Shown here: positions 1 through 64,000 of the stretch, in pieces
Layout: each line of letters opens with the position of its first letter
Position numbering within the stretch: position 1 is the stretch's first letter
Source: Schmidtea polychroa
Lineage: Eukaryota
Assembly (NCBI GenBank): GCA_044892525.1
Contig: CM097885.1
Location: forward strand, 204,724,001 to 204,788,000
Length of the DNA: 64,000 nucleotides
Reading direction: 5' to 3'
Made by a program: the position numbers and the translations under genes
The notes under the pieces: generated by a model
What the model was told of the DNA's origin: nothing
Database searches by the model: none
Seen by the model: the letters and a program-made list of their open reading frames with translations, nothing else

Positions 1-161
1 ATATTCATTTTTATAATTTTTATTATACAAACGTTTTTTTATCAATTTCGCGCTAATAACCAATATGTATAAATAAATTTATGACTTTGCTTCCGAACTG
101 GAAAAATATCCAATAATCACTCATAGGTAACAAGAGGTGTTTGATGGCAAATAAATAGCTG

Positions 162-163
<2 letters not shown>

Positions 164-200
<37 letters not shown>
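164..200. repeat. (AT)n microsatellite
   Basis: Perfect AT run. Other (AT)n runs at about 14420-14443, 34576-34652, 36858-36881, 54463-54488 and 63907-63929. Confidence 0.95.
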
Positions 201-205
<5 letters not shown>

Positions 206-500
206 TTGAGAAGATTATTTTTTATAAATAAATTCCTTTAAAAATTAGTTTTAATAAGGTTATCAAAAGTCGCAAATAAAACTAATTTAAAAAAATCAAT
301 AATATCAGAGCACAATTGATTATAATAATCTTCAATTCTTTTTTAAACCTATCTATCAATATTTTGTTTTATATTCAATACAAATTTGTTGATCGATAAT
401 CTTAAATGAGAAATGAAGACAAAAAACTCGAAAAAAAAGATCATTGGTTGAAGATTTTAATGATAAATTAATAGAACAGATAAAATATTGCAACACCCAC

Positions 501-865
501 CAGACAGCACTACCGACTCCTGAACCGAAATCATATAAATTAGCCGGCATGAATTTTGGACATCGTTTGCGAATTTCATAGAAAACTTTGCAACTGGCCG
601 CAAAATTTGGGGCTAACCGACCGACCAAATACAAATTCGACAGATTTGTCGAATATCTAATAGCATTTGGCTTATCGTCTATTTCGTATTTAATAGATGC
701 TTCAACGCTTTTCCTGAACATTTGGGAGATTACTTTATAATTGACAGCATCATTGAGAAATAAATCTTCAGATTTGCCATCATTATTTAATGAATTTTCC
801 ATTTCAAGCATATTAGAAGATATTTTCTTTTTTGCGATATTTTGAATATGTGTTTGTAGATTTTT
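501..865 (-). CDS. METTL17: METTL17/RSM22-like mitochondrial small-subunit methyltransferase-like protein, internal exon
   Basis: After acceptor cag (868-866), reads KNLQTHIQNIAKKK...YLVGRLAPNFAASCKVFYEIRKRCPKFMPANLYDFGSGVGSAVW, which includes the SAM-binding motif I DFGSGVGS. Probable donor TG|gtgggt at 500. Next exon not identified. Confidence 0.85.
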
Positions 866-1546
866 CTGTTTTAATGATATAAAATGATAAAAAAAATAGC
901 GAAACCAAAAAATAGTATAAAAAAATATAAAATTAGAGGAACCAATGGTTATTAATTCTAAAATATTTGGCTATTGTTTTTTCACTGTTACTAGGTTAAA
1001 GAAACGTTTTTATTTGAATTTGGTTTGAAATTGTAATTGCTGATAATATTTCTCCTCAATAAATTGAGTTAGACTAACAAATGAAAGCTTAAAACCTTTT
1101 ATGGAAATAAAATTCACTAAAAACATTCAAAAATTTGAAAGTTACTCGAGAAGAAACTCGAGTAAAAATAAGACAAATTTTATTGAGCTTAATATATTGT
1201 TCTGCTCATATAATAATATATTACATCTAGAATTGATCAGATCTGTACACCTTGCTCGTGATTCATGGTAGAAATTAAGTATTTACAATAACTTTAATCG
1301 ATAACATAATCTTTTATTTCAATATCTGAAAATCGACTTTTTAAAAATCGAATGCATAATTTATTCAATTCCACCAAGTATTTCTTTTAAAACTGTAAAA
1401 CTACGGTCAATATTAAAAATTATTGTAATCAAATCTAAATTAATGATTGAAAATTTTGAATATCCTAATTTCCCCAATATGACCAATTAATCAATTATAT
1501 ATTTATTCTAACGAAAAGCACCAAATCCAATATATACATTTTACTA

Positions 1547-1960
1547 CAATATATTTCGACAGAATCACTGTCATCTTCGGGTAGAATTGAAATCAAACTA
1601 AATCAATATAAATTGCTCTTTTTTTAAACAAACTAATTAACTAATTCATTAAATTTTTTTTAATTAATTTCGCTAAAAATTTACAAAATTCTGTTTTTTA
1701 TATTCAAACTTTAAAAATTATAAAGTTTTAAAATTTTTAAAACTCACAGAAGTTGAAATCATACAAGATTCTAATAAATTTTCCACAAAATTGTGTTTAC
1801 TAATAATAATCAATTGCTTCAGTCGATAGTGATCAGGAACTTGAAAACGGAGATGACGGACAGTCATTCCAATGTATGTGGCATTGCACCCATGACATAA
1901 ATATTCATAACCAAGATCCGAAAACCATCTAAGTAATAATTGAAATCCACTAATAAACAC
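1547..1960 (-). mobile_element. Penelope-like element 3' remnant (GIY-YIG end, 3' UTR and degenerate hammerhead motif)
   Basis: YLCHGCNATYIGMTVRHLRF is a GIY-YIG endonuclease motif. Downstream CCCGAAGA-TGACAG-TGATT-CTGTC-GAAA-TATA-TT at 1582-1547. Confidence 0.7.
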
Positions 1961-1989
1961 GAAGTTTATTGATGTTATTATTTTACAAC

Positions 1990-3050
1990 GTAATATTTAT
2001 CATGTCAAGAAGAAAATCATATAGAGCATATAAAAGGTTAGAAATTGTAAAATACTCAGAAGATCATGGTAATCGTGAACCTATGAGGTTAGCGATAGTA
2101 GTATTAGAGAATGTAGAGAGCAAAACAAGCATCGGAAATAATACCAAGGGAAAGTGTGCGTTAAATGGAATGAAACAACCAGGGATCGAAAACTACCTTA
2201 AGGATATGGTTGTTGTACAAAGAATACGGTGCAATGATTAAAGATAGGTGACTATATCCCAGTTTGAAGAATCAGTGAAATTGTGCTACAACCTCAGTTG
2301 GTCAATCATTACCATTCGATTAGAGAGAAATTGGAATTGTTTATTATGTTCGTGAAAGATGAAATAAAAGATCGGTGATTGGCACACATTGATAATATGG
2401 ATGAGATACATGTTGCAATTAATATGCCTAGAAATTATACAATATCGGAATAGGAGAGGTTGAGGATGTGACAATTGTAATAAGCGGTATGGAAAGTGTA
2501 ACTGTACTGCGGTTTTAGGTGTTACTATAAATGGTGATAAGTGCAATTCAATGGTCATTTTCAACACAAAAACGATACCAAGAAGAAAATTTCCAAAGAG
2601 CATTGTTTTTAATGCTAATCCTACATGGTAGATAACTGTAGAGATGTTTGCAAAGTGGCTGGAGACGAAGGAAAAGAGCAATCTTTCCCATCAAATCAAT
2701 GTTGGTCTATGATTCTGTAACTTCTCATTTAACAAAAGATGTTTGAATAGTAGGGAAAAATATGTAATATCGTCGTTTTACCCGTGAAACTTACTAACTA
2801 TTAGATTTGACTATTAATATCATTTCAATAAAAGATTAGAAACTGTTGAGAGAAATGGATGTTCGAATGAAAGTATGCATATATCAAGCGTGGAAACCAA
2901 AATCGTGTGTTTAATGAAGAAATGTGAAGGTGAATTAAGAAGGTATGGAATTAGATTAGTACGGAATGTATTAGGAATGAGTTCATGAAAACAGGCACCA
3001 GGTGACATTAAACTATTTCAGGATTTAAATGTTGAAAGGAATGGGAGAAG
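1990..3050 (+). mobile_element. Degenerate pogo-like (POGK-type, DDE_1) transposase
   Basis: RRKSYRAYKRLEIVKYSEDHGNRE (Brinker-type DBD), IDNMDEIHVAINMP, TAVLGVTINGDK..MVIFNTKTIP and KSMLVYDS, across stops and frameshifts. Confidence 0.75.
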
Positions 3051-3377
3051 TGTTGTTAGTTTGAATAGTTTGACAAGCGATTTTTATGATAACGTTGATG
3101 GCTTTAAAGTTTATTCGTATGAATACTTTGAAAGTTTAAGGGAAATAATTTTAATCGATAACATGACATTTTATTCAAATACTTTCTGAAAATAGACTTA
3201 TTCAATTTTAACAAATATTTCTTTCGAGACTTTTTTAAATAGTAAAAATTTTATTTATTGATTTGAATTTTTGTCCAATATTCATAATAATTAAACGCGA
3301 GAATTATTGTTTCAAATAAACTTAAATTAAATTATTATGTTTTCTATGATGACATACAGCCGTTGTATAATCTAGCT

Positions 3378-4107
3378 CAGTGTTCTTCAACCTGGGTTCC
3401 GCGGAACCCTTGGGTTCCGTATAAAAAATTATGGGTTCCGCGAACAAATTTTATGATTTCTTATAAAAAAAGTTTTCAATATAAATAAACATATAATAAT
3501 TTATATTTTATACATTGAAAATTTTCTGTTGTAAAATTTTACGCCTTGAAAATTTATGAAATGCTACAATGACATTGAAATTTTTTTTATTTACTAAAAA
3601 TGTAAGAAAAGTATAAATTATCAAAAATATTTGAGAATAATTCGATTTTTTCTTTAAATTTCAATATATAATGATTAAAATTTTGATGCCATTTGTGACC
3701 ACTTATATGTGTGAAAGATCTTTCTCGCTATATATTGCCACAAAAACAAAATACAGAAATAAATTAGATGCTGAAAATGAAATGAGGCTACAAATTACAA
3801 GAATTGTACCAGATTTCAATGTAATTTGTAGCAAAAAACAGGCTCAACCTAGTCATTGAGTACCATTTAATATCAAATTTCTATTTTTTTTATGTTAAAC
3901 TTTATATTTTTGCCATTAATTATTTAAATAAAATAATTTTATATTATAAAGTGCATTATTTTTTTATAAATTACCACATCGACAACCCCAATTGAATACA
4001 TATATACATGCCCACATATACATGGGGAAATTTTTATTGGAAGGGTTCCGACGACTGCGAAAGTTTTTGGAAGGGTTCCGACGACTGCGAAAGGTTGAAG
4101 AGCACTG
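3378..4107 (+). mobile_element. Internally deleted hAT (Buster/Charlie-like) element with TIRs and 8-bp TSD
   Basis: TIRs CAGTGTTCTTCAACC / GGTTGAAGAGCACTG. TSD ATCTAGCT at 3370-3377 and 4108-4115. Dimerisation-domain ORF 3671-3859 (PFVTTYMCERSFS...KKQAQPSH). About 30-bp tandem subterminal GGGTTCCG repeats. Confidence 0.93.
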
Positions 4108-4415
4108 ATCTAGCTGATTGAAACATAATTTAATTGTTTCTAATCATGTGAATATTTTTGTTTATATTTAGTGTTTGTATTATTGGGGTTCAGTAGGAAC
4201 CGGAATTAAAGGTATTAGGAAAGCTTTTGAATTAAATAAAAATTAATTATTAATAGTATTAAATAAATACCAAAAATAGAATTAAAATTACTAAGTTTAG
4301 AACTTAATTATAAATAGTAATTAAATAAACAATTACTATATTTAGCTTATTAACAAAAATAGTAATTAAATAATTACTATTTATAGAATAGCTTAAATAA
4401 AAATAATATAAATAC

Positions 4416-5159
4416 TGTTATAAATTTTAGTTTAGGGGAAGAATAATTGTAGAAAGATAAGATACGCAAATAGTTAACAGTTACAATCAAAAGAAATATT
4501 AAGAAAATCGAATAATAGTACAAGAAGGCTCACTAGGCTCAATTTGTTTATAAACAACGCTATAGTTATTGAATCAAATCGATTGAAATCTCTAGTAGCT
4601 TTATAAGCTATCTATTTGGAATTTAGATCAAGAACTCAATTTGTGAAGGACTCACTATTATTTGGATATTCTTAACAGTTACAGATTAGGAGTTAGTAAT
4701 TTAGATTGTATTTGATAAAAAATATTTAATATTTGTTATAACTATAAATAAAGGATCAAAGCGTCAGTACGCCTTTTGTTACTGTTTCGCTTTATCATAA
4801 ATCAAGTCTAATCTGTTTCTGGGATTTAGACTATCGCGTTAAACTTACGGGTTTCATCCTCATCTTTATCCTTTCAACTATATCGGGCTGTTGGCGCATT
4901 TAGGGCCAGCCTTGATTCTTTAAAATAATCTTTAAGACGGTTTGTATAACCGATATCTATACTTCAGCGTGCAGCTGGTTATTTTTGGGATTATTTGTTT
5001 ATCAATTTTTGTGGTTAATACATATTTAGTTTTAATAAAACTTTAAATCATATTGCTATTTATTTGTTTATAAAATATACATATATACTTACGCGCAACC
5101 TAATAATATCAGGGGGTCAACCATTTTGTGTTAGATCGAGTGTCGCATCGAACCTAACA
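4416..5159. mobile_element. Solo-LTR-like sequence
   Basis: TGTTA...TAACA termini with internal TATA-like and AATAAA motifs. No TSD found. Confidence 0.35.
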
Positions 5160-6284
5160 GTATGTTAACTGGAAGTGTTTAATTTTTGTGTTTTTATAAC
5201 AGTTTCCTTTTATACATTATTCCATTTTATTTGTACTAAAATGCACCCGTTTCTGATTGGGAATAACAATTTGAAATGATGATTAACATTTACTATTTAT
5301 TAATATCCAAAATATTCCTTTTCCCCGATATTTAACGGGTATTATATAGACTAGGAACTCATTCAACCTGGTTACGGGTTATACTGAGTCACGATTACAA
5401 TACATCACAATAGATGCTATAAATAGAAACACGGTAAAAAAATTCTATAAATAGTAACATATTTTAAAAAATCTATAAATAGTAACATATATAGTATTAT
5501 ACAATTTAGATTCCCTAAGAATTGAGAATTTTGAATATGAGGAATTTCTAATTTTTCCCTATTTCATGTCAACGTAAATTATTTTTCATCGGATACAAAT
5601 TTCTAACTCTGAAATATTGAACATATAATTATTTTCGTTGATTATCGATCGATATCGAAAATCGATAATTGTTGAATATTTTTCTATATTTTTGCGGGCA
5701 TTGAATAATTTCTGAATATTATCGATTATTTTAGTTTTTCTATGGATTCATAAATGGTATGTTTTTGTTGAGCTTAAGATGACGCATATTTTTGCTGTTG
5801 GTAACTAAGGCATATTTTGACTTCATCACGTAGTTACAAAAATTAGTTATAGAAGCAAAAATACATTCTAAAATTCCCGCCAAAATTGATTTTGTTACTT
5901 TATGAATTATCACTAGTAACAGGTGCGCTTTAGCTCACGAGTTAGGCAATTTATGTCAATATAATATGACGATTCTCATTGTGATTTAGCAGGACACGGT
6001 CATCACATTGTCGGAAACAGCCGAATTATAAATTGAATTCAGCAAAAAATTCAAATTAAATTATTTCTGAGGAAAATTATTAAATTAAATCAATTGAACA
6101 ATAAGATTAGACAAATGGTGTCATTACTAGAAAAGTAACTTAATATAAAAGTTAAACAAATGTTTTGTTGGTTTTCATGGTATTTCTAAACTAAATTTGA
6201 ATTTATACATTAATAAATATTAATACGAATTTTTAAAAATTAATTGAATTTAATTAATATACAAACCAGTTAAATAATTTTTAC

Positions 6285-6575
6285 TTCGTTTATTATAGAT
6301 CTTTCCCACAAAATAGTTTTAAGGCCTTTAGCTGCAATTCTTAATTCACTTGGTCGTAAGGGAACATTGTCACGCAAATATTTGGCAACTGCTTTGTCTA
6401 ATCTATCTGGCAATTGAATAGGGGGTAATTGTAGGTAACACGGATGGTTACGTATTGATGCGTTAGTTTCACCATTTATGATCATATACTTTTCAAACTT
6501 TGGACATACTTTAAATAGCTTTTTACCTGATTTTATATTATTGATATTAAAAAGATTTTCCGCGATTTTTGCTGC
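6285..6575 (-). CDS. METTL17: METTL17/RSM22-like protein, 5'-most recognisable coding exon
   Basis: tgtatag|AAKIAENLF...RNHPCYLQLPPIQLPDRLDKAV...LWERSIINE|gtaaaa. The phase-0 join to the exon at 865 gives LWERSIINEKNLQTHIQ, collinear with the METTL17 N-terminus. Confidence 0.8.
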
Positions 6576-8289
6576 CTATACAAAATAAAAATATTATATA
6601 TTTATTATGAAACAATTTATATGTAATGTTTATGTATAAAATCCATTAAAAATTTTATATGAATACTGTATTGAAAACTAAAATTTCTATTCGAATATTA
6701 AAACAAAAAAGTGATTAAATTATTAAGCTTTGAAAATAAAATATTAATGTAAATTAATTTATAATAAGAGTTAACATCTTATTTCTAATTCCCGATTTTT
6801 TAAAAATTAGATGAAAAACTCAATCTTAAAACCGAGTCCATTTACAAAATAAAATATACTTTAAGGTACAGGTATTCAGCACTAAAGTATAATCATTAAA
6901 TATTAAGGGAAGTTGCCCATTAAATTGTATACTTAACCAATAAAAGTGCTTTTCTCACAATTAATAATAACAAATTAAATTATATATATAAATCCTGAGT
7001 TTCACATATGTTGTTAATATTGTGTTAGTATATGGGGATTGACTTGTTTACAGTTTCTAGTGCAATTATTTGTCTCACATAACACTTTGACCATTGACTT
7101 CCGCCAGATACAACCGCGAAGTCTTCGCCTGATCTTCGTATTGATACTATGTATTGGGCTCAAAAACTATTGAATAGGAGCGCGTACTTTTTACTGCTCG
7201 AATATCTTCTTCGTATTATGACAACCAATATGTCATACGCCGTTGTTTCTTTCTTTGCCTTTCTCAATGAAAGCATCCTATCTTTAGATCGGATTCTTCC
7301 AGCCTATTATGCGTTAACTATAAATACAATTAATTAAGAAGACACAATTACATTATAAATTTTATTTAAAACAATTACATTAAATTTCTATGCACTTTAT
7401 GGGGTCGGCATCAATGATTAAACCCAGAAAAGAGTTGTTGATGAGTATCTCGACCCATAAAACTCTTCGAACAGCATCAGAGCTGTCACTGGCTGATATA
7501 TTGTCACAATCTGTTTTCTATTCATCTTTTACAGCTTTTTTGCCTACAGAAATTTTTCTTCTTTCGATTTACAGTTGGTGTGCACCGCAGGTGGAATTTC
7601 CATGGTAGAAATATGTTGGGAAATTCAGTTGGCTGCATTATCTATCTCGAGATTCAACGTTTTAATTTTGATTCTGAAAGTATCTGCAAACGAGCATAGG
7701 TTTGTTTATTGATTAATCTCTATGAGCTCTACTCTGTCTTTTTATTGTTGTCGGATTTATTAGTCTATGTAATTTTTTATTCAATTCTTTTGCGAGGCAA
7801 GAGTTAAACCATGTTCTTTGCATTGCGTCTATTTGTTGCCGCGTCTCGTTTAAATGAAGCTGTAGTTTGACTATTTATTTTTGTTTCTCGACACAATTCT
7901 TGTAATAATCGGTAGATCTAAGCATGAAATGATAACATAAGGTATATTTAGAATACGATGAATTTTAACAAAGATTTTTCAGATAAAATGGGACGGAGAA
8001 CATGCAATTTTCACACATTTAAATTCGGTTGCTCATAAAAAATATACTAATCAGCTTATAAACAATCAATTATTAACTTCTTTTATTTCAACTAAAGATA
8101 TTTCAGATGAATATAAAGTTGCTCAAATTGAACTTGCAAGAACTTATCATGCAATTATGCATCATCACAGCTATTTAAGCACTGACTGTGGAATAAAATT
8201 AAATTCTAAAATGTATGAGACCTCAACTATCGCGAAAAAAGTACATTGCTGGAGAACAAAGGCCGAGGCGATAGTAAAAAATATACTTG

Positions 8290-8872
8290 TTGAAAAACAA
8301 ATCTATAGTATTCCATGGCCCTTTCAGCTGCTTTTTCTTTTGGCAAGACATGGTAAATTAAAAATATTGTTTCAATCCATGCGGCAATAAATTAAAGAAT
8401 TATCATTAAATATTTATATACAACACGATCATTAACCATATTAAGAACCAGTTTAATAACGGAAACACACTGGTAATTAATGTAGATACAGAAATATACC
8501 AAGGAAATTGTGATTTAACACAACCATAAGCGATTTCTAAATACAAAAACCTACAATCGGATAAAACGGTGATATCGAATAATGAATTGTTTAAAGTATA
8601 ATTGAGAACTTCCTTTTTCAAATTGTCAATAAGAGGTGGATGTTGCAGCAGATATATTATACAAAGAAGAACACATATCACTAAGTCGATTAAAATAATT
8701 AAACATAACATTCGACGCATTGGTGATGATTTTAATTCATCTGTCGCACCTTCTACGTGAAGATTACTGGCAAGACCATATGTTTTCTATTTGATGGATC
8801 AAACTTTTTAAAATAGGAGCTTTTTCTGATATACTCGACATATAAGATTTATATAGATTTCAATAAGACTGT
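8290..8872 (-). pseudogene. STARD3: Processed, SL-bearing pseudogene of a STARD3/STARD3NL (MLN64/MENTAL domain) mRNA
   Basis: SL then MSSISEKAPIL, a frameshift, then SPMRRMLCLIILIDLVICVLLCII..NLKKEVLNYTLNNSLFDITVL..CRF...YLMIIL*FIAAWIETIF..HVLPKE. This is collinear with the MENTAL domain (RRTFCLFVTFDL...SFVLAWLETWFLDFKVLPQE) with no introns. Confidence 0.85.
8839..8872 (-). other. Genomic copy of the planarian spliced-leader exon (about 8 nt 5'-truncated), fused directly to an mRNA body
   Basis: ACAGTCTTATTGAAATCTATATAAATCTTATATG versus recalled SL ACGGTCTTATCGAAATCTATATAAATCTTATATG (2 transitions). It is followed by coding sequence rather than a GT donor, so it is not an SL RNA gene. Confidence 0.85.
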
Positions 8873-10699
8873 TTTTCTATTTGAGGGATCAAACTTTACA
8901 ATATTGAATTGAATAAACAACTTGAAATCTCTTTATTTTTACTGCAAATCCTTTCAGTGCAATGAATTTTAGTACATATCATTTGCCGAAATTTATCTTT
9001 ACTGATGCTTTGAAAAATATCATAATTTCCATTAAATACTTCATAAACTTCTCGAATTAAATTAGGATTACTAGAATATACAAATCGTCTGATCCATTCG
9101 TTCAACAATTTCAATGACCAGTCATTTAAATAGATTCTATCGACAAAGGTAATTTTCGCCAAACAATCTTCAGCAATGTTGGATTTTTCCATAAATTACG
9201 TTACGGTAAATGGATTCTTCAATCAAATTACATAACCATAAAAAACAAAAACATTCAATTAAAATATCAATTCACCAAGTTAACAGCATCAATTAAAACA
9301 ATCCAAAATGCAACTCAGGATTGACCACCAAATCTATTGAAATGGTTTTAAGTTATATCACAAATGATATTTATTATTCAATTGCTACAGATGTGTCAAA
9401 TAATTGATCGCGTAAATTATTCTCTTTTGTGATTTGCTATTTTTCTGTAACTCAGGGAATTCAAAATAAGTTGGTGGATTCTTTTGAAGATTCTCATGAA
9501 GGATATGCTGATATTTATAAAAATATTGAGACATTTTTGAAATCCAATAATTTGGACATGAGTTACCTATCCGCTTATTCTTCGAACAATGCACCGATAA
9601 ACTATGGTGTTCATAATTCAGTTTATCAAAAACCTTTAGAAAAATCTTTGGGTGTTATAAAAGCAAACTGTCAGTGCCATGTCATTCACAATGCTGGAAG
9701 AAACGCTTGCAAAATCCTTTCTTACGACATTGAAAGTTTAGTTTTAAAAGTTTATACCGAATTTTCAAAACGTGCAAAACGTGATGCAGAGCTAAAAATG
9801 TTTTTTGAAGGTTTTGATATGGAATATCAAAAAGTAATCACACATGTTTCAACAATGTGGTTGTCTTTATATCGCAGCATTAATAGATTGATTAGATCAT
9901 GGCCCACAGTCAAAGCATATTTTTTGAAAATTGGTGAAGAAGAATGCGAAAGTATAATTTGAAATTTATAAAAGATAACAAAAATGGATTACAAATGATT
10001 TAAAGACTGAATTAACATTACCAGAATGCTATTTATATTTTGTCCATCATTATATGAGTGTCTTGAATGAAGCAATGTTAAGTTTTGAAAAAATTATATT
10101 GCCAGTACCGATTTGTACGATTTAATGAAAGACTTGAGAGACAAAATAACCAGTAGATTAGCTAACAAGTTTTATGGAAGTAAAGTTAAAGATTCTTTAA
10201 AATATTTTTCAAAATCACAAAGGACAAAATTTATCTTAGAAGCTGACAAAGTATATAGCAGAACGCTCGCTTATTTAAACAATTTTTATGACTATGAAAA
10301 CACCTCATTTGTACTTTTTAGTATCTTTAATTTAAAGCAGCAACTAAATTATGATAATGTTCTAGCAGTTTCTAAAAAAATATGATAAACGATTTGAACG
10401 AAGATACGTTATACGACAAAGTAGACGCTGTGAACCGTATACAAGAGAAAATAAAAAAAACTAAACTTATCAGTTGACCAAATGTGGGTTAAAATTTTTG
10501 AGGCATCTAATTTTTCAGAGTTACAAAAACTGGTTGGAAAAAAAAATTTCAATACCAGTTAGTAATGCATTTGTTGAGCGTTATTTTCTCTGGTGGGCAA
10601 TTTATGGACGGATGAACGCAATTGCTTGGATGTTGCAATGGTCAAAGCTGAGTTATGCACAAAAATAAATTACAACATGATCTGTTCAGTATTTTTTTT

Positions 10700-11560
10700 A
10701 TTTTGAATAAGACCAGGATCGGACAGTTCAATATCAACACACTTCATTCCATGCATCTGAAGTACTATTTCAATATCCTGGAGGGCTTTCTTCTCAGAGA
10801 TGAAACCATTGAAACGTAATATATATTCTAGAAGCAAAAACTAAGAATATTCAACTTTAATGCAGCTCCTTTGAATGTATATTCAACAACTTCATTCTCA
10901 GTCTTGAGATCTACAAATCATTGAGTAACTCGAACATTTAGCAACAAGATTCACAAATGAAAACGCTCTTGATTTTTAGGATTGATGGAATATATGAGCA
11001 TTTTATTTTTTAGATTTTTGGCAAAGACGTAACGCTCTGAAATTTTAGCATACAAATATTGTTTCACCTTTGTATCATCTTTGTTAAGCTCAGGCGAAGA
11101 ATATTCAAGATTGCTCTTTTCCTTCGTCTCCAAACCAATTCTTCTTGACAATGTTGAAAGTAAATCATTTTTTCATCAGAAAGGTGGACTATAACGCGAT
11201 AAACGACATGTGATCGATGGTGCATAGGATAAGAAGTTGTTTCGGGAGCGCAACTGTAACGGGAATCCATGAATTTGAGACAATGATGACAGTATCACTG
11301 AGCCACAAATAATCCATAAGTCCATGATATTTTTATATAATCAAATGACCTCGCTGATTCCGCACAAAGTTCAAGTTATTGGCTTCCACTTGTAAATGAG
11401 AAACTACAGCCCATTGTTGAAACGACTTTCCTCCGTGAAAAATAGGATTGAATAGACAAACTTTTACAGCTATTTCTATTGAAATGTTTGATTCGCCAGC
11501 TAGTTTAACGACTAACACAGTTTGCACTATCTGACTCCAAAAGATACTGCACGGTTTAAA
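10700..11560 (-). mobile_element. Degenerate, internally deleted Helitron Rep/helicase remnant
   Basis: LFNPIFHGGKSFQQWAVVSHLQVEANNLNF, MHHRSHVVYRVIVHL, QYLYAKISERYVF and ERFHL*ILLLNV..FVDLKT are Helitron RepHel motifs. Confidence 0.75.
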
Positions 11561-11570
11561 TAAATAAGAG

Positions 11571-23076: not shown

Positions 23077-26000
23077 CAGTGGTTCTCAATTAATATAAAA
23101 GCGCGGAACACCATTCACATGATTTTTTTTACACGGAACACTGACAAAAAAATACTTGCCCACAAATTACTATAAATCTGTCGTAAACGTAAACAATCCC
23201 TTCTTACAAGCAAAGAAAATACCACGCGCAACAATAACAAACAATAAAAACTCATATTTGTAGGTTTATATATCTGTGTAACGGCTTTCTTATTGAATCA
23301 TCTTATAAAAAAATTAATTGAGGTTTTTGATGATATGTATCTGTAGTTTTATTGACACAATGAAATCACGTTTTTTAAATTCTATTTTTATCACAATATG
23401 TGCATATTAAAACAAATTTAATTATGCAATTACATCTCCGCATGATTTTCATCTTCGTTCTCGATAAATCTGGTTTCAAAATCATCAAGATATCGAGGTC
23501 TTTTTGTCCTGCCCCTACGTTCATCTCGGCGCAGTGAGTTGAGTATAGGGTTGTCTACGTCTGTTAATCCATCATCGTCATTTTTCTTCACTGACACTTC
23601 GTTGACAGCCGGTCGTATGTCGGAATAGTGTCGCGGTTAGTCGATGAATTTACCTTCGTTACAATCCCTTCACCCCATGTCGATGTGCACTTCGCGTTTG
23701 GTGGTTTAACGTAAACTACATCGCCAACTTGGAACGACGTGTCCTGTGTCTTCTCTTCTGTATAACAAGCACCAACTCCTATCCATCAATATGAAAACAC
23801 GGATGAAGAGGGCGGCATTCCGCACTTGTCATTGGGTGCTAGGTTATACCAATATACCATTTCCAATATTCCCTTGTTGGTTCTTGCTGCCATGCGTTAA
23901 ATTGTACGATGGTTTCGTTCTATTATGCCGTTTCCTGATGGCCGATAAGCACGACGAAACACACATTTTACACCCATTTGCGACACAGTACTTTCATTTG
24001 TGTCGACCAAAATGATGTCGCATTATCAATCAACAGCTCATCAGGGGAACCTCGTTCTCTAAAGATCTGTTCAAGATTCTATGTAATGGTCTCCGCATCT
24101 TCACATCTTATTTCTCTCCACAGAGCCAAATGACCCGGTCCACAATCAATCATAGTTAAATAAAGTTTACTTAGATAGTGTGTAACATCCATAGCCAGTC
24201 TCTTTCACGTCTCCTTAACGCTTAACTTTCCATGCTCCAATTTTACAGGCGCTGGATCGATAGATTGACATTCTGAACATTCACTAATTATAGCCTATAC
24301 ATCCTCAAGTGTAACGTCCGGGCAAAGTTGCTTGACAAAATACAACGTCTTCTTGGCACCAAAATGGTGCTGTCTATGACTTTCTCGTAAAACTTCGCTC
24401 ACAACAGCAAAGGTGCATGCAGTTGGTTCGACACACGATTTAGCCCATGTCAGCCATTTATTACTGACTCTTGTGAGTTCATCTGCTTTGTTTTTATCTA
24501 TCGTGACTAACTCAACCGAGATCGTTAAGTAATTCACAAATGATCTACAGACGTCTTCGGAATTGTATTTCAGCAATTCCATGAGTTCGGTTTCTGGCAG
24601 TATCCGTTAAAAGTCAATCTATCCAACCCCTGACGGTAGCGGAATCTGTTACTACAACTAAGTTGCGTCTTTCCCAGCTGATGGCTAAGTTAATTCCATT
24701 TATCACAGCGTCTAACTCTGCAAGGTTTATATGAGCAAAATCGTTTTTCTTCCTCGTCCATGATGCATCTTCGACGATTTTTCCTGATATTTCTAACGCA
24801 ACTCCTAATGCCAGATTGCTCGCATCGCACCAGACAATCGTAGATCCGTCCTTGTTTACGTGCCACTCACTAGTCACGGGGTCACTCTCTTTCACACGAT
24901 ACATCATTTCGTTAACCACTTTTAACGCAATTTTTCCAATCGTATCATCCCACTTACTTCCAGCACTGTGTCGTTTTATATAGCTACTTGCTACTCTTAA
25001 CCATCCAGCAACAGGATAGTGCCCAAAGAGTAGACCGCAGAAGGAAAATAACTCCCTTCTTGACATAATTGTAAACGCACTGTGTGGCAATATGTTTCCA
25101 CGATGCCACATACGACCGTTAATACTTGTTTGAAGCTGGAGATCTAGCACCATTGCATCATCAAACTCTTCTGGTGGCTTTGTAATTAGCCCGTATGCTG
25201 CTAAATGGCTTATTACTTCATTGACATTTATTCTTGACTAGTTGACAATAATGTCATCAATATAACTATCTGTTGCTTTCCTGATATTTTCTCTTAAACT
25301 CAGTACCTTCCGTAATATTGTTGACATTATTTTTCTAGCCACATTTAAACCAAAACCGAGTCTCGTTAGAATGTATCTGTTCCCTCTTCTGCACATAGCC
25401 AACATTTCTTTCCTTGTTTCTTGAAACAACGATCTTCTAGATGACCATTCTTTCCGCAATACGAGCATTTCTTTTGCTTGTCTTGTATTCCCACGACAAC
25501 CGAACACAGTTCCATACTGTCACAGTTCACTAAGACACGAGACTGTTTCAAGACCTCAACAAGAGACATCTGCTGAATATTGGCATTGGATCGTAACTGC
25601 TGTGATGACACTGCTGGCAAACCCATGATGAATGCGCTTTTAATCTCGTTATCTATCTTGGCCAGATATGCTAAGTTTTTGAGATCATTCAAATAGACGT
25701 CTAGTGGCTCATTGCACCACTTTCGTTCACGGAATCGGTCATATGCTTGGAACATATCTATCGAATAGACATCGATTGATGCATGTTCGATCTTCAATGC
25801 GTTGCATTTGTCTTCCGCGCTCAAATGCTGATATACTGCAAAAGCTAGTCCATCTAGATATAAAGGAATTATTGATTCCCACTCCACGATTTTTTGAATT
25901 TTTGCCACTAGCTTCACTTTTTGAATCAACTGTTGAACGTCACCTTCTTCATTGAAAATAGGTATCATTTTGTCCATGATATGGCCGCGAAAGCTTGTAG

Positions 26001-26158
26001 TTTTATTGACACAATGAAATCACAACAGTTTTTAAATTCTATTTTTATCACAATATGTGCATATTAAAACAAATTTAATTATTCAATTACAGTATCTTAA
26101 ATGCAAATTTAAAGATAAAATGTCATTTTTTTCGCGGAACACGGGTTGAAAACCACTG
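23077..26158. mobile_element. hAT MITE (about 330 bp net) interrupted by an LTR retrotransposon
   Basis: TIRs CAGTGGTTCTCAA / TTGAAAACCACTG. TSD GCTTAGAT / GCTTAAAT. Confidence 0.85.
23342..26091 (-). mobile_element. Ty3/Gypsy element with very short LTRs and deleted gag-pol
   Basis: LTRs 23342-23434 and 25996-26091 (TG...CA) with TSD GTATC. Gag with CxxCxxxxHxxxxC (25366-25977), RT YIDD (about 25250), RNase H VWCDAS...ELDA (24614-25153) and integrase HHFG / AMDVTH remnants. Confidence 0.9.
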
Positions 26159-26959
26159 GCTTAAATACATGTGATATATTTGATCATTTGTCTTCAGTCA
26201 TAATTTATTTATTTAGTTAAATAACTCATATTCATAAATTTATTTTTGAGACAAATAATAGCTTTGATATCGACAATTTTAACAGACATTTCTCATGCGA
26301 CATTCTCATACATAATCTCCATGAAATTCCATCTGGGCTTCAAACTTTAATATACATTTATTTTTCAATGTATCTCGAATGGATTTTTTATCTTGTTTAA
26401 TGTCGTTAAAAGATATAAAGGTTTAATGTTATATTTATTGTGTAAATTAACCATTTAAATGAAAATTACAGACCTTTTCAATAACTAATAGACTTTTGAC
26501 ATCAACATTTGATCATATATTTCCAACAAAATTAGATAAATCATTTAAACATGAAATTTGTTCGGATTCAACAAATCGTTGATGAAATTATTGAGTTGCT
26601 TAATATTTCTAAATGATATTAATCCTAAAGAAATTATTATGCTCACTGTTATCTGGTCATGCGTGGATTTGAGACTTGGAGAACTTGAGACCTTACTCGA
26701 TCTTTCATGGCTAATGCGGATAAAATAGAAATGAAAATCTATGATAAATTAGATGAAGCAAGAAGAGAGTTTCTAACATGTTTAAATTTTCAAATAAACA
26801 CAGTATATATTTTATATTTATCTTGTGGACTTATTTGTTCTTGTTTCAAAAGCACTAATAAATGTGAAATTGTGATGCAAATATTACATAATTATATTTT
26901 GTATATTTCTAATGTTGTGTCAATCAATTTGTTTAATTATTTTATAAGTTAACTGGTTT

Positions 26960-27590
26960 CCATAGCAATGTTTTTAGCTATTCATTTTGCTAAATGTTGA
27001 TACAGTTACGCCTTAAACTTATCATTTTGACTGATTATCAATTGAGTTAATTTTGCCACTTTTGAAGAAAAATGCGATCGCCATCATCATCAAGTGCAGC
27101 AATAGTCTTTGGAAATGTTCGGCCGAAATAATGTGCTTTAAAAGTCGAAATTACTCCTTGGTCTATGGGTTGCAAAATTGATGTAGTGTTAGGAGGAAGA
27201 AAAATAACTTTAATCTCCTTGCACATTTCCAGTATAACTATTGCGTGACCGGGAGCATTATCATTAAAGAAGCAGAATATTAAAGGGAATTTTTTGTTCT
27301 AAACAGTAGGCCTGGACAGTAGGCTTAAAATAATCAGTGAACCACTTCGTAAAAAGATCGGGAGTCATCTAGGCTTTTTTGTTTGCTTGATAATAAACAG
27401 GTAGGCAGACTTTTGCATAATTCTTCAAGACCCTAGGATTTTGCGAATCGTATATGAGTATTGGCTTTAATTTGCTGTCATCAGCTGCATTTGCTCCTAA
27501 CAAAAGATTCAGCCTATCCGTGCTAGCTTTGAAACCTGACATTGTTTTTTCCTCTTTAACTATGAAAGTTCTAGCCGGCATATAAATAAT
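26960..27590 (-). mobile_element. Tigger (TIGD1-like) transposase remnant
   Basis: MPARTFIVKEEKTMSGFKASTDRLNLLLGANA, DNAPGH and VIFLPPNTTSILQPIDQGVISTFKAHY. Confidence 0.85.
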
Positions 27591-27599
27591 GATTGAAGT

Positions 27600-28760
27600 G
27601 TTGCCAGCAACTTTTTCCTTGTTATTCTATATCCCTTTTCATGGTTGCTCATTGCATGAGAACCGTATGCTATAACTTTTCGTACCCGTTGTCGTCTTTC
27701 TGTGATAATACTGCTCCAATCGTGTCAAAACTCGCATCAGTATCCAGAATGAATCCTCTTTCGAAATCTGGAAACCCTAGAATAGGTGAGGACATAAGCA
27801 TTTTTCATATTTTTGAATGCAATGTTGCATCCGTCAGTCCAAATTAATTTTTTGTTGTTAAACCCGCTTAGCTTTTCTAAAACTTGTCTTTTTTGCGTAT
27901 TCCTTTATAAATCTCCTGTTGTAATTGCATATTCCTAGGAAGCTTCTCAGATTCTTAACACATTTTGGCTTTCCAAATGATTTTATCACGTCTAGCTTTG
28001 ATGTATTCCATCTTTGTTGGTTATATGACCTAAAGATTTGACTTCCTCTTTAAGGATATGGCACTTTTCAAAGTTTATCCTAAGACCCGCCTTTCCAATT
28101 TTATCCAGCACTAAATTTAAAACTTCGTAGTGATGATTGATCGTTTCTGTAAATATCAAAATATCGTCTAGGTATACTGCTGCATATCTTGTACCCAATA
28201 ATACTTTTCCCATCAGTTCCTGAAACGTACCTGGTGCCGCTGCTATTCCAAATGGCATTCTGTTAATACAGTATTGCCCTGATTTGGTTGAAAACGCCGT
28301 TTTTAACTTTGATTCGTCTTCTAGTTCTAATTGATAATATGCATTTCCAAGATCTATCGAACTAAAATAATTTGCTCCACCCAATTTATCTAACATCTCT
28401 GCTATATTCGGCATAGGGAACGCCTGTTTCTCTGTTACTAGGTTTAATTGCCTGAAATCAAGGCATAATCTGATATCTTGCTTTTCTTTCTTCCAGACGC
28501 ATATTAATGGAGTGTTCCAGGGCGAATTACACTTTTTGATAATATTATTTTCCCATAAGTTTTTATCGCTTCATCTATTGTACCTTCCAAGTAGACTGGT
28601 TGTCTCCGAGGTTTAATATTTATCGGTTTTCCTTGAGTTTCTATTTTATGCTTCAACAGCGGTCTTGTATTCTAATAGTTACACTTGGTCGGCCTTGCAT
28701 TTTATCATAACTAATAATACCATTTTTCAATCCATCTAATGTGAGTATTTGTATTTGTAT
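27600..28760 (-). mobile_element. Ty3/Gypsy RT-RNase H remnant
   Basis: YFSSIDLGNAYYQ, RMPFGI, VYLDDILIF (27992-28414), then FILDTDAS..IGAVLSQ and VIAYGSHAM. Confidence 0.9.
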
Positions 28761-28806
28761 TAATTATTATAATAAAAGTAAAATATAATGTATTATAGGA
28801 AAAGAT

Positions 28807-29085
28807 GTGAAAGATACAGAGGTAACGGAAGAGAAAATTAATGTAATAAGGAAAGTAAACTTATTCATAAAAAAGTATTTTGCAGAAAGAGAAAGAGACA
28901 AAATACAAATACAAATACTCACATTAGATGAATTGAAAAATGATATTATTAGTTATGATAAAATGCAAGGCCGGCCAAGTGTAACTATTAGAATACAAGA
29001 TCAGAATATGGAATGGTTGCTCGATACATGAGCTTTGCACCAAGCTGTTGAAGCATAAAATAGAAACTCAATGAAAACCGATAAA
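28807..29085 (+). mobile_element. Gypsy protease N-terminal stub; inverted duplicate of 28620-28760
   Basis: GRPSVTIRIQDQNMEWLLDT*A is the aspartic protease motif. The sequence mirrors the minus-strand copy. Confidence 0.7.
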
Positions 29086-30419
29086 ATAATAATTATAAAA
29101 TATTAAAATATTATTATTAATTATATCAACATTGTTTAAAATAATATTAATTTAATATTTAATTAATTAATTCATCTACTTGTTTTAGTCAATAATCTGA
29201 AGTCAAAATTTATTTTCTTATTAATGGTTATGTTGAATATTTGTTGAAATAGTAATTTATTGAATAGATAAAAAATTATTTGTAAATGTTTGACCTGGAT
29301 CAGATGCACACAGTAGCCGATCAGTGTTGATGATCAGATTCTCTTGAATTTGCAAGTGATTGATTGTAGCACCGCAATATTTCCCTATTGCACAAGGCAA
29401 TGGCGCTTATTCCACACAGTTGATCAATGAGCGTTGATTTTAAATTTTTAATTAACATTTTAATCTGATTAATCAATTTTATCACTCTTGTTTCCCTTTC
29501 AATTTGTCTACGGCAGATTGATGAGTGATTTTGTTGATTGAAACGTAACTTTTCCATTGGTTTTATCCACGATAACGAAATGTTACTTTTGATGCCTTTT
29601 CACCAAGTTGCCACCGGTTGGGATTTGGAATTCTTAACTTTGGTAAATCATATAATTAAACTGAATTATATAAATAGAACGAAAGAAAATAAATAAAATT
29701 GTACTTTTAAAAAACAATTAAAACAAATTAATTAACATGAAATAACTTTAAATAACTTTAAAAAAATTAATTTAAATTTTTATATTTTCTTTTATAATTG
29801 GTTTTTTGAGTCTATACTTGCATTCGAATTGAAACAACGATGTGCTCTTCAGAATGATCATTTGAATGGTCTTTCGAAGCTTTAGTTAAAGAATCCATTA
29901 ATTCACCACAGTTCATAGTAGCTTCATTTACTATCAGTAAAGGCAGGCCCTATCACAAGGGGAGCCAGGAAGGCCATCTGGCCTCCGCTCAAAAAGAGGC
30001 CTCACATTTTGTAAATAAATGCTTTTATTAAATATTAATATAAATCCCAGTCCGACTTTTATTTATCGTCAATAACTCTATTACGTCATTTCTGCTAGAC
30101 AGTCTTTTTTGATGATGTGCGCTGTAATGATTTATATAAAATACATTTCGTAGTCGTTGATTGTTTATCATTCTCTTTCTTGATTCCGACTGATATTATT
30201 TTCGTTCAACCAACGAATGATTGATTCACTAAAAGAACTTTTAATATCACACCTCATCGATTTTTTCTTCTCTGTATTCACTAAAGTTTCTACTATAAGC
30301 GTTGCTATTAAAATTGATTCTTCTTTTTTAAAATTCGAAATAATTCCAGAAGAATCACTAAAATTATATTCCAATACAAATTAGCTTTACAACAACGTGT
30401 TACAAAAATTTGAGTGAAT

Positions 30420-30900
30420 AATAAATCACAACCACGAAAGCTTGAAATTAATTAATCACTCACTCGGTACATACAACCTGATGCGCACAAAAAAATTCTA
30501 TCAAAAGTCGCACATAACCCGACCTATGATAGTAGATAGGTCAAAACATTTCTATTTTTGGATCCCTTCTAATGGATTAACCAAGGTCACCGGCCCCAAC
30601 AATTCTCTACCCCGCACAAAATCTGTGTAACATTAATATGCCCATCTTTCTCTAATGCAGGATACCGACCCTTACGCATTTTTGTGGCATCAACAAATAT
30701 GTGGATTTTCCACTCACTAGCGCCAATAAACACGTCTATCTGCTTTCTTTTAATCAGAATTGGAAGTCTACATTTCTCAAATTCTTCCAGTTTTTCGACA
30801 ACTTTCTCCAAATACACATTTTCAGGTCTTCAGTGTACATTTTTACCACAAGTTGATCAAGCTTTAAAACTAATTCATCAAATTATCAGTTTGGCGAAGC
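30420..30900 (-). mobile_element. BEL/Pao RNase H-region remnant
   Basis: EKLEEFEKCRLP...WKIHIFVDAT...EKDGHINVTQILCG resembles the BEL/Pao LHIFVDAS..G.I.V.L region. Confidence 0.5.
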
Positions 30901-31629
30901 TTATGAAATTCAAATCATTCAAGAAAATCCTAGTAAATTCTAATTTACAGAATCAAAGAACATTAACGAAGATTCACATTTCAAGTTGCAATACTTTAAT
31001 ATTGTTAACTAATTTTCGCATGAACTTCATATCAATCATTAATATTCACGAGATTTTGGTCCTAGAAGATGGATACAATGAAACGATTATGTCGATGAAA
31101 ACCCAATATTCAATCTGATATAAGCACACAATTGTAAGCACTACTCGATGCCTGCGCAGATACTTATTAGTTATATGCGTTCAACATCACGGAATAAATG
31201 CGAAATACATCCTGTTCAATCCACAGCCTTTCCAAATGGAAAAACATAAACAAATCACTTTGACATAATGCCGCCTTAAGTAGCGTTAAACTAACTGACG
31301 TCGTTCCTTGATGTGTTTCAACTCTGGAGGTATTGTGATTTAATTATATTAACTTGGAAGGTCCAAGATATCTAGCGACAAAGATGAATCTTGCACAGTA
31401 TGGAGCCAAACCACTTCATAATTTGAAAATTCCATTGGAATATACTGTTTCTTAGTTATGGCAGTCGAGTGAAGTGGATTTATGATTCGAATTCGAAGAT
31501 GATATCTTGCAAGATCTAACATCTAAAGTTGGAGGTTAGTGACACTGTAATATATCTTTTTGGTATTACTGCCGATGTACCAAATAACATTTGAATCTAA
31601 GAAGCTTTAATTATGTCATAATATGTATT

Positions 31630-32090
31630 TTTTTATCCCACTAGTACGAAGAGCGGCGTTATCACCAATTCAAACTTGCTTGTCAATGTCCTCAGCGAGT
31701 TCTTAATAGTGCGATGATACATCTTGATTAACGATTCGTTTGGATGTGAGTAGGCTGTTGTTCTAAGTCTTGATAGATTCCCAACTAGACCGGGTTCAGA
31801 TTGAATTCTTTGATCCATGACAACATGTATATCTTGCAATTCACGTACTAACAAAGGTTTAAGCGACTGAATTTACAGTGACGTTCACATGTCATCCATA
31901 AATATTTTTCGAATAATTCCTGGTTCCATGTCTTCCCAGTCGCCAATGATTTGCTTGAGGAACTGAGAGGGTTTGAATACCCATGAGATGAGTTTGCATT
32001 AGTCTACTGAATACTGCCGCTAAATCTGTGGTATATTTTGAGATAACTGCTTCTTTCAACTTAAAACAAGCATCTCCGGATATCACTGAT
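31630..32090 (-). mobile_element. Gypsy integrase core remnant
   Basis: HVVMDQRIQSEP..RTTAYSHPNESLIKMYHRTIKNSLR corresponds to the SDQG..RTTAYHPQSNG..ERYHRTLK motif. Confidence 0.6.
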
Positions 32091-33367
32091 TTCTCAATAG
32101 CAATAATTGTGCTGTCTTTTCCCTAAAGGTTGCCTCGATAACAGCATCCCAACAGTTTGGCGATCCTGACTAATCCAAGAAGAACGGACAAATTGTATCA
32201 GATAACATCAACGATACATTTAATTTTATTTGCCTTTCTCCTGACACATTTTAATGAATATTAAATACAGATTTTTGGAGATTTTTGGAGATTTTTATTC
32301 GTAAAAAAATTCTAAGTGATTTTTCTATTTCTTTTAATTATTAAAACAAACTTATTTCTAATTCATTGCACCAAGCGAAATTATTTGCACTTTTACACCA
32401 AATTATAAATTAAATCATAAAATTAAATTGTAAACTTGATTATGAAGGATAATATGGGTTTAAGGAAAATTAGGCCCACAAAAGTTACATTTACTAGAAA
32501 ACTTCCATTAAAATTGAAATTACTTTAAAACACTTTTCTTATCATCCATATCAAATATACATCAACTTTTTATTGAAGCCATTCCCAGGCACAGCTCGAG
32601 AGCTTGGAATGAAATAAATTCACAAATTTGTATATTCACCAGTTTACATGTGTTGTCAGATACGGGCGCGGCAATCAACACGGCCCTCTCACTAATTGCA
32701 TGATTCTCTAGACCGGCAAATCCATCAAGGTGATTCTTGCTTACTATATGATATCCCTGCACAATGTGCACTGCACTGATATTAATTACTGAAATGCGAT
32801 TGGTTGAAATTGTGCAATATTCACAATCTATTGATTGCTACAATCAACAGTGCTGGGATCATCACGATTGGCGCATTTGATATTTGATTGATATTTTCAA
32901 CAAAATTCAAAGAAAATTTCTTGTAAATTGATATACTTTTAATTTCGAATTCTGAGATTGGAAATTCGGTTTCCTTATGCTCCTTGATCATTAGAAATTT
33001 CAGCTGCCATTATGTACATTTCATATAATCTCGCATCGCCTTACGGATCAGACAATAGACATTTTGGCATCGGCATTCGATGCTCGAGATTTGGAAAGCG
33101 AATTCTGCATTGTTTATTTTGATGTGATAATGAAAGGCTTGTTTGTTTGCCATAATTGCGATATTTGAACTTGTTTGTTTGTTTAATATAATAATTTCAA
33201 CATTTACCCACTGAATTTGTTTTTAAAGTCTAATATTATTTAAAATTTAACTTTATCAACTTCTTATATGTAACTGTAACGGCAATTCTCAATAGCCTTT
33301 ATATGTAATAAAATTTTATACTATGTTGCACTTACAATTCATCTATCTTTCCGATTATTAGCTTGCT

Positions 33368-33394
33368 GTGCGGGTAGCTCCCGCACGACACTAT
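33368..33394 (+). other. GC hairpin resembling a Helitron 3' terminus
   Basis: GTGCGGG-TAGCT-CCCGCAC followed by GACACTAT (CTAG-like end with one change). Confidence 0.4.
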
Positions 33395-33429
33395 TTATAT
33401 TTAATATTTAATTAACCTTTTACTTTTAA

Positions 33430-33658
33430 CCCCTTAACGCGCACTGACGTATATATACGTTCACGCAAAACCGGACAAAATGTGCAGTGACGTGATAGTT
33501 TTTGAATAGTTTTAGTTTATTATTTTTCAGCTAATAAATATTATTATTTTATTGTTACATTATATTGTTATTTATTGAAATTGGTCCAAATATATATTTT
33601 CTTAAAGAAAAAAAATTGATTTTTTTGGTCGTTTTTTTTTAAATTGTGCGTTAAGGGG
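33430..33658. mobile_element. piggyBac-type MITE
   Basis: TIRs CCCCTTAACGCGCA / TGTGCGTTAAGGGG, with TTAA on both sides. Confidence 0.85.
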
Positions 33659-34572
33659 TTAACTACTTAAATTAGAAATACAAATTTATTTTATATTTTA
33701 TTTTCTAAAATTAGTAATTATTTATTTATTTACAACTGAAAATCCTTAGTTGTTTTCAGGCAAGCGCCGAGCAAGCCCAAGCCCAGCCCTAACAAATTCC
33801 AAGTTTAGTCCACGCAGAAGTTGTAAAATTAATTAAAGTGTATTTTATAATTATTTTAATATGAAATGAATCAGCATCTTGGGGCGTATAAAGTAATTTA
33901 TAAACTTTATTGGAAAAACATAATGGGCATATTTTCCATTTATAAAATAATTAATTTATTCTTTACAACTGTACTGTTAAAAGGTGTTCCTGTTTTTTAA
34001 CCGTGGAAAATGGATTCGGTTAGCAATATTCATAGCAATGGATATGAATTTGACGTCATTTAAAGATAATGACTCCATAATTATGAAAGATACAAACGAA
34101 AATAATGGTGAAGAAGTAGTGAGGAAATAGTTAGTAGGAAAAACCGAAAAATTGAAGAAAATGAAGGTGAAACCGATTTTGATGATGATGCTGTGAAAGA
34201 CTTAGTTCTGAATGTGAAGAGGACAGAGTCTGAAAACATTCCGACCAGAATAATACTTGACAATAGTGAACTGGGAAGTCTAAATAAGATATTCGTAAAA
34301 ACGTATGAATTATCAAAATAAATAGGTTATTTCATATTTGAGTATTACCTTTTTATTAATTTTTCAAAATATCGCGGAGCTGTTGGTTCGCCATGCAAAT
34401 CGTTTGCTTCCTTTAGTAAGAACCTAGAATTTTTGATTTGTATATTTTAAATAAATTTTATTGGATGATAATTTATTTGAAAAATAAAGTTGAAGAAAAA
34501 CGAAAAACAGCAGTGATTATATTAAACATTGATATATTTACTGATTCATAGTCAAGCTTTTTAATAAATACA

Positions 34573-34652
<80 letters not shown>

Positions 34653-34655
<3 letters not shown>

Positions 34656-36857
34656 CGTGGCGGAGTTCGCTGATTGTAAAACTGAAAATTATAGCAAGGA
34701 ATGGTCCGACCCAAATTTTGGAGTTTATAACTGGAAAAAAGGCATGGAAAAAATCGTTAAACATGAAACTTCCAATCAACATCAAAGTGCAATATGTCAA
34801 TATTTGCTGGCTAAATATCGCATTTCAAATGATAAAACTGTGATATCTGGTTTGATCAGTCAGGAGCGTTATCAAGTGGAAAAAAATAGAGAAGCTTTGA
34901 AACGAATGGTAGGTGCAACGTTGTTTTTAGCAAAACAAGGTTTGCTATTTAGAGGACACAGAGAACATTCTGGCTCTGACAAGTGTAGTAATACTGGAAA
35001 TTTTCGTGAATTGCTATTTTTATTGGCTAAATATGATTCCACTTTGGACAATCATCTAAAGTTTGAAAAGAAAAATGAACTTTATTTATGTCATGATGTA
35101 CAAAATGACCTAATTCAATCACTTGCCTCAGAATTATCCGCAAATATTGATAATGAAGTTAGGTCTGCACAATTCTTTTCTCTAATTGTTGATTCAACAA
35201 TTGATACATCCAGAGTTGATCAGATGTCAGTTTCTTTAAGATTAGTGTTAAAATCAGGACAAGTTGTTGAACGATTTATAGGCTTCAACACTGCAGCATT
35301 TTCTGATATATTATTAACGGAGTTACAAAAGCGAAACATTCACATTACACTTTGTAGAGGACAGGCATATGATGGTGCCTCTATGATGTCTGGGATTAAA
35401 AATGGTCTTCAAACTAAGATAAAGATACTTTCACCAAATGCCATCTTTGTTCACTGTTGTTCTCATGCATTGAATTTGGTGACTATTGAAGCAATGTCTC
35501 TTAACAGTGATGTTCAGTTGTTTTTTGGTACAACAGAAAAGTTGTATACTTTCCTTACATCAAGTCTACCACGACTACATATTCTCGAAGAACATCAGAA
35601 GTCTCGATATGAATCGACAGTAGATACTCTAAAACGACTTTTTGATACAAGATGGGCAAGCCGAAAACATGCAGTTGATGCAGTTGTTGGATCATTCTCC
35701 GCTATTATATCTACTCTAGAAGATATAAATTTTGGGGAATCAAAAGAACACAAAGGAAGTGTCAGAGCAGAAGCTATGGGACTATCTATTTTGATAACAA
35801 AATATTCTTTTGTTTTTCTGATGCTATTTCTACAAAAGCTGTTATATAATATCTTTGTGTTATCAAACTATTTGCAACGAAAGGACATTGATATTGCGTT
35901 TGCAAAACAATTGATTTATGTTGCCAGAAATAAGTTTGCTGATATGAGAAGTGATAAAGCTTTTGAAAGTCTAAATGTTGCTATAAAATCATTTATTATC
36001 AAAAAGTGTTCCTTACTAGATGTTGAAACAGAATTTAAAGAAAAGCGAGTTGCAAAAAGGAAACGCATGGCAGGTGAACTTAACAGAGATGAAAGGGTTG
36101 ATGATCCAACTACACGCTTCAAATGTGAAACGTATTTCACTGTCTTGGATACACTTGTAACACAACTAGATGAACGTTTTAATGATTTTCATAACTCTTT
36201 TGCTTTATTCTCCTGTCTTGATCCATCACAAATATCAGAAGAAAATAAAGAATCTTTTCAAAATTTATGCGACATTTACAAAAACGATATTAATATTGAA
36301 GAAGCAATCCTAGAATATGATACTTTCAAATACGTGTATGCATCAATACGCCCATTACTATCTTGTGAACTACAACTTAAAGAGGTGCTCCTTTCTTGGT
36401 TGAAAAACAGATGGCACCAGGACTTCCCAATTTGGCAATTCTCTATAAAATATACTTGACTCTTCCTGTTACATCTGCTACTGCTGAAAGAAGTTTCAGT
36501 AGACTGAAAATCATCAAAAATTATTTGCGATCAACAATGACAAACGAACGTCTGTCTGGATTAGCATTAATTTCAATAGAACGCGAACTGGCTGAGAACA
36601 TTGACTTTGAATCGACTATAAATCGTTTTGCTTCAATGAAATCACGCAGGAAGCAATTTAAATAATAAAAAAACTTGTATGTTTGTTACATCAATAAATG
36701 TACTAGAATAAATTTACTGAATATAATGCTTTTTAATAATATTAGTATTCACTCAATACTCGCGAAAATAAGTAGTACCATCTTCATAATTTGTGGCGCC
36801 CCCTGAAAATTTTCCTCGCCCCCCCCCCCCACGCACCAAAATCTAAATCCGCCACTG
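34653..36857 (+). mobile_element. hAT element (ZMYM1/THAP12-like transposase) flanked by (TA)n on both sides
   Basis: Right TIR AAATCCGCCACTG and degenerate left TIR GTGGCGGAGTT. ORF 34657-36459 plus frameshifted 36396-36665 carries FRGH, LIVDSTID, GQAYDGA, HCCSHALNL, DTRW and SATAERSFS. Confidence 0.92.
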
Positions 36858-37829
36858 ATATATATATATATATATATATATGTGATTTTCTAAAAAGAGG
36901 AAAAAAGTGGTTTCTTTTTTTCATTAAAAATATGAATTTAGCAGTTTACTTTGAACAAGTATTGAAGTGATCTATGATTCACAATTTATTACAATATATC
37001 AATCTTATATATCAGGCTTAATTTTGACGTCCACCAGATTTATGGTGTTTATTTCTGTGTCAACGATTGCGTGATTAATAGCCATTTGAGTAAATTTTTT
37101 AATTAATAAATTGATACTTTTGAAGCGATTAATGATTATAATCCAATATTATCTAATCTTGCCTCCCTTTCATTGAATGAATTACCGAAAATATTTTTCT
37201 GCACTATTTTAAAGCTTTAATAATTACCTAAATGTAGGGTGTCATTCGTTCAGTAAATCCCTGTGAACAAAGTTTTGTTACAAATATGATATGGAACTAT
37301 TTAATAATTTGACGTTACGTACTACCGAAATGTTCACTCGCCTGCTATAGGTTTTCAAGTGAAAGAGGTTATACATTAATTACAAAACTGAGAGAAAACT
37401 TGTATTTATGGAAATTATCACAGATCAGTTTAAGATCTTCTTTTTAATTGTGGGCATAGAGAGATAAAAAAAATTCTTTAAGAACCAAGTCAATGTTGTA
37501 GATTGTATTGCAATAGTACTGGAAAAAAATAATATTACATGAAAAAAACAACTGAACAATGAAAAATTGTCAGACACCAAAGAAATATGATTTTGTAAAA
37601 ACTTTTTCTACTATATCATTTACAATGCATGCAAAGAAATATGGATAAGAAGCATACCCATGACATTACATCGATAAGTTACAAGAACACTTGGATCTTG
37701 CAGAAAACTCTTTGGTGTTTATAGTTTCTGAAGTACATTAAAATGGATTGTTTTATAATCAAGAGTTTTCATATAATAAAAATATATAGTAGAGTCTTAT
37801 CGTATCTTTTATTTATTAAATGATAATAA

Positions 37830-37830
37830 T

Positions 37831-37891
<61 letters not shown>
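37830..37891. repeat. (AAT)n flanking the Penelope-like element; a second (AAT)n lies at 41551-41612
   Basis: Perfect trinucleotide runs abutting both ends of the element. Confidence 0.95.
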
Positions 37892-37893
<2 letters not shown>

Positions 37894-37958
37894 TAATCAA
37901 AAAAACGTGGCAATGATTTAATAATAGAGAAACGCCAACTCAATAAATTCAACATAAA

Positions 37959-37998
37959 CGCGATATATTTCAATTGTACAACAATCTTCGTCAGGCCG
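37959..37998 (-). ncRNA. Minimal type-I hammerhead ribozyme motif (copy 1)
   Basis: GGC-CTGACGA-A-GATTGT-TGT-ACAATT-GAAA-TATA-TC-GC. Confidence 0.75.
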
Positions 37999-38312
37999 CA
38001 ATCTGGATAATCAATAATAAGACATAAAATATGCAATATCTAAACAAATTAACTAATAATAATCATCTCCAAACTGTATCAAAAATTTTAAAAAAAAAAA
38101 ATATTTTAAAAAAAAATATTTCAAAAAAAACATTTTAAAAAACCAAACCATATTTTACATAACCCACATACATATTATTTTAAAATTAAATTTTAATTTA
38201 ATCACATTTAACATTCAACATAAAATTAACAAATTTTAAAAAAAAATTACATAGTTTACAAAACACAAACATAATTATACCACAAACAAGACTCCCAACC
38301 TTCATCCTTCAA

Positions 38313-40817
38313 TTACTTAAACACATTCAAAATCTCCGTGGAACGGGCAACTTGATCATTTATTTTTGGATTTAAATATCTAATCAACAATGCCTCACAA
38401 GTTACTCGTTCCCAATAATTACTTAAACCTTTTGAAATAATTTTAAAATCAGAGATACCTATTTTTTTACTGACACATTTCCTAACATGATTACTAATAT
38501 TAGTCAATCCTTTTGGTCGACAGTGTTCAAGAACTCGGGTGCAGAGATGACGGGCAGTCTCTCCAATGTATATGGCATTACACCCATTACATGAAAATTG
38601 ATACACAAGCTCAGAACACAAACCAATTGGCGTTGGACATTTACTAGTAAACATACTGCTAACTTTGCAAGAAGTGGAAACAATCCTGAATTGATCCTTG
38701 TCTACATATTTGAGAATTTTATGTTTAAATTCTCTGAAACCCTCCGAATAAGGCAATACTAACACATATTTCGGCTCCATGCGATTGGATCGATTCTTGT
38801 CACTTTCCGAATTTAACATAGTACTTTCCTCAGGATCAATAGGTACCTCAGATTCAGACGTACGCATACCAACGTTATCAGATTTAAACATTAACTTATC
38901 CACAGTCACTTTTGTCATTTTCTCAAGAAAAGATTTAGAGTAGCCATTTTTAAGTAACAACTCAACCAATACATCAATACTTTTTACTGAATTAGCAAAC
39001 GTGGAGGATAGTGACCAAGCACGAAACACTAATCCTCTCACCATATTCCTTTTATATTTAAACTCACAAAAACTATCAGGCGTTGTATATAAACCAGTAT
39101 CCGTCGACTTTCTATATATTTCAGTCTCATAATGTTTCGATTTGCGTTGAATGAGTAAATCTAAAAACGCAATCGATGACCCTTTTTCTTCCTCACATGT
39201 GAATTTAATATTCTTATGCAAATCATTCATAAAATATAAAAACGGCATTACATGTTCACGACTCTCAAACACCAAAAAAATATCATCCACATACCGTTTG
39301 TACACACTAGGTTTAACAAGATGGCATGAAGACATTTTCTTTTCCAAACTAGACATAAAAATAGAAGCCATAGTTGGGGCTAATGGAGAACCCATAGCAA
39401 CACCATCCACTTGTTTATACCATTCATTATTAAACAAAAAGTTAACATTCGACGTTGAAAATTCAAGCAATTTGCGAAAAGCAATTTTATCCACATTCTT
39501 ATGTTCAGACTCATTATTATTCCACATTTCACAACATAAATCAATCGTTTCCGCCAATGGAACATTAGTAAAAAGACTACACACATCAAACGAAACCATC
39601 ACTTCATCATCAGAACTTTTCTTCAGTGCAGCAATGAATGAAGCAAATTCAAAGCTATCCTTACATTCGAACTCAGACACCATTAACGGTTTTAATAACC
39701 CATCCAAAAATTTGGCAATTTTATATTGAGCGGTTCCTACCATCGATAACACTGGTCTCATAGGCATACCTGCTTTATGTACTTTTGGAAGACCATAAAG
39801 CTTTGCGGGTTGAGATCCTTTCGGTTTTAGGAATTTCACCAAATCTATATCAATATTTTTATCATCCGACAATTTGTTTAACATTTTTATCAAAGTTAGT
39901 TCATCTTTCAGAGGAGGCAACTTCCCATTTTTTCGACAACTACCATCTTTAACAAACTGTGGAGATGACAAAACATCGTTCAATTTATTCACATACACAT
40001 CATGGTCTAAGATAACCAAACCATTACCTTTATCATATTTACAAACGTTAATATCTTTTTTAGCTAAATTCTTCAAGATCAAAAAATCTTTTATATCTTG
40101 TTTTTTATTTTTATTAATATAATCAATCGTACTCACATTCAACAAATTCTTTACATAATTATTATCTATATTCTTATCAAACACGCACATATTGTAGTAC
40201 AATCTTTCAATTTTAGCACACAGTTTAGTTTTGTCAATACGATTTTTAATACCATGATTAGGACCATATTTTAAAATTCGCTCTTCATCATGTGTCAACA
40301 CAATTTTACTCATATTTAAAAATGTCTCCTTTACATCAAACTTATAAATACCAAACAATCTTCTTAAATTATTCAACTTTTTAATATGGGAATCATACTT
40401 ATGCTTTAATTGTAACTCAGAGCAATTGATACACCATTTGATACAATATTGAAAACGAAAATCACCAATCAACCTGATCAAAACCGCTTCTATTCCAACT
40501 AATTCATCATCCAAAATCCGCTTCTTTTTCTTCTGTGCTTTCAAAGTTCTACGTAACGTTTTCCGGTGGATTGAAGTAATATCTTCCGTTAAAAGATAAT
40601 TACTCAGTTTCATTTTAAAAATGAAAGAGGGAATCATACCATTCTCTAGACAAGTTTCTAAAAAACTAATGTCCAGTTCCATTTTTCTAATTGAAATAAA
40701 TTTCTTCAGCAATTTTTTGAACACTGGAACCGCAGAGGCATAATTATTAAATAAATAATCAAAAAAACGTGGCAATGATTTAATAATAGAGAAACGCCAA
40801 CTCAATAAATTCAACAT
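38313..40817 (-). CDS. Penelope-like RT + GIY-YIG endonuclease, intact ORF (834 aa from the first ATG)
   Basis: SFDVCSLFTNVP, QVDGVAMGSPLAP, YKRYVDDIF and VYQFSC..CNAIYIGETARHL..R..EH. No stops. The track start at 40898 is a TTG. Confidence 0.95.
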   Translation of the reverse strand: MLNLLSWRFSIIKSLPRFFDYLFNNYASAVPVFKKLLKKFISIRKMELDISFLETCLENGMIPSFIFKMKLSNYLLTEDITSIHRKTLRRTLKAQKKKKRILDDELVGIEAVLIRLIGDFRFQYCIKWCINCSELQLKHKYDSHIKKLNNLRRLFGIYKFDVKETFLNMSKIVLTHDEERILKYGPNHGIKNRIDKTKLCAKIERLYYNMCVFDKNIDNNYVKNLLNVSTIDYINKNKKQDIKDFLILKNLAKKDINVCKYDKGNGLVILDHDVYVNKLNDVLSSPQFVKDGSCRKNGKLPPLKDELTLIKMLNKLSDDKNIDIDLVKFLKPKGSQPAKLYGLPKVHKAGMPMRPVLSMVGTAQYKIAKFLDGLLKPLMVSEFECKDSFEFASFIAALKKSSDDEVMVSFDVCSLFTNVPLAETIDLCCEMWNNNESEHKNVDKIAFRKLLEFSTSNVNFLFNNEWYKQVDGVAMGSPLAPTMASIFMSSLEKKMSSCHLVKPSVYKRYVDDIFLVFESREHVMPFLYFMNDLHKNIKFTCEEEKGSSIAFLDLLIQRKSKHYETEIYRKSTDTGLYTTPDSFCEFKYKRNMVRGLVFRAWSLSSTFANSVKSIDVLVELLLKNGYSKSFLEKMTKVTVDKLMFKSDNVGMRTSESEVPIDPEESTMLNSESDKNRSNRMEPKYVLVLPYSEGFREFKHKILKYVDKDQFRIVSTSCKVSSMFTSKCPTPIGLCSELVYQFSCNGCNAIYIGETARHLCTRVLEHCRPKGLTNISNHVRKCVSKKIGISDFKIISKGLSNYWERVTCEALLIRYLNPKINDQVARSTEILNVFK

Positions 40818-40820
40818 AAA

Positions 40821-40860
40821 CGCGATATATTTCAATTGTACAACAATCTTCGTCAGGCCG
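40821..40860 (-). ncRNA. Minimal type-I hammerhead ribozyme motif (copy 2)
   Basis: Identical motif. Predicted cleavage lies 6 nt upstream of the ORF ATG (40817). Confidence 0.75.
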
Positions 40861-41474
40861 CAATCTGGATAATCAATAATAAGACATAAAATATGCAATA
40901 TCTAAACAAATTAACTAATAATAATCATCTCCAAACTGTATCAAAAATTTAAAAAAAAAAAGGATTGACTAATATTAGTAATCATGTTAGGAAATGTGTC
41001 AGTAAAAAAATAGGTATCTCTGATTTTAAAATTATTTCAAAAGGTTTAAGTAATTATTGGGAACGAGTAACTTGTGAGGCATTGTTGATTAGATATTTAA
41101 ATCCAAAAATAAATGATCAAGTTGCCCGTTCCACGGAGATTTTGAATGTGTTTAAGTAATTGAAGGATGAAGGTTGGGAGTCTTGTTTGTGGTATAATTA
41201 TGTTTGTGTTTTGTAAACTATGTAATTTTTTTTTAAAATTTGTTAATTTTATGTTGAATGTTAAATGTGATTAAATTAAAATTTAATTTTAAAATAATAT
41301 GTATGTGGGTTATGTAAAATATGGTTTGGTTTTTTAAAATGTTTTTTTTGAAATATTTTTTTTTAAAATATTTTTTTTTTTTTAAAATTTTTGATACAGT
41401 TTGGAGATGATTATTATTAGTTAATTTGTTTAGATATTGCATATTTTATGTCTTATTATTGATTATCCAGATTG

Positions 41475-41514
41475 CGGCCTGACGAAGATTGTTGTACAAT
41501 TGAAATATATCGCG
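41475..41514 (+). ncRNA. Minimal type-I hammerhead ribozyme motif (copy 3, in the inverted segment)
   Basis: CTGACGA at 41479-85, GAAA at 41502-05 and ATC triplet ending at 41511. Confidence 0.75.
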
Positions 41515-41547
41515 TTTATGTTGAATTTATTGAGTTGGCGTTTCTCT

Positions 41548-41610
<63 letters not shown>

Positions 41611-42816
41611 TATATATTTAATTTCAGATTGCATTACAGTTTCATGTGATAATAGTGAAAATACGAAATGTTCTGAACTGGAATGTGAAATAAAACTAAT
41701 AAATCAATTATGGATCAGTCAAAACATTGATATATACGCACAAATCCCAATTTGGGAAATATCCAGTTCAGCTGGCCAAAATTCTGATTGGACGAAATAT
41801 TTGATACGAAAGGATCTTATGGAATATTGTCGGAACTTTATATACTCGTGATTTTATACGTGATTTTGAATGAATCATAAAATTTTTATTTTGTATTCTA
41901 ATGAGTACAAGTATTATAATACATATTATTAATGGGTCAAGGTTCATAGTCATCCATTGGAATATGATATCAGTTTAAAATCTCATTATTAATAATAATA
42001 ATAATATTATTATTAATTTTTTTGTTATTATTACTTTTATTTTTATTCAATTGATTTATTATAATCCAAACAATACATTATTACTATTCTTTGCACTTTT
42101 ATGCTCCTCTATCACAATTCTCTGCCGAGCCAGAGACACCAGTGCAACCCCATCAGTCAAAGCAGCAAAATAGAAGCAAGCTGAACCGTCTGTGAGGAAC
42201 AAATCAAAAGTGATACAGGCAAACTATATATGATGATTGCCTAAGGAGAGACAAACATATGAATCTTATATTGAAACTGTTGTCAATGTGTGTAGCTTGA
42301 TTACATCTGGCAGCGTCGTCTGTATTTTGTTGAAATTTTGAACATCATCATTATTATTTTCAAATTATCGAGGAGATCTAGTTTTTCCAGCCCATTGACT
42401 CGACAGTTAATATTCACAGAATTTCTTTTTAGTCCCCAAACACATAACAGAGCACACTCGAAATTCGATCAATCACTCTCTGGATTGTTTGTCATTATTG
42501 ATAGAATGCGATCAGTGCTGTCTCTGTGAGCACTACACAAATAGTTGATTGATCGGTATTGTTAATCATTTAGTTGACCAAACTCTGATACTCATTTCAC
42601 AACTTTTATCAACTCTCATCCGAAATGCGACGTANNNNNNNNNNNNNNNNNNNNNNNNNNNNNNNNNNNNNNNNNNNNNNNNNNNNNNNNNNNNNNNNNN
42701 NNNNNNNNNNNNNNNNNNNNNNNNNNNNNNNNNNNNNNNNNNNNNNNNNNNNNNNNNNNNNNNNNNNNNNNNNNNNNNNNNNNNNNNNNNNNNNNNNGCA
42801 GCATTTATTATTTAAA

Positions 42817-42992
42817 ACAATAAAATGATAATTTAAGCCTTTTGCAGCAAATAATGTATTTAATGAAAAATTTTTCGACTATAAGATAGTCCTTGTCAAT
42901 CTCCTCTGATTGACAAGTACTATCTTATAGTCGAAAATTTTTTCATTAAATACATTATTTGCAGCAAAAGGCTTAAATTATCATTTTATTGT
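42817..42992. mobile_element. Foldback MITE (84-bp arms, 8-nt loop)
   Basis: Arms 42817-42900 and 42909-42992 are reverse complements with about 3 mismatches. Confidence 0.9.
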
Positions 42993-45900
42993 ATTATTAT
43001 TATTATTATTATTAATAATAATTTATTTTTAATTAATGAACTCCAGAAAAACATTTAACCAAAAATGATTGTGGTTGTTTGGTTTAAAATAATTTAAAAA
43101 ATTTAATGTTTCTCTGATATAATTATCTTTGAAGTTTTTATTTTATTATACATCTGAAATTTATTATATCTACAAAATAATAATAGTATCTCAACGAACA
43201 ATATTTAACATACATATTCACGAGTCTTTTTCAAGGGAGATTTGAATCATACAAAAAATATTTTAAACTATTTTAATATAAAAATATATTAATTTAATAT
43301 AAATTAATACAAATTTCATAATTTTTTTTAAATAATTCACAAATACAATCTTATTACCTTTAATTTATTTCTTTTATAAATTAATATTCTCATTCTTAAA
43401 TTTTTTTTTACTCATCTTTTGATGTGAATTTTAAAAATTGTTACTTTTAAATGAAGGCGCACAAATTATGAGACCTTTCACTGTGAAAGTGGCAATTCAG
43501 GGATTCAAATCTTTATATATATAAACATATTCAAGGTTATAGGTTATACTGAGTTATGCTGAGTTCCTATTTATTTTAAAATCTAACTAAATTAAAGGGC
43601 GTCTCTTTAAATTAATCTAACTAAAATAATAAACTTTTATCATTTAATGTGATATTTCAGTTTTGCAACTGGGTGTATTCAGTTCCCCCTATAGTGATTG
43701 AAATTAAACTTAAACTTAGAACTTGAAATTAAACCTCGAAACATCATAAGTACAGCTAAATTTGTTAAAGAAATATCAAGACTTCCTGGTTATCATATTA
43801 AAGAAAATTAAAATTAACAAACTAAACTTTATTATTTTCGTGAAATTTCTTTTAAGTTTTAATATNNNNNNNNNNNNNNNNNNNNNNNNNNNNNNNNNNN
43901 NNNNNNNNNNNNNNNNNNNNNNNNNNNNNNNNNNNNNNNNNNNNNNNNNNNNNNNNNNNNNNNNNNNNNNNNNNNNNNNNNNNNNNNNNNNNNNNNNNNN
44001 NNNNNNNNNNNNNNNNNNNNNAAGAGTATATAACATTTTTTTATTTAATAAATAATAATATATACATAATGTTGGTTCACTAATAATATCAAGTGTAAAT
44101 ATTTAAAATTGTATTTTTCAGATAAATTCCAAATATATAGCCACTCCCACTTTTAAAATAGTTTTATTGAACTTGTTTTAATCAAATTTCTATCTATTTG
44201 AAGAATNNNNNNNNNNNNNNNNNNNNNNNNNNNNNNNNNNNNNNNNNNNNNNNNNNNNNNNNNNNNNNNNNNNNNNNNNNNNNNNNNNNNNNNNNNNNNN
44301 NNNNNNNNNNNNNNNNNNNNNNNNNNNNNNNNNNNNNNNNNNNNNNNNNNNNNNNNNNNNNNNNNNNNNNNNNNNNNNNNNNNNNNNNNNNNNNNNNNNN
44401 NNNNNNNNNNNNNNNNNNAATTAATTATTATTAATAATTAGATTATTTACTTGTCCATGATCATGGGCACCCACTGAATAAGGTTAAGTCTATAATGATT
44501 ATCTGATGCCAATGAATCACATCATTAATGTGTATGAATCAATTAATAGTCGACTCTATAGCACTATGCACATCTATTACTCACCCGTTGACCTGAAGGC
44601 TCCGTAATAGATCTCGATCAATTAGTTCTATAAATCAATATCAAATGTAATAATATTCGTGCAATATTAATTGATGTTTTCTTTTCAATTTTCAAATTCA
44701 ATGAGAACTTTAGAATATTTTCTGTCGATGCTAATTTGGAACATTCGACAAATTATACGTGTGAAAATTTCTGAAAAAAATTTCCTGAGTTGACTCGTGG
44801 TATTTTAATGAGATTCGTTGACTGTTGATGGCTGATGCACGAATTAAACGGATTAAAATTTTTCTTTTTGAAATAATGGGAAATTTTCAGCCGGATATAT
44901 TTTGTTAATTCGATTTCTATTTTACTGATCCTAGATCTTGTCATTTTTAATTTTTATAAATTTGATCTCCGTGAACCAAAGAAACAATGATCCCAAAGGG
45001 TTTACTGGAATTCTTTTTCCGTCAATTTCATTTTTATCTTTATTATTCAGTGGGAAAATAAAAATTTTTAAAAATAAAAATTTTTTAATTTTTCTGTATA
45101 AGGCTGATAATGAGAATTTTGATTTTCAAACTGGAAATTATTTTTATTATTTTTATCATTAAATGATTACAGAACAATATCATATTTAAGAACAACGAGA
45201 AATTTTTGTACACCAAATTAAGATAAAAATTATCGCATTTAAACAAAAAAAATAATTTTAAAAATCCAAAAATTGTTTTGTATATTTTCAAATAATACAG
45301 TTGTAAAGGACTCAATAAATTTTATTAATCAAAACAAAAGAAAGCAATCTCATATTTATATATTTGACCTAGAACAATTTTTGTAACTTGAATTTTACAA
45401 GCGTAATTTTTTACCCTGGGTAAATTTTTTACAAGGGTAAAACATTTATTTAAATAATATGGATATTGATACTATTCTTAGGGAATAGTTGATGTTTCTG
45501 TGAAGTTACTACTCCTCAGTTTACGTTCTCCCAGCTTTTACGCAGCTGCAATAATTTCTAATGTCTTTAAATTTTTAAAAAGACTCCTGGAATATTCATC
45601 TATTGGAGTTTCTATACTTTCTGTCCTTATGTTTTCGATTATTGGCATTTTTCATTAAAAAAATATTCGTTAGTTATCTTACATATGTAGTATTTGATAA
45701 ATTATATTTTTAACAAAATAATTCAATTCCAGTAATTCAATTATTTATCAAATATATTTATCAAATATAAATTTATCAATTTTCTCAATCTTCATTTAAT
45801 TTTAGACAGTAGATCAATATTTGTATTTATTTAACAAGAAATATTGCTTTAGTTCTCAAAGGATGTGCCACAACTTTTCTACCTATAGAAACAATTGAAA

Positions 45901-46991
45901 TAATTTTCATATTAATATTTGTAAAACTATACATCAAAACAATATTTCCTTAAATACACACAAATATCGTGTAACTTATATATTGTTTTATTAAATATTA
46001 ATATTAATATTTAATATTAATATGAAAATTATTGAATTAAAAAATAGATAAAAAGTGAAACCAAATTAAATATAAAATAATTTCATTATTTTAATTTTGG
46101 AAAAGGAATAATTGATATAAAAATTCAAATGCTTAAAAAGTTTATGTTACGAAAAAATCTTTTATTGAGAAACCTGAGTTTTAGTGAGCTTATGTCGTGA
46201 ATAAAAAAGATTAAGTATCACTGATCTTCAATCTGAAAAAAATGAAGATAAAAGAAAATAAAAATAAATGTGTGGTGATAAAAGAAAATATTTTACTAAT
46301 AAATGAATATATATTAAATTTCTCTTAGAAAAATTATACTAATCTTCGAAATGTTTCATACACTTTAATTCTTTATTATTTAACCTTTTCATCGAATTTT
46401 TAATATTATTCTTTCCTGGTGATGGCCGACACATTACTTGCCTCATTCTAAAAAACTAATACAAACTTAAAATTATTATTTTATAAGCGCATAAAACTTA
46501 TTAAATTTATAATATTAATAAAATTTTCGTCCAGAATTCTAATAAAAGAAAAGATTTTTACGACTATATTCTTGTGAGAAAGTAACTATGCATACATTTT
46601 TACTATAGAAATATTATCAGTACTTTTTTCAAATTTCACCGCTGATTTCTTTTCCATTGACATTGTATTTATTAAAAAGCTTGACTATGAATCAGTAAAT
46701 ATATCAAAAACATCGATATATCTACTAATTCATAGTATTATAGAAAGGTGGGTAAACTTGTAGAAAGAGTTATTTTAAAGGTAGAAAATAATAATTATTT
46801 TTATTACGTTTATTATTGTTTTCATTCAACAAGCTTTTCATTTTTATTGTTGAGGCATTCTGCAGTTCTTCAACAGATTTTAACTTTTGTCACAGAATAA
46901 TTTCAATTTAAGAAAACTTAATTTATACATGTGTAAATAACCCTGAAGAGGTTAAGTGTAAATACATAAACAGCGCAAAGATAGCTTAACC

Positions 46992-47487
46992 CAGGGCTGG
47001 GGAACCTTTTCATTTCAAATGGCCACATTCACTTATCTGATTTAACATAAGGCCGCAGTAAATAAAACGTTAACCCCCCTATAAACTATTTATTTTAATT
47101 CACATTATAAATTAGCCAAAACGCAATTTAAAATAATCTTTTATGAAAAAACAAAAATATAGCATAATTTTCCTTAAATATCAAAAAATGGCTCAATTTT
47201 TAAAATATAAAAAGCCCCCTTAAAAAAACTTGTACAGAAGAAGAAAAAGGTAGTAAAATAGTGGCCGTGTTTAACGACACTGGTTAAAAAATTACTTTGG
47301 GGTTTTTAAAATTTTTATAGCCCCAATTTTAAAAAAGTGGAAAAAGAAAGTTTTTTGAAAAAAGATCATTTAATTATTTTACTTAAAACAAAAGGTAGTA
47401 TGTTTTTTCCGTAATTTCTTCTCATCATAAATCTTATCAAATACAAAAATCGGTATAACTCAAAAGGCCGAAGGTTCCCCACCTATG
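46992..47487. mobile_element. hAT MITE
   Basis: TIRs CAGGGCTGGGGAACCTT / AAGGTTCCCCACCTATG. Perfect TSD GCTTAACC (46984-91, 47488-95). Confidence 0.88.
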
Positions 47488-50215
47488 GCTTAACCCATTA
47501 GTTACTGTAATCCACAAATGGGAATTGGTATAGTTTACAGCTCTAATTTTAAAAGTTGGCATCGCTGGACATTTAGAGTTGGTAATTAAAGTATATATTT
47601 GTTAATTGAAGTATTTACAATGTGTTTTGGATCATTTTCGGTTATGAAGTCTATTTTGTTCTAATAATAATCAATTTTGCAAAAAATAGTAATTTTAAAT
47701 ATTTGGGAGGTATTGGGTTAAAAAGAAGGCTGGCTAAAATCTGCGATTTTACTCCTGTTATGAATTTTCTAAAAAATTTTTAAAATAATAAATATAAGGA
47801 AAATTACAATGAATTCCATTTTGTAAAGTGTTTCATCAATTCAACTAGAATCCTAATTGAATTCGGGACCGGGGAAATATTTGCATGAAGAATCATAGAT
47901 ATAATTAAATGAGGACCTGGCACTCCAATATCGAGTGATAAATTTTTTTGTCAAGTCTAATTGAAATTATTATTGTTGGTATCGGATAGGATTCCTAAAG
48001 AAAATTGCAATTATTTATTTCATACTATATTATTTTCTAAGTTTTCAAAATATTTACCAAATTATCATCAATTTTAAAAGTTTGACGAAAATATCAGTAC
48101 GAAATTGGTACTTTTAAAGATTTGGTTTAAATAAATAATGGTTCAAATGACCCCTTTCACGAGTATGGGATAAAAGTGTTCCCATATAAAATCTTGCCTG
48201 TATACTAAAATTAGTTTATATTTTTCCAGAAAATGTATGTGACAATAATTAATATAATTAAAAAATAAATAATATTAATTTAAATAATATTTATATATAT
48301 TATATTGTAAATATTATATACGGAATACAAATGTATTAATACTATTATTATTTTATAAATTGCCAAAGCAAAAATAGATGTGTTTAAAAATAAAGTGAAA
48401 AAAGAGTTCTTAAATAAAAAATTTCGTTAAAACTTATAAAAACTCTTTTCTTTTTCATTTTTTTTGAATATTTTCAATTTTNNNNNNNNNNNNNNNNNNN
48501 NNNNNNNNNNNNNNNNNNNNNNNNNNNNNNNNNNNNNNNNNNNNNNNNNNNNNNNNNNNNNNNNNNNNNNNNNNNNNNNNNNNNNNNNNNNNNNNNNNNN
48601 NNNNNNNNNNNNNNNNNNNNNNNNNNNNNNNNNNNNNNNNNNNNNNNNNNNNNNNNNNNNNNNNNNNNNNNNNNNNNNNNNNNNNNNNNNNNNNNNNNNN
48701 NNNNNNNNNNNNNNNNNNNNNNNNNNNNNNNNNNNNNNNNNNNNNNNNNNNNNNNNNNNNNNNNNNNNNNNNNNNNNNNNNNNNNNNNNNNNNNNNNNNN
48801 NNGCTATAATAATCTGATCCAGGGGCTGAATCAAGGAAGTGGTATTAGGCTTAGTGGTATAACATATAGAAAATTTCTAAACTGGATGTTTACAATACTT
48901 ACAATACATTACCTTTTATGGTTGTAAGAAATTATCAAAAACACGAATTATACTGGTAAAGGTACCATGAACCTATACACTATAGTTTAAATATAAACTG
49001 TAGAATAATGGGCGAATATTGAAAATATGTTATGTAACTTGTTAGCATTACGTAAGATAATTATTTATGCGTCGTACGAACTGAACACTTTGAACACAAA
49101 ATACTCAATGATGAATTGCTTAACACAATTTATAAAATGCAACGAGCAATAGAAAAGAGAATGCAAGAGATAATAAAATTCCTGTATTCCCCTAATTATA
49201 TTTTCTTTTTGTATCTACATGTACATAGTGTATAATATACACTGTAAAATGTGATTTTTTTTAAATTATAAAATTATTTGAAAATTCGTGTTAGATCGAA
49301 TAAATAGTGCAAAAAAAGAGTGATTGTTCTTTTTTGTGGACCGTCTTATTTCGAAATCGTGTAAAAAAAGAGTTGAGTGTATTTTTATAGTACTTAGTTA
49401 ACTGTTATATATGGATATTATATACATTTCATGTGATGTTACTTCAACAATAACAAAAAATACCAGGAATTGAATAATTCAGTTGTTTTTCATTGCAAGT
49501 TCTTTCCTTCTGTATGGTAAGAAATTTGACCTAACCAAAAAATATTAAACTTCATAAAAACAAATTTTTTAATTTAGCTTTTTTAGTTTTCCCCGAAAGT
49601 TACAGCTACATTACAGTTATATATACCAGATATATTAGTTATAATGACGTATTTATTGTATTAATTAATTAATTAATTGCATTTTCATTAAGTTAGAAAT
49701 AATATATCAAGTTATAAATTGTCCCTATTTGCTGAAATTTGCATTCTCATACACTGAAAAGACGCAACAGAAAGAATTGTGAATAAAAATTACAATTGTA
49801 ACAATATCCGTTTATGAATCCATTTTATCAAGATTGATAATTTCTATCAAAAATTCATCGGGTTGACTTGTCTTTTCATATTTTTATACTATTTCCTGGG
49901 TGGCGGAATAGATATATAAATGAAGAATTTCCAGATAAAATTCATGTCTGGTTAATTTAATTATAATTATTAAAGTAAACATTTTTGGAATTCTTAGCGT
50001 TTTTCAAGTATAAATTATTTTCATTGATAAAGTTCNNNNNNNNNNNNNNNNNNNNNNNNNNNNNNNNNNNNNNNNNNNNNNNNNNNNNNNNNNNNNNNNN
50101 NNNNNNNNNNNNNNNNNNNNNNNNNNNNNNNNNNNNNNNNNNNNNNNNNNNNNNNNNNNNNNNNNNNNNNNNNNNNNNNNNNNNNNNNNNNNNNNNNNNN
50201 NNNNNNNNNNNNNNN

Positions 50216-51160
50216 ATTAAAAAGTTAAATAAAATTTAGGATAATAATTCAAATAGAAAGTAAGCGAAGAAAAAAGACAAATAAAAGCGGGATCGAGCAC
50301 AGAATCAATAGTAAAGGAAAGTGTGATGGAAACAGTATTAGAAAATGCCAAAAGCAATTACGAAAGGCAAGAATCCGGAAACCCGAGAAAAATCAATAAA
50401 TGGAAAAATCATCGAAATCGAATGGGAAAAACGGGACAGGTATAGATTAGCTAATGGTCAACAAGATGATGGTTCGGGATTTATCAGAAAATGGTTAGGA
50501 AGGGTCGAAAAACATTCAAATGTATGAAAACAGAAAACGTTAATTAATTAATTAATTGGCTAATGGAAAACCCGAGCTAATTGGAAACCCGATCCAATGG
50601 AGAACCCGAGAGATAAAGGAAACCCGAGCTGGGTAAACAAGAAGAAAAGCAAACAAAAGGAAGATTTGGGCCCATTAGCTTGACACAATGATTAATGGGA
50701 AAAGAGTGAGGAGAAGATAGAGCGCGTAGGAAGACCGGTAGGGCCATTAATTATCTGGATTCGTTGGACCATTATGGGTGACAGCCGAAGCAAATACGTA
50801 GGAGCAAATGTCAAACGAAAGATTGGCTCGCCAATAACCATTTGTCATCCTGATTTCGAGGAGTATATAAGCAAAGGGAAAATCAGAGAAAATCGGCATT
50901 TTGCCTCAGCTAGGGTTCGAAGAATCAGAGTGTAGGAAAAGTTGGTAACGAATTAGGGAAAGTAGGGAAATGAAGAAATAGAATTAAGAGTACGGAAAGG
51001 TGAAAAGGAATCAAACCAAACAGAAACCGGGGAAAACGAGAGTCAAGAGAATCTGAAGGATTAAAAGGTGAATATTATTTGTTTGTAAAGCATCAACGCC
51101 GAGCGGAGAATCGTATAAAACTTTGATCAGTAATTGTAGCGTGGGTAGTTCATTGTTTTG
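50216..51160 (+). mobile_element. LTR-like purine-rich segment between gaps
   Basis: Short internal repeats (AACCCGAG), GTATATAAG at about 50863 and no ORF. Ends not defined. Confidence 0.3.
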
Positions 51161-51506
51161 ATTTAAAGAACACTAGGAGTCAGAGAGAACCGACTTGNNN
51201 NNNNNNNNNNNNNNNNNNNNNNNNNNNNNNNNNNNNNNNNNNNNNNNNNNNNNNNNNNNNNNNNNNNNNNNNNNNNNNNNNNNNNNNNNNNNNNNNNNNN
51301 NNNNNNNNNNNNNNNNNNNNNNNNNNNNNNNNNNNNNNNNNNNNNNNNNNNNNNNNNNNNNNNNNNNNNNNNNNNNAATGAAAATAAATTATATGTTAAA
51401 AGAAAAAAAAACAGATCAGAAATGAACAAAAATATTTTTTGTTGATCCATTTTGCCGATTAATTTTACATTTTTGAAGATGTCAATTCATTTGCACTTAT
51501 TTTGTG

Positions 51507-51770
51507 TATAATGTCCATGATCGCGTCGCAGAGTGTTTACCGCAAAAGAATAATTCCGTAGAAGCATGGCATAGATTGGCATCTAACTCGTTGGACAGTT
51601 TTGTAAAGAACAGGATAAAGTTGTAATCGACATCATTCGTTTCCAGGCTGGAAAAAAAAACAATCGGAACCATTGAAGGCGAAATAACTGTAACTGGAAC
51701 GATGTCTTCGTATACTCGTTCCAACTTACAATGAATTAGAATGTCTCGATTATTTTCGTGATATTATTTA
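51507..51770 (+). mobile_element. MULE transposase C-terminal remnant
   Basis: YNVHDRVAECLPQKNNSVEAWHR matches the MULE RTNNxxEAWH motif; LVPTYNELECLDYFRDI follows. Confidence 0.7.
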
Positions 51771-54339
51771 TGGCGGGTCCCAGAATACAAAGGTTTACTT
51801 TAACATGCGACACCCGTTGAATGATCAACGTAGGAACTTTGTCGGATGGGTGAACACTCGTGAAAAAAGAGCGTACCTTTGTATTCTATAACCGTCTAGT
51901 ATAAAAGTGGATTCGGTGACTACTGTTAGAAGGTTTATGTCCGATTTAAATTTAGGTCCTGATTTTCATAAGTTCGTTGAATTCGAAATGCACAAATCCA
52001 AGACATGCTAATTATTATTTATCACTACAAAATACTACACGACAGTTCCATAGATATTCCATGTATTTGACGGTCTTTCGCGTGTCTTCGGTGTGAGCGT
52101 CCTGCAGCTCCTGACGCAAGATACAAATCTGCTGTTCCATTAGACATTAAGGAAAGTTAAACAGAACTCCATATTCTGAAATAATTGACGAAGGTGGTTA
52201 TTATTATATAATTTCTAACGAAAGCGAGAAGACTCCTATTTCTTATTGGCGTTAAAGTACTTTTTGAATGACCCAGGAGACGGGCTTTTTTACGTGCTCG
52301 GTGTCTCGCACATTCACGTTTGCCCGGTTTACATCATTTACTTGGAGCTGATACTCATTGCTCGCTCATTGGCATTGACTCAGTGAATTCTGATATCGTG
52401 AGAAGTTCGATCGATCTGGGAGGGACAATTTGGCTGGTCAAATAGCTGTCTACTTTCTGTTGGCTGAGTTGGGTCTCTAGTAGTTTTATCTTAATTTTTA
52501 CCGCTTTCATCTTCACCTGATCTGGGGCATTCTGCACCTGTTACAAGTGCTGCATTTACCTCTTCATACCTTCACGTCGGAACCAGGAGTGCTCTATCTC
52601 CCTGCACAGACCCCGATACTTTTCCACCCGCACCCTGAATGTTTCCATCATTTGAGTGGCAGTATCTCGATCTGTCATCACGCTCTCTAATAATCCCGAT
52701 CACTGAAAAATAATAAGTTTATTCGTAAGAAAACACACTTATTGCCTGCAGTAAATATAGAGTTTAGTTTATTCTTTATGACGATTAATATTTTAGGGAC
52801 CCAATTTCGGACCCTACTCTATGACTAATAGAGTTAACCACATCATTCAGCATTCCCTTCAAAAACCCAGGTCGCCACTCAGCACTCCGCATCTCAAAAC
52901 AATTAATTACAAAAGAAAATCAAATGTTGTATTAACTAATAAAGAAAAACAGTTTTCAAGGATTTCAATATTGTCGCCTCATTTGGGCGAACAAGTCCTA
53001 TTCTGTTGCCATTAGAACTCCTTCATTCGCCAGTTTACTTGTTCAATGATCTCGATCTCCTGTTCCACATTTTGAAGGAGGTCTGCTCTCTGCGCCGGGA
53101 CCTCATAGTACTGACTTCCCTAAACTGTGCTGGAAATTTAGATCATTTTGGATCTTTTTTTCCACATGTTGTAAGGTTTCGATTGAATTTTTGACCGTTC
53201 ACTCGAACCTTGTGTGATTGAGTACTGACTCATGATTAAGGATCACCATTTGGATGTGTTCATTTGACCTTGAGCGGCTTTGGTCATTAGCATGGTGATT
53301 CGTTGCATCAATCCTGCACCCCTTGGTTCATGTGTCGATTCTCGTCGTTGCCGAATCCTTTCGCCTCACTATTGTTTGCCGTTTTCCAGATTATTCATTT
53401 CTGAAAATTTTGAAGAAACGACAGATTATTAACTCATTCATACATTCATATATTCATTCATACAACCATCCATAACTCAAACAATCGCGCACCTTATCCC
53501 CATAACCGTATCGACCAACCTCTTTCAATTATTCCCTCGGATTCATATACTTCCTTAGGTTCCCAATAAAAGGACTATTTACTAAAAAATGTCTTTGGCC
53601 GAAAAAAAGAAAATCTGCTACTGTTTATAAGAAATTAAAACAGCAACCTCTTTGGTATTTTGATGGGTAGGACGGCCCGAACACATGGGAGTTTCCTTCG
53701 GTTATCTCTTATTGGCTTTCGACCACAACCATTTTATCAATTGACAAAGTGGATTTTGTATAAATACCTTGTTAATTTTTTAGTTTATAGAATATGATTG
53801 AAGAAAAGTAAAATCAATCTGGGAGAATCTTACTCGGCTCCATAAGACAAATTAGGCCGTAGGATTAATTAGGAGATGCTCTTCCATCGTAACGTCGCGT
53901 GTGCAGTTTCAGTTAGATCGAAAAATGTAGAACTCATCAAAATTCTGTTTTATCGTGGTAAATCGGTTCTCCTTTTACAATTCCAAGAGTCTGTTACCGT
54001 AAAGAGCTCACTATGCATGGTTAATCAAATCATTAATCTTCTGCTACTTGTTCTTTTAATGTTGCTAGAGGATTGTTAACTACCACTGATTTCCGTTTGT
54101 AAATATCCAGCATATAACTTTATAGATTGCGTGATATTTGTACGCATTTCGATAGCAACCCACTTAAATTTCGGCAACAAATCAGTTTTTGCCCAAGGCT
54201 TGCAACTGATAATTTAATGGATTAATAAGAACATTTTTCTCTATGAGTAAATAAAAAGTAGTTTTCGTTAACTTTAAATACAATGTTTAATAAAACATTA
54301 GACATCGTACACATTATACTTATGATGATGATTTGTTAG

Positions 54340-55135
54340 TAGCATTAATTAAATGTTAAACAAACAAATGATAAAATAAGTATTTTGCTGCAAAGTATAT
54401 ATTCAATAAAATGAAATAATTTTCGATTATAAAAATAATCCTTGTCAGTTTATAGATCAAGAAATATATATATATATATATATATATACCTTAGAAACGT
54501 ACCTCCAAAAGAATGCAACCGTGTTTGTGTGGATTGCACATGTGATCATTCAACTATTACTAGACGGACAATATCTGATCGTAAATTTCTGATTATTGTT
54601 GCCAGAAACTATGCAAAATCACTCACGTATTTCGAACTTCTTTACGACGGTGGATCTATCAATGCTGAGAGATACCTAAATGTCGGCAGAATATGATTTC
54701 AAACTTTCAAACAATACTAACTGCTTGGTAAATGGTCATTCAGCATGACAATACCAGACCTCACGTAGCACAGTTAATTCAACTTTGACTTGAAGAACAC
54801 CGTGTGTCTATATTAAAACAGCCGACCTACTCACCCGACACAAACCTCATGGAATGCTTTATCTTCAAGAAGTACGAGTGCTATCAACGTGGAAAAAAAC
54901 TTCAGTAATTCAGGAGAGCAACAATTTCCCCAATATTTGAAGTCAACATTGGAGGCCAATTCACAAGCGAGTTTCAAAATTTTACACGTCACCTCATTGT
55001 CATTGAAGCTGATGGAGACTATGTCTAGGCTGTGATATAAGATTTCATCAACGTAGAAAAACGAAATATTTTTCTCAGCCCCTATACTTTGCAGCAAAAG
55101 GCTTATATTGTTATTTGCTTGTTTAATAATGAACT
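54340..55135 (+). mobile_element. Tc1/mariner deletion derivative whose TIRs are related to the foldback MITE
   Basis: IQHDNTRPHVAQ..LKQPTYSPDTNL. Inverted ends (..TTTTGCTGCAAAGTATA / TATACTTTGCAGCAAAAG..) are homologous to the 42817 arms. Confidence 0.7.
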
Positions 55136-55577
55136 AATAGTTTGCAAAATTTATTTTTTCTGAAAAATCTTTTTTAAATACTACGAAGCAGTTTTGTCTT
55201 CGACTATTTTGATGTTGTACATGAGGCTTCTTGTGATTCTTACAAAGATATAATTCCAAAGATATAAGGTGTATCACCTTACGAAATCCAACCAATTTTA
55301 TACCATTCAATATTTGTAATATATCATGCTCGCAAAAACGAATATTCATGATCTAATTATTTGTTGAATGATCTGATCTCGAATTGCGAATACGATATTA
55401 CAAACTTGATACTGCAAAGGGTATCAGTCAAATTTAACAACATCAAATTCAGTTACAATTAATCAAAATAGGCTATTAAAAAGTTTTCTGAACTCCAATT
55501 CGAAAGAGGAAAAAGAAAAATTAAGTCAAATATTCGGTTTGCTATATTCTAATTTGTACACATCACTCGATTAATTT

Positions 55578-55817
55578 GGCGACGCTCTGATATGGGTCAC
55601 CCGATTTTCAAAAAAATATTTATGAAAATATTTATGGCCTAAAATCGCATTTGACCTTAAGTTTTGACCTTAAAATGACCTACTGAGCAGTACCTTTGTG
55701 AGCGGTACATTAGTGGCCTTTACCCTTAGGGGAACAGAATATCTTGTCGGATAATTTTAATTTAATTTTAATTAAATATTTTTTTGAAAATCGGGTGACC
55801 CATATCAGAGCGTCGCC
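55578..55817. mobile_element. Merlin-like MITE
   Basis: About 45-bp TIRs GGCGACGCTCTGATATGGGTCACCCGATTTTCAAAAAAA, with 8-bp TSD ATTAATTT. Confidence 0.8.
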
Positions 55818-57774
55818 ATTAATTTAATTAATTTAATTAAAGGTTTTTTAATTTATGTAAGATTTTCTATGAATTTATCTTTTCTTTTTACTTTCTGGGG
55901 CTGCTGTTGTTCGGATATTCTCTTGAATCAAATTTTTCATCATCGTTTACTATATATCTAACGTCCTTAATTTTAAACCTACAGTTTCTTGACCCTCTTC
56001 CAAATAATATTAATAAATATCATAATAAAAATGATTCATTATAAAATAACTATAATAAAGACATAATGATTTTGATATCGATATTTTCAACAGACATTTT
56101 ACAATTTTACATTCAACATTCTCATGCATAATTTGAAACTGAGGTTCATGTTTAAAATGTTAAATAGTGATTTTTATTTTAAATTCCTTCTATATAAATA
56201 TGAAATAACTTTTAAATAACATTTTTAAATGTTTAATTGCAATTAGGGAGGCCGTTTTTACATATAGCCGTAAATTGATATTCAAATAGAATTAAGGATT
56301 ATAAATAATTATTTTTAATCAAAATCTTCAATCTTTCCAAACGAATTTCTTTCTCTTTAATGTTTATGTTGATATTTGAGTCTTAGCAGTCGCCCATATT
56401 ATTAGCTGCAACTCCTTATTTATGTAATAATAATTTTGCAATTTTATCATTTCATTTTATAAAACCAATCAAACGTAAACTTTCGGATATCAATTATTCG
56501 ACAAATATTTTGAGAACTAGAAAACAATTCCAGTATAATTATTGTAGATTTTGACATTAAAAGTGAGAGGAATGAAGAATTTGTAAAATCTTTTTCTAAT
56601 TGAAATTATCCGTGAAACCCATATTAACAATACTGTTTTATTTTAATAATTTAATTTTAGCAAAAATTACTTTTATTTAATCTATCTACATAAAAAGCAA
56701 CAGGTTGACATAAATCAGGAAATAAAATAACAGGAACAATTTTATATAGCATGCAATGGTCAAAAATAAATTAATTTGATAAATATTATTTAAATATTTT
56801 TATTATAATAATACTATTGATAAGGGCTATCTTATAATCGAAAATTTTTTCATTTGTATTAAATATATTATTCCTAGCAAAAGGCTTANNNNNNNNNNNN
56901 NNNNNNNNNNNNNNNNNNNNNNNNNNNNNNNNNNNNNNNNNNNNNNNNNNNNNNNNNNNNNNNNNNNNNNNNNNNNNNNNNNNNNNNNNNNNNNNNNNNN
57001 NNNNNNNNNNNNNNNNNNNNNNNNTGTGTGACCAGTACCCTTGCGACTAATACCTATAAGGGGACAAAATATCTTGTCGGATAAACTTTTTTTTAATATT
57101 TATATATATTATTTATATATATTTTTTATGTTTTTATATTTTTTTAAATATATATAAGATATAATATTTTTTTAGGCAAAATAATTGTTATTTTAAAAAA
57201 TAATAATTATTTTGGTATTTTTATTAGGCATAACATATATTTTTAAAATATTTTTTTATTTTTAAAGAATTTGACTGATCTCTATGGTGTTTTCAGCATT
57301 TCTTTTAATTCTTTTTTTTAATTTAAATATTATATTTTATTTACTGTGTGAACAGTGTATCAAGTTCTAATTTCTGTATGTTATTATTACAGCAGATTTG
57401 TATATGCATCTAATTATTACGCAGAATTCCGAATTTCAATGAACTTATTTTTTACATTTTTTATATAAGTAACATTTTTATACATGAAACATATTTACAA
57501 TATCATCTCTCATTTTGATTTTTTTGTAATTAATTTCGATATTTCTTCAGAAAGTTCAGTAAATTGTTTGGTTACTGCATAAACTTACGAAATTAAAACT
57601 ATCTGCAAAATATTTCGGTGTGATCTAGTGAAGAAATTCTTATTTATTCTTTCTGTAATTATTCTCAGAGTAAAAAATTACAGACATAAATAACTAATGT
57701 TTAAAATTAAAAATTTAAGGGTATGTATTACTTTTATTTTAATAAATTTAAATAGAATTTAAATACAAATAAAA

Positions 57775-58105
57775 TTCTCTTAGATCACCTTCCTTACAGT
57801 CCCAATCTTGCTTCCAGCGACTTTTATCTATTAGACATATGAAGAAATATTTGCGAGGGAAAACCTACCAAAATATTACAGATTTGCAACTGGATGTAGT
57901 ACTTTTCTTTAAAAATCAAAGCACAGTTTTCTTCAAAAACACCTTTTTGGAACTCTTGTATCGCTGGAAGAAGTATGTGAACCTTAATGGGTCTTATATC
58001 AAAAAGTAAACCTTAAAAACTCTTGTTGTTTTTATGTTAAAATATGCCTTTCCTGTTGATTTCTATTAACACCTATCCCGGGCTTTTATTGAACGCACTA
58101 CATAT
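57775..58105 (+). mobile_element. mariner transposase C-terminal remnant
   Basis: LDHLPYSPNLASSDFYLFRHMKKYLRGK...RWKKYVNLNGSY. Confidence 0.85.
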
Positions 58106-58428
58106 TTATCTGTATTATCAGAATCAAAAAGGCATTTTGTTTCATATTCTTTTGTTTGAACATCAATTTAATTGTTTTCAAAATGGTATGTACGGACACT
58201 TTATTTACCCAATGAACTAAACATTACTAAAAGATAAATTATACAATGGTTAGTCGAATCAAAAAGATACGTCTATCATTAAAAATAATAAAGTTGAAGA
58301 TAAACAAAATATGTGAAATCTTAAATCAACAAAACAACTCACAGAGAACTTACAGAAATGAATTTAATGCAGTGATTGCATTTGATTGTAAAGAAAATGA
58401 ACATTTCATTTGGATCATTTGAATCATT

Positions 58429-59342
58429 TGTAATTATAAAATAATTATATTAAAGAATAAAAAGGAAAAATTATAATTATGTTGAGGATACCTAAACAAT
58501 AAATAATATTATAAATAATTAGAATAATTTGGGGCCGATAGGGTAATTGGGTTAGCACTCTGAAACTTGGAGAAGAAAACAGAAAAGCAAAAAATTGAGA
58601 AATGAGGAAAGCATAACAAAACATAAGAAATACAACAATAAAGCGGAGAAAGGTCACTTATAATTAATAAGTGCAAGAAAGCAAAAAGGAATTCCAAAAT
58701 TGGAAAACAAAAACAAAATCGGCATCTCCGAAATTTCAGATATAACGTAGGAAATAGTAAAAAATGGAAAATGCCATAACCAGAAATGGAAAAAAATGAC
58801 AAATTATCCCGAATGCCGAACTATCAGTAAAAAACACAGGAAATGTACAAATTATGGAGAGATAGGAATAAAAAAAATAAATTATCACAAGTGTCAGACA
58901 AGTGCGGACTATAAAAGCAAAAGTCTTCTTAATGGAATCAGAAATTAGTGGTCGAAGGAAAAATTAAAAAGATAGTCGAGAAATAATTCAGAATTAGAGA
59001 AAATTAGAGAAATTAAAAGTAAGAAATTTGAAATTTGAAAGAAGAGAAAATATTGGAAATAAACGCTGCAATAAAATTTGAGTTTAATTTACTAAATTAT
59101 TGGGTCAGATCAGCGGCTGGTGATTGTTCAATAATTGGGAATTATACGAGTAGATCTATTCCTCTTTTAGTGTCGTAATAAGCTCTGTGTAATTACCTAT
59201 TTGAGTATTGAATCAATCGTGTTGTTATAATTCGTGTAATCAATTCTGATAATCAATAAAGGTTTATATTGTCTAAGAATTGTTATTTTGTGGATCAAAT
59301 AAAGCACGCTTTGGAGTCAGAGACTTTTAAATATTACCACCA
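58429..59342 (+). mobile_element. Solo-LTR-like sequence
   Basis: TGTAA...CA ends, CTATAAAAG at about 58909 and AATAAA near the 3' end. No TSD found. Confidence 0.35.
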
Positions 59343-62329
59343 ACTCAATAACCCAACAGTTAGAGAAATAAAGTGACTTAGATTTAAATGAATTGTGAAT
59401 AAAAAAATAAAATTAGATTTTAAATAATCGTAAATTTAACTTTAAACAAGTATATGAAAAGATAAACATTTTGCTGCAAAGTATTTTGAATAAAATGAAA
59501 AGATTTTCGATTATGAAAACAGTCCTTGTTATATTATATTATCATTTACTTGTTTAACATATTATTAATATTGTATTATCATTACTCATTAATTTAAAAT
59601 TGTTTTATGTCTTCATATTATCATTTGTCTCTGGTTAACAATTCCCCCCTCCCGAAAAATATTGATTTTAACTTTTTGAATTTTTAATTAATTTCTAATT
59701 AATTTGTAATAATTTCCAGTTTTTCATTTTATATATTTTGCATATATTTATATATTTTGCAGCATTACTCTTGTCACTGTGTTTCTACTTTTGACTACTT
59801 TCATTTTATAATGAATAATAGAAGTTTTAAAATATATTCTTTAATAACATAATTATTGAAAAATGAAGCCCGGCTCGAAAAACGCTTCTAGCGCCATCCC
59901 CTTCCGTTTTGCGAGCATCGGGAAATTTCTAACAAGTCCCACAGTATCCTTAAATTTGATTTGAACTTGTAAGCTTCTTATAACTTTCTAATATTATTTT
60001 AGTATTAAAAATAAAAAAATTATAACTATTTAGAAAATAATAGTTAAAACATTTTCATTTAAATGACTTATTCCTCCTTTAATTTCACTCTTATTTTAAG
60101 AATAGGGATAATCTGGAATTATTATAAGTTGAAAAATAAGTCTTTGGTAACTCAAAATTTCACTAGAGTAAAAAGAGTGGATTCCATCAATATTTATGAG
60201 GATTCTGTGCAATAAAGTTCCGCGAGAAACAATAGAAAAATCCCAAAAAATATCATTTAGCAGAACTGGTATTATTCTTGTATCAATCATCTAAAATCAA
60301 ATCTGACAGATTTAAAAAAAAATCAATTAACCTTGTAAATTAATTATTATTGATTTACTACTGTCAAAAACAAGTAGAATGTAAATCAATCTAATCTGTC
60401 AGTGAAAATTCAAAACGTTGCACTGAAACTCTAGAAATGAATTCATCATTTATCTTGTAATCAGTCTGCATTTCCTCAATCGATCGATTTTTTTGATGGA
60501 GAAATGTTGAGTCTAGTTGGATGAATAAATCGTATGGTATAATTAGTGGAAGAAAATGGAGTCCATTAAAAGAGGTAGCTAGAGAAGTGACTAAATCAAA
60601 GATATAGGTTACATTGCCATAAGTAACAGTTTGTATGTAATCTCGTGTGTAATTGCTGTGTCTCTACTGTTTGTGTGTATCGCCATTTGTGTATCAGTCT
60701 GTTGTTTTTGCTTCGGTATTTATTCGACGTTCGGTGTCGCGATATAGTCTAAAAATAAATTCCATGACTAATCGGCAATCAAAATAATCATTAATAAATA
60801 ATCGTGTTTTACTTTCTAACTATTGAAATCTTTGTAAATTTTCATCAGTCAATCCCGCAGCAAATATTTTCTGTTTAATCCATCCGTCGAGGAATTATCG
60901 TGTAACAGGTAAGGTGTTTTTATTTGTGTTGTTTTTATTTTGTTTTTCATTTGGATTTTATCATGGGCCCCTTTTGATAAATCAGATTTTATTTACTGGA
61001 AACGGTTTAGGGACTCATTTATTAAAAATGGAATGAATATTGTGTTGATTTTCATGGTTAATAGATATGGTTGAGTGCTGGCACGCGATGTGGGTGAATT
61101 TATATTCATCAAAAGGTTTTTGATTTTGAATTTTATTGATTGAGTTTGTATGTAGCATTAAAGATTAATCATACAAAATTAATATTATAATTAATTATTA
61201 ATAATAATCCTATTTGCTTATTTTTAAAAGGTTTTCAATATCATAAAATAAATATGTTGATTTCTTATATTAATTGTGTTTTAATTGATTATTAATAAAA
61301 TATTCAGTTTTTAAATTGAAATGTTAGGATTTGCAAAGAACTCCATTTGGGTAGAATGGTTCCTTGATTGAAACATTTAGAAATTTATAGTTAATTATGA
61401 AATTTAATTAATAATTTTTTCATTTATTAAATTGTAAAAAAAATTCAAATTGAAACTTTATCGAGTTTACAATATTTAATATAATATATTTCTAATTTTA
61501 TGTCAAAAAAAATAAATTTAATTAAATACATAGACTTATAATATAATAAAATAAAATTTTATGGCTGATTATGACAAGCTTAAAATATTATATACATAAA
61601 ATATCAAAACATTTAATTATTTAATATTAATTTTTTAGGCTTTAAAATTTTTTATATTTCTATCTACAATTTAATTGATAAGTATTTTTTTAATTAGTAG
61701 TATATTATTTAAATGATCATTATATATTGGTTAGTATTCATTTATTCAGTAAATTAATTAAATGATTAATGTTTTGTTAAGATTTTATTTAATATTATCA
61801 TGACGTTAAATTTGATCAGTATATAGTCCATAAATAGTTAACAAATGAAAACTTTTCGGCTTTTTATTTAGCTAAATGATCTAAAGAAAAACAACAATTA
61901 CATCTAAAATACTCGAAGATTCTGCAGAGTATTTTGTGCCAGCACAAGAAGCAACCAATGATACATATGAGCAAATAATAAATATTACTGAGATCCATTG
62001 AATACCTTTGATCACTTTATAAGAAGATTGCAACTCTTCCAAAAAATTGTTATAAATTGTAAGAAGAAAAATTACAGTTGAAAACATATTATTTGTTTAA
62101 TTAATTCAACTAAAGTATGGCGCCGGAAGCCCCCTATATGGTCTGATTGTTAAATAAATAGTTCATTAATTAACTTTTTTTAATAAAATTAATATTAGGT
62201 TTGTGCATAATTATTGCAGCAAATTCAACAAAAACAATAATAACATTAACTAAAAACATCTTTAAATTATTATTCCGGGGTATATTTACACTCTACTTCA
62301 TCATCTGATTGGCAGTCCGTAGATTCTAC

Positions 62330-63000
62330 GTGCGAGGAAGTTACTTTTCTTAGAGCCAATCCAATATATGATAGTGACCACGAAGTCTTCCAAGTCGTCG
62401 TAAACTTTTTTCACGATCCAAATTTTCAGCTATCGATTGACGTCCTTAAGCGCTTCTGTGGGAGAATATGGAGTATAAGGAAGCAGTTCCCAGCTTTTAT
62501 TAACGAAAGATTCGACGACACGATGTTTAACACGTGGACGTACATTATTGTGATGGAAGATGATATGGTTTTTTTTTGCTTGTTTTTTTCGTCTCGATTG
62601 CAGCGTGAATGCGGTCAAGGTGAGCCAGATAGACATCATTTTTGATAGTAAATTGTCACTTGTCGTATCTGTCTGGAATCTCCCACTCTTAACGTTCATC
62701 GACGTCATTCCACTAATAACAAATCCCATTTGAGATTATTTGCCAGTGGATAATTCCACTTAGTCCCATCAAATACACCACATTTCCTTCTTACAGTAAA
62801 CACCTTCTGATATTCTTTTGCGCAAAACACTTGGATAAACTAAACCTTTCTTTCTTTTGAAGATTTTGAAGAGAAGCGTTCCTTTGAGGAAATTTTTCAG
62901 GAACGGAGTTCGCTCGTTTTGCTCTAGCAAATAGGTGAAAGTTACAGCATGGCGGTGACTGCTACCAAGAAGTCATCACTTTATATTTTTATTACAGTTA
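62330..63000 (-). mobile_element. Degenerate mariner transposase
   Basis: IIFHHNNVRPRV..SWELLPYTPYSP corresponds to HHDNARPH..WEVLPHPPYSP. Confidence 0.8.
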
Positions 63001-64000
63001 CATACTTGAAAGAGCACTTTACTCCAGAAGGATTCATAAAAAAAGTTTAAAATATAACCTTTGTCACTCTAAATTCAACCCTGATTATATTTTAATTACA
63101 TTAATATATTATTATTTTGATTAATATTAAATTATCTAGTTTATTTTTATGGGTAAACCTTTTTGTAATATTATTAAGTAAACGCTTTGAAATTATTGAA
63201 ATTGTCGAGATAACACTGTAAATGTAGAAGCTCCAAATCTTTTCTAAATTGCAAATTTTAAATTTAAATGGAATATACAAATGGAGGATGGAGTTATCAG
63301 TAAGATATTTCCCAGTGGAGAAAATTGACAGAGTCGGAATAGAATTGAGTTAGAATAATCAATTGTGGTTGTTCAATCAGCTTGTTTTGTCGCATTTATA
63401 AAGGTGGAGAATCGGTTGTAATAATATTGAACTGATAAGTTTGATGTTGTCAAGAATTTATTACTTTTGTTATTGGAGCATGCGGGGAGTTATATCAATT
63501 ATTATTGAAATCTTAAATTACCGACAGACTCACAGTATACTTCAAATTGGCTGAAAATTTTATTTAAAAATAGCACAACTTAATAAATGCTGATTCCAAA
63601 TTATATATAAATTATGCGCGTAAACAAAAAAATAAAAATACTCTTTTATGGCATTTTCGGAATTCAATTAAACATTCTTGTTGATAAGTTTTTGCAATTT
63701 TAATAATTACTTTTTATCATATATTCGATTGAAATCCAAGTGCAAAATTGATAATTTTCTCGCTAATGGCACCGACGAGTTAATTATATTTTTATCAAGA
63801 GATTTCCCAATATCAATGAGAAATAATCTGAAATTTTAATGGATTTTATTCTATATAACTGGAATATCATCAACAAAAAATATAATCGGATATCTAAAGT
63901 ACATATAAATATATATATATATATATATAATTTAAATGTTATTTAATGGGGAAATTTTCCCCTCGTTGTAATACAGATATAGCTGATACTGTTTTCAATG

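What the first reader, a model, noticed from the sequence alone, without database searches (positions are those of the whole stretch)
8290..8872. Retroposed trans-spliced mRNA: a spliced leader frozen in the genome on a STARD3/MENTAL pseudogene
Seen: a 34-nt SL match is joined directly to an intronless MENTAL-domain sequence, and the whole piece sits inside a hAT transposase ORF. The SL's terminal ATG (8841-8839) opens MSSISEKAPIL, which contains an ExxxIL dileucine-type sorting motif suited to an endosomal STARD3-family protein. Established: the SL is added only at the RNA level, and flatworm SLs end in AUG that can initiate translation. Inference: this is a record of germline or neoblast reverse transcription of a mature trans-spliced mRNA, and suggests the parent gene uses the SL AUG as its start codon. 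The copy is 3'-truncated with no poly(A) tail, unlike classic L1 retrocopies.
Basis: partly seen in the sequence, partly recalled or inferred. Interest (0 to 1): 0.8.

Follow-up and report, generated by a model that had tools for sequence, protein, structure and literature searches.

The report
Spliced-leader mRNA copy inside a solo LTR
The spliced leader fused to an intronless MENTAL-domain sequence is real, but it is cargo captured inside the long terminal repeat of a BEL/Pao retrotransposon that later spread to dozens of sites, and the window holds one dead solo copy of that repeat.

Summary
Window 8872-8839 (minus strand) matches the 3' 34 nt of this genome's spliced leader (SL) at 32 of 34 positions. 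It abuts an intronless copy of exons A-F of a MENTAL-domain gene on C2 at 44.17-44.18 Mb. That parent has an AG acceptor exactly at the junction and no genomic start codon ahead of the domain.

The interpretation needs revision. The piece is not a free-standing retrocopy. Window 9328-8287 is a 1,041-bp solo LTR of a BEL/Pao retrotransposon. Sister copies have TG...CA ends and 5-bp target duplications. Elsewhere the same LTR is followed directly by a primer-binding site. At least about 40 copies exist.

The LTR lineage carries processed 5' parts of host mRNAs: eIF1/SUI1, TTC39 and SL+MENTAL. The SL-MENTAL piece replaced most of the eIF1 piece. The 5' junction shares TAGA. The 3' junction lies on a 9-of-11 look-alike of the LTR end plus primer-binding site. 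This fits LTR-mediated retroposition by template switching, and it explains the 3' truncation and the missing poly(A).

The captured reading frame decays neutrally. The ExxxIL motif claim is not supported. Two earlier unchecked notes of this scan report SL fusions elsewhere in this genome.

The parts
8287..9328 (-). Solo LTR (1,041 bp) of a BEL/Pao LTR retrotransposon, SL-MENTAL cargo type, 'Form B'. It begins with TGGTC. The terminal CA and the 3' target duplication are missing in this copy.
   Evidence: About 50 sister copies at 86-96% identity share the same ends. Fifteen sisters have TG...CA ends and 5-bp target duplications, eight of them perfect. The same LTR is followed directly by the primer-binding site TGGTAGCAGAGCGTGGTTCCC at two loci. 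Two hAT paralogs show the empty site. A 13-bp deletion between AGCAA repeats would explain the lost end (inferred).
9215..9328 (-). LTR backbone, 5' part. It is shared with the eIF1-type and TTC39-type LTRs of the same element family.
   Evidence: BLAST of LTR variants and the DNA searches.
8941..9214 (-). Piece X, a 274-bp insert in the backbone that is present only in the Form B/C LTRs. It overlaps a 98-aa ORF (8896-9192). Its origin is unknown.
   Evidence: It is absent from Form A LTRs. All 19 genome hits lie inside this LTR family and no exon-structured parent was found. Pfam finds nothing.
8886..8940 (-). End of the backbone plus a remnant of the first roughly 10 codons of the captured eIF1/SUI1 sequence, up to TTTGATCC. 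The ATG has decayed.
   Evidence: Comparison with eIF1-type LTRs. Pfam SUI1 scores E=1.4e-22 on an eIF1-type LTR.
8873..8885 (-). A 13-nt leftover of a duplicated unit: the last bases of exon A plus the first six of exon B. Together with part of 8886-8894 it forms the 27-nt direct repeat of 8808-8782.
   Evidence: One sister locus (L009/L021) carries the 87-nt SL+exon A unit twice. A deletion between TTGATCC motifs in that form yields this structure. Other sisters lack the SL unit altogether.
8839..8872 (-). Spliced-leader relic, the 3' 34 nt of the SL ending in ATG.
   Evidence: Alignment to SL RNA genes. Genome count 186 against 0 for the control.
8287..8838 (-). Intronless copy of the parent MENTAL-domain mRNA. 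Exon A is 8838-8789, B1 8788-8646, B2 8645-8568, C 8567-8490, D 8489-8437, E 8436-8319, and the first 32 nt of F are 8318-8287. There are 26 mismatches, a 2-nt and a 1-nt deletion, and several stops.
   Evidence: Pfam MENTAL.
9329..10668 (+). Decayed hAT transposase coding region, the part downstream of the LTR insertion on the plus strand.
   Evidence: ORFs. Paralog L015 has a continuous 229-aa ORF across the site and a Dimer_Tnp_hAT domain. The flank matches other hAT copies at 90-97% identity and those matches stop exactly at 9328.
7986..8286 (+). Decayed hAT transposase coding region, the part upstream of the LTR insertion.

Best explanation
Window 9328-8287 (minus strand) is a dead solo LTR of a BEL/Pao LTR retrotransposon that integrated into a hAT transposase gene. 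The LTR of this lineage has a region between a backbone of about 160 nt and the terminal CA that holds processed 5' parts of host mRNAs.

An eIF1-carrying LTR acquired the 5' 590 nt of a mature, SL trans-spliced and fully spliced mRNA of a STARD3-family (MENTAL plus FFAT-like) gene on C2. The most likely route is inside the virus-like particle, during minus-strand synthesis next to the primer-binding site. Synthesis either started on, or switched to, the host mRNA at a sequence that resembles the LTR end plus primer-binding site. It ran to within a few bases of the SL 5' end and then switched back into the eIF1 segment at a shared TAGA.

The chimeric LTR was then copied to both ends of the element, amplified by ordinary integrase-mediated transposition, and mostly reduced to solo LTRs. 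Later rearrangements produced the form seen in the window: a tandem duplication of the SL+exon A unit, deletions between short repeats, and gain of piece X.

Shown: the anatomy, the parent gene, the LTR identity, the copy number and the junction similarities. Inferred: the template-switch or mispriming steps and their order. The captured frame has no function now.
For: - Parent and SL: introns are absent and the acceptor sits at the SL junction. The SL equals the exon of the SL RNA genes.
- LTR identity: TG...CA ends and 5-bp target duplications in 15 SL-MENTAL-type and 5 eIF1-type solo copies. A primer-binding site lies directly after the LTR at 2 and 5 loci respectively.
- Full element: a polypurine tract precedes the 3' LTR and the flanking CAAAT duplications match in L078. 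Its interior has ubiquitin+DUF1759, RVT_1, Peptidase_A17 and DUF5641.
- Cargo variants: SUI1 at E=1.4e-22 and TTC39 at E=7.6e-12. The TTC39 piece has an exon-split parent on C4.
- Junctions: TAGA is shared by eIF1 and the SL. The parent sequence 3' of the junction matches the LTR end plus primer-binding site at 9 of 11 positions.
- Single capture: the parent groups with the Form A LTRs, and Forms B, C and D form a derived clade with support 97/94. Copies are 94-96.6% identical to the parent mRNA.
- Neutral decay: dN/dS is 1.3-2.9 against the parent and 1.1 among copies.
- Precedent: the mechanism is described by Tan et al. 2016, PMC5131818.
Against: - No element was seen with an SL-MENTAL-type LTR at both ends.
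- The one full-length element examined has different cargo in its two LTRs despite matching target duplications. Normal reverse transcription does not predict this.
- The window copy itself lacks the terminal CA and a target duplication, so its status rests on sister copies and on an inferred 13-bp deletion.
- The parent has TA where the LTR has CA at the 3' junction.
- The letters of the 5' extension on the parent mRNA contigs were not displayed.
Confidence: 0.87

Rival explanations
1. One reading: a free-standing retrocopy of the trans-spliced mRNA was made by LINE-type target-primed reverse transcription and landed directly in the hAT gene.
For: The SL and the intronless exons are real.
Against: The insertion in the hAT is 1,041 bp and includes 456 nt upstream of the SL. 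The same unit with the same ends occurs at about 50 loci with 5-bp target duplications. There is no poly(A). The LTR context with a primer-binding site is seen elsewhere.
Confidence: 0.02
2. Capture at the DNA level: an SL-bearing retrocopy made by any reverse transcriptase first inserted into, or was patched by break repair into, the LTR of a resident BEL/Pao copy. That copy then became the source of the family.
For: The genome holds many other SL fusions that are not in this LTR, so free SL-cDNAs clearly reach the germ line. End joining can also use microhomology at its junctions.
Against: The cargo replaces the eIF1 segment instead of interrupting it. There is no poly(A) and no duplication at the cargo borders. 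The 3' border lies exactly at the LTR end on a primer-binding-site look-alike, which reverse-transcription chemistry predicts and random insertion does not. The same LTR slot holds two other processed host pieces.
Confidence: 0.09
3. The SL-like stretch is a chance or low-complexity match, or the junction is an assembly chimera.
For: The sequence is AT-rich.
Against: The count is 186 against 0 for the reversed control. Sister copies are identical to the SL RNA gene exon over 34-37 nt. The same junction occurs at dozens of independent loci, each with its own flanks.
Confidence: 0.01

Closest known systems
LTR-mediated retroposition chimeras (Tan et al. 2016, Genome Res, PMC5131818)
   Same: A partial, 3'-truncated host mRNA without poly(A) is flanked by LTR-retrotransposon sequence. 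It replaces element sequence and shows microsimilarity at the switch points. There are chimeras of several host genes and further rounds of transposition. A BEL element is among the published cases.
   Different: Here the cargo lies inside the LTR itself, next to the primer-binding site, not in the internal region. It is therefore present in both LTRs and survives as solo LTRs. It carries a spliced leader, and it reached about 40-50 copies.
Retroviral and Bs1-type transduction of cellular genes
   Same: Cellular mRNA pieces are recombined into a retroelement during reverse transcription and then propagated by it (established knowledge, summarised in PMC5131818).
   Different: No sign of selection on the captured frame. 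The cargo is in the LTR.
Partial SL sequences at LTR and LINE loci in parasitic flatworm genomes (PMC12582326)
   Same: Partial leader sequences are found at repeated mobile-element loci of flatworms.
   Different: Those authors suggest that the elements' own transcripts were trans-spliced. Here the SL is joined to a host gene's exon at that gene's own acceptor, so a host mRNA was captured.
SL-relic retrogenes of dinoflagellates (for example PMC5585692)
   Same: An SL frozen in DNA marks retroposition of a mature trans-spliced mRNA (details from my own knowledge).
   Different: Those are free-standing and often functional retrogenes. This one is dead cargo in a transposon LTR.
Classic L1-type processed pseudogene
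   Same: Intronless and derived from a mature mRNA.
   Different: No poly(A). The 3' end is truncated rather than the 5' end. There is no variable-length target duplication at the cargo borders, and integrase-type 5-bp duplications flank the whole LTR.

Membership tests
Retrocopy of a trans-spliced mRNA | Parent introns absent | tested here: met
   Six introns of the C2 parent are missing, and the exon borders carry GT..AG in the parent.
Retrocopy of a trans-spliced mRNA | SL joined exactly at the parent's trans-splice acceptor, with no SL-like sequence in the parent gene | tested here: met
   The parent reads ...(TA)n...TTCTGTTACAG|TCGAG and has no SL-like sequence upstream.
Retrocopy of a trans-spliced mRNA | Leader equals the species' own SL RNA exon | tested here: met
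   SL RNA genes with a GT donor and a Sm-like site were found. The window matches 32 of 34 positions and sister copies match 34-37 of 37.
Retrocopy of a trans-spliced mRNA | Parent mRNA carries the SL | tested here: inconclusive
   Spliced parent-type contigs from two studies extend 25 letters (20 in a third run) beyond the acceptor and do not follow the genome. The tool did not print the letters.
LINE-type processed pseudogene | Poly(A) tail and a target duplication at the retrocopy borders | tested here: not met
   The copy ends inside exon F at the LTR terminus and has no poly(A).
LTR-mediated retroposition chimera | Retrocopy flanked on both sides by LTR-element sequence and replacing element sequence | tested here: met
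   The backbone plus eIF1 codons 1-17 lie on the 5' side, and CA plus the primer-binding site lie on the 3' side. The rest of eIF1 is gone.
LTR-mediated retroposition chimera | Microsimilarity at the switch points | tested here: met
   TAGA is shared at the 5' junction. The 3' junction shows 9 of 11 matches to the LTR end plus primer-binding site.
Solo LTR of a BEL/Pao element | TG...CA ends and a 5-bp target duplication | tested here: inconclusive
   Met in 15 sister copies. The window copy has the TG end, but its CA and its 3' duplication are lost. A 13-bp deletion is inferred from paralogs.
Solo LTR of a BEL/Pao element | The same sequence adjoins a primer-binding site or a polypurine tract and a BEL/Pao interior elsewhere | tested here: met
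   Primer-binding site after the LTR. Polypurine tract before the 3' LTR. DUF1759, RVT_1, Peptidase_A17 and DUF5641 in the interior.
STARD3 / STARD3NL family (parent gene) | MENTAL domain followed by a FFAT-like motif | tested here: met
   Pfam MENTAL at 2e-32. EEEFFSP follows the domain in the parent translation. The FFAT reading is by eye.
STARD3 (as opposed to STARD3NL) | C-terminal START domain | tested here: inconclusive
   No START hit near C2:44.16 Mb even at E up to 10, but short exons could escape detection. The nearest relatives are a mix of proteins with and without START.
hAT transposon (host of the insertion) | hAT C-terminal dimerisation domain and a transposase ORF spanning the site | tested here: met
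   Shown in paralog L015. The window's own ORF fragments gave no Pfam hit but align to the paralogs at the DNA level.

The most novel reading that the evidence does not exclude
This BEL/Pao lineage may have an LTR slot, next to the primer-binding site, that repeatedly takes up the 5' ends of host mRNAs starting at or near their start codons. Three cargos are known: eIF1, TTC39 and SL-MENTAL. All three are in the same reading frame relative to the LTR end and read on through the primer-binding site. That could reflect a recurrent mechanism, such as tRNA mispriming on look-alike sites in packaged host mRNAs. It could also reflect a selected use of host translation-start leaders by the element. 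Together with more than 60 other SL fusions in the genome, SL relics would then give a genome-wide record of which trans-spliced mRNAs were reverse-transcribed in heritable (stem or germ) cells.
Probability: 0.12. Interest if true: 0.7.

Novelty: new variant of a known kind. Interest (0 to 1): 0.5.

Why it matters
The finding shows that in a planarian a mature trans-spliced mRNA was reverse-transcribed inside an LTR-retrotransposon particle and then multiplied about 40-fold as part of the LTR.

The SL acts as a built-in proof of the RNA origin. It also marks the true 5' end and acceptor of the parent gene, which appears to depend on the SL AUG for translation.

The case extends LTR-mediated retroposition to flatworms and to cargo held within the LTR. 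It gives a concrete sequence clue, the primer-binding-site look-alike at the junction, to how capture begins.

For annotation, it warns that about 40 MENTAL, about 20 SUI1 and many TTC39 hits in this genome are transposon cargo and not genes.

Tried and rejected
- Rfam found nothing in the window stretch, in LTR copies or in an SL RNA gene locus. Only weak sub-threshold hits appeared elsewhere. The LTR 5' part is therefore not a known small RNA.
- Before the LTR ends were recognised I read the constant 3' end, the 5'-truncated copies and the short duplications as LINE-type retroposition. I dropped that reading once TG...CA ends, fixed 5-bp duplications and the primer-binding site were seen.
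- A Helitron reading was considered and dropped because the ends do not fit.
- The word-indexed protein search gave no hit. The exhaustive search gave only relatives at 41% identity or less, so no transcript-derived planarian protein was available to read the N-terminus.
- The only read-laying run dropped the loose-end rows beside a (TA)n run.
- The Rossi et al. 2014 and Zayas et al. 2005 planarian SL papers are not held. SL type 1, 2 or 3 could therefore not be assigned, and the SL identity rests on the genome's own SL RNA genes.
- The gapless repeat finder missed the LTR pair in L078. BLAST found it.
- Piece X has no Pfam hit and no parent locus.
- The dileucine-motif idea was rejected on the sequence.
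- Selection on the captured frame was rejected (small counts).

Full report
**1. What is in the sequence**

Read on the minus strand, window 8872-8839 is ACAGTCTTATTG...CTTATATG. It is followed at 8838 by TCGAGTATATCAG.

The genome is 781 Mb with four large chromosomes, and the window is C1:204,724,001-204,788,000. It contains SL RNA genes on C2 at 109.76, 113.23-113.25 and 113.90 Mb. Each has the exon ...GCCGTTAGACGGTCTTATCGAAATC...CTTATATG, followed by GTA(C/T)GGACC and a Sm-like AATTTTTGA.

The window stretch matches the last 34 nt of that exon at 32 positions, and both differences are CG to CA or TG changes. The 22-nt SL 3' end occurs 186 times in the genome with at most one mismatch, against 0 for the reversed control. 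The SL identification therefore rests on this genome's own genes, not on memory. The planarian SL papers could not be read.

**2. The parent gene**

A DNA search of the whole genome found one locus that matches in separate blocks, at C2:44,184,000 to 44,168,844 on the minus strand. Its exons are A (50 nt), B1 (145), B2 (78), C (78), D (54), E (118) and F. They are separated by GT..AG introns of 44 nt to about 6 kb.

In the window they are contiguous: A 8838-8789, B1 8788-8646, B2 8645-8568, C 8567-8490, D 8489-8437, E 8436-8319, and the first 32 nt of F at 8318-8287.

Upstream of exon A the parent reads (TA)n TTTTAATATTTTCTGTTACAG|TCGAG. This is an acceptor at the exact SL junction, and there is no SL-like sequence.

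With the SL ATG in front, the parent frame is open for 234 codons. It runs through a MENTAL domain and an EEEFFSP (FFAT-like) stretch. The first genomic in-frame Met lies inside the MENTAL domain. The SL AUG is therefore the likely initiator.

RNA-like contigs from two studies are spliced A-B1-B2-C and match the parent, not the repeat copies. They carry 25 further letters 5' of the acceptor that do not lie on the genome, and a contig of a third run carries 20. The tool dropped the rows that would have printed those letters, so the presence of the SL on the mRNA is strongly suggested but not read.

No START domain was found at the locus. The nearest relatives elsewhere, at 41% identity or less, are a mix of MENTAL-only and MENTAL+START proteins. 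I call the parent a STARD3-family gene and leave STARD3 versus STARD3NL open.

The proposed sorting motif reads EKAPIL in the window and ERAPVL in the parent. Neither fits [DE]xxxL[LI].

**3. It is not a single retrocopy**

The same search returned about 50 further loci at 86-96% identity, and 41 MENTAL hits of which only one is the parent.

Aligning the flanks showed a unit of 1,041 bp, window 9328 to 8287. It includes 456 nt upstream of the SL.

Two paralogous hAT copies show the uninterrupted site...ATTTG(G/A)GAGCAA(G/A)TATAT.... One paralog has a continuous transposase ORF across the site and a hAT dimerisation domain at E=1.6e-9.

**4. The unit is an LTR**

- Sister copies begin with TG and end with CA.
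- Fifteen of them are flanked by 5-bp duplications: eight perfect, five with 4 of 5 matches, two with 3 of 5.
- At two independent loci the unit is followed directly by TGGTAGCAGAGCGTGGTTCCC, a primer-binding site. At one of them the element interior follows.
- The first roughly 205 nt of the unit also head a 453-bp LTR. That LTR occurs as solo copies with 5-bp duplications and as 5' LTRs with the same primer-binding site.
- One full-length element (L078, 6.7 kb) has a polypurine tract before its 3' LTR and CAAAT on both flanks.
- The interior of that element holds a ubiquitin domain fused to a DUF1759 Gag, then RVT_1, Peptidase_A17 and DUF5641. This is the BEL/Pao set.

The window copy lacks the terminal CA and the 3' duplication. 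A 13-bp deletion between the LTR's AGCAA and the target's AGCAA would give exactly the observed sequence. That deletion is inferred.

**5. The LTR carries host mRNA pieces**

- The 453-bp LTR contains codons 1 to about 97 of eIF1/SUI1 (Pfam E=1.4e-22). Most of the 21 SUI1 hits in the genome lie at loci that other searches identified as LTR copies.
- The 3' LTR of L078 instead contains a TTC39 N-terminal piece (E=7.6e-12). That variant is also multi-copy. Its cargo matches a locus on C4 in two blocks about 1 kb apart, so it is a processed copy of an intron-bearing gene.
- The SL-MENTAL type exists in several forms:
  - Form A (about 800 bp): backbone, eIF1 codons 1-17, 37 nt of SL, then exons A-F.
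  - Form D: the same with the 87-nt unit 'SL + exon A + AGAAAA' in tandem.
  - Form B (the window): a deletion between two TTGATCC motifs of the Form D arrangement, plus a 274-bp piece X in the backbone.
  - Form C: no SL, through a deletion between the resulting 27-nt repeats.

These rearrangements explain the direct repeat at 8894-8868 and 8808-8782 that brackets the SL in the window.

A tree of the MENTAL part places the parent with Form A and makes Forms B, C and D one derived clade with support 97/94. The copies are 94-96.6% identical to the parent mRNA. This points to one capture followed by amplification.

Piece X has no parent locus and no Pfam hit.

**6. How the capture probably happened**

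At the 5' junction the eIF1 segment reads GAAGATAGAGATGG and the SL reads CCGTTAGACGG. The chimera reads GAAGATAGACGG, so four bases are shared.

At the 3' junction the parent continues ...CAGCAA|TATGGAAGCAG and the LTR continues ...CAGCAA|CATGGTAGCAG, which is the LTR end plus the primer-binding site. Nine of eleven positions match directly after the junction.

The cargo replaces eIF1 codons 18 onward. It has no poly(A) and no duplication of its own.

These are the marks of LTR-mediated retroposition by microsimilarity-guided template switching, as described by Tan et al. 2016 for flies, mosquito (a BEL element), fish, chicken and mammals. That work includes multi-gene chimeras and further transposition of the chimeras (PMC5131818).

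The position of the 3' junction suggests one of two starts. Either the tRNA primer began on the host mRNA at the look-alike site, or the nascent strong-stop DNA moved there after a few bases. Both are inferences.

A DNA-level insertion of a free SL-cDNA into an LTR remains possible. It does not predict the replacement of eIF1 sequence or the junction position.

**7. Function**

The window copy's frame from the SL ATG stops after 25 codons. The copy has two frameshifting deletions and further stops.

Some sister copies keep an open MENTAL frame. However, dN/dS is 1.3-2.9 against the parent and 1.1 among copies (small counts). The cargo is therefore decaying neutrally. I assign no present function to the window copy.

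**8. Context and novelty**

SL relics as marks of retroposition are known in dinoflagellates (PMC5585692). Partial SLs at LTR and LINE loci have been noted in parasitic flatworms, where they were read as trans-spliced transposon transcripts (PMC12582326).

What is unusual here:
- a host mRNA with its SL sits inside the LTR itself;
- the same LTR slot was used serially for three host genes;
- the chimera amplified to dozens of copies;
- the junction lies on a primer-binding-site look-alike.

I rate it a new variant of a known kind, of moderate interest.

Two first-reader notes of this scan report SL fusions elsewhere in this genome. My own counts show that the STARD3 case is one of many. Eleven of 30 sampled SL sites are other fusions, three more belong to a second repeated family, and 66 dispersed hits match an AGTGA-extended SL 5' half.

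**9. Limits**

- All statements about 'most copies' come from pairwise comparisons.
- The different cargo in the two LTRs of L078 remains unexplained.

Noticed in passing
L078:505-7211 (G000:C3:30497004-30503710): A full-length BEL/Pao element has an eIF1-type 5' LTR (454 bp) and a TTC39-type 3' LTR (522 bp). The same 5-bp duplication, CAAAT, lies on both flanks. Normal reverse transcription should give identical LTRs. Later gene conversion is possible but was not shown.
   Followed up: partly
L078:1138-2142 (also L071:2133-3137): The Gag ORF (DUF1759) starts with a ubiquitin domain (Pfam E=1.5e-22) that ends in ...CGG. This is another host-derived module, and host deubiquitinases might cleave it off.
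   Followed up: partly
L079:1656-2537; L078:671 onward; L078:6836-7219: The three LTR cargos (MENTAL, eIF1, TTC39) are all in the same reading frame relative to the LTR end. In 5' LTRs the frame reads on through the primer-binding site (..HGSRAWFPSGGYAP..) for about 50 codons and stops shortly before the gag ATG. The chance of this is about 1 in 9, and its meaning is unknown.
   Followed up: partly
Genome-wide, for example L022, L026, L031, L033, L034, L037, L038 (position about 1470-1525 in each): Many dispersed loci carry a near full-length SL joined to unrelated non-GT sequence. The SL there is preceded by a constant (G)TAGTGA that the C2 SL RNA genes lack. The extended 5' half gives 66 hits at two mismatches or fewer, against 0 for the control. 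The SL RNA gene that supplies this extension was not found.
   Followed up: partly
L019, L023, L034 (G000:C1:7658607, C1:20250615, C1:262511249): A second repeated family has the SL joined to the same downstream sequence (AAATGCATATTTAAGTGAAGTTCTC...). It may be another amplified SL-bearing retrocopy or transposon cargo.
   Followed up: no
G000:C2:109761209/109762286, 113231950/113233787, 113250277/113252114, 113897407: SL RNA genes lie in inverted pairs 1.1-1.8 kb apart within a stretch of about 4 Mb on C2. Rfam has no model that detects them.
   Followed up: partly
G000:C1:122320141-122320692: A SUI1 fragment (profile positions 27-70) lies directly beside a MENTAL match, and both hits report a 209-aa open frame. 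This looks like a further LTR rearrangement that fuses the two cargos.
   Followed up: no
window 11689-12504 (minus strand): A 271-aa ORF looks by eye like a retroviral-type integrase core (..HQSNGLVER..). It probably belongs to another LTR element close to the hAT remnant. It was not tested.
   Followed up: no
window 8941-9214 (minus strand): Piece X, with a 98-aa ORF (8896-9192), occurs only inside this LTR family. It has no Pfam hit and no parent locus, so its source gene is lost, diverged or foreign.
   Followed up: partly
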